Source: a virus (Duplodnaviria; Caudoviricetes). Taken from it: a DNA stretch of 64,000 nucleotides. A program made the position numbers and the translations under genes. Location of the stretch: positions 32,001-96,000 of IMG/VR virus record IMGVR_UViG_3300043093_000048. One strand, written 5' to 3'. This document shows, one piece after another, positions 1 through 64,000 of the stretch. The notes beneath the pieces were generated by a model. It saw only the letters and a list, made by a program, of their open reading frames with translations. It was not told the origin of the DNA and searched no databases. Position 1 is the first letter of the stretch. Every line of letters starts with the position of its first letter.

Positions 1-43
1 ATTAAATAGCATTACATTTTTTATTTTAAAGGAGAAGAATAAT

Positions 44-1414
44 ATGGAAGAAAATAAAAAATATACAGTAAAAGAACTTAATGAAAAAGTATATAATCAC
101 GTTTCAAAATATAAAGAAATAGTGGATAAAAATACTGAAATAAACCCAAATAATTATTATTCATTAATTGGTTCTTTTAATCGTCATCATACAAAAATTG
201 AAGGCTATATGGAAACTTTTGAAGATAGACTTAAACGTCTTAAAGAGACTAAGATTGATTTTAATTATTATGAAGAACAACTTCATAATTATAAAAAATT
301 TTTTGAAAAATTAAATGAAGATAATATACAACCAACAGATGAAGAAATATATGGTTATATAGTTTGGTTCTTTCTTTCAATTTATCCAATAGACAATGAT
401 ATACAAAAAATTAAAATAAATGGAAAAACTGTTAAAAATTATATAAATGGAAGTATAGATTATATACAATATAAAAATATACCAAAAGATAAATATCAAA
501 CTCCTGAAGTTAAAAAAATTATAGATGATTTTTTAGATAGTTTAAAGACAATGATTAAAGATGGTACTCCAGAAGAATTATTTCTTATATTTAATTTTGA
601 TTTAGACGAAAGAAAAAATAGATATATTGAAGGAAGATATTATCCAACAAAATATGACATTAATTTTAAAAAAAGTTCTATATTTAATGATGAAATTGCA
701 ATTTATATATTCAAGTATTTAAAAGAAAATATTAATTTATTTTCAGATGAAATAGTTATAAAATATCTTTTCTATACTGAAAAAGAAGCGTTTTTTCTAA
801 AAGAATGTTATGGTTATTTTATTTTTGATGTTGACGAAAATGAAACTTCAACAATTCATAGAGATTTATATTTAACAAGACCAGACTTTGTTAATTACGA
901 ATTTATAATTGGCTTATTGAAAAGAGATATTAATAAAAGTATTTTAAAAAATTATAATTTTTATATTTCTGATAGATTGGGCACAATAGAAAAACGTTAT
1001 AAATATTTTATTGAAAATATTTATATTTGGTATCCGTTATTTATGTATGACAGATTTTATAAAGAAAAAACAATGTTTTCTCTTTATGATAAAGAAAGGA
1101 CTGATAAATTAGAAAAAGAAATAAATAAACTTTTTATAAAAACGTATAGAGTTTGTTTAAGACATAAAAAGACTATGAAAAGAATATTAAATTATAGAAT
1201 AAATTACGCTACTAAAATTGAATTTGTTAAGGAAAAAACATATTATCCTGAAACAGATTGGTTGTTTTCTAATAAATCTATAAAAAATAGATATTTAATG
1301 CTTTTGTTAATAGTAAAAAAAATTATGATAAAACAATCAGATAAAGGAATAGATGTTTGTAAGAAATATGGAATAACTCAAAATAACTTTACAAATATTT
1401 TATTTGATTTATAA
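44..1414 (+). CDS. Hypothetical protein (456 aa); C-terminal tail shared with the next gene
   Basis: Long ORF with AAAGGAG RBS; ends YGITQNNFTNILFDL. Confidence 0.8.
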   Translation: MEENKKYTVKELNEKVYNHVSKYKEIVDKNTEINPNNYYSLIGSFNRHHTKIEGYMETFEDRLKRLKETKIDFNYYEEQLHNYKKFFEKLNEDNIQPTDEEIYGYIVWFFLSIYPIDNDIQKIKINGKTVKNYINGSIDYIQYKNIPKDKYQTPEVKKIIDDFLDSLKTMIKDGTPEELFLIFNFDLDERKNRYIEGRYYPTKYDINFKKSSIFNDEIAIYIFKYLKENINLFSDEIVIKYLFYTEKEAFFLKECYGYFIFDVDENETSTIHRDLYLTRPDFVNYEFIIGLLKRDINKSILKNYNFYISDRLGTIEKRYKYFIENIYIWYPLFMYDRFYKEKTMFSLYDKERTDKLEKEINKLFIKTYRVCLRHKKTMKRILNYRINYATKIEFVKEKTYYPETDWLFSNKSIKNRYLMLLLIVKKIMIKQSDKGIDVCKKYGITQNNFTNILFDL

Positions 1415-1488
1415 TTTAAATTATAATTTGGGTGATGGATATATTAATATATCCATCATCTAATATTTTTTATAAAGGAGTATAAAGT

Positions 1489-2463
1489 ATGTTAAAAGAT
1501 TATATTGAAATGGTGACAAAAAGCCAGTCAGATAGAAAATTAGGAGAAAATATTAAATTTATTTTTACTAATATTAAAGATAAAAGAGAATATGAACTCA
1601 ATATTTTCTCTTTTACAAAAAATAATGAAATATTTCGTGATTATATAATTTCAAAATTATTATCATTTTGTAATACTAAAATAAGACCGTATGAATATAT
1701 TGAGCTATTAGATATGTTTATTAATTTTCTTAATAATAATCGTGAAAATTATTATAAAAAACCTTATACTGATTTACCATTACTTCAACAGGAAATGCTT
1801 ACTGAAAAGGAATTATATAATATTCTATTAACTCAAAAAATTTATTATGATTTATCAACTATTTTAAACCATGATTTAACATTAGAACAACAAAAAGAAA
1901 AAATTCTTTTTGACTTAGAAGCTATAGATGAAAAAGATCTTTATGATAATATTGATTTGTATGATCCAGAAATTGTTAATGATTTATTTTGTATTTTTAA
2001 TAGCTATGAGATGGATATTCCATATAATAGTATAAATAGAATTATTAAAAAAAATAATGATATATATAATAATTGTATACCATATATATTTAGTTATATA
2101 TTACCATCACTTCATATGATAAATAATTTCATGGGAATATATTTTACTAATGAAGAAGAGTATGAAAATATTACTAAACTTATTCATGAAAAGTTTAAAG
2201 AGTTATTAACTGCAGCTAAAGAATTCTATATTTATAATTATAAGTATTTAAAGACATGGATTAATAACTTTATTAGAAATCGTCAAAATGATTGCAGCCA
2301 TGAAATTATATTAAATACATCTAATGTATTTAATTATCATAATCTTAATACAATTGTATATAAATATATTGTAAATTGGGTTAAAGATTTGACTGACAAA
2401 GATAATAAAGATTATTATGGTATTAGTGATAATAATATCACAAATATTTTAATGGAAATATAA
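1489..2463 (+). CDS. Hypothetical protein (324 aa); C-terminal tail shared with the previous gene
   Basis: AAAGGAG RBS; ends YGISDNNITNILMEI. Confidence 0.8.
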   Translation: MLKDYIEMVTKSQSDRKLGENIKFIFTNIKDKREYELNIFSFTKNNEIFRDYIISKLLSFCNTKIRPYEYIELLDMFINFLNNNRENYYKKPYTDLPLLQQEMLTEKELYNILLTQKIYYDLSTILNHDLTLEQQKEKILFDLEAIDEKDLYDNIDLYDPEIVNDLFCIFNSYEMDIPYNSINRIIKKNNDIYNNCIPYIFSYILPSLHMINNFMGIYFTNEEEYENITKLIHEKFKELLTAAKEFYIYNYKYLKTWINNFIRNRQNDCSHEIILNTSNVFNYHNLNTIVYKYIVNWVKDLTDKDNKDYYGISDNNITNILMEI

Positions 2464-2472
2464 ATTTAAAAA

Positions 2473-2483
2473 TATATATTATA
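2473..2483 (+). promoter_or_regulatory. Putative early promoter motif TATATATTATA, followed by a stem-loop (2484-2510)
   Basis: Same 11-mer recurs upstream of many replication/transcription genes. Confidence 0.55.
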
Positions 2484-2538
2484 TTAGTGGAAGAAAAATC
2501 TTCCACTAATATTTTTTATTAAAAAGGAGTAATGTAAA

Positions 2539-4008
2539 ATGATTAATATCGCAAATAACAAAGAGTTTAATACTTTATTTAAAAAGATTAAACAGTCAAT
2601 AACAGAAGAAGGAGTTGAATATAGTTCTTTAGAGAATGATATGATTGAATTGTTTAATAATATGATAGCAGCAATAGAACTTGGAAAAGGTGATGAAGCT
2701 TTTGTAGGAATGTTTCTTCCAAAGATTAATAGAGTTTATGATTTCTCAGAACCATTTATTGCAGGAATTGCAATAATTAATGAAACTATAACTCTTAAAA
2801 TTAATCCACTATTATTCTTTAATATGTGTGATAGTTATGAAGACTTTGTAGTGGTTATTACGCATGAAATTTATCATTTGGTATTTAAGCATCTTAATAA
2901 AGAAAGAATGTTACCTAATCATAAGATTGATAATATATCTAAAGATATTTCTGTAAATCAATATATTAATTTTAGTTATGCTTGTTCTACTTTAAGAGAT
3001 GGTTGTTGTAAATTAGCAGATATTCAAGAATTAAATCCTGAACCTAAAAGAGAAAATGAATATTATTATGATTTAATAATTAATTCTAAAAATATCTTTA
3101 ATGATGGAAATGAAGAAAATAATAATGAAGATAAAAAGCTTAAAAATATGCTTAATGATTTAAAAGATCTAAAAGATAAATTAAATAATAATGACTTAAG
3201 TGAAGAAGAAAAAGAACAAATCGAAAATGATATTAAAGAATTAAAAGAAGAAATTAAAGATTATATTAAAGAACATTATAAAATAATGGATATTGATTAT
3301 TCAAATAATTCTTCTAATTCAGATGAAATAATTCTTAATGATTTAGTTGAAAGTACTCTTTCTGAAGCTAAAGAAAAAGGAAAGATTCCATCAAAAATTA
3401 AAGATACAATAGATGATCTTTATTATAAAAAGCCAATTATCAGTTGGAAGAAAGAATTAAGAAATATTGTTGGTAGTGTTCCTTGTCCGTATAAGAAAAC
3501 CATGAGAGTAAAAAATAGAAGACAACCTAGAAGAGCTGATCTTCTTGGAAAGGTAAATGATAGAAAGATTAGAATAGCTATTTGTATTGATACATCAGGT
3601 TCTGTTTCTAATGAAGAATTAAAATATTTCTTTAATGAATTATTTAATATTGTTAAAGATTATAATACTGAAATTACTTTAATTCAATGTGATAGTAGAG
3701 TTAACTCAGTAGATATTATTACTAATAAAAGAGATGTAAGCAAAATTGCTATTACTGGTAGAGGAGGAACTTGTTTTACACCTGCTTTTGAATATATTAA
3801 AGAAAATATTCCTAAGTATAAACAGCCAAACGTAATTATATATTTTACTGATGGTTGGGGTGAATCTACTATTAATCTTAAATATAAACCTATGGGAGAA
3901 ATTATGTGGGTTTTAACGGGAAATACTCATAATACATTATCTGTTAAAACTCCTGAATTTATTAAAAAGGTAAGACTTCTTAATATCGAAGGTAAAAAAT
4001 ATATTTAA
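2539..4008 (+). CDS. Metallopeptidase-like + VWA domain protein (DUF2201-like; usual partner of MoxR AAA+ ATPases)
   Basis: N-terminal HEIYH (HExxH); C-terminal MIDAS motif DTSGS, then GRGGT and YFTDG. Confidence 0.85.
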   Translation: MINIANNKEFNTLFKKIKQSITEEGVEYSSLENDMIELFNNMIAAIELGKGDEAFVGMFLPKINRVYDFSEPFIAGIAIINETITLKINPLLFFNMCDSYEDFVVVITHEIYHLVFKHLNKERMLPNHKIDNISKDISVNQYINFSYACSTLRDGCCKLADIQELNPEPKRENEYYYDLIINSKNIFNDGNEENNNEDKKLKNMLNDLKDLKDKLNNNDLSEEEKEQIENDIKELKEEIKDYIKEHYKIMDIDYSNNSSNSDEIILNDLVESTLSEAKEKGKIPSKIKDTIDDLYYKKPIISWKKELRNIVGSVPCPYKKTMRVKNRRQPRRADLLGKVNDRKIRIAICIDTSGSVSNEELKYFFNELFNIVKDYNTEITLIQCDSRVNSVDIITNKRDVSKIAITGRGGTCFTPAFEYIKENIPKYKQPNVIIYFTDGWGESTINLKYKPMGEIMWVLTGNTHNTLSVKTPEFIKKVRLLNIEGKKYI

Positions 4009-4074
4009 ACTAATTATTAATATAAGACGAAGTTTAGCAATAGTTGGACTAAGTGTTTTATATTATTGAAAATT

Positions 4075-4114
4075 AAAACAGTATACCAAAATAATTTGGT
4101 ATACTGTTTTTTTT
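4075..4114. terminator. Bidirectional intrinsic terminator between convergent genes
   Basis: Perfect inverted repeat AAAACAGTATACCAAA/TTTGGTATACTGTTTT with T-tract. Confidence 0.8.
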
Positions 4115-5323
4115 TTACCCACTAATATAATCGTCTATATTAATCTTTTTTAAGTGAACCGTACTATCATGGAAAGCTTTCATGCTACTATTTAAGATAA
4201 TACCACCTATTTCAGTAGTAAGTAATCCTATATTTTTACTTCCCATTTTATAATAATAATTTCCAGCACATTTATTACAAATTTTATCTCCTTTACAGAA
4301 TAATGGAGATCTCATCTTTACTAATTTATTAATATACTTTGATTTATTTTCATTATTTAATTCAACTAGTTGACCAGTTGTTGGATCTTTTATATAACGG
4401 AATTTAAATTTATTAAATATATCTTCAGTAAGTACAAATTCATAAAATAATTTAGTTCCACAATCAGAATTTTCTTCATCAAGAACTGATGACTGAAAAC
4501 TTGTAGTCATAATTTTATTTTGATAACCACCTTTTTGTGTTTCAACTGCTTTATTATATGTACCAGAAATACTCATATCACAATAATATTTAAACTCTTC
4601 TGGTTTAATTCCTTCATCTAGATTACTTGTAGATATATAACTTTCATTTGTAACGAAGTCTTTTACTGCTCCACGCATAATACTTGTATTTTTATAGTTA
4701 TTATCGAAACTACCACGACAACCACTATCATAAATTTGCATAGCAGGGCTATCTTTATATTCTTCTTTAGCTATATTTAATAATTCATTTTCAATTTTAG
4801 AAGTTACTACTAAATCACCATTTTTTATAGCTGTATCATTTTCTTTAATTAATTCTTTCTTACGTTTTTCTACTTTAGGATTAGTTATAATAAAATCAGC
4901 TGATAATGATGAATTAATAAATTTACCACAATAAAAACCAAACCAATTGACTTTATCTAAAAAGTCTCTAACTTCTTGCATATCAAGTTTATCTTCAGTA
5001 AATTTATCAATAATTTCACCTAATAATCCATTAATATTTTTACCAAAGGCTTTATTTTGATAACCAATCAATTTTCCTATATTTTCACTAAGTATTAATA
5101 AATTAAATATATATCTACCTACCGTAGTAGGCTCAGCTTTTTTATTATAAAGTTTTTCAGCAGGAAGAACAAAATAATCTTGTGGACAAAATTTAGGTTT
5201 TTTATTTTTAGTAAATGCAAAAAAATCTTCTAATAAAGGACCATTAACATCATCAGAAGTTAATTGTAATAATAATTTAATTTCTTCTTCACCAAGAGAT
5301 CTTCCTTTAATAACTTTTTCCAT
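4115..5323 (-). CDS. Phage multisubunit RNA polymerase beta'-like C-terminal subunit, probably virion RNAP
   Basis: Bridge-helix-like GGYQNK, DCGT, RSPLFC...ICNKCAG zinc site, trigger-loop-like MKAFH; late-type motif at 5351-5362. Confidence 0.85.
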   Translation of the reverse strand: MEKVIKGRSLGEEEIKLLLQLTSDDVNGPLLEDFFAFTKNKKPKFCPQDYFVLPAEKLYNKKAEPTTVGRYIFNLLILSENIGKLIGYQNKAFGKNINGLLGEIIDKFTEDKLDMQEVRDFLDKVNWFGFYCGKFINSSLSADFIITNPKVEKRKKELIKENDTAIKNGDLVVTSKIENELLNIAKEEYKDSPAMQIYDSGCRGSFDNNYKNTSIMRGAVKDFVTNESYISTSNLDEGIKPEEFKYYCDMSISGTYNKAVETQKGGYQNKIMTTSFQSSVLDEENSDCGTKLFYEFVLTEDIFNKFKFRYIKDPTTGQLVELNNENKSKYINKLVKMRSPLFCKGDKICNKCAGNYYYKMGSKNIGLLTTEIGGIILNSSMKAFHDSTVHLKKINIDDYISG

Positions 5324-5426
5324 ATAATATTCTCTCCTTTCAAAATTTAATAATTAATAGTTGTATGTCATATTTAAGTATATAACTTTAAAAAAGAGAT
5401 TTTTTATATTAAAATAAAATTAACAT

Positions 5427-5463
5427 AAAAATGGTATAAGGATTTAATCCTTATACCATTTTT
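5427..5463 (-). terminator. Intrinsic terminator
   Basis: Inverted repeat AAAAATGGTATAAGGA/TCCTTATACCATTTTT. Confidence 0.7.
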
Positions 5464-5482
5464 AATTAAAATCTATTAAAAA

Positions 5483-7198
5483 TTATAAACCATAATAATC
5501 TTCATAATAATCTTCGAAATAATCCATATCCATTTCTTCATACATTTCTGTATAATATCTAATTTCTTCCATATCATATTCATCAATATCATCAAAAGAT
5601 TCATAAATAGCTTCATAGAACTGTTCATTAAATTCTAATAAATCAGAATAATCATAATCTTCACAATAATAACCTAAAGATTCCTTTAATGATTTCTTTG
5701 CTTTTTGCATTGCTTTCCATTCTTCATAAGAAACCTTAGATCTCTTTCTAGGATTTTCAGCTACCCATTTTTCATATTGCTTCTTGTCATAAACTTTCTT
5801 ACCAGCAACAATACCTGTAGTAATAGCTGCTGCACCTGCTGCACCTGCTATCATTGCACCAGTATGTTTATTACCTGATTTTTCATCAGTTTTATTCTCA
5901 GTGCTTTTAGCAACTTTATTTGATGGAAGATTTGTATCAGTCTTAGGTGTAGGAGCGGAAGGTGTAGGAGCGGAAGGTGTAGGAGCGGAAGGTGTAGGAG
6001 CAGGAGTAGTCTTCTTTGGCTCTTCTGCAGCAGCAATAGCTCTACTATTAATTCTTTCAGCTTCCTCTCTTGTTTTAGTTTCAACACCTTTAAGAATTGG
6101 TGATGTTCTTCCTTCAGCATTTCTCTTTGCAACAACTTGATTACCAGCATCTTGACCTGGATTACCATTTCTTCTATTTTCTTTTTTCTGTCCTAAAACT
6201 TCTCCAGAAAATTCATCTCTTTTAGTTGATATATTATTTTTACTTCTGTTATAATGATCTGCTTTAGTTTCAGCTGTTTTTATTTTCTGTTTATTTCCAG
6301 ATTTTTTAGCACCTTCTAAGTTAGTATTAGCTTGTTTACTTCTATTCTCTTTAAATTCAGCAAGCTCTCCTGAATGAGTACTTGTTTGATTTGCATGTGT
6401 AATTGGTTTACCCTTTGGAGTATGTGTTGTTTGAGCTTTAATTCTATCTTCTAATGCCTTTTCTGGATCTTTTTCTCTATTTGAATTCTTTTGTTGTAAT
6501 CTTTGCTGTTGATCTTGATTTTTTTTCTTTGCTGCTTCTACTTCATCTCTTGTCATTCCAGTAGCTGCTGCAATTTTTGAAGTAGCTTTACCATTGGCAA
6601 TCATTTCTCTTTTCTTAGCAGCATCTCTTGACTGTTGAGTTGTTGCAGTGCTTCTTTCATCTGAATCTTTATTAAATTTATCTAAAGCAGCAGCTGCCTG
6701 TCTTTTTGATACATTTTTAAATTGATTGTCATAAACTTGTCTGCTTTGTGCACCAAAGCTAGCCATACTATTTTTATCCTTATCATGTTTTGTAGCATAG
6801 TAATCTTTTTTAACAGAAGCAGCACCAGTTAATTGGTTTCTTTGTTTATGTAAGTTAGCTAATTCTTTTTTTTCATAATCAGTTTTATTTTTTTTACGTT
6901 GTAATCTTTTAATTTCATCATCTAAGTCAGTTACTCTTTCATCAGTACCTGCTGCAGCATTTAAACGGTCAGTTAATGCATTTTCTGTTAAATAATCAAA
7001 TGCTTCTGAATAATAATCATAGAGTGCGTCATACATGCCTGCAATTGCAGCATCTTCATAAAAAGCATCTTCATAGAAATAATCATTTAAATCATCAGAA
7101 TATTCTGGATCATAATTTTCTATTAAATAATCATATGCTTCATTGTATATATATTCTTCATTTAATAAATATTCATATTCTTCATCGATATAAAACAT
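5483..7198 (-). CDS. Putative internal head/ejection protein (acidic ends, basic core, Gly/Ala hydrophobic segment)
   Basis: Y/D/E-rich termini with LNE/LTE/LKE sites, K/R/Q-rich core, PTPSA repeats, AGAAGAAAITTGIVAG segment. Confidence 0.6.
   Translation of the reverse strand: MFYIDEEYEYLLNEEYIYNEAYDYLIENYDPEYSDDLNDYFYEDAFYEDAAIAGMYDALYDYYSEAFDYLTENALTDRLNAAAGTDERVTDLDDEIKRLQRKKNKTDYEKKELANLHKQRNQLTGAASVKKDYYATKHDKDKNSMASFGAQSRQVYDNQFKNVSKRQAAAALDKFNKDSDERSTATTQQSRDAAKKREMIANGKATSKIAAATGMTRDEVEAAKKKNQDQQQRLQQKNSNREKDPEKALEDRIKAQTTHTPKGKPITHANQTSTHSGELAEFKENRSKQANTNLEGAKKSGNKQKIKTAETKADHYNRSKNNISTKRDEFSGEVLGQKKENRRNGNPGQDAGNQVVAKRNAEGRTSPILKGVETKTREEAERINSRAIAAAEEPKKTTPAPTPSAPTPSAPTPSAPTPKTDTNLPSNKVAKSTENKTDEKSGNKHTGAMIAGAAGAAAITTGIVAGKKVYDKKQYEKWVAENPRKRSKVSYEEWKAMQKAKKSLKESLGYYCEDYDYSDLLEFNEQFYEAIYESFDDIDEYDMEEIRYYTEMYEEMDMDYFEDYYEDYYGL
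5944..6005. repeat. 15-bp coding tandem repeat (about 4 copies, PTPSA linker)
   Basis: AGGTGTAGGAGCGGA repeated. Confidence 0.9.
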
Positions 7199-7224
7199 AT
7201 TTAAAAACCTTCTTTTTTATTATT

Positions 7225-7875
7225 TTAAAATAATTCTAAAATTTCACTTACTGAATATCCCTCATCTACAAGACTTTCAATAATTATCATATCCTGATAA
7301 TCATCAGTATATCCAGATTCAAGATAATATTCTTCCTTTAATGGCTTTCCATTAGCAACCCACTGCTTATAAGAAACCTTAGAACGTTTTCTTGGATCTG
7401 CTTCTTGCCATGCTTTATAATGTTTTTTATCAATAAGTGTTTTAGCACCTACAGCTAAACCTGCAACTGCTGCTGTACCACCAGCTACAGCTATGCCTGT
7501 TTTTAAATTTTTATTTTGTCTATTTGCTTTTTCTAATTCTTGTTTAGTATAATTATGATCAGATCTTTCAAAACCTAATCTCTGTCTTAATTTTTCATTT
7601 GTATTTTCTAAGTTATTAATTCTCTTCTTTCTTGCTGCTGCAATAAGTTCAGTTTTCTTTTTTTGTGTAAGTTTACCAACTTCACCATCTTTAGAATACT
7701 TAGGATTCTTATTTTTACTAACTGGTTGTTCGACTGGTCTCCAGCCATTTTCATCCATTGTTTGTCTAACCATATCGTCAGTCCAGCCCTTTTTTTTCAT
7801 TTCTCGTTTGTAACGATTTGATTCTAAAAGTGCATCACAATATCCTTCTAAATAAATATCATCATAATAATACAT
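7225..7875 (-). CDS. Putative internal head protein; shares a module with 5483..7198
   Basis: Start reassigned to ATG 7875 after AGGAG; YLEGYCDALLES at N-terminus; shared hydrophobic segment + PRKRSKVSY; late motif 7927-7938. Confidence 0.6.
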   Translation of the reverse strand: MYYYDDIYLEGYCDALLESNRYKREMKKKGWTDDMVRQTMDENGWRPVEQPVSKNKNPKYSKDGEVGKLTQKKKTELIAAARKKRINNLENTNEKLRQRLGFERSDHNYTKQELEKANRQNKNLKTGIAVAGGTAAVAGLAVGAKTLIDKKHYKAWQEADPRKRSKVSYKQWVANGKPLKEEYYLESGYTDDYQDMIIIESLVDEGYSVSEILELF

Positions 7876-8117
7876 AATAAAAAGAACTCCTTTCTTTTCC
7901 AATTCAAAAAAAAAAAAAAATATTTATAATTATTTGTTTTATTTATATATTATATAATTGAAGGAGGTAACAATTTATTTTAAAAAATTATAAAAATTTT
8001 GTCTTTCAATAAAAAAGAAACGAGATAAAAAATAATTATCATAAAAATTTAATATTATTATAATAATTTATAATAATATTAAAAATATTTAAATCAAATT
8101 TTATCGGAGGTTAAAAT

Positions 8118-10895
8118 ATGAGAATAACTTATATCAAACTTGAAAATTTCTTAGGAATCTATGCTGGTATGAAAAGAACCACTTTAGAAATTGATTTTAA
8201 GAATAATAAAAATAAAATAATTATTCTTAACGCAGCTAATGGAAAAGGTAAAACTACACTTTTATCAATGTTGCAACCGTTGAGAGAAACATTAGATTGC
8301 AGAAAGGATATCGTAATTCCAGGTGAATTAGGTCATAAAGTTGTAGATTTAATTCATAATGATATTGAATATCATATCGAACATTTCTATGGAAAAAAGA
8401 ATAAATCATTTATATCTAAAAATGGAGAAGAATTAAATGAAAATGGTAATATTAAATCCTTTAATCAAATAGCTAAAGAAGAATTAGGTATTGATGAAGA
8501 ATATTTTAAAATTGGTAGAATAGGTTCTAATGTATCTAATTTTATTGATCTAAAAGCTACTGATAGGAAAAAGTATATAACTGAATTTATTCCAAGCATT
8601 GATGAATATTTAGAAGCTTTTGATGTTATTAAAGATAAGTATACATCATTTAATTCACAGATTAAATTTATTAAAAATACTATTGAAAAATATTCTGGTC
8701 TTAAAGAATTAGATGAAATCAAAACTTATATAACTCAATTAAATAATCAATATAATGATTTCCAGAAAAGATATATTGAAGTTAAATCTAAGATTAATAG
8801 TTTAGAAGATTCTAAAAAGAATTTAGAAGATACTATTAAAAATTATATTAATGATAACACTCAGTTTATTATTAAAGATTTTGATTCAGATTTAAATGAT
8901 ATAACATTTTCTATTGATAACTTAGTAACTGAAAAAGAAGAAGAAGTTAATAGATTAGTTAATATGCAGAATAATTTTATTATAAGTTATAAAATTCATG
9001 TAGAAGAAAATATTGAAGATTATATTAAGACTTTAGAAAGAAAGTTTATAGCTAGAAAAGCTAAACTTGAATCTGAAATTGAAAATATTAATGATTTAAT
9101 ATTATCTTTAGAAACTACTAAAATTGATTGCTTAAATAAAATTGAATATTATACTAATAAGCTAGAATCTGTTAAGGAAAATGATTTATCTCCAGAGCAA
9201 GCTGAAGAAATTTCTAAGGAAATTGAAAGAACCAATAATGAATTAGCTTTAGCTAAAAATAATTTAACTATTTATGAAAGTAAATTTGATAAAGATGTTT
9301 TAGATGAATTATTAGAATTTTATAAGTCACATACTTTCATAGATGGAAAAGAAATTATAGATAGTTATGATGTTCTTAAAGATAATTATTCAGAGCAAAC
9401 ATTCAATAATTATTATGATTATATTGAAAGTCATGAAACTCTTAGCTTAAATAGTTTAAATAATAAATATAATACTTTAAATGAAGAATTAAATAATATT
9501 AATAAACAGCTTAGTGAAATTGATGGAAGACTTTCTTATGTAGATGAAACTCTGCCAAAAAGATCTGAAAAGTGTAATGATGATAATTGTAGTTTTATTA
9601 AATCAGCTTTAGAGATTCAAAAGAAAGATGTTCCTCTTAGAGAGAAACTAGAAGCTAGAGTAAATGTTATTAATTCTGATATAGAAGAACTATTATCTAA
9701 GATTAATAGTATTTCAGAATATATTGAAATTGATAATAGAGTTAAAACTCTAGAAAGTTATATCAAGCAATATATGCCAAATTATTTTGTTGAAAAGATT
9801 CTTAGTAAAAAATTATTAATCAATAATAATACAACACTTTTAGAAGATATTGGTATTTTTACAATAGAAAAGATTATTAATATTAATAAAAATATTGAAG
9901 AATTAAATAACTATATTAATAAAATTACAACACAATTAGAAAACTTTAAGATTTCTAAAACTCTTATTGATGAGTATTCTGAACAGCTAAAAAATTATAA
10001 AGAAATTTTAAATGAAAGCGAAAATAATCTTAAAGAGAATAAAGAGACTTTAAAAGATTTAACACTAAAATTAAATGATTCTGAAAAAAGAATTTCTATT
10101 TGTAATGAATATTATACTATTAATGAAGAATTAACTAAAACTACTGAAGAATATAATGATATTTTAGATATTCATAAACATTTATTTGATTTATTAACAA
10201 ATTATAGTGAATTTAAAAAGACAAATAATGTTGACGAACTTAATAATGATTTAATCACATTTAAAAGAAATATTGACGAGATTAAGATTAAATTAGATGA
10301 AAATAATACTGCTGTAAAAATTATTGAAGATAATATAAATAAACTTTCAGAGATTGAAGTAATTTATAATGATGTTTTATTAATTAAAGATGCTTTAGAT
10401 CCTAAGAAAGGTATTCCAGTAGTATTTGCTAATGAGTATCTTAAAAGTATTGCAACTAATACTAATAAATTATTAAAAATTGCTTATGGTGAAAAATTTA
10501 AAATTCGTTTTAATATAACATCTACTGACTTTCTTGTTGAAGTATATAAAAATGATGGAACATTTCTTACAGATATTAAACAAGCATCTCAGGGTGAAAC
10601 TTCACTTACAAATGTTTCATTAAGTTTAGCAATGTTAGAATGTATGATTAAAAAGTATAATATCATTTATCTTGATGAAGTTGATTGTACTCTTTCAACT
10701 GAAAATAGAAAATTATTTATTGAGTTATTAGAAAAACAGATTGATGAATTAAATATTGAACAATGTTTTGTAATTTCTCATAATAATGAATTTTATGATA
10801 AGAATATTGACTTAATTCTTCTTGAAGGTCATGATTGTCCTTTAGATGATAAAGAATTTATGCAAGGTAAAAATGTAATTTTAAATTTAGAATAA
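8118..10895 (+). CDS. sbcC: SbcC/Rad50-like SMC ATPase
   Basis: Walker A NGKGKTT, long coiled coil with central CxxxxC hook, signature ASQGET, Walker B YLDEVD, ISH. Confidence 0.88.
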   Translation: MRITYIKLENFLGIYAGMKRTTLEIDFKNNKNKIIILNAANGKGKTTLLSMLQPLRETLDCRKDIVIPGELGHKVVDLIHNDIEYHIEHFYGKKNKSFISKNGEELNENGNIKSFNQIAKEELGIDEEYFKIGRIGSNVSNFIDLKATDRKKYITEFIPSIDEYLEAFDVIKDKYTSFNSQIKFIKNTIEKYSGLKELDEIKTYITQLNNQYNDFQKRYIEVKSKINSLEDSKKNLEDTIKNYINDNTQFIIKDFDSDLNDITFSIDNLVTEKEEEVNRLVNMQNNFIISYKIHVEENIEDYIKTLERKFIARKAKLESEIENINDLILSLETTKIDCLNKIEYYTNKLESVKENDLSPEQAEEISKEIERTNNELALAKNNLTIYESKFDKDVLDELLEFYKSHTFIDGKEIIDSYDVLKDNYSEQTFNNYYDYIESHETLSLNSLNNKYNTLNEELNNINKQLSEIDGRLSYVDETLPKRSEKCNDDNCSFIKSALEIQKKDVPLREKLEARVNVINSDIEELLSKINSISEYIEIDNRVKTLESYIKQYMPNYFVEKILSKKLLINNNTTLLEDIGIFTIEKIININKNIEELNNYINKITTQLENFKISKTLIDEYSEQLKNYKEILNESENNLKENKETLKDLTLKLNDSEKRISICNEYYTINEELTKTTEEYNDILDIHKHLFDLLTNYSEFKKTNNVDELNNDLITFKRNIDEIKIKLDENNTAVKIIEDNINKLSEIEVIYNDVLLIKDALDPKKGIPVVFANEYLKSIATNTNKLLKIAYGEKFKIRFNITSTDFLVEVYKNDGTFLTDIKQASQGETSLTNVSLSLAMLECMIKKYNIIYLDEVDCTLSTENRKLFIELLEKQIDELNIEQCFVISHNNEFYDKNIDLILLEGHDCPLDDKEFMQGKNVILNLE

Positions 10896-10916
10896 ACTTA
10901 TTTAAAAATTGAATAA

Positions 10917-10959
10917 ATATAGAGATTAGGAAATAAATTCCTAATCTCTATATTTTTTT
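10917..10959. terminator. Bidirectional intrinsic terminator
   Basis: ATATAGAGATTAGGAA/TTCCTAATCTCTATAT plus T-tract between convergent genes. Confidence 0.75.
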
Positions 10960-11202
10960 TTAGTTATTTCTCCATACAATAATTCCTGCTTTAGTATCAT
11001 AAGGAGAGATTTCCACTTCAACAGAATCTTCTTCTGTAATCTGAATTTTATTCATTCTAAGCTTACCAGATAAAGAACAAATTACTTCAGCATTAAGGTC
11101 ATCTAGAATTACCTTAAACTTAGTACCTGGAAGACAAGAATCAACAATTCCTGTTGCAGTGATATGTTCTTCTTTAACATACTTGTTTTTAATTTTTTTC
11201 AT
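10960..11202 (-). CDS. infA: Translation initiation factor IF-1
   Basis: KEEHI.ATG.V...LP...F.V.L...SGKLRMNKIQI...D.V.VE.SPYD...G.I.WR is the IF-1 signature. Confidence 0.92.
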   Translation of the reverse strand: MKKIKNKYVKEEHITATGIVDSCLPGTKFKVILDDLNAEVICSLSGKLRMNKIQITEEDSVEVEISPYDTKAGIIVWRNN

Positions 11203-11241
11203 AAGTTATTACTCCTATTGAAAATGTTGTTGTTTATATTT

Positions 11242-11718
11242 TTAATACTGATTATTTAAATACTTGTTGTCATATGAATTTTTTGAAAATGGCGGTGGAG
11301 TTGTCATTTGATTTGTATTCCAAGCATAGAAATCCTGTTCATATCTTTGAGGTTTTTCATATACTTGATAATCATCTTCAATCTTTCTTCCATACATATC
11401 ATGATTAATAGAAATTGGATGATCTTCATCTATCTTAATATAATCATGAATATCACAAGTATCAAATTCTTCTTTACTCATACCTCTATCAACTATTGGA
11501 GGAGTTATTAGAATAGATTTTTCACCAGATACAATTGCATCAACAATTATATCAAATGTTTGTGCTACTACACCATAATTAGGAGATTCAAAAATACAAA
11601 TTCCTTCATTGCGAGTAGTTCCAATTAATTTAAATATAGGTGCTTCTTCTTTAATTTTAACACCATAAATATCATGAGCAAATTTAGCATTAGTATCGTT
11701 TCTAATTACTGTAATCAT
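11242..11718 (-). CDS. Hypothetical protein
   Basis: ORF in operon context; N-terminus weakly resembles that of 11724..13496. Confidence 0.7.
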   Translation of the reverse strand: MITVIRNDTNAKFAHDIYGVKIKEEAPIFKLIGTTRNEGICIFESPNYGVVAQTFDIIVDAIVSGEKSILITPPIVDRGMSKEEFDTCDIHDYIKIDEDHPISINHDMYGRKIEDDYQVYEKPQRYEQDFYAWNTNQMTTPPPFSKNSYDNKYLNNQY

Positions 11719-11723
11719 AATAA

Positions 11724-13496
11724 TTAACCCCCGATATCTTCAGTTTCCTCAGTCTTAGAAGAAGTTTCATCTGTTACTTCAGAGGAACTATTAGAATCTG
11801 TTGTTTCTTCAACAATTTCTTCTACAGAATCGGTAGTAGTAACATCTTCTTCTTTAATAATAATTCTATCAGTAGCGGAAGGAGTCTTTAAAGGTTTACC
11901 ATCGACTTCAATTACCTTAACAAACTGATCTGAAATTGCAATACTATCATTGTAACTATCAGATACCCAAGTACAGAAGCCATGTTTATAATTATCATCA
12001 GGAATTGCAATAAAGTAAACAGTAATTAAAGGTGTAGTTTTATCATCTTTAGAATAAACTTTTAATTCATAAACATGATTTTCAATAGCTTGCCATGCAA
12101 TTTCATCATGAATAAAGCTATTTAAATTTCTAATTACTTGATTAGTTACTGAAAGATCTTCAATAGTTGCAGAATATTCATTCTTAGCAAAGTTTTCAAT
12201 ATTAACAGAAACTACATACTTCATATCAATATTTAAATCTCTATTATCAACTTCTTCATGACCTTCAGAAGCTTCATTATTAAAATTAACACCAGACTTA
12301 GCAAATCTCATATCATAACGACCATTAAGTCTTACAGCATTAACATAATATCTAACACCATTATCTTGAACTGTAAATGTAGTCTGAGGAATAGTTTTAT
12401 CTAATTCAAACCAAGTACCATCAATTGTATCTTCCTTATAATACCAATTAAAGTCTTCTACTAACTTATAGAACTTATCAGGAATCATAAAGAAACTCCA
12501 TTCGCCTGCAATATCCATATTTGTCTTAAATGTAGCATCTGGTAAAATACAATCTAATACACCTTTCTTAACTACAATATTGTCTCTAGGATTCATATTA
12601 GTAAATGTAGAATGATAATTCTTAGAAAGCATTACTCTTAAAGCACTAGGTGAAATTTCTTTAATATTAGAAATAACAGATTCACCCATTGCAAAACCAC
12701 CATTACCATAGTAAACAATAATCTTTTCTCTAACTGGAGGTGGAACTACTGGAAAAATAAATGGCTTATCTTCTTTCTTTGGTTCTGGAACTACATGAAT
12801 TTTATTATTAAAGATTTCTTCATTATAATAAGGATAATCATAGGGATTAATAGGAGTCATAGATGGTTTATTATCACTAGTAAAACTCATAATTTCTCCA
12901 TCTCTCTTAGGCTGTTTATTATAATCAATTTCATCTATTTCATTATAATATGGTGGATTATCATAATAATGTTTAGGTTCTCTAGTATATCTAGGTTCTT
13001 TAGAAATATTATCAAATACATCATAAAAAGGATTTGTTCTAGGATCATTAATATATCTAGGATCAATATCAGAATCTGGAATATTTTCTATAGAACTATC
13101 ATTCTTATTAATTTTATAATAATCTTTCTTAGGTTGAGTTTCATTATTATCAAAAGAATAATTTTCTTTCTTTAATGGTGTATCAGGAATTCTAGAAAGA
13201 TCTATATATCTATAATCTTTAGAACATAATTCAATAAAATTATTTAAGAATACTTCAGCTTTATTCTTATCCTTAGCTTGATAACAAGTAACAGACTGAG
13301 ATAACTCTGGATTAGTAAATAAAACTACTTCATAAAAAATCTTATCAATAAAACGTGGATCTCTAGGCACTGGAATATTATGAATTGCCTTTGGAGAATA
13401 AGGATATGTATTCTTACGCTGTTTTATTCTTGCACCATAAACAGTAAAAATACCAATATCATTTTTATAGCATGTTACGCTAAATGGATGATTCAT
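11724..13496 (-). CDS. Hypothetical protein (590 aa; Pro/Tyr-rich linker, acidic tail)
   Basis: Long ORF with AAGGAA RBS. Confidence 0.75.
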   Translation of the reverse strand: MNHPFSVTCYKNDIGIFTVYGARIKQRKNTYPYSPKAIHNIPVPRDPRFIDKIFYEVVLFTNPELSQSVTCYQAKDKNKAEVFLNNFIELCSKDYRYIDLSRIPDTPLKKENYSFDNNETQPKKDYYKINKNDSSIENIPDSDIDPRYINDPRTNPFYDVFDNISKEPRYTREPKHYYDNPPYYNEIDEIDYNKQPKRDGEIMSFTSDNKPSMTPINPYDYPYYNEEIFNNKIHVVPEPKKEDKPFIFPVVPPPVREKIIVYYGNGGFAMGESVISNIKEISPSALRVMLSKNYHSTFTNMNPRDNIVVKKGVLDCILPDATFKTNMDIAGEWSFFMIPDKFYKLVEDFNWYYKEDTIDGTWFELDKTIPQTTFTVQDNGVRYYVNAVRLNGRYDMRFAKSGVNFNNEASEGHEEVDNRDLNIDMKYVVSVNIENFAKNEYSATIEDLSVTNQVIRNLNSFIHDEIAWQAIENHVYELKVYSKDDKTTPLITVYFIAIPDDNYKHGFCTWVSDSYNDSIAISDQFVKVIEVDGKPLKTPSATDRIIIKEEDVTTTDSVEEIVEETTDSNSSSEVTDETSSKTEETEDIGG

Positions 13497-13526
13497 AAAT
13501 TATCATTCCTTTCTTTTTAATAAATT

Positions 13527-14768
13527 TTATCTATATTTTGCTGGCATACGAATAGCAGGAGTTAATGGCATTGTATACATAAGATTAATAGACTCCTTAA
13601 ATGTTACAGGCGTACCATCAGCTCTATATCCAACAGTTCCTGATTTAACATTTCCTGAGAGAGGTTTACCATTTTTATCATAAATAATTGGATTACCATT
13701 ATCATCTTTTTCAGGTCTTGTTGCAGATGGTTTATTAGTTGTTGATGTTTGAGCAGCAGCTTGTTGTGTATTACCATTGCCATTAGCAGGTGTAGTTTGT
13801 GTTGGTTGAGGTGTTTGGGTATTACCATTACCAGCAGGAGCAGCAGCTTGTTGTGTATTACCATTGCCATTAGCAGGTGTAGTTTGTGTTGGTTGAGGTG
13901 TTTGGGTATTACCATTACCAGCAGGAGCAGCAGCTTGTTGTGTATTACCATTGCCATTAGCAGGTGTAGTTTGTGTTGGTTGAGGTGTTTGGGTATTACC
14001 ATTACCAGCAGGAGCAGCAGCAGGAGCTTCTGGTTGACCTTTAGCCTTTCCTTGCTTCTTTTTTTCTTTCTCTTCTTCTCTTTTCGCTCTATTTTCTTGC
14101 ATTCTAGCTTGTCCAGCAACAATTCTTTGTCCTCTTTCACTATTGGCATCAACTACTATATCATTACCATCTTTATCTTTTTTATTAAGTATAATATTAT
14201 CAGTACCAGTTAAGTTTTCTCCTTTTTTAACAGCTTTTTTAGCAGTTTTCTTATCACCAACAGACATAACAGCATCGCCCATTACATTATCAGAACCTAT
14301 AGTTCTAGTTCTTGAAGCACCATTATATTGTTGTTGAGCTATTTCTGAATTTCTTGAAGTATTTCTAATATTTTTAATAGCACCACCAATACCACCAGAT
14401 TGCTGCATAAAGTTACTTGCATTTTGTTTAAAGTTTTTAAAACCACCAGTTTCTGCACCTGTAGCTTTAGCGTTAGAGTTTACAGAGTTAATAGTTTTCT
14501 TAGCCATAGAGCCTGCAGCTACAGCGCCACCTACCAATGCAGCGCCACCTAATAATTTTTTAAAGAAACCTTCATTAAGCATAATATTTTGTAAATATTC
14601 TGATTCACTTAAAGGCTCATAACCATTTTCTTCACAACTTTCTAAGTAATAATTATATGACTCTAATATATAACTTTCACACATTGAAATTGTTTTTTGA
14701 TCATTTGGATCATCTATATCACATTGTGATAGTCTTTCAACACATTCAGCTAAAAGATATAATTTCAT
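13527..14768 (-). CDS. Putative internal head protein (acidic N-terminal propeptide, Gly/Ala segment, Q/T/P/N repeats)
   Basis: LxE-rich N-terminus ending MLNE|G; LLGGAALVGGAVAAG; late motif 14816-14827. Confidence 0.6.
   Translation of the reverse strand: MKLYLLAECVERLSQCDIDDPNDQKTISMCESYILESYNYYLESCEENGYEPLSESEYLQNIMLNEGFFKKLLGGAALVGGAVAAGSMAKKTINSVNSNAKATGAETGGFKNFKQNASNFMQQSGGIGGAIKNIRNTSRNSEIAQQQYNGASRTRTIGSDNVMGDAVMSVGDKKTAKKAVKKGENLTGTDNIILNKKDKDGNDIVVDANSERGQRIVAGQARMQENRAKREEEKEKKKQGKAKGQPEAPAAAPAGNGNTQTPQPTQTTPANGNGNTQQAAAPAGNGNTQTPQPTQTTPANGNGNTQQAAAPAGNGNTQTPQPTQTTPANGNGNTQQAAAQTSTTNKPSATRPEKDDNGNPIIYDKNGKPLSGNVKSGTVGYRADGTPVTFKESINLMYTMPLTPAIRMPAKYR
13752..14020. repeat. 87-bp coding tandem repeat x3 (AAAPAGNGNTQTPQPTQTTPANGNGNTQQ)
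   Basis: Three near-identical DNA units. Confidence 0.92.
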
Positions 14769-14876
14769 AAAATTTCACCTTCTCTAATAATTTATTAAGT
14801 TAAATATACTTAGTATAAGAATTTGTTAAGGATTAATAAAAAATCAGTTTGTTCATAAAACAAACTGATTTTTAAC

Positions 14877-16010
14877 TTAATTATTTGCATATCTTTCTAA
14901 AGTAGGTAATAAAATTCTTTTTAATTGTAGTTGATTCTTACCATCTAAAACACAACCTGAAGCAAATGGATGACCGCCACCGCCATATATAGAAGCTATT
15001 TTGGTTAAATCAATATCATCATAAACTCTTCTAAAATTAATACTTCCATATTTAAAAGATACATTGATTATATATTTAATATTAAATCTTGTATATATTT
15101 TTTTATTAATAATATCATTTTTAAGCATATCACAAATTAAAGAAACATTATCATCACTTCTAATAATAATATATTGAATATCTGGATGAGTAAAACCATC
15201 TTCATCAATATGATCAAGAACTATTGAGGTATTTAATACTCTATTATATTCTTTATTAATACTTTCTAATGTTTCATTAATAATAGTTTTTTCAGTTTTA
15301 TTAAATGAAAAAACTATACTTTCCTTTTGCACTTGCATTAAAAAGAACTTAGTTCTTTGCATATGTGAAAATAATAGATTTAAATCTCTAGCCATTAAAT
15401 TATTATTATTTTTCCATTCAAATGTATCCCAGTCATTAACATTTTTTAAATAACTTTCTAACCAAGCTTTTTGATCATTTAATTTAGCATGTTCAAGACC
15501 TAATGTTGTATTAGTCCATTCAATTGATTGTCTATTAGCACAAAAGTTATATAATTGTAAACTAGCACAATTGGTCATATCATTAAAATATTCTATCTTA
15601 TCAAATAAAGTAAATATTTTATCTCTAAATGTTTTTTCACTATCTGCATGATGATCAATAAAAAATATCTTTTTAAATATACTTGAATAACCTTTATTAG
15701 GAGAATTTAAAAGAGTAGTAAATTTTTTAAAAGGATTTAATATATAATCTTCTAGATCTTTTCCTTTAAAGTTTAAATCAGTTATAAATAAATAATCATA
15801 AATTTTAGCACCATATTCATTATCAATATCAAAGAATTCTTTAATCTTATCATAATCATTATAACTAATAAAGTCATAATTAAAATTAATATTTTTTGTA
15901 TTATAAAATTTTTTAAATACTAATCCACAACTAACTCCATCTAGATCATTATGAGTAAACACTTTAACTCTAATAGTTGATATATTAGAGATAGTTTCTA
16001 TATCCCTCAT
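14877..16010 (-). CDS. DHH/DHHA1 family phosphoesterase
   Basis: THNDLDG, FITDL, IDHH and GGGGHPFASG motifs; start reassigned to ATG 16010 after AGGAGG. Confidence 0.88.
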   Translation of the reverse strand: MRDIETISNISTIRVKVFTHNDLDGVSCGLVFKKFYNTKNINFNYDFISYNDYDKIKEFFDIDNEYGAKIYDYLFITDLNFKGKDLEDYILNPFKKFTTLLNSPNKGYSSIFKKIFFIDHHADSEKTFRDKIFTLFDKIEYFNDMTNCASLQLYNFCANRQSIEWTNTTLGLEHAKLNDQKAWLESYLKNVNDWDTFEWKNNNNLMARDLNLLFSHMQRTKFFLMQVQKESIVFSFNKTEKTIINETLESINKEYNRVLNTSIVLDHIDEDGFTHPDIQYIIIRSDDNVSLICDMLKNDIINKKIYTRFNIKYIINVSFKYGSINFRRVYDDIDLTKIASIYGGGGHPFASGCVLDGKNQLQLKRILLPTLERYANN

Positions 16011-16779
16011 ATTCAAGTCCTCCTGTATTATATAAAGAATTTGAATCAGATCCATTGAAAAATGGTTTATCAAATAATTCAACCGAAGTAGGTTTATCAA
16101 CAGCTCTGACTACATCTTCTATTTTTAGAATACAAGTTTGTTTCCTTATACCTAAATTAATAAATCCATTATTTTCAAAAAATCTAATTTTTGATTCTTC
16201 AGAAATATCTATTTCAGCCATATTAGCGGATAAACTAGTTTTAGCCATCTTTAATAAATCTTTAGCAAATCCTAAACCACTATATTGTGAACTAACATCA
16301 AATTTAGTAATAATATTATTACCATTTCTACTTTCTACTTCTACTTCTGCTATTTGATTATTAAAATTATCAAAAAATTTATAACCTTTAATTTTAATTC
16401 TATTAGACTTAGTAGTTCCACTATTATCATTATAATAACTATTATAAGATGATTCATAACTTCTTCTATTAAAATCCAATAATTGCATAGGTTTCATACA
16501 TTCTTCAAAAGAAGAAATTTTATTAGCAGTTTTATTAAGAGAAAACTGTCTTCCAGCAGATAATTGTTTAGCTTTAACTCTTGCAATTCCATTTTTTGTC
16601 ATACCACTATATTTACCTGAATTTGTTGATACTCTATTACTTGCTGATGGTGAAACTTCATATCCGCCTCTAGTTTTTGTTGGTCCGTTCACACCTGTAG
16701 ATGTATGAACTGTTCTAACTCTTTTTATCTTAAACTTTGGACCTTCATTATATAATCTAAAACCAAAATCATTATACAT
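15985..16779 (-). CDS. GNAT-like acetyltransferase with basic N-terminal extension, possibly virion-packaged
   Basis: FDVSSQYSGLGFAKDLL (acetyl-CoA motif A) and RFFENNGF; LYNE near N-terminus; late motif 16811-16822. Confidence 0.6.
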   Translation of the reverse strand: MYNDFGFRLYNEGPKFKIKRVRTVHTSTGVNGPTKTRGGYEVSPSASNRVSTNSGKYSGMTKNGIARVKAKQLSAGRQFSLNKTANKISSFEECMKPMQLLDFNRRSYESSYNSYYNDNSGTTKSNRIKIKGYKFFDNFNNQIAEVEVESRNGNNIITKFDVSSQYSGLGFAKDLLKMAKTSLSANMAEIDISEESKIRFFENNGFINLGIRKQTCILKIEDVVRAVDKPTSVELFDKPFFNGSDSNSLYNTGGLEYEGYRNYL

Positions 16780-16913
16780 TTTATAATCATCTCCCTTTTT
16801 TAAATATTAATAACCTAATGTTTTTTAATATAAACTTATTAATTATTATATTTTTTAAAATTAAATTTAATAATTAATATTATATTATTAGGTTTTTAAA
16901 GGAGGTAAATTAA

Positions 16914-17588
16914 ATGAAATTAATGACTATGAAGCAATTTTTACAAAATCCTTCAGGAAGTTATTCTGCAAGTTTTGCAAGAAGAGACCTTATCATAGCT
17001 AATTTAGAAGATAGATTTTATAAATTATATAAAAAAAGAAAAAGTGATTTTAAAGTTAAAATCTTTAGAGGAACTAATAAAAATGATTATTTCTTTTATA
17101 TTCAAGTTCCTAGTGAAAAATATGATAAAATTAATTATGATGTTGTTATACAATTTCTTCCAGTAGATATGAATTCTTTATCATCTACTACAATAGATAA
17201 GTATGCAATTAAAGTATTTAGTAATAGTTTGAATTTTACGTTTACATACTGCTACTGGTACAATCAAGATGATATAGTTGTAACACAGTTAAAAGATAAA
17301 TTTTCTCCAAAAGCTCTTAAAGATAAACCTGTCGTTAAAAATAATGAAGGTATTTATGGATTTGAGAAATCTTGTTATTTTGCTATGTTATATATAAAAT
17401 ATAATGAATTAAATAAAAAAGTAAATATAAATAAAGCTTTAGATACTACAATGACTATTCAAAAATTAAAACCAACAATAAAAAGTGCTAATTCTAAAAT
17501 TATTGAATATAACATGACTAAAAAAGCTAATGGTGATGAAAATAAGAAGAAAAAGCAAACATTAACTAATCAACCATTTAAGCTCTAA
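16914..17588 (+). CDS. Hypothetical protein
   Basis: AAGGAGG RBS; 224-aa ORF. Confidence 0.75.
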   Translation: MKLMTMKQFLQNPSGSYSASFARRDLIIANLEDRFYKLYKKRKSDFKVKIFRGTNKNDYFFYIQVPSEKYDKINYDVVIQFLPVDMNSLSSTTIDKYAIKVFSNSLNFTFTYCYWYNQDDIVVTQLKDKFSPKALKDKPVVKNNEGIYGFEKSCYFAMLYIKYNELNKKVNINKALDTTMTIQKLKPTIKSANSKIIEYNMTKKANGDENKKKKQTLTNQPFKL

Positions 17589-17598
17589 GGAGAAAATA

Positions 17599-18516
17599 TT
17601 GAAAAAACTAAATTATGAAGATGTTAGAAATTATATTAATTCTACAGGAGAAACTTTAATCTCTAAAGAATATATCAATTATAATTTTAAATTAAATATT
17701 AAATGTAATAAATGTGGTAATATATACGGTATGAATTTAACTAATTTTAAAAAAGGAAAACGTTGTAATAAATGTGCTAAGAACTTAAGAATAAAAAAGA
17801 TGAAACTAAATTATGAAGATGTTAAATCTTTTATAAACTCTACAGGAGAAACTTTAATCTCAACTGAATATAATAATTGTAAAGAAAAATTAAATATTAA
17901 ATGTAATAAATGTGGTAATATTTATTCTATTAGATTTTGTAATTTTAAACAGGGTAATAGATGTAATAAATGTTCTATCAAAGAAAGAAATGATAATAAT
18001 AAACTTCTTTATGAAGATGTTAGAAATTATATTAATTCCACAGGAGAAGAATTAATTTCTAAAGAATATAAAGGTTGTAAAACTTCTTTACAAGTTAAAT
18101 GTAAAAAATGTAATAAAATTTATAAAGTTCGTTTTAATGATTTTAAACAAGGAAATAGATGTTCTTATTGTAAAGCTTCAAAAGGTGAAGAACGAATTAG
18201 AACATGGCTTGAAAATAATCATTATACTTTTGAAGAACAATATAAATTTGATGATTGTAAATATAAACGTTATTTGCCATTTGATTTTAAATTAGAAGAT
18301 AAGAATGGTAAAATAATTTTAATAGAATATGATGGAATACAACATTATCAAGAATCTTTTTATGGTAATAATTTAAAAGAACAGAAAAAGAGAGATTCCA
18401 TCAAAGACGATTATTGTAATTCACATGATAATATTGATTTATATAGAATTCCTTATACGGAATTTAATAACATAGATTCTATTCTTAAAGATATTTTTAA
18501 TAAATATATATTATAA
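17599..18516 (+). CDS. Free-standing homing-endonuclease-like protein (3 zinc-ribbon repeats + Vsr-like/EDxHD nuclease)
   Basis: Three KCxKC...RCxxC repeats; C-terminal LPFDF...IEYDGIQH...D..K..YC...RIPY. Confidence 0.8.
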   Translation: MKKLNYEDVRNYINSTGETLISKEYINYNFKLNIKCNKCGNIYGMNLTNFKKGKRCNKCAKNLRIKKMKLNYEDVKSFINSTGETLISTEYNNCKEKLNIKCNKCGNIYSIRFCNFKQGNRCNKCSIKERNDNNKLLYEDVRNYINSTGEELISKEYKGCKTSLQVKCKKCNKIYKVRFNDFKQGNRCSYCKASKGEERIRTWLENNHYTFEEQYKFDDCKYKRYLPFDFKLEDKNGKIILIEYDGIQHYQESFYGNNLKEQKKRDSIKDDYCNSHDNIDLYRIPYTEFNNIDSILKDIFNKYIL

Positions 18517-18570
18517 ATATGTCTTTGAGGACAAAATATATTTTAAAAGTTTTTTATAGGAGGAAAACTA

Positions 18571-20070
18571 ATGGCAACTAAAGGATTGACTAATGAGGAA
18601 TTAATCGAAAAGTACGACCAACCATTAACTAAAAATGAGGAGGGCATGTATGAATTTGCTGTATATGACCAAGAGAGTCATTGTATTATCATTAAATTCG
18701 ATAAGATATTTAATAGAGATAGTATAAAACAGCATAACATTTTCAAGATACAGCATAAAAGATATTATTCAGAAGGAACAGCTAATAGCTCAACTAAGCC
18801 AATGTTACCAACAATCTGTAATGATATTAATTATGTAATGAATCAAAATAATGATTCAATTAGATCTTATGCTTTATTTAGTACTAAAATAGCTCTTAAA
18901 GATAAGAAACCATATGAATTAGAAACGTTTAAAGAAGATGTTTACAAATTTATTGATGATATCAAAGTAGATATTGTAAATTACGTAGAAAGTAATTATG
19001 AACTTGATTTATCTGAAACTAATGAAAAGATTAATACAGATCTTCAAGTTACTGATGAAATGAATAAAATTTTCGTTGAATCAGCAGTAGCAATGAGAAT
19101 TGTTATTCCAATTATTTGTGACTATACTTTAAATAATAAAATTGATGGAATATTCTATGATATTTTTAGAACTATAATGATTAAATTCACGCAGCTAAAT
19201 GAAGAAAAGAATAATCCTTTAACAAAATTAAGATCAGTAGTTCGTTCAAGAGTTGAACAGACAAAATATGCTAATAAAAAGATTTGGAAGTTTATTAGTA
19301 ATTATACTACTGATATGAAATTAATTTGTGAAGAATTTAATGTACAATTAATTGAAAGTATTATTCCAAAGTTAGATATTAATAGATCTGCGATTAAATA
19401 TATTGACGTAGTCTTAAGAAAAAAGCTTGACTTTGCATTTACATTTAATTTTACGTTTGAGTTTAGACCATTAAGAAATCTTGAAAATGATGATGATACT
19501 GATGAAAGAGATAGACTTAATGAAACAATCTTCACAAATAGAAAGAATGAAGGACAATTAGTTCTTAATAAGTTAACTATTAAACAACATATCAGTCAGT
19601 ATATTTATGATAATGATATTACTGATGATATTATTGATGAATTTAAAACTAATGTTCTTAAGAATAAGAATCTTAATAATATTCAAAATTATTTCTTATT
19701 CATAACATTTGGAAAGATCTTTGAAGTAAATGTTGCAACTGAAAAAGATCGTGTAATACTTCTTCATGAATTAATCCATGATTTAGAAGAAGATGGATTT
19801 ATTGAACTTCCAAAGATTCTTAAATCAACAGTTGAAAATGAAATTGACATTAGAAACAAAGTTGGTGGAAAGAAGCTTAAGAGTCAAGATGGATTTTTAA
19901 AGATTATTAAAAAGTATGAAGATGTTGTAGATATTATTGATAATGATAATTTTATCATTAAGATGATTTCATTCAAAAATTATAGATATCTCGATGACGA
20001 AGATAATCAGATTATTATTAATCCTAATAATTATGAAAGAGAAGTAATTAGCTTTATTCTAGCACTTTAA
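18571..20070 (+). CDS. Non-virion RNAP promoter-specificity (sigma-like) subunit, AR9 gp226 / phiKZ gp68-like
   Basis: Blocks FDKIFNRD, LQVTDEMNKIF, MRIVIPIICDY, SRVEQTKY...IW and IPKL...YIDVVLRKKL match my recollection of AR9 gp226; similar length; early motif 18505-18515. Confidence 0.75.
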   Translation: MATKGLTNEELIEKYDQPLTKNEEGMYEFAVYDQESHCIIIKFDKIFNRDSIKQHNIFKIQHKRYYSEGTANSSTKPMLPTICNDINYVMNQNNDSIRSYALFSTKIALKDKKPYELETFKEDVYKFIDDIKVDIVNYVESNYELDLSETNEKINTDLQVTDEMNKIFVESAVAMRIVIPIICDYTLNNKIDGIFYDIFRTIMIKFTQLNEEKNNPLTKLRSVVRSRVEQTKYANKKIWKFISNYTTDMKLICEEFNVQLIESIIPKLDINRSAIKYIDVVLRKKLDFAFTFNFTFEFRPLRNLENDDDTDERDRLNETIFTNRKNEGQLVLNKLTIKQHISQYIYDNDITDDIIDEFKTNVLKNKNLNNIQNYFLFITFGKIFEVNVATEKDRVILLHELIHDLEEDGFIELPKILKSTVENEIDIRNKVGGKKLKSQDGFLKIIKKYEDVVDIIDNDNFIIKMISFKNYRYLDDEDNQIIINPNNYEREVISFILAL

Positions 20071-20142
20071 TTTTAATAAATATTCCTTAAGGTTTTATAA
20101 ATAAAAACCTTAAGGAATAAATTTTTATATGGAGGTGAAAAA

Positions 20143-21177
20143 ATGATAAATAATAATTATGATTTTACAGTATATGAATATTTAAAAAAGAATATTAAAC
20201 TATGTTATTTAACTACTGATAAATCTGAAACTTATATAAGATGTCCTTATTGTGGTGATAGTACAAATCTTAATCATGCTCATTTATATATTAATAATCA
20301 ACCACCATTTAAATACTTTTGTCAAAAATGTTCTGTAACAGGAATTGTTGATAATAAGTTCTTAAGAGATATTGATTTATATGATCCTGAAGTTATTAAT
20401 TATGTAGTTCAAAGTAAAAATAATTATATTAAAAATCTTAATAAAAAATATGGTAATAACTTCTTAGAAATATTTAATAAAAATTTTGATGTATTACCAA
20501 ACCAATATAATAAAAAAGAATTAGAAAAAATAAAATATATTAATAATAGACTAGGTATAAATATTAATGAAGAAAGTCTTATAGAAAAATATAAGATAAT
20601 CTTAAATATTGAAGACTTCTTTAACAATAATAAACTTCAAATGAATCAATTCTATAAGAAAAATTTATCTAAGTTAGAAAATAATTATGTAGGATTCTTA
20701 TTAAATGATAATAATATGATTTGCTTTAGAGATATTACTGGTAAACAAAATGAAAGATATATTAATAAAAAAATATATAGTGAGAATATATTGCAAAGTA
20801 GAAAATTCTATACTATAGGAAATGAAATAAATCTTTCAAGAGAAGTTTATAATATTTATTTAGCCGAAGGAATCTTTGACATATTAGGTATATTTAATCA
20901 TTTATATGATTGTAAACAAAATGATAATGACTTATTTATATCATGTAATGGAAAATCTTATAACTTTGTATTAAAATATCTTCAAACATTAGGAATTCTT
21001 AATTGTAATATTAATATATTTTCTGATAAAGATGTTTCAAAGAAAAAGATAATTGAACTATTACATGGAAATTATCTTACAAAATTTAATGGTGTTACTT
21101 TATATTATAATAATATTGGAAAGGATTATGGTGTTACTAAATTGGAAATAGAATTATCCAATCCAATTGAAATTTAG
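20143..21177 (+). CDS. DNA primase (zinc finger + TOPRIM)
   Basis: CPYCGD...H...CQKC zinc finger; EGIFD and FSDKD TOPRIM motifs. Confidence 0.8.
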   Translation: MINNNYDFTVYEYLKKNIKLCYLTTDKSETYIRCPYCGDSTNLNHAHLYINNQPPFKYFCQKCSVTGIVDNKFLRDIDLYDPEVINYVVQSKNNYIKNLNKKYGNNFLEIFNKNFDVLPNQYNKKELEKIKYINNRLGININEESLIEKYKIILNIEDFFNNNKLQMNQFYKKNLSKLENNYVGFLLNDNNMICFRDITGKQNERYINKKIYSENILQSRKFYTIGNEINLSREVYNIYLAEGIFDILGIFNHLYDCKQNDNDLFISCNGKSYNFVLKYLQTLGILNCNINIFSDKDVSKKKIIELLHGNYLTKFNGVTLYYNNIGKDYGVTKLEIELSNPIEI

Positions 21178-21189
21178 GAGGAAATATAA

Positions 21190-22284
21190 ATGATTGAAAA
21201 TATAGAAAAAATTCTAAATGCTAAGAAAATCCGTTATGAATATATGGATAATTTATTTAGAAAATATAAGAGTGTATTAGCTGAAGGTTCTGTAATAAAT
21301 ATATTTATAGACTTAGCTTCTACAATCAAACAATTATATAACCCTGAAAGCATTAAAGGACTTTCAGGTATTGTAAATAAAAAGGATAAATATGCAATAT
21401 CTTCTATATTATTGAATATGATTGGACATTATAGACATTACTTTGCAAGTAGACATAGATGTTATACTAATATAATATTCATGTATAATTCAAAGATTGA
21501 TAATCAGATTAAAGATATTAATCCAGATTATAAAAAGACTTATTATGAAAAAAGATTCTTACTAGATAATCCAGTATTTAGTGATTTAAATCTATTATTA
21601 AAGGATAATTATAAGATGATGAAAACAATTATTGAATATCTACCAAATGTTTCTTTTGCAGATAGTTCATATTGTGATTATCGTAGTATATTTCCTTTTA
21701 TGATTGAAAAAGAAGAATTTAAAAATAATCTAAATATTATATTAACTACAGATAAACAAATGTATCAGAATACTTTACTAGGAGAAACTATTATATTAGA
21801 ACCTAGAGGAGATAAATCTCGCATTATTACTTCTAATTATATTATTAAGATTTTATTAGGTAAAAGTAAAACTATTGAAAAACATCCTGATTATTTAACA
21901 ATTAATCCAGAAAATGTTATATTAATTGAAAGTCTTATATCCCATAAAGATTTAGATACAACTGGTATAAAGAACTTTAGTTATTTAAAAGCAGTAGCTT
22001 TTTTATGTAAAAATAATATTGATATTAATAAAATTATATTTAATATTGCTTCTATTAATGAATTATTTAAAGATATTTTAACTGAAGAAGAGTTAAATAA
22101 AGTTATTGAAAATTTTAAAATATATAATAACTTTTATTTAGCTTCAAAATATGAAAATGATTTAAATATTATGTATCCATCATTTATAAAGTCTATTAAT
22201 GATTATTCAGAATTAAAGAAAGTTAATGAAACTTTATATTCTAAAAATCCATTAACATTAGATTTCTTCTTTGATGGGGAATAA
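21190..22284 (+). CDS. Possible 5'-3' exonuclease/PIN-fold-like protein
   Basis: IFIDL, YKKTYYEKR and ILTTDKQMYQ resemble FEN/T4 RNase H motifs; next to primase. Confidence 0.4.
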   Translation: MIENIEKILNAKKIRYEYMDNLFRKYKSVLAEGSVINIFIDLASTIKQLYNPESIKGLSGIVNKKDKYAISSILLNMIGHYRHYFASRHRCYTNIIFMYNSKIDNQIKDINPDYKKTYYEKRFLLDNPVFSDLNLLLKDNYKMMKTIIEYLPNVSFADSSYCDYRSIFPFMIEKEEFKNNLNIILTTDKQMYQNTLLGETIILEPRGDKSRIITSNYIIKILLGKSKTIEKHPDYLTINPENVILIESLISHKDLDTTGIKNFSYLKAVAFLCKNNIDINKIIFNIASINELFKDILTEEELNKVIENFKIYNNFYLASKYENDLNIMYPSFIKSINDYSELKKVNETLYSKNPLTLDFFFDGE

Positions 22285-22339
22285 AATTTTAAATTTTATA
22301 AATAATAATTAATTATTAATTTTCAAGGAGGAATCTATT

Positions 22340-22681
22340 ATGATTATTAAAAGTGGTAAATTGTATCGACATTTTAAAGGCGGTATTTATAAGGTAGTCT
22401 GTGTTGGATACCATTCAGAAACTAATGAAAAGATGGTAGTTTATAAGGATATTGAATCTAATAAAGTTTGTATTAGACCTTATGACATGTTTACTTCTGA
22501 TGTAGATAAGGAAAAGTATCCTAATGTAAAACAGAAGAAGAGATTTGAAAGAATCAAGAAAAGCCGTAAGCTAACAAAAAAATTCCGTGATCATTCTTGT
22601 TCTGATTTTGATATTTCGGAAAATTCTAATAAGAAATTTTATGAATCAGGAATTCAGGATGGTAAAAATCTCCTAAAGTGA
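22340..22681 (+). CDS. DUF1653 family protein
   Basis: YRHFKGGIY.V...HSET.E.MVVY...RPYDMF...RFE. Confidence 0.85.
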   Translation: MIIKSGKLYRHFKGGIYKVVCVGYHSETNEKMVVYKDIESNKVCIRPYDMFTSDVDKEKYPNVKQKKRFERIKKSRKLTKKFRDHSCSDFDISENSNKKFYESGIQDGKNLLK

Positions 22682-22792
22682 TTTAATAAAAATGACCCAT
22701 AAGAGTCAAGAACTCTTATGGGTTATATATATAAAAACATTCTTAGGAGGAATAACTTATATAAATTAATGTTATTATAAAGGAGAAATATT

Positions 22793-23077
22793 ATGATAAT
22801 TAAGTATAAAATGATTGATACTGATATAAAGGACATTGAAAAGGTTATGAGTTATATTAATACAGATATTGATAATCTTTATCTAGTTCAGGGAGTTAAA
22901 GATAAAAGCTTAGAAACATATAAGGTTTTCTTAAAAGAAAATGATCTTGAATATTGTAGAAATTTCTCTGGATATTCATTTGTAAAATATAAAGGAGATA
23001 GTTACTTAGTAAGTAAAGACTTCTTAAATGATTTTCAAATAATTGACAGATTACTTAAAAGAAACTATGTGGGGTGA
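22793..23077 (+). CDS. Hypothetical protein
   Basis: AAGGAG RBS; overlaps the nrdG start. Confidence 0.65.
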   Translation: MIIKYKMIDTDIKDIEKVMSYINTDIDNLYLVQGVKDKSLETYKVFLKENDLEYCRNFSGYSFVKYKGDSYLVSKDFLNDFQIIDRLLKRNYVG

Positions 23078-23592
23078 GAAACATGAACTATTCTAAAATT
23101 TATTATACAGATGTTATTAATGGAGATGGACTAAGAGTATCTCTATTCGTTAGTGGATGTACAATTCATTGTAAAGGTTGTTTTAATGAAGATGCTTGGG
23201 AGTTTAATTCTGGAAGAGTCTTTACAGATTTTGAAAAAGATTTAATTTTGGACCAAGTATTTAATACTAAAATTTATTACAGTGGAATTTCATTACTTGG
23301 TGGAGAACCATTAGATAATATTATAGGTTTATTACCATTAATGGAAGAATTTAGATTAAGAAATTTAACTGACAATAAGAATGTATGGATTTGGACTGGC
23401 TATACTTTAGAACAGATTGAAGAGAATCCTAATATGAAAAATTTCTTATTAAAATATTGTAATAAAGCAGTTATTGGACCTTTTATTGAAGAACAAAAGG
23501 ATTTAAACCTAAAATTTAGAGGTAGTAAAAATCAAAAAGTTTATACTATTGATAAAGAAAATAAAACATTTTTAGCTGATAACAATTATTAA
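23074..23592 (+). CDS. nrdG: Anaerobic ribonucleotide reductase activating protein (radical SAM)
   Basis: NGDGLRVSLFVSGCTIHCKGCFN, LLGGEP, FRGSKNQ. Confidence 0.95.
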   Translation: MRNMNYSKIYYTDVINGDGLRVSLFVSGCTIHCKGCFNEDAWEFNSGRVFTDFEKDLILDQVFNTKIYYSGISLLGGEPLDNIIGLLPLMEEFRLRNLTDNKNVWIWTGYTLEQIEENPNMKNFLLKYCNKAVIGPFIEEQKDLNLKFRGSKNQKVYTIDKENKTFLADNNY

Positions 23593-23645
23593 ATTTATAT
23601 TATATCAATGTATAAAAATAAATTATTTTGGAGGAATTTTATATA

Positions 23646-24203
23646 ATGAGTAATATTATGAGAGATATTTATGTGACACACGGTGATAAGACAATTAAAT
23701 TTGGTACATATCTTTTCAAAAGTGAAAGTTATGATGAAAATGTTAATAAGCTACTTTTAAGTAATCAGCTTTCTGTTGAAGGCTTTTTAAAATATATAGA
23801 GAATGAAGAAACTCAGAAGATTATTAAAACTAAAGTAGATCAAACTGGTAATTCAGCTTTATATGATAAATTAAAAGATGAAATTAAAACTAAAGTTATT
23901 AATTATTTTCATAAATATAGAAATAGAATCTTTAAAGAAAGTTATAGATACCAAAAAGTAAGATTTGAAAGAAATTTTCCTTTTGAGAAATATACTTACT
24001 ATATTGATTATTGTCGTTATTATACTGAAAGATCTCTTCCAGAAAACTTTAAGATTTTAATTCCTGCTAATAGTTTTTATTACCTTAAAGTCACTGATGG
24101 AATTGTTAATAAAGTAATTCGTAAATATTCAAGTGATAGAAATAATTATAGAGAATATACTCCTCTAAGTGACAATCTTGAATATTTTAAAGTTGCTTAT
24201 TAA
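23646..24203 (+). CDS. Hypothetical protein
   Basis: Start moved to the ATG downstream of GGAGG. Confidence 0.7.
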   Translation: MSNIMRDIYVTHGDKTIKFGTYLFKSESYDENVNKLLLSNQLSVEGFLKYIENEETQKIIKTKVDQTGNSALYDKLKDEIKTKVINYFHKYRNRIFKESYRYQKVRFERNFPFEKYTYYIDYCRYYTERSLPENFKILIPANSFYYLKVTDGIVNKVIRKYSSDRNNYREYTPLSDNLEYFKVAY

Positions 24204-24206
24204 TTT

Positions 24207-24253
24207 AAATAAAGAGAATAGCTAAATAAATAGCTATTCTCTTTATTTTTTTT
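24207..24253. terminator. Bidirectional intrinsic terminator
   Basis: AAATAAAGAGAATAGCTA/TAGCTATTCTCTTTATTT. Confidence 0.75.
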
Positions 24254-24877
24254 TTAGGCTTTAATAATAGATTCATCAAATTCATTATTATTCATATCTA
24301 TTAATTTATTATAATTCTCTTTAATATCTTCTGAAATATAACCTTCATATTTATTTACAAAAGCATTTATATCTCCAAATATACTTTCTAATTTAATAAA
24401 TATTTTTCCAGCATGAACTAATTCATGAGCAGTCTTTGATAATTTTACTAGACCAACTTGATTTAATTCATGAAGCTTTAATACTTCATAAGCAATATCT
24501 AAAGAAGTAAAATTTTCATTATTCATTAATCTTTTATTAATACAAATTTCTACAATATCATAAAGAGTAAAAGGATAATGATGAAATTCAAATGTAACTC
24601 CATCAATACTATCTGAAAGATTTCCAAATATAGCACAATTATGTATACCTATTTCATTATTTAAATGACCTATATAGGTTTTATATTCATTAGACATTCT
24701 TATTTGTCTTTCAATATTCTTTATAAACATTTTCATTTCTTTACTATCAGACCATTGATTAAAATAAAAACTTCCAATAATATTTTTACTATCACCTTTT
24801 CTGGCAATTACTACATCATTATCTTTATTCATAGAAATTATATTATTAACCTCATTAGGTTTATTAATCTGTTTCAT
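24254..24877 (-). CDS. Protein with an HNH-like His cluster
   Basis: EFHH...LVKLSKTAHELVH; start likely ATG 24877 after AAGGAG. Confidence 0.5.
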   Translation of the reverse strand: MKQINKPNEVNNIISMNKDNDVVIARKGDSKNIIGSFYFNQWSDSKEMKMFIKNIERQIRMSNEYKTYIGHLNNEIGIHNCAIFGNLSDSIDGVTFEFHHYPFTLYDIVEICINKRLMNNENFTSLDIAYEVLKLHELNQVGLVKLSKTAHELVHAGKIFIKLESIFGDINAFVNKYEGYISEDIKENYNKLIDMNNNEFDESIIKA

Positions 24878-24937
24878 TTTGTATGCTCCTTTATATAAAA
24901 TTAAGAGAATGACTAATAATTTAGTCATTCTCCTTTT

Positions 24938-25247
24938 TTAGAATCTATACTTAAAATAATTATCCATATTACTAACCACAGAATTCTTTAAGAATAATTT
25001 AAGAGTTTCATTACCTTCTTTAATTGAAAGTAATTTATTAGCTCTATCTACTTCTACATTTGAATAATCTTCATTAATATTAAAATTAAGAGATTCACAA
25101 ATAGCATTAATTCTTCTATCTTCCTTAGTTACATATTCTGCTAAATCAGCCATATTAAAATTAATAAGACCTTCATTAAGCACATTATTATCATATGACT
25201 CAGAAATAGTTCTAGTCATATAAGCTTTATCATGTGATGGAATAGTT
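24938..25247 (-). CDS. Prohead protease, exon 2
   Basis: Splicing gives YDWV-TIPSHDKAY, in frame with ORF 24938..25219. Confidence 0.85.
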
Positions 25248-26799
25248 CATTACCATCATTATTCTTCACATAAGTTCGTTAATCTTATGCAGTTCTCTTA
25301 TGAACTTCTCTAGTTTTATTTATATCTAGAGTTGAGACTATATCTTCATAGAAAATATTTCTATGCTCCCCATTTCGATTTAATCAGGAATTACTGAATT
25401 ATTACTTCATACCTGAACCACTTGGCTCTACTCTACTCTCTTCTTCAATTATTCTTTAAGAATAATTTATGATTTCGATAGTCGTTGAACGTTACAAAAA
25501 AAAACTTCTTATAAAAAGAAGCTTTTTTGTCTTCGCTGCTGATTATCCTTATATAAAGGAGTTTCCAGCAATTAAAGGAGTTTATACTGAGCAACATTAT
25601 TCTTCGATTATTTCATAATTTTCATTTAAATATTTGTCTAAATTTTTAATATAATCTTCATCGTAGGAAAGTCTTAAAAGATCTTTATTATTTTCTTTAC
25701 ACCAATCATTTTTCATTTTATCATGTTTTTGAGTTAAAGATAATTTATTTTCATCTTTATACCAACCAGCTTCAAAATGTTGTTTTCCATCATATTCAAT
25801 AAGTAAATCATATTCAGTTAAGTAAAAATCAAATCTTAATAAATATTTATCTTTACAAGTAGAAAAAGTTTTTTCTTGAATATAATTTATATAATTATTT
25901 TCTAAATATTCTTTTATTTCCTTAACCGCTTTAGATTCTGAATTATGTAAATTACAACAAGGACATCTATTTCCTCCTAAGAAGTGAGTTGGTGTCATTT
26001 CAAATATATAATGATTACAATTATTACTATTATGTTGAAATTTTATTTTAGAGCTATTATTAATATAATCACTTATTACTATATATTCATCTTTAACTAA
26101 ATCATATACTTCTTTTTTAAACTTTTCAGTAGTTTTTAAGTGTGTTCCAAAACAATAAGGACATCTTCTACCACTTGAAAATGATTTTGGCTCTACATAA
26201 TAAATATTATTACATTTTTTATGACGTAATTTTACTTTAGTCTTACAATTAATATAATTACTTAATAATTCATAATCATCACCAATTTCTTTACTAAATG
26301 AATCAGTAGTTTTCTTTTTAAGCTTAGAACAATTAGGACATCTATGATTTTGATGTAAAAATTTAAAAGGTTTCATTTCAAATTCAGTATTACATTTATT
26401 ATGTTTCATTTTAATTTTATCATTAGTTGTTTTATATTCACCTAATACTTCATATTCATTTCCTACTAAATTATATATTTCTTTTTTAAATCCTTCAGTA
26501 GTTTTCTTAGGTGTTCCAAAACAATAAGGACATCTTCTACCTCTTAAAAAATCATTAGGTCTAGTTTCAAATTCAGTATTACATTTATTATGTTTCATTT
26601 TAATCTTAATTTTATTACTAACATATTCACCTAATACTTCATATTCATTTCCTACTAAATTATATATTTCTTTTACAAATTCTTTTTGTGTTTTTCTTTG
26701 TTGACAATAAGCCATATTAAACACTTCCTTTCACGAATATAATATATACGTAAAAGTTTAAACTAAAATTATTTTTTTAACCATCGATAATAACTTCAT
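25248..26799 (-). ncRNA. Group I intron (IA-like, P7.1/P7.2 extensions) in the prohead protease gene
   Basis: Minus strand: P UUGCUGGAAA, Q AUCAGCAG, R GUUCAACGACUA, S AAGAUAUAGUC; 5' exon ends in U, intron ends in G; P1 ACUGGGU/GCUCAGU. Confidence 0.9.
25597..26724 (-). CDS. Intron-encoded homing endonuclease (4 zinc-ribbon repeats + Vsr-like/EDxHD nuclease)
   Basis: Four KHxxC...RCPxC repeats; RFDFYL...IEYDGKQH; lies inside the intron. Confidence 0.85.
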   Translation of the reverse strand: MFNMAYCQQRKTQKEFVKEIYNLVGNEYEVLGEYVSNKIKIKMKHNKCNTEFETRPNDFLRGRRCPYCFGTPKKTTEGFKKEIYNLVGNEYEVLGEYKTTNDKIKMKHNKCNTEFEMKPFKFLHQNHRCPNCSKLKKKTTDSFSKEIGDDYELLSNYINCKTKVKLRHKKCNNIYYVEPKSFSSGRRCPYCFGTHLKTTEKFKKEVYDLVKDEYIVISDYINNSSKIKFQHNSNNCNHYIFEMTPTHFLGGNRCPCCNLHNSESKAVKEIKEYLENNYINYIQEKTFSTCKDKYLLRFDFYLTEYDLLIEYDGKQHFEAGWYKDENKLSLTQKHDKMKNDWCKENNKDLLRLSYDEDYIKNLDKYLNENYEIIEE

Positions 26800-27290
26800 A
26801 CCCAGTCATATGCCACAATCATTAATGGTCCATATACACGGTTATATTGTCCTTCTTGCTTAATAACATTTCCAAGTGCTCTCATAGAAAATGAAACACG
26901 AGAGCCTTGTCTAATCAATCCTCTCATGTCATAGCCTGTAGCTGTTTGTGCAGTTTCTACAATACCTTTTAAGAGGTTTCCTTCCCAACTAAGAGAAGTT
27001 ACAATATGACTAATATTTGTTTGATCTATATAAGACTGGCGGTGAATATCACTACTGAGCGGATGCCCTGCTTCGCCGAAAAAACATTTATTAGCAATTT
27101 TTTCTTTTACAGTTGGATTATTTAAAGCATCAGATAAAACATCTTTACCATAAATACGTTTATTTCTATTTGGAGCATCAGCTTCTTGAAGTATTGCTTC
27201 AAATGTAATTGATTTATTATCATCTGCTAAAATAGAAGGTGTAGAAGAATTAAATTCTTCACAAACAATAAATCCTTCACTATTATTCAT
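26800..27290 (-). CDS. Prohead protease (T4 gp21-like), exon 1; spliced product about 266 aa
   Basis: NRNKRIY, GEAGHP (His), FSMRALG (Ser), YDWV (Asp); late motif 27320-27331. Confidence 0.9.
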
Positions 27291-27421
27291 TATTTATCAA
27301 TCCTTTCATTAATAAAATATAATACACTGTTTCTTTATATAATATTTTAATGCAAAAAAAAAATAAAGTCATAAGGAAGAGATTTACTCTTCCTTATGAC
27401 CATTTAAATTAAATATGATTA

Positions 27422-28195
27422 TTATAATAAATTACAAACACTAAGAACTTCTGTTTTATTAGGATAATAACAATTTTTAATTCTTTCAAAGAATTTAATA
27501 ATATTATAATCCTTATCATCTAATATTACAGCATTACCACTATCTTTTTCAATAAAATTGAATTGATATGTATTATTATTAGAATCATATGAAATAGATA
27601 AATTAGTATAAAATGTTAATGTTGTTTGACCTAAACCATCTGGTCTAATAATATCATCTGGTGTTAATGGTCTATTTTTTAAATCTTTTTTCTTAATATC
27701 AGAATATTCTTTACTGTAAACAGGAGCAGGAACTAATAAATCAAAATGATAATTATATACTAAATCAAGTATACCATTATTCATATCTAATTTAGAACGA
27801 TTATAACTACCTCCAATAATTTTTCCAATAAACTGTTCCTTAGTTGAAAAAGCATATTTACCAAAATAAACTTGTCTAATATTAAGATCAAAAACTGCTA
27901 GTTTTAAAGCAATTTCATTAATAGTTTTTTGTACTTCAATAGGATTGGTATTAATTTTTTCTTTTTCAAAAATATTAATAATCATCTTTTTATAATTACT
28001 ATAATTACTAATTTCTGGATTCTTAATAGAAGCATGATAAAACATTTTTCCATTAAAATTCTTTAAATCAAGATTAATACTTTCTTCTAGTTTTTCTTTA
28101 TTATTTAAAGCTTTAGAAGAATCTTTTAAGTAATTTTCATATTCCTTAAAAAGTAAAAAACCATCCGTACAAATTGAATTTCTTGTCATTGACAT
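27422..28195 (-). CDS. Hypothetical protein
   Basis: AAGGAG RBS; early motif at 28256-28266. Confidence 0.75.
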   Translation of the reverse strand: MSMTRNSICTDGFLLFKEYENYLKDSSKALNNKEKLEESINLDLKNFNGKMFYHASIKNPEISNYSNYKKMIINIFEKEKINTNPIEVQKTINEIALKLAVFDLNIRQVYFGKYAFSTKEQFIGKIIGGSYNRSKLDMNNGILDLVYNYHFDLLVPAPVYSKEYSDIKKKDLKNRPLTPDDIIRPDGLGQTTLTFYTNLSISYDSNNNTYQFNFIEKDSGNAVILDDKDYNIIKFFERIKNCYYPNKTEVLSVCNLL

Positions 28196-28302
28196 AAAAA
28201 TAATCTCCTTTATAATAAAAATAATTTGATAAATTTAATAAATATTTATCACAACTATAATATATACTTAAAAACTTTTTATTATAAGAAATAATAAAAG
28301 AG

Positions 28303-29229
28303 GTGATAACTTTGGATTATAAAACATTTTTAAATGAATCATGTAAAGATATTCAAACAGCAAGAAAATTTGTTTCTGAAGTTGGAAAATTAGCTAAAAA
28401 ATATGATGCTAATTATTTTATAGTAACTGATGGAGCTTCTGGAATTAATAATAGTGGAAATCCAGCTGTTAAAAATGCTAGAGAATGTCATATAAAATGG
28501 GAAAAAGAAAATGGTGGAGATCCTTATGAAGATTGGGGAAAAAATGAATCATATGATGAATTATATAATGAAACATTAGAAACTTCTGTAACAAGACCTT
28601 TTCTTTCTAAAGATGTAACACTTTATCATGGTTCTAAGATAAAATATAAAAATGACGTAATAGATCCTAGATTTGGTGCTATTAATATTGGCACTAAATT
28701 ATCGAGTCCTAGATATTCTTCTTGGTGGACGACAGATAAAATTTTCCCATTATTCAGTTCAGCACAAACAGTATTAAGAAAATTATTATGTAAATATATA
28801 GATAATAAAGAAGATTTTGAAAAAGCTTATGTTCTTGATTTTAAAAATAGAAAATTTTATATTAATCAAAAATATAAAGATTTAATTGATTGGAATTTTT
28901 CTAGTGAAAATTATCTATATCAAGTTACTGTTCCAAGAAGAATTGTTGGAAGAGGACATAATATAGAAATTGATGAATATACTTTAGATCAGCCAATTAA
29001 AGCTGATAAAGTTAAATTAATTAAATTAAAAGATTTAAAACCTTTTATAGAATTTAAAGATGAATCTTTTATTATATTAAAAATTAAAGAATTTGAAAGT
29101 AGTCATGCTACTTATAAGCCAACAGTTATGGATAAAATGATTTATTATAGTAATGATGAAATGAGAAAAATTAGAAAAGATTATAGAAAGAAATTTGGTT
29201 ATTTAACTGATGGAGAATTTAAATATTAA
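28303..29229 (+). CDS. Possible ADP-ribosyltransferase-fold virion protein
   Basis: TLYHGS...SWWTTD...YLYQV...DEY pattern; LNE/YNE sites upstream; late motif 28273-28284. Confidence 0.4.
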   Translation: MITLDYKTFLNESCKDIQTARKFVSEVGKLAKKYDANYFIVTDGASGINNSGNPAVKNARECHIKWEKENGGDPYEDWGKNESYDELYNETLETSVTRPFLSKDVTLYHGSKIKYKNDVIDPRFGAINIGTKLSSPRYSSWWTTDKIFPLFSSAQTVLRKLLCKYIDNKEDFEKAYVLDFKNRKFYINQKYKDLIDWNFSSENYLYQVTVPRRIVGRGHNIEIDEYTLDQPIKADKVKLIKLKDLKPFIEFKDESFIILKIKEFESSHATYKPTVMDKMIYYSNDEMRKIRKDYRKKFGYLTDGEFKY

Positions 29230-29285
29230 AAAAATCGTATATAGGATATACCTATATACGATTTATATTTTATTTTAAAATAAAC

Positions 29286-29939
29286 TTAGATATCATAACC
29301 GTTATCTAAATAAGCCATATAATAGCCTTCTAAATAAGCTTCAGTTTCATCGTCATCATCATAATAATCATCTTCATAATCATAATCATCATAATCTTCA
29401 TCATAATAATCATAATCATCATAATCTTCATCATAATAATCATAATCATCATAACCCATATCTTCTAAAGCTGCATAGAAACCTTCAAGATAAGCTTCTT
29501 TAAGTGCTGGTTCTTTACTTGATACTTCCTTAAATTTTGCACAATTCTTTCTATAAGATGAACCACTTATTTTATTAGCTCCAATAGTTCCACCTGCAGC
29601 AACAGCACCAGTAACAGCAGCACCAGCAGCAGCAACAGCTAATTTATTATATTTTTTAGCTAAAGCTGCATACTTTGCTTTTTCTTCCTTATTCTTTGTC
29701 TGTTCTGCTAATTTCTTATACTTATTTGCCTGTTGTTTAAGCATAGCTGCACTTGTTGCACCTGCAGTTGCAGCAGTAACTCCGCTACCTACAGTAATTT
29801 TTCCTGCTTTACTACCAGTAGCTTTCCACACTGCTTTAGCTCTATTTTTTTTCTTTGCAATTTTGCCACCTTCAATTGCCACCTCATCATAAGTTGGTTG
29901 ATCTGCGGCTTCAGCTAAAACCATATCTAAATAATTCAT
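29286..29939 (-). CDS. Putative internal head protein (basic, Ala-rich core; acidic YDD tail)
   Basis: KYKKLA..KNK.EKAKY module; EAYLEGFYAALE and EAYLEGYYMAY motifs; late motif 29974-29985. Confidence 0.6.
   Translation of the reverse strand: MNYLDMVLAEAADQPTYDEVAIEGGKIAKKKNRAKAVWKATGSKAGKITVGSGVTAATAGATSAAMLKQQANKYKKLAEQTKNKEEKAKYAALAKKYNKLAVAAAGAAVTGAVAAGGTIGANKISGSSYRKNCAKFKEVSSKEPALKEAYLEGFYAALEDMGYDDYDYYDEDYDDYDYYDEDYDDYDYEDDYYDDDDETEAYLEGYYMAYLDNGYDI
29370..29455. repeat. 30-bp coding repeat (YDDYDYYDED)
   Basis: TCATAATAATCATAATCATCATAATCTTCA units. Confidence 0.8.
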
Positions 29940-29983
29940 ATTATTACCTACTTTCTTTTTAAATTAAAATTAATAAATATTTG

Positions 29984-30520
29984 TTAATATTCTAAATATT
30001 CTATTTCTTCAAGAGCATCATAATATCCTTCTAAAAAATCTTCTGTAAGCTTAGTTTTAGCAGCAGAAGGACAATTTTTTTTAGCAATTTTAGCTTGTTT
30101 AATAGCTCTATTATTAATTCTTTTAGCATCGATATAAGGTGTATATTCTGTTGATGCTCTAGCTGCTGTAATTGCTCCAGCACCTAATGCTAAATGCTTA
30201 TATTTTTTTGCCATAGCTTCATACTTTTTTCTTTCATTTTCATTTTTTGCTTGTTTTGCTAATTTCTTATATTCTCTATATTTTACAGCTGCTAAAGCAG
30301 TGGCTGTTCCACTAATAGCAGATTTATTAGCAACTCTAGAAAGTCTTCTGGCTCTATCGTTATTAAAAGTTTCTTTATTTATTTCATTAGAGAATTTTGC
30401 CACTTTTCCTAAAGCAATTTTTTGTTCATATTTTTTCTTAATTGGATCATTCGTTTTAAGAGCATAATTTTTTGAACTTTCATTTAAATTATATAATTCT
30501 AAATAATTCATATTAATCAC
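29984..30520 (-). CDS. Putative internal head protein, paralog
   Basis: Same core module; ends EDFLEGYYDALEEIEYLEY. Confidence 0.6.
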   Translation of the reverse strand: MINMNYLELYNLNESSKNYALKTNDPIKKKYEQKIALGKVAKFSNEINKETFNNDRARRLSRVANKSAISGTATALAAVKYREYKKLAKQAKNENERKKYEAMAKKYKHLALGAGAITAARASTEYTPYIDAKRINNRAIKQAKIAKKNCPSAAKTKLTEDFLEGYYDALEEIEYLEY

Positions 30521-30534
30521 TACCTTCTTTTTTA

Positions 30535-31038
30535 TTAATATTCTAAATATTCTATTTCTTCAAGAGCATCATAATAACCTTTCAAATAAGATTCTTCTAA
30601 AGGAACTACATTACCAGCATCAGTACGATATGTTAATTTTCTTTGTAAATCTGAATATTGTTTTCTACTTTTTCTAGTAGCACCATTAATACCTTTATCT
30701 ACAGCATGACTACCAATAGCAACTCCTGCACCAGCAACACTTGATATTTTTAAGGCTCTAATTCTTTTTTCATATTTTTTTACTAAAGCTTCATATTTTG
30801 CTTTTTCTTTCTTATTTTTTGTTTCTGATGCTAATTTTTTATATTTGTTATATTCTCTTTTTGCAGTAACAAGATCAATAGCACTAATTGCAGCTAAACT
30901 GCCACCAAAAATTTTGCCAGGCTTTGAATACATTTTTTGTTTGTCATTTAATTTTTCAAGTTTAATATTTTTACGACCAACTTTATGAAATTCATCAAAT
31001 TCTTTTTTATTTTTTTCTCTAAATTCTTTATAACTCAT
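30535..31038 (-). CDS. Putative internal head protein, paralog
   Basis: Same core module; ends ESYLKGYYDALEEIEYLEY; late motif 31076-31087. Confidence 0.6.
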   Translation of the reverse strand: MSYKEFREKNKKEFDEFHKVGRKNIKLEKLNDKQKMYSKPGKIFGGSLAAISAIDLVTAKREYNKYKKLASETKNKKEKAKYEALVKKYEKRIRALKISSVAGAGVAIGSHAVDKGINGATRKSRKQYSDLQRKLTYRTDAGNVVPLEESYLKGYYDALEEIEYLEY

Positions 31039-31125
31039 TATAATAAAATTCTCCTTTCGTTATAATTATTATTTATATCTATTTGTTTTTTTGTCAACAT
31101 ACACTTATACATTTTATAAAAAGAG

Positions 31126-32091
31126 GTGAATAAAATGTCAGAATTATCTAATAAACAAAGAAATTCTTTAAATAAAAATACATTTGGAATTCCTTCTTTA
31201 AGAAAATATCCATTAAATGATAAAGATCATGTACAAAAAGCAATACAGATGTTTCATCATTGTCCTATAGAATATAAAAGAGAATTAGCTCATAATATTA
31301 ATAAAAATGCTAAAAAATATAATATTACTATTTCTCAAAATTCTCCTATTTATAATTATTTAAATGAAAGTGAACAAGTTGAAATAGATTTAATGAATGA
31401 TATTTATTTATTAGAAGAAGATTTATATTATAATGAAGCTTTTGGAATGAATGAAGATGAAGCTAGAGGTACAGTAGACACTGCAATGCAATTATGGAAA
31501 AAGAGAAAAAAATTTGTACAAAATAATAAAGATAAACAAAGATTAGTTACTGATATTAGAAACGAAAAACTATCTTTAAGTTCTTTACAAACTAGAAATG
31601 ATTATTTATCTATTATACAAAGAGCAAAATCTACTGTAAATACTATGAGTAAAAAATTATCCACTGGAGAGTATCAAGATGCTAAAACAATCAAAGGAAA
31701 AGGATATAATGCTGGTGTAAATGGCGCAGCTAAAACTGTTGGAAAATTAGCAGGTACAGTGGCAGCAGGTGTAGCAGTCGGTGCAGTTGCTGGAGGAGCT
31801 TTAGGTAAAAGATCTGCTAATAATAAAGGTAATGGTAGAGTTGTAAGTACTATGAAAAAAACTACAGGAGCGGTTGCAGGAGCTGTAGCTCTAGGAACTG
31901 TTGGTTCAATGGTTGGTAAAGGAATGGTTGTTTCAGATAATTTTAAGAAAAATAATACTAGACATAGAGATGATCCAGTTAGAAAACAAGCAGATCGTTA
32001 TATTAATTTTGTAAATGATTTTTATAGTGAAATAATTGATATGATTCCTAGCTCACAACAACAAAATAATGAGGGAGAAGGTGAACAATAA
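31126..32091 (+). CDS. Late protein with an N-terminal FGIP..RKYPL.D..HV..A domain and two Gly/Ala hydrophobic segments
   Basis: Late motif 31096-31107; LNE/YNE sites; glycine-zipper-like AGTVAAGVAVGAVAGG. Confidence 0.6.
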   Translation: MNKMSELSNKQRNSLNKNTFGIPSLRKYPLNDKDHVQKAIQMFHHCPIEYKRELAHNINKNAKKYNITISQNSPIYNYLNESEQVEIDLMNDIYLLEEDLYYNEAFGMNEDEARGTVDTAMQLWKKRKKFVQNNKDKQRLVTDIRNEKLSLSSLQTRNDYLSIIQRAKSTVNTMSKKLSTGEYQDAKTIKGKGYNAGVNGAAKTVGKLAGTVAAGVAVGAVAGGALGKRSANNKGNGRVVSTMKKTTGAVAGAVALGTVGSMVGKGMVVSDNFKKNNTRHRDDPVRKQADRYINFVNDFYSEIIDMIPSSQQQNNEGEGEQ

Positions 32092-33386
32092 TGGGTAAAT
32101 TTATACAAGAAGATTCTATAGAAAAAAAGGTTCTTTCTAATTATTTTGATAATTATTTAGATACTACTGAAAGATATTCTAAATGGTTACAAGGTTCTCC
32201 AACATTTGTAACGTATTATTCAATTAATTTAGAAAGTTCTACACAAGATCAAGGTCTTAATAATGTAATGGAAATAGTAGGTGGAGAATCACCTATTAAA
32301 TATAATAAAATTGAAGATTTTCCAATATATCTTGAAGGAGAAATGAATTTCTCAACTAATCTAGAAGAAGATGCTGGTTTTGATAGTGAATCAGAAGGTT
32401 CTGCAATAATTCTTCCAGGAACTATAATACCTCAAAATGATGATTTAATAGTATTTAATATATTAGAGAAAAATTATATTTATAGAGTTGCTAATGTAGA
32501 ATTTTCAAATACAAGTATTAGAAAATTTTATAAAATTAGTTTCTTTGTGTCTCCTTTTGATATTGAAACATTGGAAAGTAGACAAGTTAAAGATGAATAT
32601 AGTGTTATATATAATAATATAGGAACTGAAAATGATCCAGTAATATCTAAAAAAGAATTTACATTTTTAGATGATATCGATAAGATTATTGATTATCTTT
32701 CAGAAAGATATATAAGATTTTATTATGATAAGAAAACAAATTCTTTTATATATAATCTTGATAAAATGAATATGACTATTCATGATTTTTATAAAGATAA
32801 TGGCATATATGACCCTAAATTAGCTTTATTTATAAAAAGAAATAATTTATTTATTAATAAAAAAACATTCTTAAAAAATATTTATGTTGAATGTTTATTA
32901 CAGAATAGAGATTTAGATTATGAAAATTCTATTTATTCATTATTTGAAACTTTAGATTTAGATGAATTTAAATATCCTTATTATTATTTTATTAATATTA
33001 ATGAATCAGTATTTATGTTAGTTCAAGACAAATTCCATGAAGTTGTTCATAATCCTGTTGATATTTATAATAAAGGTAATAAATTATTAAATGATAAGTT
33101 TAAATCTGGAAAATTTACTTCTATTGATTTAACTAAATATACTAAGGATATTAAATTATTAATTGATGATCTTCCTATCAATGAAAAGATAATGATTATT
33201 TATTTACGTTGTAGGATATATGAAGAACAAAATAATATAACGGATTACTTAGAAGATATAGTTAATTTAGCTAAAGATGTTAAAGTGGATAAAAATTTCT
33301 ATACCTATATACAAATCCCTTGTATAATTTATATTTTAAAAGAAATTAAAAATATTATTATGCATAGTACAAACTATATTAAATAA
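32091..33386 (+). CDS. Putative virion structural protein
   Basis: Translationally coupled in a late operon; ILPGTIIPQNDD...YRV beta-rich segment. Confidence 0.5.
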   Translation: MGKFIQEDSIEKKVLSNYFDNYLDTTERYSKWLQGSPTFVTYYSINLESSTQDQGLNNVMEIVGGESPIKYNKIEDFPIYLEGEMNFSTNLEEDAGFDSESEGSAIILPGTIIPQNDDLIVFNILEKNYIYRVANVEFSNTSIRKFYKISFFVSPFDIETLESRQVKDEYSVIYNNIGTENDPVISKKEFTFLDDIDKIIDYLSERYIRFYYDKKTNSFIYNLDKMNMTIHDFYKDNGIYDPKLALFIKRNNLFINKKTFLKNIYVECLLQNRDLDYENSIYSLFETLDLDEFKYPYYYFININESVFMLVQDKFHEVVHNPVDIYNKGNKLLNDKFKSGKFTSIDLTKYTKDIKLLIDDLPINEKIMIIYLRCRIYEEQNNITDYLEDIVNLAKDVKVDKNFYTYIQIPCIIYILKEIKNIIMHSTNYIK

Positions 33387-33394
33387 AGAAAGGG

Positions 33395-34420
33395 TTGAAT
33401 GTTATGTTTAATTCATTAAGAGATGAACTTGATAAAATTTCATTAATGGAAAGTGATGATTTAGAATATTATAATGATTACACTGTTGATGGAGATGAAG
33501 GAGCAGCTGATGATGAGCTTTATGATGATCTCGAAGAAGGCGAAGAGGAAGAAGACTTCGATGATTTAGATGATGGTGAAGCAATCAATGAAGCAATTGA
33601 TATGATTATAAACGAAATGCTTGTAAACGAATCTTATGATGATTATGAGTCTGATGATTATGACTATGATTATGATGATTATGATTATTATAATGAATCT
33701 GATGACGAAGATGATGACTTTGATGATACAGAATTCGATGACGATTATGATTCCGATGAATTTGAAGATGATGATGACGAAGTAGATATGGACTATGGTG
33801 TTGTTGGTGATGGAAAGTCTGTTAAGGGTGAACCTGATGATGATGCATATGATGAAGTAGATATTGGTGGAGTTACAAATTCTATTCATGGAGATGTTGA
33901 TTTAAAGGAAGATATCGATGATGACGAAGATGATGACTTAGATGAATTATTAGAAGCTATTTGTGGTGATGAATGTTCTAATGCAATTCGTGCTAATGCT
34001 CATGATATTTATGGTGACAGTGCAGATATGCCTGATGATGATGTTCCTCCTGCTCCACAGTATTCAAAGTTATATGCTAGAAATAAGATTGGTGGAGTTT
34101 ATGATAATTATGGTAGAGATGATTATAATACTTTTGGTAAGAATTGTTTTAGCCGTGATGTTATGAATTCTATGACAGTTGATGATGATGCATATGATGA
34201 AGAAGGTAATGATTACGATCTTTATGCTTCTGCAGGTAATATTTATGATGATGATGAAAATGAAGAATACTATGGCATCAGAAATAAAGTTCAGACTAAA
34301 AACCTATTTGGTAGACATAATATAGATAATATTAATTATGCACAATTAGGTGATCGTTTTAGTGGTACAGGTGATGCTTTAGACGAAAGCATTGCTACTT
34401 TCTTAAGTTCATTAGATTAA
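33395..34420 (+). CDS. Extremely acidic protein (possible prohead core/scaffold component)
   Basis: D/E/Y-dominated composition; many (L/I/V)xE sites; late operon. Confidence 0.55.
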   Translation: MNVMFNSLRDELDKISLMESDDLEYYNDYTVDGDEGAADDELYDDLEEGEEEEDFDDLDDGEAINEAIDMIINEMLVNESYDDYESDDYDYDYDDYDYYNESDDEDDDFDDTEFDDDYDSDEFEDDDDEVDMDYGVVGDGKSVKGEPDDDAYDEVDIGGVTNSIHGDVDLKEDIDDDEDDDLDELLEAICGDECSNAIRANAHDIYGDSADMPDDDVPPAPQYSKLYARNKIGGVYDNYGRDDYNTFGKNCFSRDVMNSMTVDDDAYDEEGNDYDLYASAGNIYDDDENEEYYGIRNKVQTKNLFGRHNIDNINYAQLGDRFSGTGDALDESIATFLSSLD

Positions 34421-34451
34421 TTTAAAATTATAAGAAAGGAGTAAATTTTAA

Positions 34452-35003
34452 ATGAAAGTATGTATATTAGATGAAGGATTTATTCCAGGTTTAGGTAGAG
34501 GACCTTTTAAAACTCCTATTGAAATTAGTGAAGATAAATATGCTTTATATAAAAGAATGGGTTTACAAATTATTAATGCTACAAAGACAGTACCTATCGC
34601 TGAAAGCGGTGTAATTAATAAGTTTCCTAAAAAGAAAACTGAAATTAATATTCCAAAGGTAGAAGAAAAGTTAGTAGAAGAAGAAGTTAAGGAAGTAATT
34701 CCTGAAACTACTATTGAACCTACTATTGCTGAAGAAGTAGTAGAAGAAACTGCTACAGAAGAACCAGTGGTAGAAGAAGTTAAGGAAGTAATTCCTGAAA
34801 CTACTGTTGAACCTACTATTGCTGAAGAAGTAGTAGAAGAAACTGCTACAGAAGAACCAGTAGTGGAAGAGACTGAAGAAGTTGTAGATCTTAATAATTT
34901 AACTAAGAAAGAACTTATTGATCTTTTAACTGAAGCAGATATCAAGTGTAATAATACTATGACTAAGAGTCAATTAATTGAATTAGCAGAAGCTAATCTA
35001 TAA
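34452..35003 (+). CDS. Acidic repeat protein with C-terminal HeH/Rho-N-like helical domain
   Basis: DLNNLTKKELIDLL...TKSQLIELA; internal 31-aa duplication. Confidence 0.6.
   Translation: MKVCILDEGFIPGLGRGPFKTPIEISEDKYALYKRMGLQIINATKTVPIAESGVINKFPKKKTEINIPKVEEKLVEEEVKEVIPETTIEPTIAEEVVEETATEEPVVEEVKEVIPETTVEPTIAEEVVEETATEEPVVEETEEVVDLNNLTKKELIDLLTEADIKCNNTMTKSQLIELAEANL
34679..34868. repeat. 93-bp direct repeat x2
   Basis: EEVKEVIPETT(I/V)EPTIAEEVVEETATEEPVV duplicated at DNA level. Confidence 0.9.
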
Positions 35004-35009
35004 AAAAAA

Positions 35010-35046
35010 ATAAGCCTTAACACTATTATAGTGTTAAGGCTTTTTA
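35010..35046. terminator. Bidirectional intrinsic terminator
   Basis: AAGCCTTAACACTA/TAGTGTTAAGGCTT with A/T tracts. Confidence 0.75.
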
Positions 35047-35048
35047 AT

Positions 35049-35756
35049 TTACTTTTTAAAATTATAATATTTGATCATCAAATTTTTTTCTTTAGCTTTT
35101 TCTAAATATTCTTTAGAAAATGGTGTATTATATCCAGTCATTGGAATAACTACTAAAGCATTATCTATATTATTTGAATGATCTATGTAGTCATATATAT
35201 TACTAAGTTCATCATCAATTATTAAAGATACTTTTTCAATATCTTTAATAGATTCAGATTTAGTTTCAGTCATACCAGTAAATATAATTTCTACATCTTT
35301 AATAATAGGCAAAAATAATTTTTTAATACAATCCTTTTTAGCATTCATAAATTCTTCAAAAGTTCTTGTAACAATGTATATCTTGTTAAATTTAAAATGA
35401 TTATAATTAAACATGTCAATTAAAGCATTTACTAAAGGTGTTTGCATTACATATTGGTAAAAGGTTTTTTCACGGAAGTAAGCTTCCATGATAAAACCTC
35501 TAGCCACTAAATAATCTTCATTTGATAAATCTTTTCTACAAAGCCAATCGCCAAAGTTATAAGTTGGTCTAGTGAGAGGATAATAGAAATCTTTATCATA
35601 ACTATAATTCTTTGGAATTAAATTCATATTGATATATGGTTCAAATACTTTAATATTCTTTACAATACAATTAAACCAATAATTAGTTGTAAAGGTTAGT
35701 ACATCATCCATATCAATTACCATTGAGCCAGGCTCTATTTTACCTAATTTTTCCAT
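35049..35756 (-). CDS. HAD-superfamily 5'(3')-deoxyribonucleotidase-like protein
   Basis: IDMDDVL (motif I), IVTR, K, IIDD. Confidence 0.7.
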   Translation of the reverse strand: MEKLGKIEPGSMVIDMDDVLTFTTNYWFNCIVKNIKVFEPYINMNLIPKNYSYDKDFYYPLTRPTYNFGDWLCRKDLSNEDYLVARGFIMEAYFREKTFYQYVMQTPLVNALIDMFNYNHFKFNKIYIVTRTFEEFMNAKKDCIKKLFLPIIKDVEIIFTGMTETKSESIKDIEKVSLIIDDELSNIYDYIDHSNNIDNALVVIPMTGYNTPFSKEYLEKAKEKNLMIKYYNFKK

Positions 35757-35771
35757 TTAATTTTCTCCTTT

Positions 35772-37790
35772 TTAAATCTTAATTATATTTGTAGGAATTA
35801 AGTTATCATTTATTTTAGGTGTTTGAATATTAAGACAATCAAGAATAATAACTCCAGAATTAAGATGATCAAATACCATATTATCAATATTTAAGAATGG
35901 TCTAATAAATACTGGAATTTCAGTTACAGTTTTAGGAATACTAATTACATTAATAATTCCATCTTTAACTAATAACTTTTTACTATTATTATCTTTGTCT
36001 TTATAACTTAAATCAAAAGCTTCACTTATTCTATTTAAGAATACTTCCAATTCTTCATCATCAATAGTAATATCATTCTTAATTGCGTAATCTAAAATAG
36101 TTTCTCTTATTAAATCATAATCTTCTTCAATAATTACTTTAACTACATTAACATTAGTTGGAAGAGTTATTTCATCTTCAGGGAATAAAGTATTCCAAGT
36201 TAAAACACCTCTTACTTGCATAACATTAGCTGGAATAGCATAACTTCCGATTTCGTTAGCTCTTGAAGGTAAAGTAAAAGTAATTTCTCCTTTATTGAAA
36301 GAATTCTTAATAACATCAATTAGATTAAAATACTTTCTAATGATATTACTATAGTTAATTTCTTTAGCAAGAATAATATCATCTTTAAGAATATTAGTAA
36401 AATATTCACTAACAAATTTATTTGTGTTAGATTTCTTAATAGCTAATCCTTTAAGATCAATTTTCTGCTTTTTAATAAGTCTTCCTTCTTGCATTAATAC
36501 TGAAGAAGCATAGCTCTTTTTATTCTTAGTTAAAAGTAATCTTGAAAGCATAAATTCATTTTTCATATTAATTAAAGGTCTATACTTTTCTTCAACATTA
36601 TGAAGTTCACCAAATCTTAAATAAGCTTCGTTAATTACCTTAGTAATTAAATAAGTGATACAGTTAATTGAGCTAATAATCATTTCATTACTATCATCAA
36701 CTTTGTCAATAGAATTCTTAAAATATTCATATGCAGGTTTAAGATATAAGAAATTTGAATCTGTATCAACAGTAAGAACAGATTTTCTCTTACCTTTTTT
36801 GCAATAATTATATTTATTAATATCTATATGATTATAGAAAACCCAATCTTTAACATAGAACCAAATATCTTCAAGAATTTCTTTATTTTCTTCTGAAGGA
36901 TTATTAGGATCTAAGAAAGGTTCTTCATTATTAAATATATCTTCAAAGTTTTTAATTAATTCTGAGTCAGTTAAAAATTCATAAAGATTATTTTTATAAT
37001 AAACTTTATTGATTTCTTCTTGAGACAAATTATCAATATAATTCATTATAGCTTCATTATCTCTTAAGTCTAATTGAATTTTATATAATTCATCTCTGTC
37101 ATAAAAATGATCATTAAACCAGTCAATTAAACAATCTTTAGAAATTCCTTCAAATTCTATTTCTGATTCATATTCTTCATTAAGAATATTTTCAATATAA
37201 GTTACAACATCACTCGGATCATATAAATGAAAATTATTCCTTAAGAACTTTTCAAATGTATCAATCGCTGTCATAATTATTTCTTCACCACTTGAAGTAA
37301 CTGACTCACCACAATCTAAGTCTCTAAAGATACTTCCATTAGCAGTTAACACACCATAATATGAATTCATTACGCTAGCTTTATATGTCTGCTGAATAGC
37401 ATCATATCTTTTCATAATGGTCGGATCTTCATCATTGATATGCTCAAACTTTTTAGCTTTAGCAGCTTTTCTTCTTTTACCAGTAGCATCCAACATTTTA
37501 CTTTCCAAAGCTTCTTTAACAGAATGTTGAATATAAGTTGTTCCATATTTTGTGATTACTGGTTTTGCTTTATCAAGAGATCTTTCTAAAGCATTGATTG
37601 ATGGATATTTGTCATCATTGATTTGATCAAAATATTTAACTTGAACTGTGATATTATCATCCTGATAATCTCTTTCATCAATAATATCTTCAAGTTTACT
37701 TTCAATTTCTTCTTCACTTTTATCTGGAAAAGATCTCTTAAGAAATTGAATCATTTTTGATTTATAGTCTTCTAATTTTTTACTAAGCAT
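35772..37790 (-). CDS. Family B DNA polymerase, C-terminal subunit of a split enzyme
   Basis: Motif B YKASVMNSYYG, motif C VDTDS, KKSYA, KGLAIKKS; no exonuclease or motif A region; early motif 37824-37834. Confidence 0.85.
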   Translation of the reverse strand: MLSKKLEDYKSKMIQFLKRSFPDKSEEEIESKLEDIIDERDYQDDNITVQVKYFDQINDDKYPSINALERSLDKAKPVITKYGTTYIQHSVKEALESKMLDATGKRRKAAKAKKFEHINDEDPTIMKRYDAIQQTYKASVMNSYYGVLTANGSIFRDLDCGESVTSSGEEIIMTAIDTFEKFLRNNFHLYDPSDVVTYIENILNEEYESEIEFEGISKDCLIDWFNDHFYDRDELYKIQLDLRDNEAIMNYIDNLSQEEINKVYYKNNLYEFLTDSELIKNFEDIFNNEEPFLDPNNPSEENKEILEDIWFYVKDWVFYNHIDINKYNYCKKGKRKSVLTVDTDSNFLYLKPAYEYFKNSIDKVDDSNEMIISSINCITYLITKVINEAYLRFGELHNVEEKYRPLINMKNEFMLSRLLLTKNKKSYASSVLMQEGRLIKKQKIDLKGLAIKKSNTNKFVSEYFTNILKDDIILAKEINYSNIIRKYFNLIDVIKNSFNKGEITFTLPSRANEIGSYAIPANVMQVRGVLTWNTLFPEDEITLPTNVNVVKVIIEEDYDLIRETILDYAIKNDITIDDEELEVFLNRISEAFDLSYKDKDNNSKKLLVKDGIINVISIPKTVTEIPVFIRPFLNIDNMVFDHLNSGVIILDCLNIQTPKINDNLIPTNIIKI

Positions 37791-37936
37791 TTAATTATTC
37801 CTCCTTTTATATAAATGCATAAATATAATATATAAATATACTTTTTTGTTATTTTTGAATTTAAATAGATGGGAAATTAACAATAATTTATTATATTTAT
37901 AATAAAATATATTTTATTACGAAGGGAGCTATTAAA

Positions 37937-38263
37937 ATGTCTCAATTTTTTGATAACTATAATGCAGATAGTGTAATTGAATACATGAACGAATCTTTTG
38001 ACATCATTTATCAGAATGCACATGCAGGAGAAAATGCTGCGCTTAATGAAGCTAACGTAATTAAGTTAGATAATCAGACTATGAAGAAGAAGATGATTCG
38101 TAGAGCTGAATTAGCAGCTGCAAAGTCAGCAGACGATCCTTTATATCATAAGTATGTTAAGCATAGTAAGCTTAGAAAGCAGTATAGAAGACAGATTCAT
38201 GATAAATATAATTCTAAGGCTAATATCATCTACAAGCAGTGGGTAGCAGCTAACAGAGGTTAA
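37937..38263 (+). CDS. Small late protein with a cleavable acidic N-terminus and basic C-terminus
   Basis: Late motif 37879-37890; ALNE|A site. Confidence 0.6.
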   Translation: MSQFFDNYNADSVIEYMNESFDIIYQNAHAGENAALNEANVIKLDNQTMKKKMIRRAELAAAKSADDPLYHKYVKHSKLRKQYRRQIHDKYNSKANIIYKQWVAANRG

Positions 38264-38422
38264 TAATTGAAAGTGTTATAACGATTTTTCGTTATAACAC
38301 TTTTTTTATTTATAATTTTAATTTATTATTTTAAAATATATATTATAAAAATGTAAATATTTAAATTTTAATTATAATTTAAATATTTAATTATTAACTA
38401 TAAATAGGAGGAAGCTAAAATT

Positions 38423-40321
38423 ATGATTAGCAAAAATTTAAAAATTAATGTAAATGATCTATTTAATGATCCAGATGAAAGTAAGTATGAAGAATTAATG
38501 AATGAAATTTCAACTTATATTACAGAGGATATTGAAAGAAGACATGAAACTTGTTTGGTATCATTTATGGGAGAAAAATTAAAAGAACTACCTTTGGGAC
38601 AGACTTTAACTTATCTAATAATTCTTGAACCATTTTATGTTTATAGTGAAGATATTAATGTTGATGTTATTCCAGATGTAAGTAATATTAATGAAATTGA
38701 AAAGTATTATGATTGGTGTATTGATTATTTTGGTATTCAATTAGGTAATACTGATATTGGTGAAGTTCTAGTAGATATTATTGATAGACTTAACCAAATT
38801 ACTTGTGATATGACACAAAGTTTTGGACCAACATTTGATTTACACACATTTATTAAAATTGCTGAAAGAAATAAAAGATTTGCAGAGATTTTGTATGAAC
38901 CAGATAAGTTTGTTAAAGAAAATGAAGGTAATCTAACTGCTGAAGAAATTGTAAATCATACTCATGATATTATTGATGAAGTTCAAGAATGTATCATTAA
39001 TGATCCAGATAATAATTTTAAGAACTTTATTACTTCTGGAGCAGGAATTAACTCAAAACAGCTTGGACAGGTTCTTGGTTATATTGGTCTTAAGCCAGAT
39101 CTTAAAGAGAAAATTATTCCAAGATCAATTGATACAAATTTCTGTATGGGATTAAGAAATATTACTGATTATTATATAAATGCAGTAGGTTGTCTTAAAG
39201 CTCTTATCACTGTTAAAATTCAAACTAAGAATTCTGGTTATCTTACTAGAAAGCTTCAGATACTTCTTAATGATGAATATATTTCTGATGTAGATGATTG
39301 TGGTACAAAACACTTACTACCTTTTACAGTAGAAAGTAAAGCACATCTAAATCATATAAATAATCTTTATTATTCTAAGAAGTCTAACGGAACAAAACTT
39401 TCTAAAATTAATAGTGATAAAAATAAAGATCTTATTGGTCAGACAATTTATTTAAGAACTCCTATTACTTGTGCTTGTAATAATGGTATTTGTAAAAAGT
39501 GTTATGGAGATATGTATAAGATTAATCAGAATATGAATGTTGGTTTAATTGCTGCATTAACTATTACTAATATGATTACTCAAACAAATCTTTCAGTAAA
39601 GCATCTTCTTCAGGCTGTTGTATTGAATAATCTTCATCCAGATCTTCTTAAATATTTTAATATTGAAATTGATAAGCTAAGTATTAAAGATGAATATCTT
39701 GATAAGATTAGTTTAGCATTTAATAGAGATATTAGTTGTGATAATCCTAATGGTGAATATGAAGTAAGAACTATTACTGTAATAGATGGTGATGAAATAA
39801 TTGATATTGAAAATCAAATTCTATTTAATATTAATCCAGAGATTAATGAACTAATTACTTCAGATGTTAATAAAGATTTAGATAAATATGTAGTTAAAGG
39901 TAAAAAGCTAAAAGACTTTGATTATATTTTTAATTATTCAGTTGAAAATAATTCATTATCTGGTCCTATGCTTAAGTTAAAAGAAATTATTGAAAAGAAT
40001 GAGTTTATTAAATCTCATGATGCATTTGAATTGTTTAATAAGATTGTAGAAATTCTTATTGAAAGTAAAAGTAAAACTGATTATATTCATATTGGTGTTC
40101 TAATTAAGAATCTAATGAAAGTAGAAGGAAATAGAGAATCATTTACTAATAAGGAATTTCCTGAATATACACTTTATTCTGTTCCTGATGCTATTCATTA
40201 TTGTTCAAATAGTATTTCTAAGCCATTGCTATTTGAGAGAATCAAGGATCAGTTGTTACTTGATAAATACGGTACATTAGATAAGAGAGGTTACTCTAAC
40301 TACGATGTACTATTGAAGTAA
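38423..40321 (+). CDS. Phage multisubunit RNA polymerase beta'-like C-terminal subunit, probably non-virion RNAP
   Basis: SGYLTRKL, DDCGT, RTPITC...ICKKCYG, trigger loop TQTNLSVKH; early motif 38337-38347. Confidence 0.9.
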   Translation: MISKNLKINVNDLFNDPDESKYEELMNEISTYITEDIERRHETCLVSFMGEKLKELPLGQTLTYLIILEPFYVYSEDINVDVIPDVSNINEIEKYYDWCIDYFGIQLGNTDIGEVLVDIIDRLNQITCDMTQSFGPTFDLHTFIKIAERNKRFAEILYEPDKFVKENEGNLTAEEIVNHTHDIIDEVQECIINDPDNNFKNFITSGAGINSKQLGQVLGYIGLKPDLKEKIIPRSIDTNFCMGLRNITDYYINAVGCLKALITVKIQTKNSGYLTRKLQILLNDEYISDVDDCGTKHLLPFTVESKAHLNHINNLYYSKKSNGTKLSKINSDKNKDLIGQTIYLRTPITCACNNGICKKCYGDMYKINQNMNVGLIAALTITNMITQTNLSVKHLLQAVVLNNLHPDLLKYFNIEIDKLSIKDEYLDKISLAFNRDISCDNPNGEYEVRTITVIDGDEIIDIENQILFNINPEINELITSDVNKDLDKYVVKGKKLKDFDYIFNYSVENNSLSGPMLKLKEIIEKNEFIKSHDAFELFNKIVEILIESKSKTDYIHIGVLIKNLMKVEGNRESFTNKEFPEYTLYSVPDAIHYCSNSISKPLLFERIKDQLLLDKYGTLDKRGYSNYDVLLK

Positions 40322-40423
40322 TTTTAAAGAGGTCGAAAGAGGGAATAATCCTTCTTTCGACTTAAAATTTAAATTTAAATCTAACAAATTTATATTTAAA
40401 TTTATAAAATTCGGAGGTTAAAT

Positions 40424-41926
40424 ATGGTTGAAATAAGTGAACGTAAAATTACTTTATTTCCTACTAGAATAGTTATTGAACCTTATGAAGAAAGAAATTC
40501 TAAGATTGAAAACTCTTTTAGTGTTTGGAATGAAGTTACACATTCATATGATTTTCAAGCCTTCATAAAAGATGAAATAAATAATAGATTAATTATTCCA
40601 ACAAGTTACACAAAAAACGAATTAAAATTAATGTACCCAACATATCAAATTGTAGATAGACGTAATATTTGTGAAAGCTATATGAATGCAAACAGACGTG
40701 TTGACAGAATTAATATGAAATATGATTTTAAGAATGATCTTCAAAAAAAGGCTTTAGACTTTTTGAATAAAAAAGAAAATATTAGACATCTATATAGACC
40801 TATGCAAAGATACTTATGTTTGAAAACAGGTGATGGTAAAACATATTGTGCGGTTAGATATATAGTTGATAATTGTGATAGACCTATTATTTTTGTTGAT
40901 CAAGATTCATTAGGGCAGCAATGGAAAGAAAGAATATTAGAATATACAGATACTAAAGAAGAAGAAATTTATTATATTTCTGGAACTCCATCTATTAATA
41001 AATTAATGGAAAAAGATGATAGTGATATTCTAAAGATTAAATTCTTTATTTGTTGTTATAGAACATTGACTAATAATATTAAAAATACAAATAATTCAAA
41101 TTTAATTAGTTCTTTGTTTAATAAAATAAAAATTACATTAAAAATATTTGATGAAGCTCATATTGAATACAGATCTATTTTTAAAATAGATATGATTTCA
41201 AATATAAGAAGTATTTATCTTTCTGCAACGCCTAAGAGAAGTGATCCAAAGGAAGATAAAGTATATCAAAAAATATTTTATAATGTTAAAAAGTTCTTTT
41301 CAGATTCAGTAGAAAAAGAAGAGAATTATCACAATATTATTTTATATAATTGGAATTCAAAACCATCATTAACAGATCAAACAAAATGTTCTACTAAATA
41401 TGGTTTTTCAATGGCTAGATATTGTTCTTATCTTGAAGAAAATAAATATGACCAGTTTGAAGAATTCTTATATGAAATAATTTTTAAAACAGTTTTAGCT
41501 AATAGAAAGAAAAAGAAAATGGCTATATTATTTGGAACTCTATCACTTCTTGATAAGTTTTATAATAATCTAGTAAAATATGTAAGTGATCAAGGATATA
41601 AATTAACAGTAAATAAATTTACAGGTAATACTGATAAAAAAGAAAAATTAGATATTCTTGAGACAACTGATATAATACTTACTACAGATAAATCATTTAG
41701 TAAAGGAATGGATGTAAAGAATCTTCAAGTATTAATCAATACAGTTCCTTTTTCATCTGATACTAAATTAATTCAGGTAGTTGGTAGATTAAGAAAAATT
41801 CCAGATAAAGAGGTTATTTTTATTGATGTTAATGATTTTGGTTTTGACGCTATTAAATGGCAAACAAACTCTAAGAAAAAAGTTTATGAAGTTTTAGCCA
41901 AGAATCTTTTTATAAAAAATAAATAA
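40424..41926 (+). CDS. Superfamily 2 (DEAH) helicase, UvsW-like
   Basis: TGDGKT, DEAH, SAT, KGMD, QVVGRLR. Confidence 0.9.
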   Translation: MVEISERKITLFPTRIVIEPYEERNSKIENSFSVWNEVTHSYDFQAFIKDEINNRLIIPTSYTKNELKLMYPTYQIVDRRNICESYMNANRRVDRINMKYDFKNDLQKKALDFLNKKENIRHLYRPMQRYLCLKTGDGKTYCAVRYIVDNCDRPIIFVDQDSLGQQWKERILEYTDTKEEEIYYISGTPSINKLMEKDDSDILKIKFFICCYRTLTNNIKNTNNSNLISSLFNKIKITLKIFDEAHIEYRSIFKIDMISNIRSIYLSATPKRSDPKEDKVYQKIFYNVKKFFSDSVEKEENYHNIILYNWNSKPSLTDQTKCSTKYGFSMARYCSYLEENKYDQFEEFLYEIIFKTVLANRKKKKMAILFGTLSLLDKFYNNLVKYVSDQGYKLTVNKFTGNTDKKEKLDILETTDIILTTDKSFSKGMDVKNLQVLINTVPFSSDTKLIQVVGRLRKIPDKEVIFIDVNDFGFDAIKWQTNSKKKVYEVLAKNLFIKNK

Positions 41927-41958
41927 ACATATATTATAAATGTGAAAAGGAGGAAATT

Positions 41959-42666
41959 ATGGCTAATTTAGAAGTTAATTATTACGATAAAGATATTATT
42001 AATAAATATCTAGATTGGTATAAACAAGAAAACAATAAAAAGGAGGAAACTGTAATGACAAAATCAGAAACCGTTAATAGCTTTTTAGAATTAAGTAAAA
42101 AAATGAGCTTTATGCTCGATCAGTGTAATATTGATTTTAATAAAGAGTGTAATGCTATTATTGGTTTAACAAAAGAAAACATTAATAAGTTTTCAATTGT
42201 TTATAATATTGATAAGCATAACGTATTACTAGTTTATAAGGTAGAAAATCCTACTTTATTAAATGTAACAAATCATAGTGAGACAGTTAATGTTTCATTT
42301 GCTGAAATTGATTTTGTGAGTGAAACAATTACTAAAACTGATTATGAAAATTATTTAAATATAGTTGATTTAGTTTTAGATACTTTTGATAAAGAAAAGA
42401 TTACTCTTGAAAAAGAGAAAAGTATTCTTTATAATAAAAGTAATAACTTTTGGTTTAGATTAACTCATCCTAGAGTTGGCACTGCTATAAAAAATATTGA
42501 CAGTGCTTTAAATCAGTTAAATCAATATGAATCAGATATTGTTAAAGAGAAAGATTTATTAGCAAATAAAACTATAATTGACGATATATTTAAAACATTT
42601 GTTGATGAAGTAGGTCATACTTATGGACTCATGAATTTAAAATATTCAAATAATAAAGGATGGTAA
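41959..42666 (+). CDS. Hypothetical protein
   Basis: AGGAGG RBS; early-like motif 41928-41938. Confidence 0.7.
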   Translation: MANLEVNYYDKDIINKYLDWYKQENNKKEETVMTKSETVNSFLELSKKMSFMLDQCNIDFNKECNAIIGLTKENINKFSIVYNIDKHNVLLVYKVENPTLLNVTNHSETVNVSFAEIDFVSETITKTDYENYLNIVDLVLDTFDKEKITLEKEKSILYNKSNNFWFRLTHPRVGTAIKNIDSALNQLNQYESDIVKEKDLLANKTIIDDIFKTFVDEVGHTYGLMNLKYSNNKGW

Positions 42667-42670
42667 TAAT

Positions 42671-43291
42671 ATGAAGAATCTATATATTAGATTATATTAT
42701 GATCTAAAAGATATTAAGAAGACTTCAATATGGAAGATGGCTTTAACTGATAGTGATAGCCATATTCTTTATATTGAAACTTTACATGATAAAGTCTCAT
42801 CTGATCTTCCAGAATCAGAATATGTGAAATTAACTCAGAAGAGTTATTTCAAAGGTTTAGCAGCTGCTGATGCTAATTTAGCTACATTAGAATTAGTTAA
42901 TCAAATTGATAACACGGGAAGTACAAATATAAATATTTTCGTTAATGAAGACGAAGAAATTCGCAATAAAATTAACAGATATTTAGATAAATATTTTAAT
43001 AAAAGTGAAGATAAAAATTTAAATTTAATCTTCAAAGACTCCTTCGAAGAAATTTTATTCCTTAATTTTATGGGTGAAGATTTCTTTAAGGATTACACTG
43101 TTAGAACTGCTAATATTACTAATATTTTCTGTGATCCAGACAAGCGTTATGAAATTATTTGTGACGAATCTGTTAAAAAATCACTAGAAGATTTAAAAGA
43201 TAATGAAGAAATAAAATCTTTATTCTCTTACATTACTATAGTTGTAGAAGATCTTATTCTTAAAGATCTTTTCACATATATCAATAAATAA
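42671..43291 (+). CDS. Hypothetical protein
   Basis: ORF in operon. Confidence 0.7.
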   Translation: MKNLYIRLYYDLKDIKKTSIWKMALTDSDSHILYIETLHDKVSSDLPESEYVKLTQKSYFKGLAAADANLATLELVNQIDNTGSTNINIFVNEDEEIRNKINRYLDKYFNKSEDKNLNLIFKDSFEEILFLNFMGEDFFKDYTVRTANITNIFCDPDKRYEIICDESVKKSLEDLKDNEEIKSLFSYITIVVEDLILKDLFTYINK

Positions 43292-43315
43292 TTTATTTCT
43301 CAGGAGGAAAATAAC

Positions 43316-44263
43316 ATGAAAAATTCTATTGAAAAAATTTACGGTAAGGTATTCGAAGTTGGTCATATGTCTTTAAACACTGTCATCCAGAATGGAACTA
43401 AAACTCCATCTAATGAAATGAGAAGAGATTCATATTATTATAATACTTATGAATCAGGTAAGTATTCTAATTTAGATAAGCTTGATCAGCTTCAAATTAA
43501 TTATAACTCTTATTTAGCTCTTTCTTATAAAGGTTATGACGAAAATAAAAAGTTCTTTAATAAGGAAATTTGGATGAATAATACTTCACTTGAAAATTTC
43601 AAAGATTTCATTGAATATTCTTATGATTACATTAGTCAGAATGCTAAAAGAATTTATGGAAAAAATGATATTAACAAAGAATTTGAAGACTTTATTATTC
43701 ATACTGGATATAATGATGATGGTTCAGGTTTTGGGGCTATTGATAGTCTTGGTACTATTAGTTATGTATATCCTTTAATGCTAAGTACTGAGGATAATAA
43801 AAATACTTATAATGGTATTATGCTTGGTATAGAAACACCTAAAGAAGAACAGTATGAGCAAGAAATGTCATTAAGTACTTTTTATACTTTTGTAATGACT
43901 ATTAAAAATTATAATAGTCAATTAGATGGAAGACTTGTTTCTATTATGGGACTTCTATATCAAATTCTAAATGATGAATCTTCAGCTAATAGTTATTCAG
44001 GACCTACTTATTCTAATAAAATTCCTTCAAGAACTGTTACTAAGAAGCCTGTGATTCAGAGAAGACAGACTCTTTCAGAAGCGATGGCTACAGTAAAGAA
44101 GGATGAAGAAGCTGAAGAAAAGGAAGAAATTAAAGAAGAACTTCCAAAGAGAAGTACAAAGAAGAATGTTGTTAAGAAGACTGAAAAAGTATCTTTAAAT
44201 GATATTCTTGCTGAAGCTGAAAATATGGAAATCGATTTAGATGATGAAGGAGAAGAATATTAA
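43316..44263 (+). CDS. Hypothetical protein with acidic C-terminal tail (possible ssDNA-binding protein)
   Basis: AGGAGG RBS; ends EIDLDDEGEEY. Confidence 0.55.
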   Translation: MKNSIEKIYGKVFEVGHMSLNTVIQNGTKTPSNEMRRDSYYYNTYESGKYSNLDKLDQLQINYNSYLALSYKGYDENKKFFNKEIWMNNTSLENFKDFIEYSYDYISQNAKRIYGKNDINKEFEDFIIHTGYNDDGSGFGAIDSLGTISYVYPLMLSTEDNKNTYNGIMLGIETPKEEQYEQEMSLSTFYTFVMTIKNYNSQLDGRLVSIMGLLYQILNDESSANSYSGPTYSNKIPSRTVTKKPVIQRRQTLSEAMATVKKDEEAEEKEEIKEELPKRSTKKNVVKKTEKVSLNDILAEAENMEIDLDDEGEEY

Positions 44264-44682
44264 TGATTGACATCAAATTGGATGATGAGTTAGATTCATT
44301 ATTTGATGAAGCATCAGAAGTTTGTGGTACGTCTGAAACATCTGACAAAAAGACTGTAGCTAAAACTAATGAAACAATTACTTTTGTCATTAATGAAAAC
44401 GATGATGAATTTAAAGCTTCATTGAAGAATTTAATAAATAACTCAGGAATCACAACTCAAGATATTTATGATATTAAAAGCCAGAATAATGGTTATAATA
44501 TGATTTATAGTCTCAGAAAGAAAGGTCAATTAGGTATAGACCGTATTAAGGCTTGGTGTAATATTTTACATAAAAAGCCAGTTCTTACTTTTGTTGATAT
44601 GACAGAAGAAGAAGCCAAACAAGTAGATGAAGAACTTTTAAATGAGTTAAAAAATCCTACTAAAAAGAATAAAAAGAAATAA
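44263..44682 (+). CDS. Possible HTH DNA-binding protein
   Basis: ITTQDIY...GYNMIYSLRKKGQLGIDRIKAWC resembles an XRE-type HTH. Confidence 0.45.
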   Translation: MIDIKLDDELDSLFDEASEVCGTSETSDKKTVAKTNETITFVINENDDEFKASLKNLINNSGITTQDIYDIKSQNNGYNMIYSLRKKGQLGIDRIKAWCNILHKKPVLTFVDMTEEEAKQVDEELLNELKNPTKKNKKK

Positions 44683-44783
44683 CATATAATAAATTTATTA
44701 ATTATGGCGTATGATAACATTAATTTAAAATATCATACGTCATAATTTTTTTTTTGATATAATTTTATAAAGGAGTAATTTTT

Positions 44784-45407
44784 ATGTTTTTATTGAATAA
44801 TGAAGAGCTTAGTAAAGATATTAAAAATATGACTATGCTGGAAATTGAGTATTATGTAGAACATCTAAAGCAGACTATTTATAGCTTAACAAGTACCATG
44901 CAATTAATAATTTCTTCTCTTGATACAGTTAAGGATGATTTAGATACATTTAATAATACTAAAATAAAGCAGGATTATCCAAGAGCCATTGAAGAAAAGA
45001 AAAAAGAGCGTAAAAAGCTGAAGGATGAAAAAGAAACAAATATAATTGATGAATCTGCTAATGAAATTGAAGAATTTAAAGAAGAGCTTAATAAGTATGC
45101 TCATTTAAATGAAGATGATGAATACAGCAATAATTATTTTCTAGAAGCTGTATTTAGTATTGAAAATACAAATAAGCAAGATAGTATTTTATTAGGTAAA
45201 AATAGTTCATTCTGTGTAAAGAGTGTTGAACCAACTAATTATGCAGAGATTAAAGATCTAATAGAACATAATCCAATTTTTGTTTTCAATGAAAAATTAT
45301 CTGCAGATGAAATTAATTATTTATGGAAGAATTTTAAAGATAATTATTCTAATAATATTTATCATAATGATGTTGATTTAATTTCAATTAATACAATTGT
45401 ATTTTAA
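44784..45407 (+). CDS. Hypothetical coiled-coil protein
   Basis: AAGGAG RBS. Confidence 0.7.
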   Translation: MFLLNNEELSKDIKNMTMLEIEYYVEHLKQTIYSLTSTMQLIISSLDTVKDDLDTFNNTKIKQDYPRAIEEKKKERKKLKDEKETNIIDESANEIEEFKEELNKYAHLNEDDEYSNNYFLEAVFSIENTNKQDSILLGKNSSFCVKSVEPTNYAEIKDLIEHNPIFVFNEKLSADEINYLWKNFKDNYSNNIYHNDVDLISINTIVF

Positions 45408-45451
45408 ATAAAAGTCCCTAATACCGTTTAAGGTATTAGGGATATTTTTTT

Positions 45452-46309
45452 TTATTCAGTTTCTTCAGTTGAAGAACTCTTAGTAGATTTAATTGTACCA
45501 ATTTCATCTTCTTCAGATTCTAATATAAATAACTTTGTAATGATATCTTCTAATGAAGTATTCTTAATAGAATCACCAACAACACAACCACCAATCTTAG
45601 TAGTTATTAAACTTGGTGCAGATTTTGGTAACTTGCCTTCAACGCCAAATTGTGCTACATCCTTAGTTGTAACAGGTTTTGCAATAAAGTTAATTAATAA
45701 TTTCTTTTCACCAAAAATAACAAGAGGTGGTGTGTCAATTTCCTTAACTTTTTCTTTAGTAGTTGTAACAGTGCCTAACATTCCAAAATAAGGACTCTCT
45801 AAAGCTTCATTATAATCTTTGTATAAAGCAGTAATTCTTTCAATTTCTTCAGTATAATTTTTAATAATATCATCAGACTGTGTTGAAGCAGTATCACTAG
45901 CTGTGATACCATAATAAGAAGTAGCTTCTTCTAAAACTTTTTCAGGGTCATATTCTGGAATTTCTTCATCTGGTTTTTGAACATAGAAGAAAATATTTTC
46001 ACCTACATTATAGCTAGAAAGATCGAACTCTTCTTCACTAAATTCAGATGGCTTAATAATATGATCTACAATAACATAACCTTGCTGAGCCATATTAGAC
46101 CAATATAAACCCATATTAGAAGCTTCTGTTTCATTAAATTCATCATAAACATGAATCTTAACACCAGCAAATTGTAATAATCTATACTTTTGATCTGAAA
46201 TTAAAGTATATTCAGAATTTAGAACTTTTTCTAAATCTTTAGAAAATATAGCTGTGACATCTTCCTTAAGAGGAATATCAAAATCACGCATAATTTTAAC
46301 AAGTTTCAT
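45452..46309 (-). CDS. Late protein, paralog of 46378..47196
   Basis: Shared MKLVK, KPSEF, AQFGVEGKLPK and DIITK blocks. Confidence 0.7.
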   Translation of the reverse strand: MKLVKIMRDFDIPLKEDVTAIFSKDLEKVLNSEYTLISDQKYRLLQFAGVKIHVYDEFNETEASNMGLYWSNMAQQGYVIVDHIIKPSEFSEEEFDLSSYNVGENIFFYVQKPDEEIPEYDPEKVLEEATSYYGITASDTASTQSDDIIKNYTEEIERITALYKDYNEALESPYFGMLGTVTTTKEKVKEIDTPPLVIFGEKKLLINFIAKPVTTKDVAQFGVEGKLPKSAPSLITTKIGGCVVGDSIKNTSLEDIITKLFILESEEDEIGTIKSTKSSSTEETE

Positions 46310-46377
46310 TGTTATTTGCCCCTTTCTATAATTATTTTAATTCCGATAATGAATTTTTCATTATCGGAATATATTTA

Positions 46378-47196
46378 TTATTCTGAAGCAGAATTGCTTG
46401 AAGTAGAATCTTCTTCATCAGAATCTTCAGGAAGAAGCTTTCCAACTATATCTTCCTCTTCTTCTAAGCCAAGTGCCTTTGTAATAATATCTGTAATAGT
46501 CATACCCTTAATAGAATCATCTTCTGCAAAGCCACCAAGAGCAACTACTACCTTAGTAGCAACATCCTTTGGTAACTTACCTTCAACACCAAACTGTGCT
46601 GTATCCTTAGTTGTTTCAAAAGAGAAGTCAGCAATAACCTTATATTGTGTACTACTTACAATCTGAACTAAGTAACCAAATTCAGTCTTACTACCTTCAC
46701 CCTCAGTGATAAATTTCTTAACAGCTTCTTCATAAGATTCTAAATCAGATTCATATTCCTTAACAGCCTTATCAAATTCATTCTTTGCATCAACAAATTC
46801 TTGAAGAGTAAACTTATAACCAACTTCAGGCTTTCTCATCTTTGGAGGTTCGCCTGGATGTACTAAAGTCTTACCATCTTCATCTTCTGGTTCTGCATAA
46901 ACAAAAATGTAATCGCCAATTTCATACTTTGAAGGATCAAAGCTTTCAAATTCAGATGGCTTAACTAATTCCTTAATTACATAAGTCTTATTCTTGTCAA
47001 ATTCACCTAAATTAGCAATTGCATTTTCAGAAAATTCCTTAACTAGAAGAGTTCTTACATGATTAAACTGTAAAAGAGTAAAACGATCATTAGATACTAA
47101 AAGAGATTCTTTTAAAGTAATCTTTTCACTCTCTGGAATACCTACGATTCCAGCTACAGCAGATAATGGCTTATCTAAAAGCTTTACTAGTTTCAT
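46378..47196 (-). CDS. Late protein, paralog of 45452..46309
   Basis: Shared MKLVK, KPSEF, AQFGVEGKLPK and DIITK blocks. Confidence 0.7.
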   Translation of the reverse strand: MKLVKLLDKPLSAVAGIVGIPESEKITLKESLLVSNDRFTLLQFNHVRTLLVKEFSENAIANLGEFDKNKTYVIKELVKPSEFESFDPSKYEIGDYIFVYAEPEDEDGKTLVHPGEPPKMRKPEVGYKFTLQEFVDAKNEFDKAVKEYESDLESYEEAVKKFITEGEGSKTEFGYLVQIVSSTQYKVIADFSFETTKDTAQFGVEGKLPKDVATKVVVALGGFAEDDSIKGMTITDIITKALGLEEEEDIVGKLLPEDSDEEDSTSSNSASE

Positions 47197-47211
47197 TTAA
47201 AATACCTTCTT

Positions 47212-47766
47212 TCATTTATTTTTATTTTCATCATTTTCTTGTTTAACATTTCTCATCACATTTTCAAATGAATCAATAATGATATTTATTTTTTTGACAA
47301 TAGCATTAAATATAGCTCTTGTTTTATCTATATTAACACTTGATATGCCTTTTTCTAAGAAAAAGTTAATTTGCTCAGTTGTTTCTTCAAGAGAAGAGAT
47401 GAGTAGGTTAATAATTTTATGTTGATTTTCATCGTTAATTTCATCAAAAGTGATATAATGTTTTGAATTATTAAATGTTATTTTAGTTTTCTCTAATAGT
47501 TCTAAAAGATTATTAAATTTCTTAAAATACTGTAATTTTTGATAATTAGTAAAATTTAATAAATCTTGTTCAGGAGTAGTTCCATCTTTTTCTTCAGGAA
47601 ACTTTTTATCTGTATCACTATCAGTATCTTCTATATCTAACATGGCAGGAGGTGGTGGAGGTGCTGCACCTTCAGCATTAGGATCTCCTTCAGCCATTTC
47701 TTCTCCTTCTTCATTAAAGTATAAATTAAAATATTTACTCTTTTTCAAAGCTATCACTCCTTTCAA
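47212..47766 (-). CDS. Late protein with an acidic/poly-Pro N-terminus
   Basis: Late motif 47783-47794. Confidence 0.65.
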   Translation of the reverse strand: MKGVIALKKSKYFNLYFNEEGEEMAEGDPNAEGAAPPPPPAMLDIEDTDSDTDKKFPEEKDGTTPEQDLLNFTNYQKLQYFKKFNNLLELLEKTKITFNNSKHYITFDEINDENQHKIINLLISSLEETTEQINFFLEKGISSVNIDKTRAIFNAIVKKINIIIDSFENVMRNVKQENDENKNK

Positions 47767-47829
47767 TTAAATATAACAAATATAAGATTTTGTTTTCCTA
47801 TATAAATCGTATTAAACTATATAATTGTA

Positions 47830-48042
47830 TATATATTATAATTGTGAATAAAGTAAATAATTACTTATATTCACTTCATATTATTGAAGTATTAGTGACG
47901 ATATTAAATCTAACATCACTTTAATAAATGTTAGAGTTTGTATGTTCCCTCGAAGAAACTCATGACCTGAAAAGATAGGGTCGTTATATGAGATAACAGA
48001 GTAGAGGTAAATTAGTACAAATATATCTTGGAGGTCATTATG
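47830..48042 (+). ncRNA. Repeated early promoter + structured 5' leader, copy 1
   Basis: TATATATTATAATTG, three stem domains, conserved TTTGTATGTTCCC...TGAAAAGATA...AGAGTA..GGTAAAT.AGTACAA, RBS. Confidence 0.75.
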
Positions 48043-48414
48043 ACTACAACAAAAACTATCACTAATCGTTTTAACACACAGGCTGAAGGCGTAGCTTTCA
48101 TTAAGAATCTTCTTGACAGCGATAGAAGAGAAGAAGAACTTATAACTGGTAAGTTCTTTGATATTCTTAAAAGAAGCACTGTAAACATTCAGGTAAGAAA
48201 CGGTAAAACTGCATTGGTGTTTGACACAGACTATGGAACTGTGTTGGAAACATTAACTGACAGCGATAAATTCTATTATATGGTAAAGGAGTTTACTCCT
48301 ACATATGAAAGAAATATTATGGATGATGTACTTATTTATATAGCACCGAACAACACCATGTTCTTTAAGGTTAGCAGAAATGGTTCTGTGTACTTGACAT
48401 ATAATAAGGACTAA
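48040..48414 (+). CDS. Small hypothetical early protein (cassette 1)
   Basis: ATG after GGAGG inside the repeated leader; terminator at 48429-48467. Confidence 0.75.
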   Translation: MTTTKTITNRFNTQAEGVAFIKNLLDSDRREEELITGKFFDILKRSTVNIQVRNGKTALVFDTDYGTVLETLTDSDKFYYMVKEFTPTYERNIMDDVLIYIAPNNTMFFKVSRNGSVYLTYNKD

Positions 48415-48525
48415 TTACTAAAATTATAATCACCTTGCTTCTTATGAATGCGAGGTGATTTTTTTTTCTAATTTTTTTATTTATATATTATTTATATGTG
48501 ATTAAATAAAAAGGAGTGAAATAAA

Positions 48526-48939
48526 ATGACTAAATCACAAATAAAACTGTGTGAGAAAATTTATAATAATAATAAATCTTCTTACTCAAGACTTACTATG
48601 ATGGCATTTTTGTTTAAAGGTAAGTCATTAATTTCTCAGGGTATAAACTCTGATAAAACTGATCCTATTCAAAATAAGTTCAGAAAACAAATTATAAATA
48701 ATGATAACTATATAGACAAAAGACATGCAGAAGTTGATTGTCTTAAAAGTTTCATTGAAGACAAAGAAATTGATTTTAAAAGTCTTACATTATTTGTTCT
48801 TTCAAAAAAAGCTAATGGAGAATATAGAAATAGTAAACCTTGTCCTATTTGCAGAAAAATGATTGAAAGCTTAGGTGTAGGTGAAATTTGTTATATTTAT
48901 AATGGTAGACTTATAAATGAAAAACTTCTCAATGTTTAA
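48526..48939 (+). CDS. Zinc-dependent cytidine/dCMP deaminase-fold protein
   Basis: HAE...SKPCPIC motifs; early-like motif 48482-48492. Confidence 0.8.
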   Translation: MTKSQIKLCEKIYNNNKSSYSRLTMMAFLFKGKSLISQGINSDKTDPIQNKFRKQIINNDNYIDKRHAEVDCLKSFIEDKEIDFKSLTLFVLSKKANGEYRNSKPCPICRKMIESLGVGEICYIYNGRLINEKLLNV

Positions 48940-48986
48940 TTAAAATTAAATTTTAAATACTATTATAACAAAATAGTATTAAGAAA

Positions 48987-49580
48987 ATGAATATTTTTAA
49001 AGGAGTAAATAAAATGGTAAATCTAATTAAAAATGAAAATGATTCAATTCTTAAAGTGGATGGTACTGATTTTAAGATTTCTAATGAGCTAGCTAGTTTT
49101 CTAGAAGCTACTAATAGTCTTAATGATGATACTATCACTAAAACCATCAGCAAAGCTGGTGTAATTACATTGAAAATTAAGAGTCTTACTTACACTATCT
49201 GTAATGATAATAAGAAAAAGATCCTTAATATGTACAAAATTAATAATAATGAAGGAGTAATTCATATGAAGACATTTATCAAGTTTATGAAACCAAAGCA
49301 GGAAAGTGGTAAGAAGAACCCTTTTAATTCTCTTATTCTAAGAGTACTTAAGCCAGCACTTAATAACGTGGAATTTGAAGATATTGATGCTGTAAGATCT
49401 ACAGTATATGATACACTTAAGCCACTTATGAGTGAAAATTCTAAGTGGGAAATTGAAGATAATACTAAGACACTTGGTCTTGTTGTAAAGAATGAGTATC
49501 TTAAGGAAGGTAAGGAATATCCTTCTCATAATATCTTCTTTATTAATGTAGTACCAGAAGAGTCTACAGCATCTGAATGA
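48987..49580 (+). CDS. Hypothetical protein (start may be ATG 49014)
   Basis: AAGGAG before 49014; terminator at 49587-49619. Confidence 0.7.
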   Translation: MNIFKGVNKMVNLIKNENDSILKVDGTDFKISNELASFLEATNSLNDDTITKTISKAGVITLKIKSLTYTICNDNKKKILNMYKINNNEGVIHMKTFIKFMKPKQESGKKNPFNSLILRVLKPALNNVEFEDIDAVRSTVYDTLKPLMSENSKWEIEDNTKTLGLVVKNEYLKEGKEYPSHNIFFINVVPEESTASE

Positions 49581-49667
49581 TATATAAAAGGTATAAGCTT
49601 TAAAAGCTTATACCTTTTTATTAAACAAATTTTAATTTATATAATAAATTTTAGGAGGACTATTGTC

Positions 49668-50123
49668 ATGGAAGAAAGAATTGAAAAATTTACAAATAAA
49701 GAATTTTATGAGGTAGTTAATAAAATTTCTACTGCAGTTATTAAAAGAGTATCATCAATTGAAATGAATTCTATTATAATTAGAGCTAATATTAATGATT
49801 ATTATATTTTTATTGGAAAAAACTTATTTATATTTTCTCTTAAAGAATATAGCGATGATAAATATATTACATTTGAACATATTCTTTTAATTAATAAAAA
49901 AAATCATAGTGTAAATAATTTTAATGATATTAAACTAAAAGATATATCAATTACTGATAATAGCGATACTATTGGTGATACTATTGACGAATTAATAACG
50001 GAAATAAACTATCAAAATGATAAAGAATTTAATAATATATTACTATCTCGATATCAAATTTATAAAAAGAATCTTATCTCAGAAATTGAGAAAGTTAAAA
50101 ATTATATTGAATTAGTGTTTTAA
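49668..50123 (+). CDS. Hypothetical protein
   Basis: AGGAGG RBS; C-terminus (EI..V.NYIELV) resembles the next gene. Confidence 0.7.
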   Translation: MEERIEKFTNKEFYEVVNKISTAVIKRVSSIEMNSIIIRANINDYYIFIGKNLFIFSLKEYSDDKYITFEHILLINKKNHSVNNFNDIKLKDISITDNSDTIGDTIDELITEINYQNDKEFNNILLSRYQIYKKNLISEIEKVKNYIELVF

Positions 50124-50134
50124 AAGGAGTTATT

Positions 50135-50533
50135 ATGATAATTAAATGTAAAAAAGATTTTGAAGCTTTTGTAAGTGTTATGATTGCATCTTGTATAAAG
50201 AGTGATAAGAAAATTTATATTTATGAAGAAAATAATATAAAAACTAATAATATGATTTATAAGCATGTATGTATTGAAAAAGATGTTTTTTCATTTATTT
50301 ATAGTTTTTCTAAAACATCTAGCCTTCAGTTTGCTCATCAAAAACTTGATTCAGAAAGAATTTATAATATGTTTAAACAAGGGGAAGAAATTTCTTCTAA
50401 TATTAATCTTTATCTTATTGATTGTGAACATAGTTTAACACATGATTTTAATCTTACTTTATCAAATGAAGAAATCAATAAAGAAATTCATTCAATATGT
50501 AATTACATTGAAGTTGTACTTAATGTAATCTAA
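50135..50533 (+). CDS. Hypothetical protein
   Basis: AAGGAG RBS; ends EIHSICNYIEVVLNVI; terminator at 50550-50595. Confidence 0.7.
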   Translation: MIIKCKKDFEAFVSVMIASCIKSDKKIYIYEENNIKTNNMIYKHVCIEKDVFSFIYSFSKTSSLQFAHQKLDSERIYNMFKQGEEISSNINLYLIDCEHSLTHDFNLTLSNEEINKEIHSICNYIEVVLNVI

Positions 50534-50617
50534 AATAAATAAATTTTAATTTAATACATAAGCTTATTTTAAATAAGCTTATGTATTTTTTTTTTTGTAT
50601 TTAATTATAATGCTGAA

Positions 50618-50817
50618 TATATATTATAATTGCGAATAAAGTATTTAATTACTTATATTCATACTTAGTGTAGATAATTAAATCCAATAAGCACTTAAAT
50701 AAATATTGGAGTTTGTATGTTCCCTTCGAAGAAACTCTTGGTTGAAAAGATATATACCATATAAGAGATAACAGAGTAAAGGTAAATTAGTACAAATATA
50801 TCTTGGAGGTCATTATG
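50618..50817 (+). ncRNA. Repeated early promoter + structured 5' leader, copy 2
   Basis: Same conserved blocks as copy 1 with compensatory stem changes. Confidence 0.75.
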
Positions 50818-51282
50818 ACTAATCGGGCTAAAGAGAGTAAAGAAAAATGTGTGAATATGTTCACTTTTCAACTTCCGCTTATCCTGAGTACTTATCAGCT
50901 ACATGCTAATATGAAAAACACTCAAGAAGGCTTAGCTGAAATACCCGAAATCAAATTGGATGAAAATATGGCTAAGAGCTTAATCTTATCCAATTCCATT
51001 ATTCTTGAAAAAGATAATGGAGAAAAAACGATCTATGATTTATCTTATGATGAGTCTATAGATTGTATTGAGGAGTATGATCATGAAAGTGACGATATTC
51101 GCCGTTATTGTGCTAGCGTTGATCGTGATATCGATTATTCTAAGAGAATAACAAACGCAACATCAAGTCTTCTTAATCTCATTATGGATAAAAAGCTTTA
51201 TGTCATTTCCATCATTAATGGTGGAGTATGTCTTAAAGAAAGTGAAGGTGAACATGTGTATAGACTGTATTCAAAAGATTAA
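50815..51282 (+). CDS. Small hypothetical early protein (cassette 2)
   Basis: ATG after GGAGG in the leader; terminator at 51323-51354. Confidence 0.75.
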   Translation: MTNRAKESKEKCVNMFTFQLPLILSTYQLHANMKNTQEGLAEIPEIKLDENMAKSLILSNSIILEKDNGEKTIYDLSYDESIDCIEEYDHESDDIRRYCASVDRDIDYSKRITNATSSLLNLIMDKKLYVISIINGGVCLKESEGEHVYRLYSKD

Positions 51283-51392
51283 TCAATAAAATGTGTGGAA
51301 AGGAGAATGATATTGATGATTAAAAAACGTACTGTAATGGTGCGTTTTTTTTTTAGTAAAAATTATTGACTGTATTTAATTATAATGCTGAA

Positions 51393-51584
51393 TATATATT
51401 ATAATTGTGAATAAGAATAATTTATATTCTATTCAAATAAGGATGAGTATGAATCTAGTAGCCTTATTACTAGAAATTTGTATGTTCCCGAAAAACATGT
51501 ATGGTTGAAAAGATATAATACCAATATACATGAGAAAAGAGTAGGTAAATAGTACAAGTTAATATTCAAAAGGAGTTTATTATG
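51393..51584 (+). ncRNA. Repeated early promoter + structured 5' leader, copy 3 (more diverged)
   Basis: Conserved loops retained; stems fully covaried. Confidence 0.7.
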
Positions 51585-51989
51585 TTTACTATTAATTCTG
51601 TTGAAGATTTCAAAATGATTGTAAAAAGAGTTTTAGAAGTTGCTGCAACAGGTGAAAAGGACATAAGAACTGTAAAATCCTTTAACGATAACGATGATGA
51701 CTGGTTTGTAGGAATCGTCATTGAAGATGATGAAGCTCGCAATATGGTTACAATTCAGGGAGGAAGAAATAATGACTATATTGTAGCAGATCTTTTCTTT
51801 AACGTTAAGGAGAAGGATGTAAATCTTCTTATGAATGAAAAGTATTACGGAAACGGTAATCTCTGCCATCTGGTTAGAGTTAATGAAGATTTTACCGCAG
51901 TGCTTTCCATTCGCAGATTTATCGACAATGAAGAAGACTTTGAAGCCCTTGTCGGTACGGTAAAGTTTATGGTTATGAAAACATCATAA
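51582..51989 (+). CDS. Small hypothetical early protein (cassette 3)
   Basis: AAGGAG RBS at the end of the leader. Confidence 0.75.
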   Translation: MFTINSVEDFKMIVKRVLEVAATGEKDIRTVKSFNDNDDDWFVGIVIEDDEARNMVTIQGGRNNDYIVADLFFNVKEKDVNLLMNEKYYGNGNLCHLVRVNEDFTAVLSIRRFIDNEEDFEALVGTVKFMVMKTS

Positions 51990-52113
51990 TCTAAACAATA
52001 AAAAATAACGGCACTCTTACATATTCATCAAGCTGTTTTAAATTGAATTGTAGAGTGTCGTTATATTATTCACATACGCCTAAAAAATTAATTTTATTAA
52101 AGGAGAAAAAAAA

Positions 52114-52335
52114 ATGAACAATATCTTTGAAATGAACAACAATAACATGATGAGTGACCTGAACAAGGTCTTTGAAGCAAACAGAAAGCAGGATGAAAAA
52201 ATGGCGGAGAATATCCGTAACATGACAGGAAATAAAAAGCCTGCAACTGAAGCCATCAAAAATCTTTGGGAGCGTTATGCTCTTGAAGGAAATATTGAAG
52301 GTATGGAAAAACTCGAACGAGTTTATTCTATCTAA
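52114..52335 (+). CDS. Small hypothetical protein
   Basis: AAAGGAG RBS; terminator at 52346-52378. Confidence 0.65.
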   Translation: MNNIFEMNNNNMMSDLNKVFEANRKQDEKMAENIRNMTGNKKPATEAIKNLWERYALEGNIEGMEKLERVYSI

Positions 52336-52429
52336 CAACTTCAATGTACCCCCTTTAATTAGGGGGTATTTTTTTTTTCATTAAAGTTTAAATATTTATA
52401 TTATTATTAAGCAAAGGAGTTGATTTATA

Positions 52430-53368
52430 ATGTCAAAAAAGTATACTATTGATGATATTAAAGAAATGATTTATAATAAATATAATGGAGAATATATTTG
52501 TTTATCAAATGAATATAAAAATAATAAAGAGAAAATTAAGATAAAGCATAATATATGTAATAATATATTTGAAATGAGAAGTGGTAATTTTTTAAATAAT
52601 AATAATCGTTGTCCTTACTGTAAGAATAAAAATGATGGAAAAACTAATAAAACAGTTACTAAAATGACTAAAGAAGATTTTATTAAACGTTTAGATAATG
52701 ATTATGAGTTAGTCAGTGATTTTATTAATTTAAAAACTAATGTAGACTTATTACATAAATCATGTGGTAATATTTATAATGTAAGACCCGATAATTTTTT
52801 ATATAATAATCATAGATGTGAATGTACTAGAGTTAAGCATAAATATACAATAGAAGATATTCAAAAGTATTTTAATAAAATAAATGACTATGAACTAATT
52901 TCTAAAGAATATGTCAATAAAAATGAAAAATTAAAAATTAAGCATTTATCATGTGATAATATATTTGAAATGTCATTAAATGATTTTAAGAATAATAATT
53001 ATAGATGTCCTAAATGTAAAGCATCTAAAGGAGAAAATAATGTAAGAACTTTTCTATTAAATAATAATATTAAATTTACTGAGCAAAAGCGTTTCAATGA
53101 TTGTAAAGATAAAAGAACTTTACCGTTCGATTTTTATTTAGAAGATTATAATATCTGTATAGAATATGATGGTGAATTACATTATAATAAAGCTAGATAT
53201 AAAAATGATGAAGAATATAATCAGGATAAATTAAATATTACTAAAAAACATGATGAAATTAAAAATGAATATTGTAGAGTAAATAATATAAGACTTATTA
53301 GGATTCCATATACAGAGTTTGGTAATATTGAAAAGATTCTTAAAAAGGAGTTGAATATTAATGCCTAG
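52430..53368 (+). CDS. Zinc-ribbon-repeat/Vsr-like endonuclease, tandem copy 1 (3 repeats)
   Basis: KHxxC...RCPxC repeats; LPFDFYL...IEYDGELH. Confidence 0.82.
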   Translation: MSKKYTIDDIKEMIYNKYNGEYICLSNEYKNNKEKIKIKHNICNNIFEMRSGNFLNNNNRCPYCKNKNDGKTNKTVTKMTKEDFIKRLDNDYELVSDFINLKTNVDLLHKSCGNIYNVRPDNFLYNNHRCECTRVKHKYTIEDIQKYFNKINDYELISKEYVNKNEKLKIKHLSCDNIFEMSLNDFKNNNYRCPKCKASKGENNVRTFLLNNNIKFTEQKRFNDCKDKRTLPFDFYLEDYNICIEYDGELHYNKARYKNDEEYNQDKLNITKKHDEIKNEYCRVNNIRLIRIPYTEFGNIEKILKKELNINA

Positions 53369-54095
53369 AAAATTAACTTATAAAGAAGTTAAAGATATTA
53401 TAGAAGAAAATGGTGAATATACTTTATTATCTAAAGAGTATTTAAATAATAGACAGCATTTATTAATAAGACATAATTGTAATAAATGTAATAATAATAT
53501 CTTTGAAAGAAGTCTTTATGTATTTCAAGCAGGTAAAAAATGTCATAAATGTGCTATAATAAATAGAACTAAATTAAAAACTAAAACTACTGAAGAATTT
53601 AAAGATGATATTAAAAGAATATTTAATGATGAAATGGAAGTTATAGGAGATTATAAAAATAATAAAACTAAAATATTAATGTATAGTAGAAAGTGTGGTC
53701 ATTATTTTGAAGGGTATCCTATAAATCTTTTAAAAGGTTGTGGATGTAATATATGTACTATAAGATCTAAAGGTAATGAAAAAATAGATTCTATATTAAA
53801 TGAATTAAATATAAATCATAAGTCTGAATATAAATTTGAAGATTGTAAATATAAAAGAACTTTATCATTTGATTTTTACTTAGAAGATTATAATATCTGT
53901 ATAGAATATGATGGAGAACAACATTATTCTAAGAATACTTTTAGATATGGTGAAAAATTTGAAGAACAACAAAAACGTGATAATATTAAGAATAATTATT
54001 GTAAAACAAACAATATAAAACTTATTAGAATTCCTTATACTGAATTCGATAATATTGAAAACATTCTTAAAGAGAATATAAAAGGAGAAAAATAA
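53361..54095 (+). CDS. Zinc-ribbon-repeat/Vsr-like endonuclease, tandem copy 2 (2 repeats)
   Basis: FDFYL...IEYDGEQH; start overlaps the previous gene. Confidence 0.82.
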   Translation: MPRKLTYKEVKDIIEENGEYTLLSKEYLNNRQHLLIRHNCNKCNNNIFERSLYVFQAGKKCHKCAIINRTKLKTKTTEEFKDDIKRIFNDEMEVIGDYKNNKTKILMYSRKCGHYFEGYPINLLKGCGCNICTIRSKGNEKIDSILNELNINHKSEYKFEDCKYKRTLSFDFYLEDYNICIEYDGEQHYSKNTFRYGEKFEEQQKRDNIKNNYCKTNNIKLIRIPYTEFDNIENILKENIKGEK

Positions 54096-54096
54096 A

Positions 54097-55020
54097 ATGT
54101 CAAGAAAATATACTATAGAAGAAGTTAAAAATATGATTCATGATAAATATAATAGTGAATATATTTGTATATCGGAAGAATATATTAATAATAAAGAAAA
54201 GATTAAAATTAAACATTTGAAATGTAATAATATATTTGAAATGAGATTAAATAATTTCTTATTAGGTAATAAATGTCCTTACTGTAAGAATAAAAATGAT
54301 GGAAAAACTAATAAAACAGTTAAGAAAATGACTAAAGAAGACTTTATTAATAAATTAGACGATGATTATGTATTAATAGGAGATTTTATTAATCTTAAAA
54401 CTAATGTAAATCTATTACATAAAACTTGTGGCAATATTTATAATGTAAGACCTGGAAATTATCTTTATAATAATCATCGTTGTAACTGTACTAGAACTAA
54501 ACATAAGTATACTATTGAAGATATTCAAGAATTCTTTAATAAAATAGATGATTATGAATTAATTTCTAAAGAATATGTAAATACAATTAGTAAAATTAAA
54601 ATAAAGCATTTAAAATGTAATAATATATTTGAAATGAGATTTAATGACTTTAAAAATAATAATAATAGATGTCCTAAATGTAGTTCTTCAAAAGGTGAAA
54701 ATATTATAAGAACTTTTCTATTAAATAATAATATTGGTTTTATTGAACAAAAATGCTTTGAAGATTGTAAAGATAAAAGAGTATTACCATTTGATTTTTA
54801 TTTAGAGGATTATAATATACTTATTGAATATGACGGTGAATTACATTATAAAGAAAGTAGATATAAAAATAGTCAAGATAAATTAAATATTATTAAAAAT
54901 CATGATAATATTAAGAATAATTATTGTAAGGAAAATAATATAAAACTTATTAGAATACCTTATATAGAATTTAATAATATTGAAGAAATTCTTAAAAAGG
55001 AGTTGAATGTAAATGGGTAA
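54097..55020 (+). CDS. Zinc-ribbon-repeat/Vsr-like endonuclease, tandem copy 3 (3 repeats)
   Basis: Repeat region close to copy 1; nuclease-coding DNA partly identical to copy 4. Confidence 0.82.
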   Translation: MSRKYTIEEVKNMIHDKYNSEYICISEEYINNKEKIKIKHLKCNNIFEMRLNNFLLGNKCPYCKNKNDGKTNKTVKKMTKEDFINKLDDDYVLIGDFINLKTNVNLLHKTCGNIYNVRPGNYLYNNHRCNCTRTKHKYTIEDIQEFFNKIDDYELISKEYVNTISKIKIKHLKCNNIFEMRFNDFKNNNNRCPKCSSSKGENIIRTFLLNNNIGFIEQKCFEDCKDKRVLPFDFYLEDYNILIEYDGELHYKESRYKNSQDKLNIIKNHDNIKNNYCKENNIKLIRIPYIEFNNIEEILKKELNVNG

Positions 55021-55933
55021 AAAATTTACTTATACAGAGGTTAAAAATATTATAGAAAAAGAAAATGGATATATTCTAATATCTGAAGAATATATTAATA
55101 ATAGACAAAAATTAAAAATAAAACATTTAGAATGTAATAATCTATTCGAAATGGCATTTACAAATTTTTATAATTCTGGTAATAGATGTCCTTATTGTGC
55201 AAATAAAATAAGAAATAGAAATAATAAATATAAAATAAGTGATATAAATAGTTATATGAAAAAATTTGGTTATGAATGTTTATCGAAAGAATATCAAAAT
55301 TACCGACAAAAATTAAAAATAAAACATTTAGAATGTAATAATATATTTGAAATGACTTTTGATAATTTTAAAAATGGTAAAAATCGTTGTCCTTACTGTT
55401 CTAATCATATTAAATATACTATAGAAGATGTTAAGAAAATAATTAAAGATAAAGATCCTGATTATGAATGTTTGTCAGAAGAATATATTAACAATAAAAC
55501 TAATTTAAAAATTAAACATCTTAAATGTAATAATATTTATGAAGTAAATTTAAATAATTTTTTGAATAAAGAAAATAGATGTCCTTATTGTAAGACTTCT
55601 AAAGGAGAAAAAATTATAAATGATTATTTATTAAAGAATAATATAAAATTTATAAGAGAATATAAATTTGAAAATTGTAAAGATAAAAGAGTATTACCAT
55701 TTGATTTTTATTTAGAGGATTATAATATACTTATTGAATATGACGGTGAATTACATTATAAAGAAAGTAGATATCGTGATTCTAAATATAATAAAGATAA
55801 ATTAAATAAACAAATATTACATGATAATATTAAAAATGAATATTGTAAAAATAATCATATAAAACTTATTAGAATACCGTATACAGAATTTAATAATATT
55901 GAAGAAATTCTTAAAGAAGAATTAAATTTGTAA
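55013..55933 (+). CDS. Zinc-ribbon-repeat/Vsr-like endonuclease, tandem copy 4 (3 repeats)
   Basis: KHLxC...NRCPYC x3; LPFDFYL...IEYDGELH. Confidence 0.82.
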   Translation: MGKKFTYTEVKNIIEKENGYILISEEYINNRQKLKIKHLECNNLFEMAFTNFYNSGNRCPYCANKIRNRNNKYKISDINSYMKKFGYECLSKEYQNYRQKLKIKHLECNNIFEMTFDNFKNGKNRCPYCSNHIKYTIEDVKKIIKDKDPDYECLSEEYINNKTNLKIKHLKCNNIYEVNLNNFLNKENRCPYCKTSKGEKIINDYLLKNNIKFIREYKFENCKDKRVLPFDFYLEDYNILIEYDGELHYKESRYRDSKYNKDKLNKQILHDNIKNEYCKNNHIKLIRIPYTEFNNIEEILKEELNL

Positions 55934-55938
55934 TAAAA

Positions 55939-55975
55939 TTCCCCTAAGACTTTTATAGTCTTAGGGGTTATTTTT
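55939..55975. terminator. Bidirectional terminator between the nuclease array and the capsid gene
   Basis: CCCCTAAGACT/AGTCTTAGGGG hairpin. Confidence 0.8.
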
Positions 55976-56021
55976 ATAGTTGGAATATTTTTATAATATT
56001 TTATAAAAATTCTATATAAAA

Positions 56022-57791
56022 TTAAACTCTATCGTAAACAGAACCATCATTATTCTTAATAATGATCTTTGCAATAATAGGTACGTATTCTTCTAATGTA
56101 TCACGCTTTGTGAGCATTATAGATGGTACATTAGCGTTAACAGTATTTAAATAATTCTTAACAACGTTGAATGTATATGGATAATATTCGAATGTCTTGA
56201 ATTTATCGGTTGTTGGAACGAAGAACATAGTTAACTCGCCCTGTGGAATTAAGTCAGAAGAAATAATAGTATACTTATTAGCACCAGAAATAGCACCAAT
56301 AGAATATTGAACTTCTACACCGTTCTGCTGATCATTTACAGAATTAAATGACCAAGAAACGTTAGGAAGAATATTTGTATCAATTGGATTACCAATAATT
56401 ACAAAGTAACCATTATAGCACTTATAATCGCCACGCATCTTAGTAGCAAGTAAATCAAATAACTTCTTAAGTTCATTTAACCATTCAGAAGGATTCATTG
56501 CAAAGTGACCAGAAGGATATACATTAAAGCTCTTTCTATACTGAGCTTCAGTACCTTCATAAGCTCTCATTAAGAACTGATAAATTCTCTGGTCTAACTT
56601 CTGAGCACAAACATTAGACATGATATCGATTAATTCAGCAGCGCCATCAACCTGATACATAGCCTTTACGTCCTGAAGGAATTCAAGAGGTAAGGATGCT
56701 TCAATGTGTTCGCCTGTTCCGATTTCGATATCCTTCTTATCCATTTCAAAGTCAACGTTGGTAGACTTCTGATGTGTTTCAGAAGATAAGAATGCCATTA
56801 CACGAACCTTAGTAGCTCTACCAGACATAGAAACGAATTCTAAGAAACCATTTTCAAGATCTACAGAACCAAATACAGTATCCTTAACAGGAGTTAAATT
56901 ACCATCCTTATCATATTCAGTAAAGAATACGTCAGAATAAATTCTTCTGTAAAGGTCAACCTTTGCATTAACCTTAATAGGAGTTTCTACATAAGTACCA
57001 TCTGCACCACATACTGGATAGTAAACATCTGTTACAACAAACTTTCTATCTACAGCATAACGAGCATCGTTTGTAGGATTCTTATGATCAAAGATTGTAG
57101 AACCTGTAAATAAGTTAAATCTTTCAATCTTACCACCCTCTGCAAGAGCGATTACACCCTTATCAATAGGAGTAGCAGCTGTCTTATCATCTGTAGCTTC
57201 ATAAGTATAAGTACCATCAGCTTCAGAAATAGTAATAGTAGAATAGAACTTAGTTTCTGCAGGATCACCATCAAAATCAGGATTCTGAGCTACACCATCA
57301 TTCATAGGAAGCTGATAAAGTTCAGCTAATTCATTATCCTGCATATTAATAGATTCTGGTAAGTAATGCTTTGTCTTACCATCTGCGCCTAAAATATATG
57401 GCTTCATAAATGCTACAGAGAATGCAGGAACTGTTACTGGCTCAGTTGGAACTGCATACTTTAAGCTTAAACGTGCCCAAAGCTTAACAAGAATAGGCAT
57501 TGTTAAAGAAGCATAAGGCTGTACGCCTTCTAAAGATTCAGTTAAAATAGATTCTCTTGTAGAATCTGCCATTTCATGGATCTGAGCACATTCAGTAGCT
57601 TCAAAACCTTCACAAAGATGGCTCATATAATCCTCATATAAAACATTGTCAGTTAAAATATCTTCAAAATTCTTACCAATGATGTTTGTCTGATGTCTCT
57701 GAGCAAAGTAATCCTGTGTCTCAGAAAGTCTTCTAGAGAAAGCATCCTGTGGTGAAGATGTAGTAACTTTCTTTTGATAAATTACACTCAT
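56022..57791 (-). CDS. Major capsid protein precursor
   Basis: gp23-like layout (ILTE|S propeptide junction, LTMPILVK, TEPV, LEFLQDVKAMYQVDG, gp23-like C-terminus); highly biased codons; late motif 57899-57910. Confidence 0.8.
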   Translation of the reverse strand: MSVIYQKKVTTSSPQDAFSRRLSETQDYFAQRHQTNIIGKNFEDILTDNVLYEDYMSHLCEGFEATECAQIHEMADSTRESILTESLEGVQPYASLTMPILVKLWARLSLKYAVPTEPVTVPAFSVAFMKPYILGADGKTKHYLPESINMQDNELAELYQLPMNDGVAQNPDFDGDPAETKFYSTITISEADGTYTYEATDDKTAATPIDKGVIALAEGGKIERFNLFTGSTIFDHKNPTNDARYAVDRKFVVTDVYYPVCGADGTYVETPIKVNAKVDLYRRIYSDVFFTEYDKDGNLTPVKDTVFGSVDLENGFLEFVSMSGRATKVRVMAFLSSETHQKSTNVDFEMDKKDIEIGTGEHIEASLPLEFLQDVKAMYQVDGAAELIDIMSNVCAQKLDQRIYQFLMRAYEGTEAQYRKSFNVYPSGHFAMNPSEWLNELKKLFDLLATKMRGDYKCYNGYFVIIGNPIDTNILPNVSWSFNSVNDQQNGVEVQYSIGAISGANKYTIISSDLIPQGELTMFFVPTTDKFKTFEYYPYTFNVVKNYLNTVNANVPSIMLTKRDTLEEYVPIIAKIIIKNNDGSVYDRV

Positions 57792-57898
57792 GGTATCTCA
57801 CCTAAGATGAAATTATTATCATCTTATTTTTTCCTTTCTTTTAAAGTAATAAATTATATAAATAAACTAAAAAAATTATAAATTATATAAATTAATAA

Positions 57899-57910
57899 TA
57901 AATTTATGTT
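57899..57910 (-). promoter_or_regulatory. Late promoter motif AACA-N6-TA upstream of the capsid gene (representative of about 16 sites)
   Basis: Minus strand AACA TAAATT TA; matches the AR9 late consensus. Confidence 0.7.
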
Positions 57911-57921
57911 AAGCTCTTTAA

Positions 57922-59280
57922 TTAGTTAAATATCTTTTTAACAACTGTTTTTCCTAATTGTTCACCACTACCTCTTAATAATGATTGTTTAAAGGTTTGT
58001 GATAAATCATGTCTATCCTGTCTTTTTTCTTCTTCTGCTTCTTCTTTTTTACGTTTTTCTCTAAGGTATTCTTTTTTTTCTTCAGCAGTCATATTTTTCA
58101 TTTTTTCTGCTTCTTTTTTCTTTTCTTCTTCTTTCTTTTTAGCTTTTTCTTTTTCCATTTCTTCTACTTTAGCTTTTCTCTTTTCTTCTTCAGCTTTAAT
58201 ACCATTTATAGCAGCTTTAGTATAAACAGAAATATGTTTCTTAGCTTGTTCAAACGCATTTTCATCTAAAGGCTCTAAACCTCTAGATTCCATCATAATA
58301 CAATATGAATTATATGATTTAATTTTAAAGTTTTCATCATATTCTAATGCTTCTAAATAATTATCCATATCATAAGAAGATACACTCATTAGTTCTTCAC
58401 AAACTGGATTTAGATGTTTATTAAATCCCATTTTTTCATATATTTTATTTCTATCATGTCTATCTTTCTGATCTTTATCAACTTTTCTATCTAATTTACG
58501 ATTAGCCCTGCTTGGATCGCCATTTATTTTATGTCTAATTTCATTTCCTGCAAAAGCAGCACCTAAAGTAGTAGCAGTTCCTAATATAACTTTTTTCTTT
58601 AATGCTTTCTTATCATTTTTCCATTCTTTATAAGATTTATAATTTTTATTACCTTTAGCTTTTTCTCTTTGTTTATATTCATTATAACTTTCTTTATCTT
58701 TAGACTCATTAAAATAATTATTATAATAATTTAATAATTCTGATTCTGTAAAGTTTTCATATAAATAAATATATAAACTTTCATTTAAATCTTGTTTTAA
58801 AGCTTGTTTGGTATCTCTAAATTTTTTCTTTCCTTCTTTTTTTCCAATAAGTCTACCTGTTTTTGTAGCATATCTTTGTGTCTGTTTTCCATAAGCTCTA
58901 ATTTGTTTTTCTTGAGCTCTTTGATTAATTCTAGCTTGTTTTCTCATCATTCTAGCATTATGTGCATTTTGTTTTTTACGTATATTTTCAGCAGTTTTAT
59001 CTTCATCTTTATTATCATGCATTTTTTTAAGACCAACACCAGTAGCTGCTACCGCACCTAAAGCAGCTAATCTTTTTAAACGTTTTTTACGTTTTACTTC
59101 ATCTTTATAGCCTTCGGGAGATTTAGCTATTTTACCTTTTGCAGCTTGTTGATTGCGATAATCTATATATCTAGGATCATTTTCTTTTTTATTTTTTTTA
59201 ATTCCATGACTTAATAAACCATCATCCTCTTTATCTTCTTCTTTATTTTTATTAAAAATACCTTCATTATAATAATACAT
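57922..59280 (-). CDS. Putative internal head polyprotein-like protein (basic modules with Ala/Gly segments, LxE-rich spacers)
   Basis: YNE|G start; LAALGAVAATGVG and ILGTATTLGAAFAG segments; late AACT motif 59308-59319. Confidence 0.55.
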   Translation of the reverse strand: MYYYNEGIFNKNKEEDKEDDGLLSHGIKKNKKENDPRYIDYRNQQAAKGKIAKSPEGYKDEVKRKKRLKRLAALGAVAATGVGLKKMHDNKDEDKTAENIRKKQNAHNARMMRKQARINQRAQEKQIRAYGKQTQRYATKTGRLIGKKEGKKKFRDTKQALKQDLNESLYIYLYENFTESELLNYYNNYFNESKDKESYNEYKQREKAKGNKNYKSYKEWKNDKKALKKKVILGTATTLGAAFAGNEIRHKINGDPSRANRKLDRKVDKDQKDRHDRNKIYEKMGFNKHLNPVCEELMSVSSYDMDNYLEALEYDENFKIKSYNSYCIMMESRGLEPLDENAFEQAKKHISVYTKAAINGIKAEEEKRKAKVEEMEKEKAKKKEEEKKKEAEKMKNMTAEEKKEYLREKRKKEEAEEEKRQDRHDLSQTFKQSLLRGSGEQLGKTVVKKIFN

Positions 59281-59319
59281 CTTCTCACCTTCTCCATTTA
59301 AAATTAATAATAAATAGTT

Positions 59320-61239
59320 TTAAGCATAAGTACCATCAAAACCACTTAATGTATTATTTTTCTTCTCATTGATCTTTGAAAATGGTGAATCTAATTTTAA
59401 TTCTAGTTTCTGCAATATTTTTTTATCACTAGAAACTTTCATTAATTTTTCCATTTTCTTTATTTGTTCTTGAATTTCTTTTTTCTGCTTCGGATTTAAT
59501 TTATCACCATTTTTATTTAATTCTTGTTTATATAATTCTAATATTTTTTTACATCTTGTAATATTAGAAGGATGACAATCTATAAAATACATTCCCATAT
59601 AAGATGTAAATAAAGTATATATTTTAGAAAGAGATGTAAGAACATCTAAAGAATTCATTGGATTATCTGAAATGGCTTCTAACCCAGTGTAGAGATCTTT
59701 ACCATAACCATGTTTAGCTGCAAAAGCATCTGCATATTTTTCAGCCTGATAGTCTAAAGTAAGAAGACCTGCTGAACCAACGTCTTTAAATAAAGATTTT
59801 ATTACTTTCATTAATATAATTTTAATAACTAATTTTATAGGTGTAAGTATTATATTTAATGTTTTATTAATTGCACCAAAGACTTCTCTAAAGCCACCAA
59901 TAATTTTATTAAATACAGTTAAATTAAGTTGTAATTTATCTCCAATAATATCATAAGATCCTGGATTAGATAACCAAACTAAAGTTTTATAAATAAATTC
60001 TTTTTGTTTAGTTGGAAGAAATTCTAATGGCATTTTAAATAATGTTTCAATTAAAAATTCTAATAAATCTTTTGTATATTCTCTAAAAGCACCTTCAGAA
60101 TTATTTAATAAAAATTTCCAAGTTATTTCTAAAATACCATCGACTATATTTTTACTACTATTATAACGAATATATTCTTTTCGTACAAAGAAATTATGTC
60201 CTATTTCATGAAGAAATATTGCATTAACTTCTTCTTTAGTAAGTTCACCTGTTAATAATTTAGGATAAATATAGATATTAATTTTTTTATCAGTTGAATC
60301 TTTAAATTTAATTCCTTCAGAATTTTCAACTAAATCATAATTCTGCTTTTTAGTTTTACTAGCAACATTAATCCAATTTATAGTAAAAGCATTTTGAACG
60401 CCATAATTACTACCAATATGAATATTTAATTTTTCTAAATTAAAATATTTTTCTAATTTAGCTTCAGCTTTTCTAATATCATTTTTATATTTATATGGAT
60501 TTTCATTATGACTAACTGCATAAATAAGTTTTTCCCATAATTCATCTTCTATTTCTTTCATTGTATTGGATTTTCCATAGAAAGCTTCATTATAATAATT
60601 ATCTTCTTTTAAACTTGTTGCAGTATTATAAGCTCCTAATCCAGTAGTGAAAACTGAAGCACCTGCAGCAATTGCTAATTGTTTATTTTGTTTCTTTAAT
60701 TCGTTAATTCTATTATTCTTCCAAATACTAAAGCTTTCTTTTGAACCAGATTGTTTATAAAGCTTTTTAGCTTCACTATTATTATTTAATAATTTTAATT
60801 CTTTATTATTTTTTACTAATGTTTTAAAACTATAAACAGATCCTGCAGCTCCTGCTCCAGTTATAGCTAAATTTTTAGATACTTTTCCAACATTTCTACC
60901 GTTTATATTGAAATTATTAAAATTAACATTTGATATGTTTGGAGCTATATATTTACCTTTTTTATTTAAAGTATTATAAGCTCCTAATCCAGTAGCTCCT
61001 ACTACACCTAAATTACTATATCTTAAATTTTTAATTTGTCCGTTTAAATACATTTTTCTTTCTGAAAGCCATTTAGAATAAGGTTTTTCACTTCCAGAAT
61101 CTCTATATATTTTTTTAGCTTCTGTAGGATTATTTAATAATTTTAATTCTTTTTTTAAATTAGCAAGTTCTAATGTATTAGCAGCACCTGCAGTAGCAGC
61201 CAAACCCATAGTACCTAATCCTATTTGTTGTCTAGTCAT
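59320..61239 (-). CDS. Zinc metallopeptidase (M48-like) fused to duplicated basic/hydrophobic head-protein modules
   Basis: HEIGH, EKYADAFA..HGYG, HPSN..R; two N-terminal KELKLLNN..EAKK.Y..SGS modules; late AACT motif 61271-61282. Confidence 0.7.
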   Translation of the reverse strand: MTRQQIGLGTMGLAATAGAANTLELANLKKELKLLNNPTEAKKIYRDSGSEKPYSKWLSERKMYLNGQIKNLRYSNLGVVGATGLGAYNTLNKKGKYIAPNISNVNFNNFNINGRNVGKVSKNLAITGAGAAGSVYSFKTLVKNNKELKLLNNNSEAKKLYKQSGSKESFSIWKNNRINELKKQNKQLAIAAGASVFTTGLGAYNTATSLKEDNYYNEAFYGKSNTMKEIEDELWEKLIYAVSHNENPYKYKNDIRKAEAKLEKYFNLEKLNIHIGSNYGVQNAFTINWINVASKTKKQNYDLVENSEGIKFKDSTDKKINIYIYPKLLTGELTKEEVNAIFLHEIGHNFFVRKEYIRYNSSKNIVDGILEITWKFLLNNSEGAFREYTKDLLEFLIETLFKMPLEFLPTKQKEFIYKTLVWLSNPGSYDIIGDKLQLNLTVFNKIIGGFREVFGAINKTLNIILTPIKLVIKIILMKVIKSLFKDVGSAGLLTLDYQAEKYADAFAAKHGYGKDLYTGLEAISDNPMNSLDVLTSLSKIYTLFTSYMGMYFIDCHPSNITRCKKILELYKQELNKNGDKLNPKQKKEIQEQIKKMEKLMKVSSDKKILQKLELKLDSPFSKINEKKNNTLSGFDGTYA

Positions 61240-61342
61240 TTATAGTAGCATCTCCTTTCCATATATTTAATAATTAAAAGTTTTTAATTAAAAACCCTAA
61301 TGAGTATTACACTCATTAGGGTTACTTTATATAATATTTATT

Positions 61343-61885
61343 TTATTCTTCGTATTCTACTTCTTCGCCTTCAGATGTATAGAACTTTCCATCAGAACCT
61401 TCCCATACATCATTTTCTTTATCAATGCATTTAATAAGTTCAATATCTTCTTCAACTTCATCTATTACTTCTTCATTATTATCTAAATTTTTATCAATAT
61501 ATAAAGAAGAATTTGGAATAAACTTTACATAGTTTTCTTTAATAAGATCAGCAACAGCTTTTCTTAATTTTTCATTCTCATTATACTTTTCTTTAAAAGT
61601 CTTTAGAGTAAATTTAACTTCAGGAAGTTTTTCTAAATAATAAGCTCTTGGAGAACCCTTAAGTAGTCCTAATTCCTTGAAATTAACTAAATTACTTAAA
61701 ACATTGTCAAAACCTGACGACTGTTCAAAAACCATTTCAAAAGTTCTTCCTGCTTCATTAGATCTTGACTTTATGAACTCACCTTTTACCATAAATCCTT
61801 TAACACCATAAGTTGAATCTTCATCAAGCTTTGTTGAAGTTGTACAACGAATGATATTATTGGCAAGGTATAGTATTGAAGAACC
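61343..61885 (-). CDS. recA: RecA/UvsX-like recombinase, exon 3
   Basis: Begins GSSILYLANNIIR, then IKSRSN; completes the ESIPG-G motif after splicing. Confidence 0.85.
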   Translation of the reverse strand, partial: GSSILYLANNIIRCTTSTKLDEDSTYGVKGFMVKGEFIKSRSNEAGRTFEMVFEQSSGFDNVLSNLVNFKELGLLKGSPRAYYLEKLPEVKFTLKTFKEKYNENEKLRKAVADLIKENYVKFIPNSSLYIDKNLDNNEEVIDEVEEDIELIKCIDKENDVWEGSDGKFYTSEGEEVEYEE

Positions 61886-63110
61886 CATAACTAGACTATA
61901 TCTTAATCCTTTATAAAAAAGGATCGCTCCCATTTCCATTTAATCTGGAATTATATGATTATTGCTCAATACCAGAACCCATTAATGGGCTGTACTCTAC
62001 TTCCTTCGTGTAAGTATTTCAACTTACCTTATTCTCTATATTATAGAGTTATATTTATTATTTGGTTTCGATAGTCGTTGAACTTAAAATTTTTTCAATA
62101 TTATCTTTATCAGAAATAGTTATAAAATTATAACCATATTTTAAAGCCAATTCTTTTTTATTTTTGTCTATAAGTTGTCTTTCTTCTAAATCTTTATCTG
62201 TCATATTCCATTTCTTTTTATAGTGTTGTTCACCTTGAAATTCTATTAATAAATTTTTAGATTCTATAAAAAAATCATATGGTTTATTAAATAAATATTT
62301 ATCTTCTTTGAGAATATAGTTATGAATATATTTTACATTATTATTATTTAAAAATTCTGAGATAAATTTTTCTCCTTTACTCATCTTAGACATTTTAGAA
62401 CATTCTTTACAACCTTGTCCTCTATAATGATGTAGCATATCCATCTCAAATTCACCATGAATTGGACAAATTATAATACTTTTTGTCTTTCCATTAATAT
62501 AATTAAATTTAGAATAATCATATTTATTATTATGGATTTTATTAGCTTTCTCTTTCCAATTAGTATTTCTTTGTTTATTTGCCATATTTTCTTTTCCACA
62601 TTTTGGGCAACCACATCCATTTAAATGAATACCAGCTACCATTTTAAATTCACCATGTTTAGGACAAATAATAATTACTTCAGAATGCCAACTTTTATAT
62701 TCAGCTTTAGAATAATCATATTTATTATTATGGATTTTATTAGCTCTTTCAACAAAAGAATTAGCACAATTTTTTACTCTAGAAATACTACATTTTCTTT
62801 TCTGATCAAGAATAGGATTTTTTCCTTTATACATTGAATCACAACCTTACTTTAATAAAATTATAAATTCATGTTAAAAGGTAGTAGATCCTTTTATTTT
62901 AAAATTTTTTAGATGCTGATAGTCAATTATAACGATACTTAGAATTTCTTCATATATCAACTTTTATATTTTTTCTGATTTTCATCAACATTCACGCTTA
63001 GAATTACTTCTTACGTTGTAGTTATAAAAGTATTATGACGTTCCAGCAATTAAGGAGCTTTATTTTTCGCAATGTTACCATTACGCCAGGCAGTTCGTTC
63101 ATTTTGTTCA
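61886..63110 (-). ncRNA. Group I intron 2 of recA (endonuclease in the P6 region; P9 apparently absent)
   Basis: P1 CCAGGU/GCCUGG, P10 GAACU/GGUUC, P2 with GUAA loop, P UUGCUGGAA, Q UCAGCA, R GUUCAACGACUA, S AAGAUAUAGUC, terminal G at 61886. Confidence 0.88.
62058..62834 (-). CDS. Intron-encoded homing endonuclease (KYDYSK...ICPxHGEF repeats + Vsr-like/EDxHD nuclease)
   Basis: Two repeats; PYDFF...IEFQGEQH; 3' end overlaps intron element R (SSTTIE); internal late motif 62864-62875. Confidence 0.85.
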   Translation of the reverse strand: MYKGKNPILDQKRKCSISRVKNCANSFVERANKIHNNKYDYSKAEYKSWHSEVIIICPKHGEFKMVAGIHLNGCGCPKCGKENMANKQRNTNWKEKANKIHNNKYDYSKFNYINGKTKSIIICPIHGEFEMDMLHHYRGQGCKECSKMSKMSKGEKFISEFLNNNNVKYIHNYILKEDKYLFNKPYDFFIESKNLLIEFQGEQHYKKKWNMTDKDLEERQLIDKNKKELALKYGYNFITISDKDNIEKILSSTTIETK

Positions 63111-63125
63111 ACCTGGAATACTTTC
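63111..63125 (-). CDS. recA: RecA micro-exon (exon 2), 15 nt: GAA AGT ATT CCA GGT = ESIPG
   Basis: Flanked by the terminal G of intron 1 and the U-G P1 pair of intron 2; restores the RecA ETTPGG-like motif. Confidence 0.85.
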
Positions 63126-63457
63126 CTTTAAATTTTCATATAAGGTCGTTAAGCTTATATCGTTCTCTTATGAACTGCTATATATTACTATATAGAAAAG
63201 ACTATATCTTCATAGAAAATATTTCTATGCTCCCCATTTCGATTTAATTAGGAATTATAAGATTATTACTCTAAACCTAAACCACTTGGCTCTACTCTAC
63301 TCCCTTCTTCAGCTATTCAATAATAGCTTATAGTTTCGATAGTCGTTGAACTTTTATTCTAAGAATTCTTAGAATACTTAGCTGCTGATTGTCCTTGTTT
63401 TAAGGAGTTTCCAGCAATTAGAGGAGTTTAGACAGGACTCAAGATTATCGTTGGTTA
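63126..63457 (-). ncRNA. Group I intron 1 of recA (332 nt, no ORF)
   Basis: P1 ACAGGAU/GUCCUGU; P, Q, R and S elements; P9 with GUAA loop; terminal G at 63126. Confidence 0.9.
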
Positions 63458-64000
63458 ATCCTGTTTGAGATAGTTTATTGCAGCTTGCGTCTTAGCAAAT
63501 GCATTTATCTCAATTTTTTGAGTTATATGGTTAATTGCAATTAAGATAATATTTCCTCTTTCAAGAGGACCTGCTAATCTCTTAATAATAGAATTATTAA
63601 TTCTTGCAATAGATGTTGCTGACATCTGACCACTTAATTCATCTTCTTCAGAAATCCCTTCAGGAATAGTTAAAGCCCAACTATCTAATAAAATTACTGT
63701 AGGTGGTAAAACATAAATAGGATTTCCATCACTATCTACTTCACCAGAATCTAACTTAATTTCATCATAAGTTTCAGGCTTATTCTTAAGCTTATCAATA
63801 GATTTAACTAATTTATAAATGCTTTCAGAATAAATATTTCTCTGAAGATTCTTATACTTCTTTTCAATAGTTTCATCAGACCAACCAGAAATAGTTTTAA
63901 CCCTAGAAACATTAGTTGCTCTTTCAAAGTCATAATGGAAAATATTACCATTCTCATATGGTTCAACAATAGAACAAGCCATCTTAATAGCTAACGAACT
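63458..64000 (-). CDS. recA: RecA/UvsX-like recombinase, exon 1 (5' end lies beyond the window)
   Basis: Open frame from the window edge (SSLAIKMA, end of Walker A); YDFE, Walker B ILLDSW, IAINHI. Confidence 0.85.

Follow-up and report, generated by a model that had tools for sequence, protein, structure and literature searches.

A folded RNA leader was found in seven copies in the 265-kb genome of an uncultured jumbo phage of the AR9/phiKZ type, where all copies lie on the + strand and each stands behind an early promoter. The folded RNA constitutes a new family of RNA of an already known general kind, and it probably serves the earliest messages of the phage as a common control module, as predicted from the features described below. 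Three copies (c1, c2 and c3) lie in the window, which is the whole 64,000-nucleotide stretch of DNA that was analyzed. They were recovered where the preliminary description had placed them, and its count of three, right for the window, was too low for the genome. The window copies open with TATATATTATAATTG at 47830, 50618 and 51393 and each end in GGAG(G)-N-ATG, and the + strand leaders of the window contain exactly three instances of block TTTGTATGTTCCC and three of block TGAAAAGATA. The folded leader measures approximately 150-195 bases, and the repeat including the promoter measures approximately 230 bp. Three orthologous copies were obtained from two close strains (fragments L012 and G006); L012 keeps the same cargos beside c2 and c3, and G006 keeps the same cargo beside c4. 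Searches of related phages revealed no homolog beyond this one phage lineage.

Early promoters and predicted transcription start

The three window copies are preceded by the following promoters:
47808-47844, + strand: c1 promoter, with upstream box CGTATTAAA at 47808-47816 and core TATATATTATAATTG at 47830-47844; predicted +1 is G 47846
50597-50632, + strand: c2 promoter, with core at 50618-50632; predicted +1 is G 50634
51372-51407, + strand: c3 promoter, with core at 51393-51407; predicted +1 is G 51409

The mapped early promoter of AR9 is AAATATATATTAT-N6-G(+1) (PMC5312081). The copies match the AR9 consensus, ...TATATTAT-N6-G(+1), in the form of TATATATTAT followed by AATTGT and G. This promoter is shared with relatives of the phage, in which the motif was over-represented (25 and 7 matches versus 0 for the control); sigma70-like sites showed no enrichment (31 versus 33.8 expected). 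A split multisubunit RNA polymerase (RNAP) is encoded, as the window region 38423-40321 matches phrog_3015 (RNAP beta subunit, 6.8e-64), and the product of this region shows 33-34% identity to the AR9/PBS1 beta' subunit. By analogy with AR9, a reference phage whose RNAP is only approximately 33% identical, we infer that the G at the start of the 5' hairpin is the first transcribed base. Since promoter homology to AR9 puts +1 on the first base of this hairpin, the entire element would be RNA, and the start would lie upstream of the stems, as the preliminary description required for an RNA-level function.

Modular organization of the early-gene cassettes

Each cassette is ordered as terminator, AR9-type early promoter, leader, strong RBS/ATG and one unrelated small ORF, usually followed by a terminator. 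The parts downstream of the fold, together with the neighboring terminators, were located in the window as follows:
48022-48042, + strand: c1 linker (A/U-rich), with SD GGAGG at 48030-48034 and ATG at 48040-48042, from the identity profile
48040-48414, + strand: c1 cargo ORF, 124 aa, no family
approximately 48431-48470, + strand: hairpin and T-run after the c1 cargo, read by eye
50553-50587, + strand: intrinsic terminator just upstream of c2
50798-51282, + strand: c2 linker, RBS, ATG (50815) and cargo ORF, 155 aa, no family
51322-51350, + strand: intrinsic terminator between the c2 cargo and c3
51559-51989, + strand: c3 linker, RBS AGGAG, ATG (51582) and cargo ORF, 135 aa, no family

Homology among the copies spans from about -35 of the promoter core to approximately 10 nt past the ATG; identity is 0.7-0.8 up to this point and then falls to the background of 0.3. 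The cargo proteins are mutually unrelated, as had been claimed earlier, with no blastp match better than E=0.1, and they share no metabolic theme. Terminators directly precede c2 and c3, and hairpin and T-run signals lie upstream of c5-c7. Of the seven units, six carry a single cistron that is closed by a hairpin and T-run; beyond this signal lies either an independent promoter or a gene in convergent orientation. The c1 unit has five further genes downstream that lack an early promoter of their own.

This organization bears on two rival readings. The nascent leader might bind the virion RNAP and confer terminator resistance in the manner of HK022 put RNA, with which it shares being a structured, multicopy and presumably cis-acting RNA directly downstream of early promoters (compare putL and putR), and the five promoterless genes of the c1 unit would fit such a role. 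We consider this quite unlikely, however, as read-through would be purposeless in the six terminated, monocistronic units and conservation through the RBS and ATG points to translation, whereas put consists of two simple stem-loops that act on the host RNAP for terminator read-through. The leader, cleaved or attached, might otherwise be a trans-acting decoy or sponge for a host factor early in infection (a defense sensor, RNase or tRNA-binding enzyme). With seven strong early promoters driving it, the leader would rank among the most plentiful early RNAs; its loops are conserved, and the cargos are accessory genes, probably for host takeover. However, no sign of processing sites was seen, each copy is tied to an RBS/ATG with conserved spacing, and none of the seven genome copies is free of an ORF, which makes a trans-acting product highly unlikely.

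5'-terminal hairpin and pseudoknot

The 5' part of the fold comprises a terminal hairpin (P0) and an H-type pseudoknot, which were assigned in the window copies as follows:
47846-47872, + strand: c1 P0, GAAUA...UAUUC with inner AAGUA/UACUU, starting at the predicted +1
47874-47889, + strand: small hairpin in c1 only, an insertion that is a gap in the other six copies (alignment and fold)
47894-47935, + strand: c1 H-type pseudoknot (alignment)
50634-50660, + strand: c2 P0
50667-50710, + strand: c2 pseudoknot AGUGU/GCACU and hairpin B UCCAAUA/UAUUGGA
51409-51434, + strand: c3 P0, two GAAUA/UAUUC helices with a bulged A
51438-51474, + strand: c3 pseudoknot UAAGG/CCUUA and hairpin B UCUAGUA/UACUAGA

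P0 folds at the predicted +1 in six of the seven copies; its inner stem differs in c3 and c5, and c4 has no P0. A hairpin at +1 also opens the majority of the other early leaders, both in this phage and in its relatives. In the c1 pseudoknot, S1 pairs AGUGA (47894-47898) with UCACU (47916-47920), S2 (hairpin B) pairs UCUAACA (47909-47915) with UGUUAGA (47929-47935), and the A-rich linker UUAAUAAA occupies 47921-47928. Both sides of S1 are changed in four of five pairs while 95% remain paired, which bears out the earlier proposal of a covarying pseudoknot; S2 is changed on both sides in three of six pairs and is 98% paired. Six different strand pairs form the pseudoknot across the copies. Judged by sequence comparison, the pairing of the loop with a strand outside the hairpin is kept by compensatory change, as in an H-type pseudoknot. 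The strain orthologs contribute one further CG-to-AU change in the pseudoknot region and one GU-to-GC change, the latter in the L012 ortholog of c2, where AGUGC turns a G.U pair into G-C. The hairpin B loop of c3 has just 7 nt and no A-rich linker, and its crossing loop of 1 nt appears sterically tight.

Long arm and conserved loops

The 3' part of the fold is a long irregular arm, found in the window copies at these positions:
47937-48021, + strand: c1 long arm, all helices 91-100% paired with compensatory changes
50712-50796, + strand: c2 long arm, with CCUU/AAGG, CUCUU/AAGAG, apical UGGU/ACCA and loop UGAAAAGAUAUAU
51477-51558, + strand: c3 long arm, with lower stem CC/GG and upper stem CAUGUAU/AUACAUG

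From its base upward, the c1 arm consists of UUUGUA/UACAAA, the internal loop UGUUC/UAAAUUAG, CCUC/GAGG and the GAA.../...AGUA loop, and its upper part consists of CUCAU/AUGAG, the apical stem GACC/GGUC, the loop UGAAAAGAUAG (47968-47978) and the 3' bulge GUUAU. In c3 a shorter lower stem is balanced by a longer upper stem, which preserves the arm length. The arm base lies 8-14 nt upstream of the SD. All helices of the preliminary description were present on inspection of the alignment and fold, and we found one more that it had missed: the apical loop is closed by an extra covarying stem of 4-5 bp, which occurs in four covarying versions among the copies and is followed by a 3' bulge of 3-6 nt.

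The apical loop is conserved in most copies but not invariant as first described, since it reads TGAAACCATA in c4 and TGAAATGATA in the strain ortholog of c4. The UGAAA pentamer of this loop, compared by eye, presumably fits the T-loop consensus. The purine-rich internal loop is likewise present, but its 3' strand comprises 11 nt (AUAACAGAGUA) and not AGAGUA alone. A GAA/AGUA motif that matches the loop-E consensus at the sequence level adjoins the lower stem in six of the seven copies, with GAA immediately after the 5' strand of this stem and AGUA immediately before its 3' strand. As the 5' hairpin is missing from c4 and its ortholog, which also have AAA/AAUA in place of GAA/AGUA and carry an altered apical loop, not all of the "invariant" features can be essential.

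One conserved segment also raises the question of a leader peptide, with AUGUUCC as the start of a short uORF (MFP...) that regulates the downstream gene. The ATG in TATGTTCC is invariant, and GGAG lies 5 nt upstream of it in four of the seven copies. This apparent SD, however, coincides with the covarying 3' strand of hairpin B and is missing in c1, c3 and c6; the uORF varies from 3 to 17 codons, is unrelated in sequence past MFP or MFL, and stops 50-85 nt ahead of the main ATG. Peptide-based control is therefore hardly credible.

Covariation and conservation

The pairing pattern is far beyond chance. On the model-guided alignment, 97.1% of pair cells were paired, versus 83.7% in shuffles (0 of 500 reached the observed value) and 33-53% when the partners were slid. 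Including the pseudoknot, 14 of 26 pairs were altered on both sides; the aligned sequences are paralogs and close strains, and thus these pair counts are not independent events. Every helix gains further compensatory changes from the four paralogs outside the window and the three strain orthologs, which strengthens the earlier case for a functional fold. Single-sequence folding was not distinctive (z = -2.1, +0.3 and -1.7). The proposed fold leaves the SD unpaired and lies within 0.2-5.3 kcal/mol of the MFE, the difference for c2 being 0.2 kcal/mol or less.

Unpaired columns were 82% identical versus 73% for paired columns. Identity reached 100% in UGUUC, 95% in the apical loop, 90-100% in the arm loops and 89% in the A-rich linker, and it was 57-58% in the pseudoknot strands.

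These values help to weigh a purely DNA-level account, in which a 230-bp repeat shuffles accessory genes and the RNA structure is incidental. The layout of terminator, promoter, leader and unrelated ORF with sharp homology boundaries fits this account, as does c5, which resembles a mosaic of c1 and c2. Promoter-early stem-loop (PeSL) cassettes do likewise in T4-type phages, where repeated intergenic modules of terminator hairpin and early promoter flank unrelated accessory ORFs in a cassette-like, shuffle-prone manner (PMC2839356, PMC4122927). The present copies are also composites of terminator and early promoter between unrelated ORFs, but PeSLs are short composites with a sigma70 promoter and no long transcribed fold, whereas here the promoter is AR9-type and the repeat carries a covarying leader of approximately 150-195 nt with conserved loops, RBS and ATG. 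Moreover, recombination favors identity, yet the stems have diverged compensatorily with pairing kept at 97%, and therefore selection on RNA pairing is required. We regard a role at the DNA level only as very doubtful; DNA-level and RNA-level roles are mutually compatible.

The leader might also be a passive stabilizer or insulator without a specific partner. The hairpin at +1, together with the compact pseudoknot and arm, would then prevent 5'-end-dependent decay (RNase J1/Y-type in Firmicutes) and leave the RBS single-stranded regardless of the ORF behind it, which would make the leader a portable expression cassette. 5' stem-loops and phage-derived 5' stabilizers are established in B. subtilis. 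The hairpin at +1 that is common to most other early leaders, the unrelated cargos behind the leader and the ability of c4 to do without several "invariant" features all agree with this reading. It leaves unaccounted for, however, the higher conservation of loops than stems and the retention of an elaborate arm of approximately 85 nt when relatives have leaders of approximately 70 nt or 15 nt, and we consider it possible but not probable.

Comparison with known RNA families

Searches with Rfam 15 (4227 models) gave no overlap with the copies at E<=10 in the window or at E<=1 at the other four loci. The preliminary description had assigned the fold to no known family and had named a strong Rfam match as the finding that would speak against novelty; the search leaves its view in place. 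As a separate observation, the sole gathering-threshold match in the window was a group I intron at 63178-63467 on the - strand.

The T-box model (RF00230) likewise gave no match at E<=10 in the window or E<=1 at the other four loci. At the sequence level the leader appears to resemble a T-box in being a low-GC 5' leader of approximately 200 nt with a long irregular arm, an S-turn-like loop and a T-loop-like apical pentamer; it differs in lacking the T-box sequence, antiterminator/terminator, K-turn and variable specifier position, and its side bulge is on the 3' strand. A riboswitch- or T-box-like switch, in which a ligand or tRNA bound to the conserved loops alters RBS access, is unlikely in our estimation. 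Covarying stems with invariant loops are a classic riboswitch signature, the loop-E-like GAA/AGUA motif and the presumed T-loop pentamer UGAAA are present, and in five of the seven copies pairing is feasible between the apical loop and the linker before the SD, reaching 9 bp in c2 and c5, which was equaled in 1-2 of 300 shuffles. This pairing is missing in c3 and c4, however, so that no expression platform is conserved, and the alternative CCUC/SD pairing read from the sequence has just 4 bp. Furthermore, no riboswitch model matched within the E-value limits given above, no terminator-like hairpin or antiterminator lies inside the leader, and the cargos lack a common metabolic theme.

Proposed role in early gene expression

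We tentatively favor, at somewhat less than an even chance, a cis-acting 5'-UTR module that combines control of translation and stability with a docking site for a partner. The leader would be the transcribed 5' untranslated part of a modular early-gene cassette, produced by the injected virion RNAP, and would fold independently into the 5'-terminal hairpin, the H-type pseudoknot and the long irregular arm stacked beside the pseudoknot. Acting in cis after transcription, the structured 5' end would shield the message and insulate the RBS from whichever cargo ORF comes next. The invariant loops UGUUC/UAAAU(U)AG, GAA/AGUA and UGAAA..AUA would offer a specific docking surface to a factor acting in trans, of which a protein is the likeliest kind, and this partner would occupy the 5' edge of the ribosome-binding site; from this position it would raise or lower the expression of all seven cargo genes in concert. 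We infer both the post-transcriptional role in cis and the existence of the partner. Among candidate partners, no L7Ae, L25, S21 or S1-domain protein and no gp32-type protein was found in the phage, nor was a RegA-type protein in a search run without a positive control.

A more specific proposal, which we regard as conceivable but a minority prospect, is a regulatory RNA receptor of a new class that binds a phage or host factor, tRNA, the ribosome or a metabolite and thereby switches a seven-gene early regulon. The proposed receptor fold would consist of the pseudoknot stacked on the arm, with the loop-E-like motif and a T-loop-like cap. If true, this would represent a post-transcriptional control layer undescribed for phiKZ/AR9-type phages.

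The cis-acting module has partial parallels in other phages. In T4, an A/U-rich single strand connects the gene 32 leader pseudoknot to the RBS, and protein bound there governs initiation; many early mRNAs are repressed jointly by RegA. The present leader likewise has a 5' pseudoknot and an A/U-rich stretch leading to the RBS, but neither its sequence nor its model resembles the T4 elements, it carries a large additional arm, and its seven copies precede unrelated genes. In AR9, of the same phage group and promoter class, early transcripts have long UTRs (26-491 nt) with a predicted early-UTR motif of unexplained role (Lavysh et al. 2017, PMC5312081, Fig. S3). The covariance model of the present leader gave nothing significant in AR9, BpSp, LPJP1 or AH12. 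A further counterpart is a leader family of approximately 70 nt in the related 306-kb phage G004, which has the same promoter, an H-type pseudoknot and an A-rich linker in front of unrelated early genes. It is a sister family distinct from the present one, as it has no long arm or 5' hairpin, is not alignable and gives no model match. Its own covarying pseudoknot lies 5-9 nt upstream of the SD, and thus the pseudoknot of both phages occupies the same place relative to the RBS.

Seven copies of the leader in the phage genome

The record that holds the window (its bases 32001-96000) was 265,109 bp long, had a G+C content of 24.8% and was complete by CheckV. Genes for a split multisubunit RNA polymerase subunit (window 38423-40321) and for a divergent DNA polymerase of family B were found in the phage. 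Its closest cultured relatives were the Bacillus phages AR9, PBS1 and BpSp, Listeria phage LPJP1 and the Staphylococcus jumbo phages, with approximately 29-34% identity. We also found four metagenomic relatives with 70-100% identical RNA polymerases, one of which (G004) is a complete 306-kb record; the sample ids of the relatives hint at a low-GC Firmicute of the rumen or gut as a possible host. Additionally, the window contained a group I intron at 63178-63467 on the minus strand (Rfam RF00028, 79.6 bits, E=1.4e-18).

The three stretches named in the preliminary description were found to be genuine repeats, each of which starts with TATATATTATAATTG and ends in GGAG(G)-N-ATG. All three were present in the window as described, but the whole-genome count was seven; BLAST, motif scanning and the covariance model R1 agreed on exactly seven copies (c1-c7), all on the plus strand, of which c1-c3 are those in the window.

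Core regions of the leader copies (genome positions)
79889-80022, plus strand, c1
82662-82797, plus strand, c2
83434-83559, plus strand, c3
107182-107308, plus strand, c4
147374-147506, plus strand, c5
178331-178464, plus strand, c6
258941-259076, plus strand, c7

Early promoter and predicted start

The early promoter of the AR9 virion RNA polymerase (vRNAP) was determined by primer extension and dRNA-seq as AAATATATATTAT-(6N)-G(+1) (PMC5312081). In the leader copies, the motif TATATATTAT is followed by AATTGT and then by G. Because this arrangement matches the AR9 promoter spacing, the +1 position was placed on that G, and homology with AR9 thus predicts starts at window 47846, 50634 and 51409. 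The 15-mer promoter motif was strongly over-represented in the relatives, with 25 matches in G004 and seven in the 66-kb relative G001 versus none for the reversed control, and host-type sigma70 promoter matches showed no enrichment. In several G004 and G001 units, the Shine-Dalgarno (SD) sequence begins 4-5 nt past the motif, which forces the start at or near that G. With +1 at this position, the entire leader element is predicted, by the same homology, to be transcribed.

We also observed that the predicted +1 G was the first paired base of a hairpin in most early leaders of this phage and its relatives (for example, window 2473, 18505 and 28252 on the minus strand, and loci L132-L160). A hairpin at +1 looks like a general rule for vRNAP transcripts of this clade.

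Predicted overall fold of the leader

The predicted fold is composed of a 5'-terminal hairpin (P0), a pseudoknot and a long arm, followed by a linker to the ribosome-binding site (RBS).

Elements of the predicted fold, 5' to 3'
P0 hairpin: begins at the predicted first transcribed base; found in six of seven copies (all but c4); the inner stem of c3 and c5 differs
H-type pseudoknot: 3' of P0; hairpin B loop base-paired to a 5-nt strand; the return crossing is made by an A-rich linker (UUAAUAAA)
Long arm: begins one nucleotide past the pseudoknot; 6-bp closing helix at its base
Internal loop 1: above the closing helix; asymmetric, UGUUC opposite UAAAU(U)AG
Lower helix: above internal loop 1; 2-5 bp
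Internal loop 2: above the lower helix; helix-adjacent GAA on the 5' strand, AGUA on the 3' strand
Upper helix: above internal loop 2; 5-7 bp
Arm tip: apical stem of 4-5 bp, loop of 11-14 nt beginning UGAAA, bulge of 3-6 nt on the 3' side
Linker: 3' of the arm; 8-14 nt, A/U-rich, then GGAGG and ATG

With the fold derived from the same sequences in which pairs were counted, standard pairs occupied 97.1% of the pair cells in a model-guided alignment of eight distinct sequences, compared with 83.7% in shuffles (0 of 500 reached the observed value) and 33-53% when partners were slid by 1-3 columns. Both sides had changed in 14 of 26 pairs versus 6.6 expected, although the aligned sequences are paralogs and close strains and the pair counts are therefore not independent events. 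In particular, four of the five pairs of the pseudoknot helix had changed on both sides, and this helix occurred as AGUGA/UCACU, AGUGU/GCACU, AGUGC/GCACU, AGAGU/GCUCU, UAAGG/CCUUA and AAGAG/UUCUU. In c4 and c6, the closing helix has A-U in place of G-C. Four versions of the upper stem occurred across the copies, and the apical stem appeared as UGACC/GGUCG, UUGCC/GGCGA, UGGU/ACCA and UGGU/ACCG. The c3 arm has a lower stem shorter by 2 bp and an upper stem longer by 2 bp, so that the arm length was kept. Two strain fragments carried further, independent changes: G.U to G-C in the pseudoknot of the c2 ortholog (L012), and C-G to A-U in hairpin B of the c4 ortholog (L198). The proposed nested fold lay 0.2-5.3 kcal/mol above each MFE with unremarkable nearest-neighbour energies, and the single-sequence folding z-scores (-2.1, +0.3 and -1.7) were weak and not distinctive.

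For the PeSL cassettes of T4-type phages, homologous shuffling has been described (PMC2839356, PMC4122927), and the 230-bp repeat found here would likewise be an obvious substrate for such shuffling at the DNA level. This role is compatible with an RNA role, but it cannot account for the compensatory changes.

Conservation of loops and stems

The mean pairwise identity was 82% for unpaired columns versus 73% for paired columns. UGUUC was identical in all copies (100%), with 90% identity for its partner strand, 95% for the apical loop and 89% for the A-rich linker, whereas the pseudoknot strands showed 57-58% and the upper stems 61-68% identity. Loops conserved above stems are the pattern that would be expected of sequence-specific loop contacts combined with stems that only need to pair. 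This reading is tempered by c4, the most diverged copy, which lacks P0 and has AAA/AAUA in place of GAA/AGUA; its apical loop is UGAAACCAUA, and that of its ortholog is UGAAAUGAUA.

Distribution of the leader

Rfam scans at gathering and permissive thresholds revealed no family for any of the seven copies. Together with the compensatory changes across the seven copies and the strain orthologs, this supports the earlier proposal of a functional RNA fold outside the known families. A blastn search of cultured phages gave no match. A two-block pattern scan of IMG/VR gave at least 107 matches, and of the 80 listed loci screened by the model, L012 alone was genuine; in three-block scans of IMG/VR, the genuine homologs were L012 and L198 only. 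A metagenome scan yielded 10 matches, none of them related: three were unrelated single matches, and the other seven (L208, L209, L211, L212, L214, L215 and L216) were one repeat of approximately 300 bp in seven contigs, a chance three-block match without promoter, hairpin or RBS. A junction-pattern scan of IMG/VR added two new matches, both within coding sequence. Among 185,579 species genomes, the three-block pattern was not found and the junction pattern occurred 20 times, with no occurrence fitting the model; two matches in Sharpea were antisense coding coincidences and not spacers. The remaining pattern matches examined were coincidences. Model searches of the relatives G001-G004 and G007 and of AR9, LPJP1, BpSp and AH12 revealed nothing significant.

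Outside the two close strains, leader homologs were thus not found among the screened IMG/VR loci (80 listed of at least 107 two-block matches), the metagenomes, the species genomes and the relatives. As judged from these searches, the leader is a narrowly distributed new RNA family; the general kind to which it belongs, structured 5' leaders and regulatory cassettes, is already known.

Cassette layout and cargo genes

At a CGTATTAAA box common to the copies, some 35 nt 5' of the motif, pairwise identity among the seven copies climbed from a background of approximately 0.3-0.4 to 0.6-1.0. It remained high across the leader and up to ~10 nt past the ATG, and then dropped to 0.23-0.32. The seven cargo proteins, encoded directly behind the copies, are 77-155 aa long and have no significant similarity to one another; an M48-like HExxH segment was present in one, two are small-membrane-protein-like, one matched a PHROG of unknown function, and the other three had no match. 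Terminators lie directly 5' of c2 and c3, and hairpin and T-run signals were found 5' of c5, c6 and c7 and 3' of six of the seven cargo genes; from these signals, the unit order is terminator, early promoter, leader, RBS/ATG, single ORF, terminator. An antitermination role for the leader is argued against by this layout, as the units are monocistronic and terminated. The leader family fills seven of approximately two dozen early-promoter-like sites genome-wide.

Several further features were observed in the genome. Five plus-strand ORFs 3' of the c1 unit's terminator (window 48526-50533) have their own RBSs and no early-promoter motif, and the first of them (48526-48939) has a deaminase-like HAE...PCxxC pattern, read by eye. 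The c5 cargo (L004:1660-2076, genome 147524-147943) is a 139-aa protein with the M48-like metalloprotease segment (Pfam E=4.3e-5), and a second, weak M48 segment was found in a 639-aa protein at window 59320-61239 on the minus strand. Direct repeats of ~66-119 nt with 70% identity, which include repeated RBS/start regions, were found at window 52413-53401, within and between ORFs 52430-53368 and 53361-54095.

Possible role of the leader

The leader is most likely a cis-acting post-transcriptional module, since conservation runs through the RBS and ATG, the SD is unpaired in the proposed fold and the arm base adjoins the ribosome-binding site at its 5' edge; the terminated single-ORF layout of the units also favours this role. 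Pairing of the apical loop with the linker could act as an RBS switch in five copies; this pairing was strong in c2 and c5 and moderate in c1, c6 and c7, but it was absent in c3 and c4, and the switch reading was not adopted. As a cis-acting module, the leader may work in two layers. The +1 hairpin and compact fold would protect the message and insulate it, and a specific partner might dock on the conserved loops and co-regulate the seven genes, the one basis for this second layer being loop conservation. Searches with working controls showed that the RNA binders L7Ae, L25, S21 and S1-domain proteins are absent from the phage; a RegA search, run with no positive control, was uninformative. No candidate partner emerged from these searches.

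Three other candidates were rejected. Pairing of CCUC as an anti-SD would form only 4 bp, equal to its pairing with the in-arm partner, and was ruled out by sequence reasoning. A conserved ORF was interrupted by stops in every frame of both strands, and an upstream ORF at the invariant AUGUUCC would span 3-17 codons and had no SD in three copies.

Work on jumbo phages that encode RNA polymerases of their own has centred on promoters and polymerases, and to our knowledge almost nothing is known about post-transcriptional control of their earliest messages. The leader offers a compact and well-defined case, in which seven unrelated early genes carry one and the same predicted RNA fold, whose helices are mapped by natural compensatory mutations. 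If a specific partner binds, the seven genes would form an early post-transcriptional regulon with a new module for RNA-protein or RNA-ligand recognition. A leader that is only a stabiliser and insulator would be a natural and portable expression cassette suited to low-GC hosts.

Leaders of related phages

In the relatives, this promoter is combined with other leaders, some of which go directly into the RBS, and many start with a +1 hairpin. The long leaders at L135, L141 and L150 contained the +1 hairpin and pseudoknot themes, and the arm was absent. At L141:1517-1600 (G001:53232), the exact TTTGTATGTTCCC core formed a minimal hairpin, in which the 7-nt loop GUUCCCA is closed by UGUAU/AUACA and the long arm is missing; this hairpin may represent the arm base in minimal or ancestral form.

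Six units of G004 (L136, L142, L144, L147 on the minus strand, L156 and L157, at ~1517-1600 in each) share a leader of ~70 nt with the order GAAACAU, hairpin, A-rich linker, pseudoknot strand and AAGGAGG. The hairpin loop pairs across the A-rich linker with a strand located 5-9 nt 5' of the SD; this pseudoknot was 90% paired, versus 17-38% in slid controls, and both sides had changed in four of five pairs. If the long arm is counted as an insertion, the pseudoknots of the c1-c7 and G004 leaders would occupy the same position with respect to the SD.

A second leader family with the same promoter occurred in three copies in this phage (L007:1501-1610, genome 96313; L116:633-730, genome 106303; and genome 158748). 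Its +1 hairpin has a GACACC-like sequence in the loop, and its RBS region, (A)UGG(G)UG(G)CGGAAAG, is unusual and lies 6-8 nt 5' of the ATG; the CACC/GGUG complementarity suggests a loop-to-RBS pseudoknot.

Follow-up and report, generated by a model that had tools for sequence, protein, structure and literature searches.

We have examined a window of 64,000 nucleotides from an uncultured, AR9/PBS1-like jumbo phage with a genome of 265-kb. In this window four tightly packed open reading frames, c1 to c4, lie on the plus strand and encode proteins of 312, 244, 307 and 306 aa, each made of zinc modules followed by a nuclease domain. In c1 (52430..53368) the modules occupy 52436-52630, 52646-52831 and 52838-53026 and the Vsr-like nuclease 53027-53365; c2 (53361..54095) has two modules (53367-53561 and 53577-53765) and a nuclease at 53766-54092; c3 (54097..55020) has modules at 54103-54294, 54310-54498 and 54502-54690 and its nuclease at 54691-55017; and c4 (55013..55933) has modules at 55019-55207, 55223-55408 and 55409-55600 and its nuclease at 55601-55930. 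All four match phrog_559, with E values of ~1e-64 to 1e-80 (3e-76 for c1, 6e-64 for c2 and 3e-80 for c3). An earlier note on this DNA had described four translationally coupled frames with two to three repeats each and a nuclease; the frames are confirmed, with module counts of 3, 2, 3 and 3.

The genes overlap by 8 nt at c1/c2 and at c3/c4 and are spaced by 1 nt at c2/c3, and the AAAGGAG Shine-Dalgarno sequence of each gene that has a predecessor in the array sits within the final codons of that predecessor. Upstream, an intrinsic terminator on the plus strand (52346..52369; a 9-bp stem with 5 GC pairs, then a T-run) closes a unit of small genes and marks where the array's own transcription unit begins. 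The motif TATATTAT-6N-G (52397..52411, plus strand) resembles the AR9 early consensus, AAATATATATTAT-(6N)-G (PMC5312081), and by analogy may function as an early promoter for the virion RNA polymerase; a Shine-Dalgarno sequence, AAAGGAG, lies just 3' of it at 52413-52419. Downstream, a bidirectional intrinsic terminator (55941..55967; an 11-bp stem) is common to the array and to the convergent major capsid protein gene (56022..57791, minus strand), which is AR9/PBS1-like (45% identity) and a conserved neighbour of the endonuclease insertion. The order is thus terminator, early-promoter motif, four genes, terminator, and we infer that c1 to c4 form a single early-type unit in which an AR9-type early promoter, coupled translation and one terminator would serve all four genes and expression would be early.

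The motif FDFYL..IEYDGExH is found in all four nuclease domains, and the earlier proposal that these domains resemble Vsr and I-Bth0305I is borne out by fold. When an AF2 model of c4 was searched with Foldseek, ranks 1-4 went to the catalytic domain of I-Bth0305I (3r3p; E 1.1e-3, TM-target 0.63) and to Vsr (1cw0/1vsr; E 3e-3 to 6e-3), all at probability 1.00, and the nuclease of c1 to c4 is accordingly modelled as folding like both. Among 68 homologs, the catalytic-type residues E199, D231, E242, D244, H248 and D271, together with K274, are fully conserved or conserved in at least 90%, and the D231-H248 spacing of 17 equals the D196-H213 spacing of I-Bth0305I, an equivalence based on spacing and motif, not on residue-level structural alignment. 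The link to I-Bth0305I and Vsr is by fold and motif only, because sequence searches, even with a profile, reach neither: phmmer and a 68-sequence profile found no match to I-Bth0305I (3r3p) or Vsr among all PDB sequences. Pfam DUF559/DUF2726 gave sub-threshold matches only, and the sequence gap to known Vsr-like nucleases agrees with the "distantly related outgroup" of PMC12350094. All four proteins retain the D, E, D, H, D and K of the nuclease core. In the SKGE helix the near-invariant Glu keeps its place in c1, c3 and c4 and is displaced by one residue in c2 (SKGNE); judged from its sequence, c2 may be impaired.

The 11 modules of the array, ~63 aa each, all score 44-78 bits against HMMs built from the modules of paralogs or homologs with the array's own excluded. 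Two pairs of zinc ligands are present, in the pattern C/H-x2-C ... C-x(1-2)-C. Of the 65 modules in the genome, 57 have His and 7 have Cys at column 37, 63 have Cys at column 40 and all 65 have it at column 57; column 60 is occupied in 62 modules, and always by Cys. CxC, as CapR itself has it, is seen in the middle module of c1 and of c3, that of c1 (52646-52831) being an H..C...CxC variant. These modules are probably treble-clef zinc domains of the CapR/DUF4379 type. The DUF4379 score of c4 is 25.9 bits (Pfam cut-off 24.5), and a Pfam search reported no match of c1 to c4 to CapR (PF21817) at E<=0.1; the CapR cut-off of 24.2 is exceeded by a paralog in the same genome (P0089, 44 bits) and by the homologs P0002, P0004 and P0008 (40-46% identity; 55-59 bits). 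The reading of the repeats as zinc modules in the earlier note is supported, and their type is probably that of the CapR homology domain, which in experiment binds DNA sequence-specifically and requires its zinc cysteines to do so, as shown for PLE CapR only (PMC8096241). In the AF2 model of c4 (pLDDT 94) a unit of helix, three strands and short helix is repeated three times, and the predicted module fold is thus a helix, a three-stranded sheet and a short helix with H/C-x2-C...C-x(1-2)-C. A fold search with a single module (AF2, pLDDT 82) against 48,161 PDB representatives gave a VIA-align Z of 4.0 at best; its top rows, trypanosomal mitoribosome assembly proteins, were treated as no match (Z <=4.0), and an NCBIfam search returned generic zinc-ribbon noise only. 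We note that columns 47, 49, 53 and 55 of the module form a patch that runs from the end of strand 3 through the start of the short helix into the loop ahead of the second zinc knuckle, and that strand 2 has a conserved Lys face (columns 32, 34 and 36).

The array apparently arose when a unit of two genes was duplicated, with gene conversion acting as well. c3 is a collinear duplicate of c1 (81% nt identity, 52426-53485 versus 54093-55140), the two genes being ~81-83% identical over their whole length, and dN/dS between them is 0.25 overall and 0.19-0.40 by region. The copies are under purifying selection, and values in this range in all c1/c3 regions rule out decaying duplicates. In c4 the modules at 55019-55207 and 55223-55408 arose as duplicates within the gene (71-77% nt identity) and the third, at 55409-55600, resembles the third module of c1 and c3; since its N-terminus is c2-like, c4 is a chimera. 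The 101-nt identity reported earlier between 54764-54864 in c3 and 55674-55774 in c4 is exact; this tract, on the plus strand in both copies, covers the nuclease catalytic core (KRVLPFDFYLEDYNILIEYDGELHYKESRY) and comprises 27 successive identical polymorphic sites, which is beyond chance (permutation p<=1e-4). The match between the repeat regions of the first and third copies, also offered as mosaicism, is exact as well (49 nt; 52610-52658 in c1, 54274-54322 in c3), but it argues only weakly for conversion, since the two genes are duplicates from end to end and a GENECONV-like test of the pair gives p=0.016 for the C-terminal 175 codons, outside which the 49-nt run lies. The genes are nevertheless mosaics, as had been claimed, with duplication, module duplication and gene conversion all supported. 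We suggest that a c1c2 unit was duplicated to give c3c4, that a module of c4 was then duplicated internally, that recombination would have supplied c4 with its third module and nuclease of the c1/c3 type, and that conversion between c3 and c4 followed very recently.

The phage genome encodes about 20 paralogs of these proteins, including the two related genes named earlier, at 17599-18516 (with segments NLTN, RFCN and RFND) and at 25597. Some members of the family in this genome are intron-borne. For the array itself an intron-borne origin is ruled out, as an Rfam search of 49-58 kb found no intron RNA family around it. A comparison of synteny in relatives, proposed as a check, shows that the locus differs: a phage with an 86% identical capsid (L002) has no such gene after its capsid gene, and another (L001) has a single fused gene of 685 aa there, with the same C-terminus and a homologous terminator hairpin. 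With none, one fused and four genes in these three phages, the post-capsid site is a presence/absence hotspot. Megablast of the array DNA against 50,697 phage records gave no match, and in IMG/VR even the closest relatives of c3 share only 30-39% identity with it along most of its length, and at most 52% in the nuclease domain alone. The architecture is found in >4000 proteins of the databases and in 501 phage records; among 17 sampled IMG/VR loci there was no four-gene coupled array, and coupled pairs at most (as in L010).

We think it likely that c1 to c4 are free-standing homing-endonuclease genes of the family that joins a CapR-like zinc-module array to an EDxHD/Vsr-like nuclease. Each protein would probably dimerise through its Vsr-like C-terminal domain and so make a double-strand break, and the two or three independently folded zinc modules, predicted to bind DNA, would hold it on a long target and add specificity. 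The most likely role would be selfish spread together with marker exclusion on co-infection by array-less relatives, although four copies exceed the needs of homing and an additional or different role is therefore possible.

The design had been thought apparently novel, but it is already in print, in papers of 2021-2025: the architecture of CapR-like repeats with an EDxHD/Vsr-like nuclease was published in 2025 (PMC12350094), and CapR repeats as "beads-on-a-string", recombination between such repeats and islands of homing-endonuclease genes (HEGs) beside capsid genes were reported in 2023 (PMC10448857). The array is a tidy further example of this design, not a new kind. The intron HEGs of PMC12350094 (in group I/II introns, in AR9/PBS1-type virion RNA polymerase genes) occur in the same kind of phage and share the layout of the array, with three to five modules of ~60 aa, related to Pfam CapR/DUF4379/DUF723, ahead of a C-terminal Vsr-like domain of ~100 aa; unlike them, c1 to c4 are free-standing, with two or three modules, in a coupled four-gene early-type unit by the capsid gene. 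I-Bth0305I, the EDxHD prototype (PMC3239194; 3r3p), is the best structural match of the nuclease, with the same Asp-17-His spacing, and like c1 to c4 (where DNA binding is predicted) it has an N-terminal DNA-binding region and a C-terminal nuclease. It is intron-encoded, however, and carries two NUMOD2-like helix-turn-helix motifs N-terminally in place of zinc modules, and its sequence similarity to c1 to c4 is undetectable, profile included. The T5orf172 (GIY-YIG-related) HEGs of vibriophage ICP1 share the repeated CapR-type modules in beads-on-a-string form, recombination between repeats, domain shuffling and siting by essential capsid genes (PMC10448857, PMC8096241), but their nuclease is not Vsr-like and the phage lineage and host are others. 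The Hef/phrog_559 "HNH endonuclease" genes of Staphylococcus, Enterococcus, Bacillus, Streptococcus and Campylobacter phages are full-length homologs (25-39% identity, in 501 phage records), usually with one to few scattered copies per genome and commonly mis-annotated as HNH. What is new here is the four-gene early-type unit with its apparent history of duplication and conversion, the array-less relative and the relative with a fused gene, and the fast-evolving columns 47, 49, 53 and 55.

The earlier note had proposed instead that a handful of hypervariable residues lets each module read a short sub-site, in a predictable code like that of zinc fingers or TALE repeats, that shuffling re-programs the modules and that the four enzymes are a multi-target arsenal. 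The four-residue segments after FE(M/V) on which it built are exactly as listed, with no two alike among the 11 in the array, and columns 47-50 are indeed the most variable four-column window of the module, 60 of the 65 modules in the genome being distinct. This hypervariability is not uniform, however: 42 of the 65 have Pro at position 48, position 50 is mostly Asn, His or Asp, and variability is similar at positions 53, 55 and 61-62 and at some positions of the N-terminal helix, helix and linker positions almost as much as the segment itself. Replacements are enriched in columns 47-50 (54% vs 34%; Fisher p=0.0015, 17 independent close module pairs), and the fastest columns by dN/dS are 49, 53, 55 and 47 (omega 1.7-2.3 by Nei-Gojobori counting, which is crude in a 22% GC gene, with columns 47 and 49 picked post hoc), clustered at the end of strand 3, in the short helix and in the loop after it. 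A column set picked from the modules of other phages has an omega of 1.43 against 0.47 for the scaffold. The dN/dS check suggested earlier thus finds variable columns whose rate of change is close to neutral or faster (omega ~1.4-2), but the bootstrap interval, 0.94-2.15, includes 1; positive selection is not established, and neutral drift of exposed residues therefore accounts for the data just as well. The neighbouring paralogs g128633 and g129921 carry their modules in permuted order, modules duplicate within genes, and a beads-on-a-string model of CapR repeats has been put forward (PMC10448857), all of which is in keeping with re-programmable modules. Against this, the module fold search found no resembling solved structure, and in I-Bth0305I, the only characterised relative, specificity comes mostly from the central 14 bp read by the nuclease dimer, N-terminal contacts being largely non-specific (PMC3239194), which argues against a simple code of this type. 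Moreover, the sole statistically solid conversion tract lies outside the modules, in the nuclease core, and so makes the copies more alike instead of diversifying what they recognise. A zinc-finger- or TALE-like code in the modules is thus speculation, and as a whole the proposal seems to us unlikely. We are similarly doubtful of its more specific form, in which columns 47, 49, 53 and 55 would be a specificity patch under diversifying selection that reads a short sub-site, arrays would be re-targetable by module duplication and shuffling and so be a natural, evolvable nuclease platform built of zinc modules, and the operon would exclude related phages or attack thymine-containing host DNA at multiple targets; a role as a weapon against relatives or host is speculative, and ordinary free-standing homing or marker exclusion would fit the observations equally.

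It is quite improbable that the four are early nucleases that degrade host or competitor DNA by cutting thymine DNA, with the phage's own DNA protected, for example as uracil-DNA by analogy with AR9/PBS1; on that view they would serve take-over or exclusion instead of being mobile genes. The AR9-type promoter motif, the presence of four different enzymes in one early-type unit and the lack of a ThyA or ThyX gene in this AR9/PBS1-like phage would suit such a function, but presence or absence at one site in relatives is typical of mobile homing genes, and family members occupy introns of the same genome, so that own DNA would be tolerated or avoided through site specificity and not through base modification. 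Least probable of all is that some or all copies, c2 with its shifted Glu especially, are non-cutting DNA binders domesticated as repressors or for anti-defence, like the satellite repressor CapR or the CasPR anti-CRISPRs, since, although CapR domains do serve as repressors in PLE CapR and the CasPRs and the copies are under purifying selection, the nuclease core is intact in all four, conversion keeps the catalytic core of c3 and c4 identical and the known domesticated forms are without a nuclease domain entirely.

Homing endonuclease genes thus remain our preferred reading of c1 to c4. They belong to a family of thousands of proteins, found in hundreds of cultured phages and mostly mislabelled "HNH endonuclease", and this phage, with 65 modules, 20 paralogs and four recent, still-constrained copies side by side, is an unusually rich natural experiment. 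Candidate specificity positions are narrowed to a handful of columns, and the empty site of the related phage, where the targets of the array would be expected to lie, supplies defined DNA on which cleavage could be mapped. Should the modules prove to recognise DNA in modular fashion, they could stand in for zinc-finger or TALE arrays in a compact form; otherwise the locus would be a clear case of selfish nuclease genes multiplying and homogenising beside an essential gene.

The four tandem genes c1 to c4 (52430-55933, plus strand) were proposed in an earlier note to encode Vsr-like endonucleases that carry modular zinc repeats, probably for DNA binding; this reading is right, though such proteins had been published before. 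All four products match phrog_559 (E 1e-64 to 1e-80), whose label, 'HNH endonuclease', is a misnomer. The AlphaFold2 model of c4 (68-sequence alignment; pLDDT 94) predicts three repeats of a helix, three strands, a short helix and a second zinc knuckle, and then an alpha/beta nuclease domain whose best structural matches, as modelled, are the catalytic domain of I-Bth0305I (3r3p) and E. coli Vsr (1cw0/1vsr), with a probability of 1.00 each. Across the 68-sequence alignment, residues E199, D231, E242, D244, H248, D271 and K274 are fully or almost fully conserved, and the Asp-His spacing of 17 residues is that of D196 and H213 in I-Bth0305I. PDB sequence searches, including a profile search, returned no match. 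After the Vsr-type hits, the predicted structure m2d78b79b3289 gave weak Foldseek/VIA-align matches to apicomplexan, ciliate and trypanosomatid mitoribosomal proteins (9g6k_L9, 9i05_Xg, 6z1p_AS and 6sga_Fd; Z up to 4, probability 0.9-1.0, low TM-score), which possibly reflect small zinc-binding repeat modules in those proteins; the match is too weak to interpret. We also note that c2 reads SKGNEK (53766-53800, residues ~136-146) where SKGE stands in c1, c3 and c4 and in at least 90% of the 68 homologs, shifting a near-invariant Glu by one residue. This Glu is probably the 'E' of EDxHD, and catalysis by c2 may be weakened.

A repeat HMM finds 3, 2, 3 and 3 modules in c1, c2, c3 and c4, respectively; genome-wide, the count is 65, in 20 paralogs. 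All 11 array modules score 44-78 bits with HMMs built without them. The consensus is roughly KKTTEEFKKEVYDLVGDEYxVLxEYINNKTKIKIKHNKCNNxFExxPxNFLxGxRCPxC. Among the 65 modules, the zinc ligand at alignment column 37 is His in 57 and Cys in 7, and those at columns 40, 57 and 60 are Cys in 63/65, 65/65 and 62/62. In c2, which has only two modules, some of the usual ligand positions are His or Ser. DUF4379, a treble-clef zinc finger, is the only Pfam family to reach cut-off, and for c4 only; the cut-off for the CapR homology domain (PF21817) is exceeded by one paralog in the genome and by homologs at 40-46% identity. No convincing solved structural relative of a single module was found (best Z 4.0). 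CasPR anti-CRISPR repressors also carry CapR domains. CapR itself is a phage-satellite repressor that needs four cysteines for specific DNA binding and is homologous to N-terminal domains of phage homing endonucleases, including some in AR9 and PBS1 (PMC8096241). For T5orf172 homing endonucleases, Barth et al. reported that CapR/DUF723/DUF4379 modules recur as 'beads on a string'; they also reported repeat-repeat recombination, domain shuffling and endonuclease 'islands' adjoining essential capsid genes (PMC10448857). [quoted passage not shown] Our own counts agree with this abundance: at least 4007 proteins at E<=0.001 (8000 candidates scored) and, as a separate count, 501 phage records, the majority from Staphylococcus, Enterococcus, Bacillus, Streptococcus and Campylobacter phages.

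The array faces the convergent major capsid gene (56022-57791, minus strand). Because its product is 45% identical to the capsid proteins of Bacillus phages AR9 and PBS1, we assign the phage (265,109-bp IMG/VR virus record, of which the window covers 32001-96000; window G+C ~25%) as an uncultured AR9-like jumbo phage. The complete genome (265 kb) has no detected gene for a ThyA or ThyX thymidylate synthase, which is compatible with uracil-containing DNA as in AR9/PBS1. The genes c1 (52430-53368) and c2 (53361-54095) overlap by 8 nt, as do c3 (54097-55020) and c4 (55013-55933), with a 1-nt gap between c2 and c3; AAAGGAG precedes each start, inside the final codons of the preceding gene. A terminator (52346-52369) lies upstream, the AR9 early-promoter consensus, AAATATATATTAT-(6N)-G (PMC5312081), is matched in its core by TATATTAT-6N-G at 52397-52411, and a bidirectional hairpin (55941-55967) ends the array on the side of the capsid gene. 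Since, in addition, we found no terminator within the array and no Rfam family, hence no recognisable intron, in 49-58 kb, the proposal that the four ORFs form a translationally coupled operon has as much support as sequence alone can give. Plus-strand TATATTAT motifs occur at 50620, 51395, 52062 and 52397, at irregular spacings of ~335-775 bp.

Two relatives whose capsid proteins are 85-86% identical are unlike each other at this site. In one, L002, a homolog of the window gene 48987-49580 lies 110 bp past the capsid gene; in the other, L001, those two genes are separated by a single 685-aa gene that has an early-type promoter, an ...ELNL C-terminus as in the array and a homologous terminator. 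The array phage carries ~6.4 kb here, comprising small early genes and the four endonuclease genes, and the pattern across these sequences is what would be expected for free-standing homing endonuclease genes. The array phage also differs from L002 by an insertion of ~2.8 kb of small early-type genes (49581-52429), which separates the conserved 197-aa gene from the array. The 685-aa ORF of L001, a 306-kb phage (L001:9885-11942, minus strand of the locus), looks like two endonucleases fused into one: its first half, which resembles the paralog g193178 of the array phage, combines two zinc modules with an IAFDFD..YYHSE nuclease-like core and a GNAT/Mom-like tail, and in its second half two further zinc modules accompany a c4-like Vsr nuclease.

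The genes are mosaics, as the earlier note held. The interval 52426-53485 (c1 and the start of c2) aligns at 81% to 54093-55140 (c3 and the start of c4), and therefore a two-gene unit was apparently duplicated. Between c1 and c3, which are collinear, dN/dS is 0.25 overall and 0.19-0.40 by region; selection maintains both genes. c4 is a chimera, because its modules 1 and 2 are an internal duplicate pair and its third module and nuclease are c1/c3-like (72-77%), unlike c2 (about 50-60%). The 101-nt stretch identical in c3 and c4 includes the catalytic core and runs across 27 polymorphic sites in a row (p<=1e-4). Elsewhere in the genome, two adjacent paralogs, g128633 and g129921 (G000:C1:128633-130820), carry modules in permuted order, with 82% nt identity between g128633 module 2 and g129921 module 1 and 70% between g128633 module 1 and g129921 module 3, which shows directly that modules are shuffled within the family. 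The c3/c4 tract homogenises the nuclease and does not diversify recognition; it is concerted evolution of the nuclease.

The segment singled out as hypervariable, columns 47-50, is indeed the most variable 4-column window of the 65 modules (60 distinct 4-mers; mean entropy 2.61), and its neighbouring windows are the most conserved. Its pattern is really x-P-x-N, with Pro at column 48 in 42/65 and mostly Asn, His or Asp at column 50; variability peaks at column 49 (3.48 bits) and is also high at column 47 (2.78). Among 17 close module pairs (68-82% nt identity) that are phylogenetically independent, amino-acid replacements affect 54% of positions in columns 47-50 versus 34% elsewhere (Fisher p=0.0015). 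A fast-evolving patch thus lies where the earlier note placed it, though it is somewhat wider than claimed. Per-column dN/dS is highest at 49 (2.3), 53 (2.3), 55 (1.7) and 47 (1.7), all in the stretch from the end of strand 3 to the second knuckle, and the top columns in 493 modules from 116 homologs in other phages are 55, 61, 53, 30, 47, 49, 62, 45 and 50. For an externally defined set (45/47/49/50/53/55) omega is 1.43 (bootstrap 0.94-2.15), against 0.47 for the scaffold; N-terminal helix positions 6, 7, 10 and 18 and linker positions 61-62 evolve nearly as fast. The patch thus evolves at the neutral rate or slightly faster, which fits diversification of recognition specificity and also fits a surface without constraint. 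The modular recognition code and the use of the array against relatives or host DNA that the earlier note suggested are candidate readings. A simple recognition code is harder to reconcile with I-Bth0305I, whose specificity comes mostly from the nuclease dimer. From strand periodicity, we infer that the conserved strand 2 lysines (columns 32/34/36) and variable columns 45/47 lie on the same exposed sheet face, an arrangement that, if true, would suit DNA binding.

Follow-up and report, generated by a model that had tools for sequence, protein, structure and literature searches.

Analysis of a 64,000-nt stretch of the genome of an uncultured 265-kb AR9/PBS1-like jumbo phage, referred to here as the window, indicated that its UvsX/RecA-like recombinase gene is split by two group I introns, which leave between them a coding micro-exon of only 15 nt. 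The presence of two separate group I introns, as proposed in the first-pass annotation, is supported by homologous genes, by RNA-family and structure analyses and by contigs derived from RNA.

Architecture of the recombinase gene

The gene lies on the minus strand in the order exon 1 (to 63458), intron 1 (63457-63126), micro-exon (63125-63111), intron 2 (63110-61886) and exon 3 (from 61885), and checking in the sequence showed that all the exon and intron coordinates and sequences of the first-pass annotation were correct. Exon 1 (63458..64000, minus strand), which shows 62% identity to the 'UvsX-like recombinase' g086 of AR9, extends 192 nt beyond the end of the window and comprises 245 codons in total, the full N-terminus being taken from the genome. 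It encodes the Walker A sequence GKSGSGKS, gives a weak Pfam RecA match (PF00154, residues 102-165) and ends in AAA CAG GAT at 63458. The micro-exon GAAAGTATTCCAGGT (63111..63125, minus strand) codes for ESIPG of the RecA L2 loop, as judged from homologues, intron-free alleles and RNA contigs. Exon 3 (61343..61885, minus strand) starts with GGT TCT TCA at 61885 and contains 180 codons and the stop; it is 40-45% identical to the C-terminal halves of the UvsX-like proteins of AR9 and Staphylococcus jumbo phages, and the alignment begins at its residue 1.

An open frame is kept in all three exons, and the spliced peptide reads YLKQD-ESIPG-GSSILY in the RecA L2 loop, as had been predicted. The loop itself is QDESIPGGSS and carries the L2 motif E-x-x-P/T-G-G, so that the product has the features of RecA/UvsX proteins, a RecA-fold ATPase with Walker A and the L2 loop motif. 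Intron 1 is inserted after Asp245 and intron 2 between two Gly codons (ESIPG|G).

Alleles in related phages

In contrast to the window gene, the UvsX-like gene of AR9, PBS1, LPJP1 and Staphylococcus phages has no interruption. Comparison of exons 1 and 3 with AR9, PBS1 and the Staphylococcus jumbo phages by tblastn left a gap of exactly 15 nt between the matches, and protein alignment revealed that AR9 reads KQD-ESIPG-GTS at this gap. Five codons, for ESIPG or ESLPG, fill the site in the intron-free homologues, namely AR9 and the metagenomic relatives L005 and L095; in L005, which is 92% identical, the sequence is an uninterrupted CAGGAT GAGTCTATTCCTGGT GGTTCT. The known intron-free alleles diverge from the window by 8-20%. 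Three other metagenomic relatives, L006, L093 and L094, carry intron 1 only, and in these the intron ends precisely ahead of GAAAGT.

Intron 2 was seen in this phage only, in an allele that also bears intron 1; an exact 24-nt search of IMG/VR with its P1-P2 sequence found no second copy, and the closest relatives of its endonuclease in IMG/VR are at most 56% identical. Two further variants of the gene were observed, an intron-2-free allele with a recoded intron-2 site (X4), in which C replaces the U at 63111, and an intein in the recombinase P-loop of a 99%-identical relative.

Intron 1

Intron 1 (63126..63457, minus strand; 332 nt) is an ORF-less group I intron, identified by its RF00028 match, its orthologues and compensatory pairs. 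Against Rfam RF00028, which has a curated gathering score of 50 bits, it reached 79.6 bits over model positions 1-253 (E 7.6e-20). Its structure is without P2 and has P7.1/P7.2, P9 and P9.1, with the terminal G at 63126. The internal guide sequence GUCCUGU (63432..63438, minus strand) pairs with the end of exon 1, ACAGGAU (63464-63458), to give a canonical P1 of 7 bp (-9.4 kcal/mol) that ends in U.G at the 5' splice site; this helix covaries in L093 (exon GCAGAAU, guide GUUCUGC). Orthologues occupy the same site in L004, L006, L093 and L094, and 14 compensatory pairs were counted among three orthologues. The terminal G stands directly before GAAAGT in all four copies whose 3' end is known (window, L006, L093 and L094). 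A 3' end 11 nt earlier, suggested by the 3' end of L006, was rejected; it would create a stop codon, and it is also ruled out by the same extra tail in L093 and L094. AR9 and PBS1 have introns with 73-74% identity to it, that of AR9 being located in an RNA polymerase beta' gene.

The description of intron 1 as lacking an ORF is correct for the window copy and has to be amended for the site, the same-site orthologues in L004, L006 and L094 carrying an endonuclease of their own. In the window, P6 is a short hairpin, UAUUCUAAG-AAUU-CUUAGAAUA (63355..63376, minus strand); in relatives, an endonuclease ORF of 0.9 kb fills this position. The L004 intron is identical to that of the window through CUAAG and then diverges into the ORF, and in L006 an 11-bp P6 encloses an ORF of 316 aa. 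Since the same-site orthologues carry the endonuclease, intron 1 of the window is an ORF-less deletion derivative.

A P10 between intron 1 and the micro-exon was not detectable, the best duplex (-0.2 kcal/mol) being matched by 83% of shuffled exons. Many group I introns can do without P10, and its absence is therefore no bar to membership.

Intron 2

Intron 2 (61886..63110, minus strand; 1225 nt) was assigned to group I from its core elements, a partial RF00028 match, P3-P6 homology to a Kayvirus intron and the ligated exons. It is laid out with the endonuclease ORF in the P6 loop and an extended P5, and P9 is absent. Duplex energies identified its guide (63086..63096, minus strand), which consists of GAACU, pairing with GGUUC of exon 3 as P10, and then GCCUGG, pairing with CCAGGU of the micro-exon as P1. 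P1 (CCAGGU / GCCUGG) has 6 bp and -9.4 kcal/mol, and the U at the 5' splice site pairs with G; hence both 5' splice sites have the canonical P1 that had been proposed for them. P10, GGUUC(UUCA)/(UGAA-C-)GAACU, has -7.0 kcal/mol, and only 0.9% of shuffles were as good. The P2 hairpin CGUAAUG-GUAA-CAUUGCG (63068..63085, minus strand) was read from the sequence, and the 5' strand of P3, P4, the extended P5 and P4' (62914..63058, minus strand) were placed by folding and by homology to the tail-tube intron of phage phiIPLA-RODI. P4 is UGCUGG/UCAGCA, with a G-C to A-U change relative to the phiIPLA-RODI intron, and the P5 extension of ~120 nt folds.

The 3' catalytic core, from P7 to the terminal G (61886..62083, minus strand), was recognised by the partial RF00028 match and by comparison with intron 1. 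It comprises J6/7-P7 GACUAU (62076-62071), the P7.1/P7.2 hairpins, P3' (61931-61926), P8 (61923-61907), J8/7-P7' AUAGUC (61899-61894) and the terminal G at 61886, so that both introns end in G as claimed. Introns 1 and 2 agree letter for letter over 21 nt at J6/7-P7 and over 12 nt at J8/7-P7', while P3, P8 and P7.2 differ in sequence with their pairing kept, and compensatory changes are found in P8 and P7.2. P1, P2-P8, P10, J6/7, J8/7, the P7 guanosine-binding helix and the terminal G were all located in intron 2, in the right core order.

Intron 2 stays below the RF00028 gathering score of 50 bits: only its 3' core scores, with 19.3-20.7 bits and E-values between 0.085 and 0.0023. The intron falls below the Rfam cut-off because a 0.9-kb ORF lies in P6 and P9 is absent. 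A search with the 5' half (62835-63130) by itself gave no group I match in Rfam, only chance snoRNA-like ones; a covariance model cannot score half of a pseudoknotted core. Just 8 nt (UAGUUAUG) lead from P7' to exon 3, leaving no P9 domain. P9 is present in most group I introns; its loss in intron 2 is unusual, not a defining feature. Over the P3-P6 domain, 81% of aligned columns are alike between intron 2 and the first tail-tube intron of Kayvirus phiIPLA-RODI, which is Rfam-positive; the Kayvirus intron has P9 and lacks P7.1/P7.2, while intron 2 shows the reverse. Intron 2 is best explained as a rarer, mosaic intron that combines a P3-P6 domain of Kayvirus type with a P7-P8 core of AR9 type and that has a strong P10 but lacks P9.

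The first-pass annotation had also supposed that the micro-exon is shared between P1 of intron 2 and P10 of intron 1, and that base pairing forces the order of splicing. Neither supposition was borne out. P1 of intron 2 uses nt 10-15 of the micro-exon alone and P10 of intron 1 is undetectable, so the pairings in the micro-exon do not overlap, and the pairing analysis gives no support to a forced order.

Endonuclease of intron 2

The homing endonuclease gene of intron 2 (62058..62834, minus strand; 258 aa) was identified by PHROG families, conserved residues, an AlphaFold model and fold matches. The PHROG matches (559, 9084 and 7140) are homing-endonuclease families. Its N-terminus consists of two DUF723-like zinc-ribbon repeats, KYDYS...CPxHGxF...GxGCxxC, with conserved Cys and His, although the Pfam DUF723 match is weak. 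The N-terminal NUMOD/HTH DNA-binding repeats of I-Bth0305I are absent, and the zinc-ribbon repeats in their place therefore represent a different DNA-binding module. Among 30 homologues, E198 does not vary, and conservation is at least 90% at E155, D187, H204 and D223; the window protein has all these catalytic residues.

The AlphaFold model of the protein has a pLDDT of 89.6, and the top Foldseek matches were Vsr (1cw0_A; E 2.9e-3, probability 1.00) and I-Bth0305I (3r3p; E 3.3e-3, probability 1.00, TM by target 0.65). The C-terminal domain is accordingly predicted by the model to have a Vsr/EDxHD-type nuclease fold. Sequence likeness to I-Bth0305I is weak (BLASTP E 0.013; hhalign E 0.0057 with a probability of only 6.4%), and the E-D-x-H-D residues align roughly. 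Searches of the PDB sequences with phmmer and with the 30-sequence profile recovered neither I-Bth0305I nor Vsr; the fold search alone found both.

An AR9-type late-promoter motif, AACA-N6-TA (consensus from PMC5312081), occurs 30 nt upstream of the endonuclease start (62875-62864). It was given no weight, since the motif is no commoner than chance in the window (100 occurrences against 118 expected).

Joined exons in RNA libraries

In metatranscriptome contigs of runs X1 and X2, which belong to two studies, 63458 is followed by precisely the 15 nt of the micro-exon and then by 61885, so that the junctions 63458/63125 and 63111/61885, predicted from the sequence, are present in RNA libraries of both. 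The spliced contigs show no mismatch over 543 nt of exon 1 and are identical to the window over 543 + 15 + 30 nt, the shorter side of the joint being just 30 nt. This evidence consists of assembled contigs from libraries that may contain DNA, and an identical intron-free strain could give the same joint. Both X1 and X2 also contain intron sequences at 100% identity, and the unspliced arrangement, with the 3' end of intron 1, the micro-exon and the 5' end of intron 2, is present in an X1 contig. In both runs the exon 1 contig continues past the exon end directly into the spliced junction.

The 15 nt are retained in every joint found among the RNA contigs, in agreement with the AR9 protein and the L005 and L095 alleles, and the view of this segment as a retained coding exon is thereby upheld. 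An exon-skipped joint, 63458 directly to 61885, is not among the contigs listed; contigs drop rare variants, so its absence is unproven. Accumulation of the excised intron, suggested for example by the depths in X2 (intron 1 160, exons 11) and by an X3 contig ending at the terminal G 63126, was discarded as evidence because contig depths and ends can neither rank gene parts nor show RNA ends.

Alternative explanations

We consider with high confidence that the gene contains two independent mobile group I introns in L2-loop codons, each spliced out separately with the micro-exon kept. The joined contigs might instead come from an intron-free variant, as DNA or as transcript, with one or both introns, especially the P9-less intron 2, remaining unspliced and the gene copy dead. 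Metatranscriptome libraries can contain DNA, intron-free or intron-2-free alleles exist in nature (L005, L095 and the X4 variant), and intron 2 is without P9 and below the Rfam cut-off; the joined contigs, however, equal the window over 543 + 15 + 30 nt, where the known intron-free alleles differ by 8-20%, and the same two runs hold the introns at 100% identity, with the exon 1 contig passing directly into the spliced junction. The open frame of the three exons, the conserved catalytic residues of the endonuclease and the precise P1 and P10 pairings of intron 2 likewise argue against a dead copy, and we regard this explanation as improbable. Slightly less improbable is that the introns form a coupled unit, spliced in a fixed order or with mutual help, and that some transcripts skip the 15-nt exon in frame. 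Such transcripts would yield a recombinase minus five L2-loop residues, with altered or dominant-negative activity, and would be a case of ribozyme alternative splicing put to use by a phage.

It is very improbable that a single composite intron, a twintron or tandem unit, is removed whole, the 15 nt being a pseudo-exon and the main product lacking ESIPG. Skipping would preserve the frame (15 = 5 x 3), as had been noted before, the end of exon 1 pairs over 4 bp with the guide of intron 2 (-6.3 kcal/mol), one X1 contig spans the micro-exon with both flanking intron ends, and tandem group I introns of phages are documented to cause exon skipping in Twort orf142 and phage SIOphi (PMC11878797), the SIOphi gene being called a terminase in one passage and a polymerase in another. 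In a twintron, however, the intervening sequence is absent from the mature RNA, while here the 15 nt are found in the joined RNA contigs and in intron-free alleles; no direct joint is among the contigs listed, and the place of ESIPG, within the L2 DNA-binding loop, is conserved in every intron-free homologue. Intron 1 also stands alone in relatives, ending precisely before GAAAGT, and introns 1 and 2 are therefore separable. Equally improbable is a mutual dependence of the two ribozymes, in which the P9-less intron 2 needs the RNA of intron 1 or a fixed order of removal to fold, and intron 1, without P10 and endonuclease, relies on intron 2 to have its exons ligated accurately or to be mobile. 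The complementary defects of the introns (no P10 and no ORF in intron 1, no P9 in intron 2), their distance of just 15 nt and the finding of intron 2 solely in an allele with intron 1 fit such a dependence; against it, intron 1 orthologues with an equally weak P10 potential stand alone in L006, L093 and L094, so that intron 1 needs no intron 2, P1 and P10 draw on non-overlapping segments of the micro-exon, and no result obtained here favours RNA-RNA contacts between the introns.

Proposed mechanism

For two independently spliced introns, each ribozyme would locate its own 5' splice site by its own guide sequence, with the U.G pair ending P1, and each intron would be removed by the usual two transesterifications, presumably as protein-free self-splicing. 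The 15-nt exon would stay in the mRNA, and a recombinase of 430 aa, its L2 loop intact, would be the product. Intron 1 is probably an old resident of the gene lineage whose endonuclease gene has been lost from this phage. Intron 2 still encodes an intact homing endonuclease of the Vsr/EDxHD type. Alleles that lack intron 2 are presumably cleaved by this enzyme close to the GG|GG site, and gene conversion would then spread the intron. Intron 1, at a distance of 15 bp, would travel with it through co-conversion, and it is plausible that it hitch-hikes on the endonuclease of intron 2.

Comparison with known systems

The recA intron of Bacillus phage 0305phi8-36 (I-Bth0305I, PMC3239194) also interrupts a phage RecA-family gene at the start of L2. 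Its 5' exon ends in GGU GAU| after Asp (FGD|PNVTTGG), and intron 1 of the window, after KQD|ESIPGG, occupies the same place within a one-residue indel. A Vsr-like EDxHD endonuclease is common to the 0305phi8-36 intron, window intron 2 and the L006 intron 1, but the 0305phi8-36 and window ribozymes have the universal core motifs alone in common; the I-Bth0305I ORF lies in P5 and those of the window and its relatives in P6, and the 0305phi8-36 gene has one intron where the window gene has two. I-Bth0305I cleaves only intron-free recA, adjoining its own insertion site in L2 (PMC3239194).

Several close group I introns in one phage gene are also found in the three-intron tail-tube gene orf142 of Twort, for which exon skipping has been reported, as cited in PMC11878797. 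In phiIPLA-RODI, the first tail-tube intron is followed by an exon of ~75 nt and a second RF00028 match; the window exon is about five times shorter, and the tail-tube host gene of Twort and Kayvirus differs from the recombinase of the window. PMC11878797 also describes a phage system with a small exon between two self-splicing introns, revealed through cDNA reads alone; skipping of the internal exon was observed there, while none was seen among the contigs of the window, and genes and phage family differ. The phage of the window belongs to the AR9/PBS1 clade, with 40-63% identity in the recombinase, and AR9-like phages contain many group I introns and inteins in core genes, at positions that vary among relatives (bioRxiv 10.1101/2020.12.14.422802).

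In fungal mitochondria, the Ophiostoma cob-201/219 group I introns (PMC12308204) lie 18 nt apart, against 15 nt in the window, and raise the same question of splicing as one unit or two. Unlike the window introns they are organellar group IB introns with LAGLIDADG ORFs, and their 18 nt may be a duplicated pseudo-exon, whereas the 15 nt of the window are true coding sequence in intron-free alleles and RNA. A precedent for intron 1 is T4 mobE / I-TevIII, where an endonuclease-defective intron is mobilised by the break of a neighbouring endonuclease (PMC2790892); the T4 helper is a free-standing gene beside the intron-bearing gene, while in the window this role would fall to a second intron at a distance of 15 bp.

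Significance

The recombinase gene of the window is a case of selfish introns accumulating in one gene and is not unprecedented. New here are the relatives with intron 1 only, often with an endonuclease, the Vsr/I-Bth0305I-like fold predicted for the intron 2 protein, and the position of intron 1 at the site of the I-Bth0305I intron. Plain ORF calling yields two unrelated-looking recombinase ORFs and loses five essential L2-loop codons, and the same annotation trap is likely to be common among jumbo-phage metagenomes. The 15-nt exon between two ribozymes provides a compact natural test bed for the folding of neighbouring introns, splice-site choice and the avoidance of exon skipping. The natural alleles sample several stages of selfish elements in one gene: no intron, intron 1 with or without endonuclease, both introns, a recoded intron-2 site and a P-loop intein. 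They also provide a second, independent case in which the RecA L2 loop is a favoured insertion site of homing endonucleases of the EDxHD type.

Split recombinase gene and the 15-nt exon

The right end of the window, which covers bases 32001-96000 of an IMG/VR virus record of 265,109 bp with a G+C content of 24.8%, carries a split recombinase gene on the minus strand. Comparison by tblastn showed that the ORFs at 63455-64000 and 61343-61939 are the N- and C-terminal halves of a single protein, the one called UvsX-like recombinase in AR9 and PBS1, jumbo phages with uracil-DNA (62-63% identity in exon 1 and about 40% in exon 3). More distant matches were found in Listeria phage LPJP1, Staphylococcus jumbo phages (Machias and others) and Yersinia phiR1-37, and the N-terminus, read from the genome past the window end, contains the Walker A motif GKSGSGKS. 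No cultured relative has an interruption in its UvsX-type gene.

In every uninterrupted homologue the exon 1 and exon 3 matches lie exactly 15 nt apart, and alignment filled this gap with the window codons GAA AGT ATT CCA GGT (63125-63111; ESIPG), AR9 reading NYFKQD-ESIPG-GTSCIYLAN. The first-pass annotation had placed this micro-exon between intron 1 (63457-63126) and intron 2 (63110-61886), and its sequence and coordinates agree with the window, ESIPG being matched by AR9 at the same place. The predicted spliced protein has 245 + 5 + 180 = 430 aa (AR9 g086, 421 aa). ESIPGG is the counterpart of E-T-T-T-G-G in RecA loop L2, an equivalence based on the E. coli protein and on PMC3239194. The downstream neighbour (59320-61239, minus strand) encodes a 639-aa protein with repeated N-terminal segments (…LKLLNN.-EAKK.Y..SGS…) and a HEIGH zinc-protease-like motif.

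Joined exons in metatranscriptomic contigs

Contigs assembled from four metatranscriptomic runs (X1-X4; animal gut samples, four studies) were placed on 61300-64000. One contig each from X1 and X2 joins 63458 to 61885 with the intervening letters ACCTGGAATACTTTC, which are precisely the micro-exon in reverse complement, and with 0 mismatches across the 543 nt of exon 1. These joints, read from assembled contigs possibly with DNA in the libraries and with a shorter side of 30 nt, are the product of both splicing events with the exon retained, and lie where the junctions had been predicted. Origin of the joined contigs from an otherwise identical intron-free strain is unlikely, since every known intron-free allele differs by at least 8%. 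Unspliced pieces of X1 and X2 carried the intron 2 3' end with exon 3, and one X1 contig held the intron 1 3' end, the micro-exon and the intron 2 5' end together. None of the joints listed from these contigs was exon-skipped, which does not imply that such a product is absent. Contig depths and contig ends carry no evidential weight. Intron-1 contigs of X2 and X3 (63126-63446) stop at 63446, 11 nt inside the intron 5' end, and one of them begins right at the terminal G (63126); such ends would fit excised, perhaps circularised, intron RNA but are not taken as evidence of it.

Intron ribozymes

Intron 1 matched the whole Rfam group I model RF00028 with 79.6 bits (cut-off 50). Its P1, ACAGGAU/GUCCUGU, ends in a U.G pair at the 5' splice site as the first-pass annotation had described, and covaries in the metagenomic relative L093, where exon GCAGAAU and guide GUUCUGC represent two compensatory changes. 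The RNAalifold consensus of three intron 1 orthologues recovered P1, P3, P4, P5, P7.1, P7.2, P9 and P9.1, with double changes in 14 of 82 pairs; intron 1 lacks a P2. The phage is very rich in introns: additional RF00028 matches and sequences resembling intron 1 lie in the same genome (C1) at window 25316-25619 (C1:57316-57619) and at C1:143924-144282, 123333-123569 and 2870-3114, the search yielding nine matches at E<=1, and one intron 1 paralogue is 86% identical over 237 nt.

Intron 2 was recognised by Rfam in its 3' core only (about 20 bits; E 0.0023 searched alone), because its P6 loop holds a 0.9-kb insert with an ORF and it has no P9, only UAGUUAUG separating P7' from exon 3. The remaining elements are all there in the correct order on the minus strand: P1 CCAGGU/GCCUGG (63116-63111 with 63091-63086), which has the U-G end noted earlier, a P2 hairpin with a GUAA loop (63085-63068), P3 (63058-63053 with 61931-61926), P4 (63048-63043 with 62919-62914), a P5 extended by about 120 nt, J6/7-P7, the P7.1/P7.2 hairpins, P8 (61923-61907), J8/7-P7' and the terminal G (61886), also as first noted. 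The P6 insert is flanked by the 12-nt direct repeat AAAAAAUUUUAA (62899-62910 and 62084-62095), whose self-complementary core AAAAUUUU could form P6; alternatively, the repeat may mark the borders of an inserted endonuclease cassette.

The J6/7-P7 (21 nt) and J8/7-P7' (12 nt) blocks are identical in both introns, and in P3, P8 and the P7.2 stem pairing is kept with different sequences. The P3-P6 domain of intron 2 matches 81% of aligned columns of the first tail-tube intron of Staphylococcus phage phiIPLA-RODI, itself recognised by Rfam (33 bits), with a G-C to A-U exchange in P4. Intron 2 is therefore mosaic, combining a P4-P6 domain of Kayvirus/Twort type with a catalytic core of AR9 type. 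In phiIPLA-RODI (KP027446.1 52964-53629; L097:1748-2413) two RF00028 matches of 33 and 49 bits, separated by an exon of about 75 nt, lie in an unannotated gap after the 'tail tube' CDS; the record does not annotate them, and they probably correspond, in Kayvirus, to the orf142 introns of Twort.

The canonical intron 2 guide GAACU|GCCUGG sets exon 3 GGUUC beside micro-exon CCAGGU. The resulting P10 reaches 9 bp, interrupted by a single bulge (-7.0 kcal/mol; equalled by 0.9% of shuffles), and this strong pairing may compensate for the absent P9. For intron 1 no P10 with the micro-exon was detectable (-0.2 kcal/mol, equalled by 83% of shuffles). The first-pass annotation had proposed that most of the micro-exon is needed for intron 2 P1 and presumably for intron 1 P10, constraining the splicing order; neither requirement was upheld, nucleotides 10-15 sufficing for P1, and base pairing thus imposes no order. 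Steric or folding effects of the 15-nt linker on splicing are possible. The two introns are separable units: each has its own guide sequence, and intron 1 occurs alone in relatives.

Predicted intron 2 endonuclease

The intron 2 ORF (62834-62058, minus strand; 258 aa) matches PHROG homing/intron-encoded endonuclease families (phrog_559, E 1e-47). Homologues, some annotated 'Hef-like', occur in 836 phage records, and about 15 paralogues in the same genome. Among 30 homologues, two N-terminal repeats, which contain conserved Cys and His, are invariant or almost so. The C-terminal domain has an invariant E198, with conservation of at least 90% for E155, D187, H204 and D223. The best PDB folds for the AlphaFold model (pLDDT 89.6) were Vsr endonuclease 1cw0 and the catalytic domain 3r3p of I-Bth0305I, the recA intron endonuclease of Bacillus phage 0305phi8-36 (probability 1.00 each; for 3r3p, TM 0.65 by target and identity 20-22%). 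Sequence comparison with I-Bth0305I was weak and aligned the same motifs. On conserved residues, fold matches and this alignment the protein is assigned to the Vsr-like EDxHD family; its module for DNA binding is of another kind.

I-Bth0305I cuts only intron-free recA, beside its own insertion site (PMC3239194), and its specificity is central, over 14 bp. By analogy, the 258-aa protein would have a similar activity and target, and the micro-exon together with exon 3 could be enough of a target; intron 2 could then invade an allele already holding intron 1. Co-mobilisation of intron 1 with intron 2 may reasonably be proposed, and co-conversion tracts in phage homing are long. T4 mobE/I-TevIII offers a precedent (PMC2790892).

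Natural alleles in relatives

Scans of IMG/VR and JGI/ENA metagenome contigs yielded eight close relatives. Neither L005 (92% identity in exon 1) nor L095 (81%) has an intron, the uninterrupted site of L005 reading CAGGAT GAGTCTATTCCTGGT GGTTCT. L006 (79%), L093 (80%) and L094 have an intron at the first site only, with its final G immediately before GAAAGT; L004 (99%) has the first-site intron and stops within it. Intron 2 was not found in any other contig scanned. In L004, L006 (316 aa) and L094 the first-site intron includes an endonuclease ORF, which P6 closes; the ORF is lacking in L093 and, as had been noted, in the window, where P6 is a perfect hairpin precisely where L004 diverges into its ORF. 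Window intron 1 is thus a derivative, without the ORF, of an intron that occurs commonly in this lineage of the gene.

The X4 contig (single, depth 2.5) equals the window over 70 nt on the exon 1 side and 126 nt on the exon 3 side but reads GGC GGA AGT at the intron 2 site (61880-61885 and 63111) for GGT|GGT TCT. These four synonymous changes in seven bases abolish both the U of the U.G pair and P10, which makes the allele in its present form unable to host intron 2. It is thus free of intron 2 and has its homing site recoded; the site may be ancestral or endonuclease-resistant. The T is also missing in L094, L095 and L006. In L004:4759-6546 (IMGVR_UViG_3300035495_000372) Walker A is interrupted by an intein of ~350 aa (GKSGSGK|AQPLY...VTHN|TSLAIK) with a LAGLIDADG domain (PF14528, E 1.3e-14), absent from the window; in this phage clade an intein and two introns thus occur in a single gene.

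Relation to known systems

In the recA of 0305phi8-36, read from sequence, exon 1 ends ...TTC GGT GAT| (FGD) and exon 2 starts PNVTTGG. Window intron 1, between KQD| and ESIPGG, is placed identically at the start of L2 if a loop-length difference of one residue is allowed for. The two ribozymes share universal core motifs only. No counterpart was found for the intron 2 site, between two Gly codons.

Group I introns are abundant, sometimes several per gene, in AR9-like and Staphylococcus jumbo phages (bioRxiv 10.1101/2020.12.14.422802). PMC11878797 cites three introns and exon skipping in Twort orf142, and reports the recent demonstration in Bastillevirinae of a small exon between two introns (phiNIT1) and of exon skipping (SIOphi); in fungal mitochondria, group I introns occur with 18 nt between them (PMC12308204). 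The window arrangement therefore belongs to an already known type. Its distinguishing features are the 15-nt exon that RNA directly supports, the interruption of a UvsX-type gene, a mosaic intron lacking P9, the RecA L2 site being used for a second time by elements of EDxHD type, and a series of natural alleles that is unusually complete.

Follow-up and report, generated by a model that had tools for sequence, protein, structure and literature searches.

Is a P9 domain obligatory in a natural group I intron? Reviews count P9 within the P3-P9 catalytic domain of group I introns (PMC2238919, PMC3984707), GISSD likewise takes P3-P9 as the catalytic core, and subgroup IA2 is described with an extended 3' domain of P9.0, P9.1, and P9.2 (PMC4227781). 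The question was raised by an earlier note on the window, the whole 64,000-nt stretch of DNA that was analyzed (bases 32001 to 96000 of a 265,109-bp record), in which the second intron of a UvsX/RecA-like gene appeared to lack P9 entirely. The source record is a single virus genome (24.8% GC; 100% complete according to CheckV) of the AR9-like jumbo phage type, and the named phages closest to it belong to the Bacillus AR9/PBS1 group and to the jumbo phages of Staphylococcus and Listeria. The UvsX/RecA-like gene lies on the minus strand, its exon 1 product is 62% identical to the intronless AR9 g086, and it is interrupted by two IA-type group I introns with 15 nt between them (Table 1).

To place the splice sites of intron 2, the window exons were compared with the intronless AR9 UvsX (..NYFKQDESIPGGTSCIYLAN), to which NYLKQD, ESIPG, and GSSILYLAN align in succession without a gap. 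In the minimum-energy fold, P1 of intron 2 is a 6-bp helix (CCAGGU/GCCUGG) with the U.G pair at the splice site; its 5' strand is formed by the last 6 nt of exon 2, and the helix is conserved in orthologs. The P10 guide GAACU lies immediately 5' of the internal guide sequence (IGS) and is kept in both orthologs for which the 5' half is known. The intron ends in UAUG directly before exon GGUUC, with both the terminal (omega) G and the P10 pairing expected of group I introns. The gapless AR9 alignment, P1, and the GAACU/GGUUC pairing thus upheld the earlier view that the 3' splice site is fixed both by protein conservation and by P10. Within the P1 loop (63092 to 63110), UGAAC stands at the start and GAACU at the end, each of them kept in orthologs; UGAAC might pair with GUUCA of the R element or act as an alternative guide for P10.

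Between P7 and this splice site there are, as had been noted, just 8 nt, terminal G included: the S element AAGAUAUAGUC is followed by UAGUUAUG and then by exon GGUUCU. No P9 helix was found in intron 2 or in its orthologs at the same site, and the P9.0/P9.1/P9.2 domain of subgroup IA2 is absent from intron 2. A P9.0 pairing inside the 8-nt tail was ruled out by geometry, as no 2-bp pairing with a viable loop can be formed, and the tail together with 20 nt of exon had no structure beyond chance relative to shuffled sequences (z = +0.56). The longer tails ascribed earlier to the other two introns of the window were confirmed, with 74 nt in intron 1 (63199 to 63126) and about 88 nt in intron 3 (25335 to 25248; the intron spans 25248 to 26799), and both fold as P9/P9.1/P9.2. 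The Infernal alignment that the earlier note had proposed as a check was also run, with an Rfam model. With RF00028, intron 2 scored 19.8 to 20.7 bits and did not reach the gathering threshold of 50, and the alignment (20.7 bits) forced only a noncanonical "P9" into the exon. Rfam searches with the 3' half, the 5' half, and related loci gave a false forced P9 or no match, and RF00028 was therefore no help for subgroup assignment. The low score says little, because P9-bearing and ORF-less relatives escape the model as well.

In every core feature tested other than P9, intron 2 is a group I intron. The P3-P7 pseudoknot, P4-P6, P8, and the P, Q, R, and S elements are all present, and P7.1 and P7.2 lie between P7 and P3' (62048 to 61945), as in subgroup IA2. 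In agreement with the earlier note, the minimum-energy fold contains a P2 with a GUAA loop and a P5 extension of about 120 nt, neither of which is found in intron 1. The P5 region holds P5 (GUCA/UGAC), P5a, hairpins with a GUAA cap (63011 to 63000) and a GAAA cap (62987 to 62976), and a conserved A-rich stretch, CAGAAAAAAUA, at 62977 to 62967. A further hairpin of the extension, UAUGA-AGAAAU-UCUAAG (62954 to 62938), resembles the 11-nt GAAA receptor, its UAUGA/UCUAAG motif being a variant of the UAUGG/CCUAAG type. The last 13 or so codons of the intron ORF (62058 to 62095) overlap the 3' strand of P6 and the 5' strand of P7, so core folding would be in competition with translation of the ORF.

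Table 1. Features of the split UvsX/RecA-like gene and intron 2, with the 3' tails of orthologous introns (sequence after AAGAUAUAGUC) and of other P9-less introns of the genome
Feature	Coordinates	Strand	Sequence or remarks
Exon 1 end	63458	minus	..NYLKQD; AR9 alignment
Intron 1	63457-63126	minus	332 nt; RF00028, 79.6 bits
Exon 2	63111-63125	minus	GAAAGUAUUCCAGGU = ESIPG; AR9 alignment and minimum-energy fold
Intron 2	61886-63110	minus	1225 nt; group I, subgroup IA type, without P9
P10 guide	63092-63096	minus	GAACU; pairs with exon 3 nt 1-5 (GGUUC)
P2	63068-63085	minus	7-bp stem, GUAA tetraloop; minimum-energy fold
P3 5' strand	63054-63058	minus	GCUCC; ortholog comparison
P element/P4 5' strand	63041-63051	minus	AAUUGCUGGAA; near-identical to intron 1
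P5 and extension	62921-63040	minus	About 120 nt; minimum-energy fold, compensatory changes versus L020
Q element/P4 3' strand	62914-62920	minus	AUCAGCA
Intron ORF	62058-62834	minus	258 aa, in L6 loop; phage homing-endonuclease family (phrog_559, 1.2e-47)
R element (J6/7 and P7 5' strand)	62070-62083	minus	GUUCAACGACUAUC; identical to intron 1
P7.1/P7.2 domain	61945-62048	minus	Subgroup IA hallmark; hairpins kept by compensatory changes in orthologs
P3 3' strand	61926-61931	minus	GGGAGC
P8 hairpin	61905-61925	minus	GAUCCUUUUUUAUAAAGGAUU; contains CC:GG step
S element (J8/7 and P7 3' strand)	61894-61904	minus	AAGAUAUAGUC; identical to intron 1
3' tail	61886-61893	minus	UAGUUAUG, 8 nt; terminal (omega) G at 61886; no P9, no P9.0
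Exon 3	61343-61885	minus	GSSILYLANN...; starts GGUUCUUCA from 61885; stop codon 61345-61343
Ortholog tail, L013 and L037			UAUAAAUG, 8 nt
Ortholog tail, L015/L016			UAAAUAAAUUUG, 12 nt
Ortholog tail, L012			UGAUUAGAAGAUUG, 14 nt
Ortholog tail, L014			UAAUUUGAAGAUUG, 14 nt
Terminase large-subunit (TerL) intron 1	L005:5134-5151	minus	Tail UAUAAAG, 7 nt
Virion RNA polymerase (RNAP) beta intron B	L004:2118-2141	minus	Tail CAAUUAUAAAAUG, 13 nt
RNAP subunit C-terminal intron	L006:1784-1806	minus	Tail UAAAUAAAAAAG, 12 nt; intron of 400 nt (L006:2185-1784), ORF-less

Relatives were obtained by a protein search with the exon 3 ORF, which returned split genes at 50 to 76% identity. Five further independent metagenome assemblies, from different samples, share the intron at the same site, giving six with the window. 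Every tail is followed directly by GGUUC, and the tails themselves vary in sequence, only the first U and the final UG being constant. In P8, four pairs carry double (compensatory) changes among the five sequences compared. One pair of the P2 stem changes from G-C to A-U, and the loop in orthologs is GAAA or GUGA, always of the GNRA type. The P3 pairing GCUCC/GGAGC becomes GCUUC/GAAGC in the SRR8266642/3 ortholog; between copies, P5 changes from GUCA/UGAC to GUUA/UAAC, P5a from ACUUUUAUA/UAUAAAAGU to ACUUAUUUA/UAAAUAAGU, and the P5-extension hairpin from GAA/UUC to GGA/UCC. These compensatory changes in P2, P3, P5, P5a, P8, and the P5-extension hairpin indicated that the RNA fold is under selection. 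A search of viral contigs with exon 3 found no relatives. A DNA pattern spanning P7', tail, and exon matched viral contigs 12 times, always in unrelated introns in which GGGUUC lies within the P9 stem, and a stricter junction pattern had no match in metagenome contigs.

Several observations concern the insertion site itself. In the orthologs with 14-nt tails (L014:134-150; L012:2363-2380), GAAGA in the tail and UCUUC in exon 3 are complementary, spanning the 3' splice site (fold z = -1.5). The 8- and 12-nt forms lack this pairing, with which P10 would have to compete. Precisely at the ESIPG/G site, phage ERZ27316332 (L023:1150-1440) carries an intron that is distinct from intron 2 and has a P9; the site thus offers a graded natural series of a P9-bearing intron followed by 14-, 12-, and 8-nt tails. 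On a low-coverage contig (L012:1750-2380), a DNA polymerase exon and the 5' half of an intron are joined to the 3' half of the recA intron via a truncated endonuclease ORF; the junction reflects either recombination or a chimeric assembly through intron sequence that is shared.

Intron 2 is not alone in its own genome. A scan for the P7/P7' motif identified at least 12 IA-type group I introns in the 265-kb genome, in the window (25248 to 26799 and 61886 to 63457) and at five further loci (L004, L005, L006, L007, and L008). Three of these, in the terminase gene and two RNA polymerase subunit genes, also have no P9. TerL intron 1 has a P1 (GGUGGU/GCUACC) and a clear P10 (AAUGU/ACAUU), and its junction GG/NVGYELH corresponds to GGKVMYELH of phage Madawaska. 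RNAP beta intron B has a P1 (GUCAAU/GUUGAC), a clear 7-bp P10, and exons that align without a gap to phage SA1. The RNAP C-terminal intron has a P1 and a weak P10, and homologs align from the first residue of its exon. All four P9-less introns have a P5 extension, and P2 with a GNRA loop is present in three, RNAP beta intron B having no evident P2. The introns of this genome with a full P9-P9.2 domain have no P2 and a short P5; among the further introns, some carry one P9 hairpin capped by a GNRA loop (tail lengths about 16 and 25 nt) and others the full P9-P9.2. In the P7.2 region of RNAP beta intron B (L004:2170-2190, minus strand), a 10-nt hairpin loop, UUUAUGGUUU, is perfectly complementary to AAACCAUAAA near the 5' end of the same intron (L004, about 3525 to 3535, minus strand), some 1.3 kb away across the endonuclease ORF; the pairing may be a replacement tertiary contact. 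In Staphylococcus phage Machias (L011:420-600), an intron of about 180 nt with a P9 hairpin and no P7.1/P7.2 occupies the same MKTG/Q site as the 400-nt P9-less intron.

An assembly deletion of P9, or decay of a degenerate intron in a dead gene, could have left a tail this short, and the RF00028 score of only about 20 bits is what such a remnant might give. That score, however, reflects a model that misses P9-bearing relatives too. The short tail is found in six independent assemblies from different samples, the exons are in frame, P1 and P10 are intact, the helices covary, and the same P9-less architecture recurs in terminase and RNA polymerase genes. We consider artefact or decay improbable in the extreme. 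Rather, since related phages retain the form and three other genes of the same phage have it as well, intron 2 is very probably a working natural variant. On these comparative grounds, we put the probability that intron 2 is a real, evolutionarily maintained phage IA-type group I intron without a P9 domain at about 80%.

The earlier note had suggested that, in the tandem precursor, P9/P9.1/P9.2 of the adjacent intron 1 might serve intron 2. The two are close together, the 3' domain of intron 1 lying about 20 to 90 nt upstream of the 5' splice site of intron 2; moreover, P7.1/P7.2 of the two introns are very alike, and RNAP beta intron B, too, comes second in its tandem pair. Intron 2 nevertheless has orthologs without intron 1. 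A protein search with exon 1 returned two products (P0015 and P0021) that end in ..KQDESIPG followed by a stop; on their contigs, from the same samples as L014 and L015, an uninterrupted exon is followed by the 5' half of an intron 2 ortholog. The uninterrupted KQDESIPG exon indicated that intron 1 is missing from at least two relatives. Likewise, no intron lies immediately upstream of TerL intron 1, which has the same P7.2 type, or of the RNAP C-terminal intron, both of them P9-less, and intron A, the upstream partner of RNAP beta intron B, offers no more than a single P9 hairpin. A genome-wide search for an orphan P9.1/P9.2 module acting in trans gave a single match, a chance one inside a coding frame. 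Complementation by intron 1, as proposed in the earlier note, is therefore not supported and very unlikely.

A more serious alternative is that the P9-less intron works only with a protein helper that replaces the 3' domain. The helper might be the intron's endonuclease in the role of a maturase, a different phage protein, or an RNA chaperone of the host. The stability of IA2 ribozymes depends in part on peripheral 3' domains, intron 2 of the window has an ORF for a 258-aa protein of the endonuclease family that overlaps P6/P7 at its end, and the genome encodes many endonucleases of that family. Against this, the family carries nuclease annotations only, and P9-less introns without an ORF exist. 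In the SRR17543913 copy (L020), P6 is a plain hairpin with no ORF, and its contig stops where L014 begins; joined, the two give an ortholog of about 425 nt with neither ORF nor intron 1. A marginal 3-bp stem is possible in 14-nt tails, so this ortholog is less extreme than the 8-nt form of the window. The P9-less RNAP C-terminal intron (L006) has no ORF either. The P9-less form is thus independent of intron 1 and of the intron ORF. The proposed dependence on the intron-encoded protein is weakened by these two ORF-less introns, a trans-acting host or phage protein or chaperone is a possible helper, and we regard the protein-helper explanation overall as rather unlikely. Of the interpretations in the earlier note, the comparison favored the natural P9-less ribozyme with other peripheral support, for which the 8- to 14-nt tails in six assemblies and the covarying helices argue.

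How such a natural P9-less ribozyme might select its 3' splice site can be suggested from its anatomy, and we infer that intron 2 is spliced. The catalytic core (P3, P4, P6, P7, P8, and J8/7) and P7.1/P7.2 are intact, and the 5' splice site would be set by the 6-bp P1 with its U.G pair. Selection of the 3' splice site probably depends on only two things, the 5-bp P10 and a short tether (7 nt plus the terminal G). Through the tether, the terminal G would fold back to the G-binding site at the neighboring end of P7, with P10 aligning the 3' exon; because the G-binding pair sits at the end of P7 where the tail leaves, a 7-nt linker can return the terminal G. In group I introns, P9.0 and P10 aid binding of the terminal G (PMC2588497). 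Other contacts probably take over the bracing that L9-P5 docking and P9.1/P9.2 normally provide. One candidate is the GNRA loop of P2, likely docked on P8; the other is the large P5 extension, with its GNRA loops, A-rich stretch, and receptor-like motif, for which a bracing role may be proposed. In the window, L2 is GUAA and P8 has CC:GG, and GUGA occurs with CU:AG in the SRR8266642/3 ortholog, TerL intron 1, and the RNAP C-terminal intron. These combinations fit the GNRA receptor preferences known as the rules of Costa and Michel. The L2-P8 rule comes from a small sample of four cases, and the P9-bearing RNAP beta intron A is an exception. According to work on sunY by Michel, Jaeger, and Westhof, the 3' terminal domain of T4-type IA2 introns is reportedly needed for activity at physiological Mg2+, so autonomous self-splicing of the P9-less form is not a given. 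We give somewhat less than an even chance to the view that these introns represent a conserved lineage of natural group I ribozymes that splice alone without P9 or P9.0, with the 3' splice site selected via a 7- to 13-nt tether to P7 and P10, and with L2-P8 docking and a P5abc-like extension standing in for the L9-P5 clamp.

Tailed phages cannot do without terminase and virion RNA polymerase. With a P9-less form shared by several phages and located in essential genes, the minimal natural architecture of group I introns would need redefining, and autonomous P9-less splicing, if true, would show that P9 can be dispensed with in the core. The P9-less form also shows that peripheral modules are exchangeable in nature, with a 3' domain in one type and P2 plus a P5 extension in the other, and the graded series at one insertion site would be available for dissecting 3' splice-site selection. 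As test objects, the ORF-less ortholog and the L006 intron offer compact natural ribozymes with a minimal 3' end. There is also a consequence for annotation: the P9-less form accounts for the failure of the standard covariance model, RF00028, on most introns of these phages (here 1 of at least 12 reaches the threshold), and split genes are consequently misannotated.

Compared with known phage IA2 introns (T4 td, nrdB, and sunY/nrdD; Twort orf142; AR9 RNAP beta', L017), intron 2 has the same P, Q, R, and S core (AAUUGCUGG, AUCAGCA, GUUCAACGACUAUC, and AAGAUAUAGUC), the same P7.1/P7.2 between P7 and P3', homing endonuclease ORFs in peripheral loops, and hosts among phage DNA-metabolism or structural genes. 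The known introns, however, have P9 and P9.1/P9.2 in about 60 to 90 nt after P7, whereas intron 2 has 8 nt; it also possesses a GNRA-looped P2 and the P5 extension, both absent from the T4/AR9-like type in the same genome. With its GNRA-capped hairpins, A-rich stretch, and UAUGG/CCUAAG-type receptor motif, the P5 extension recalls P5abc of the Tetrahymena intron (IC1), although the latter belongs to another subgroup, the likeness is at the level of motifs, and a stabilizing role of the extension would be presumed from it. Matches to the extension in phage databases were intergenic intron-like repeats of Staphylococcus Twort-like phages and not orthologs. In Twort-like Kayvirus and Silviavirus (L003:1480-2130; L018:1500-1930), tandem intron-like RNAs with the same P4-P5-extension module occupy an unannotated stretch after the tail tube gene; the P7 strands are present, with no obvious P3' or P8. 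A further match, in Listeria phage LPJP1 (L019:340-760), is group I-like with the same P5 extension and lies near the genome end, outside annotated genes.

Loss of the 3' terminal domain is compatible with catalysis in constructs of the Tetrahymena and Candida introns without P9.x, and the sunY "miniribozymes" of Doudna and Szostak, engineered group I ribozymes truncated at the 3' end, reportedly retain catalysis. Such truncations are laboratory deletions, usually requiring raised Mg2+ or trans substrates; intron 2, in contrast, represents a natural cis intron lineage across diverged phages. No description of P9-less phage introns was found in the published literature, and among published natural group I introns, the only one found to be modeled without P9 was the mitochondrial Pa.rnl.1 of Prasinoderma coloniale, whose P9-less state was described as very unusual (PMC3873408). 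Pa.rnl.1 is a trans-spliced, fragmented IB intron for which the authors suspected a missing third piece or accessory factors (PMC3873408), whereas intron 2 is contiguous and its P9-less state is conserved.
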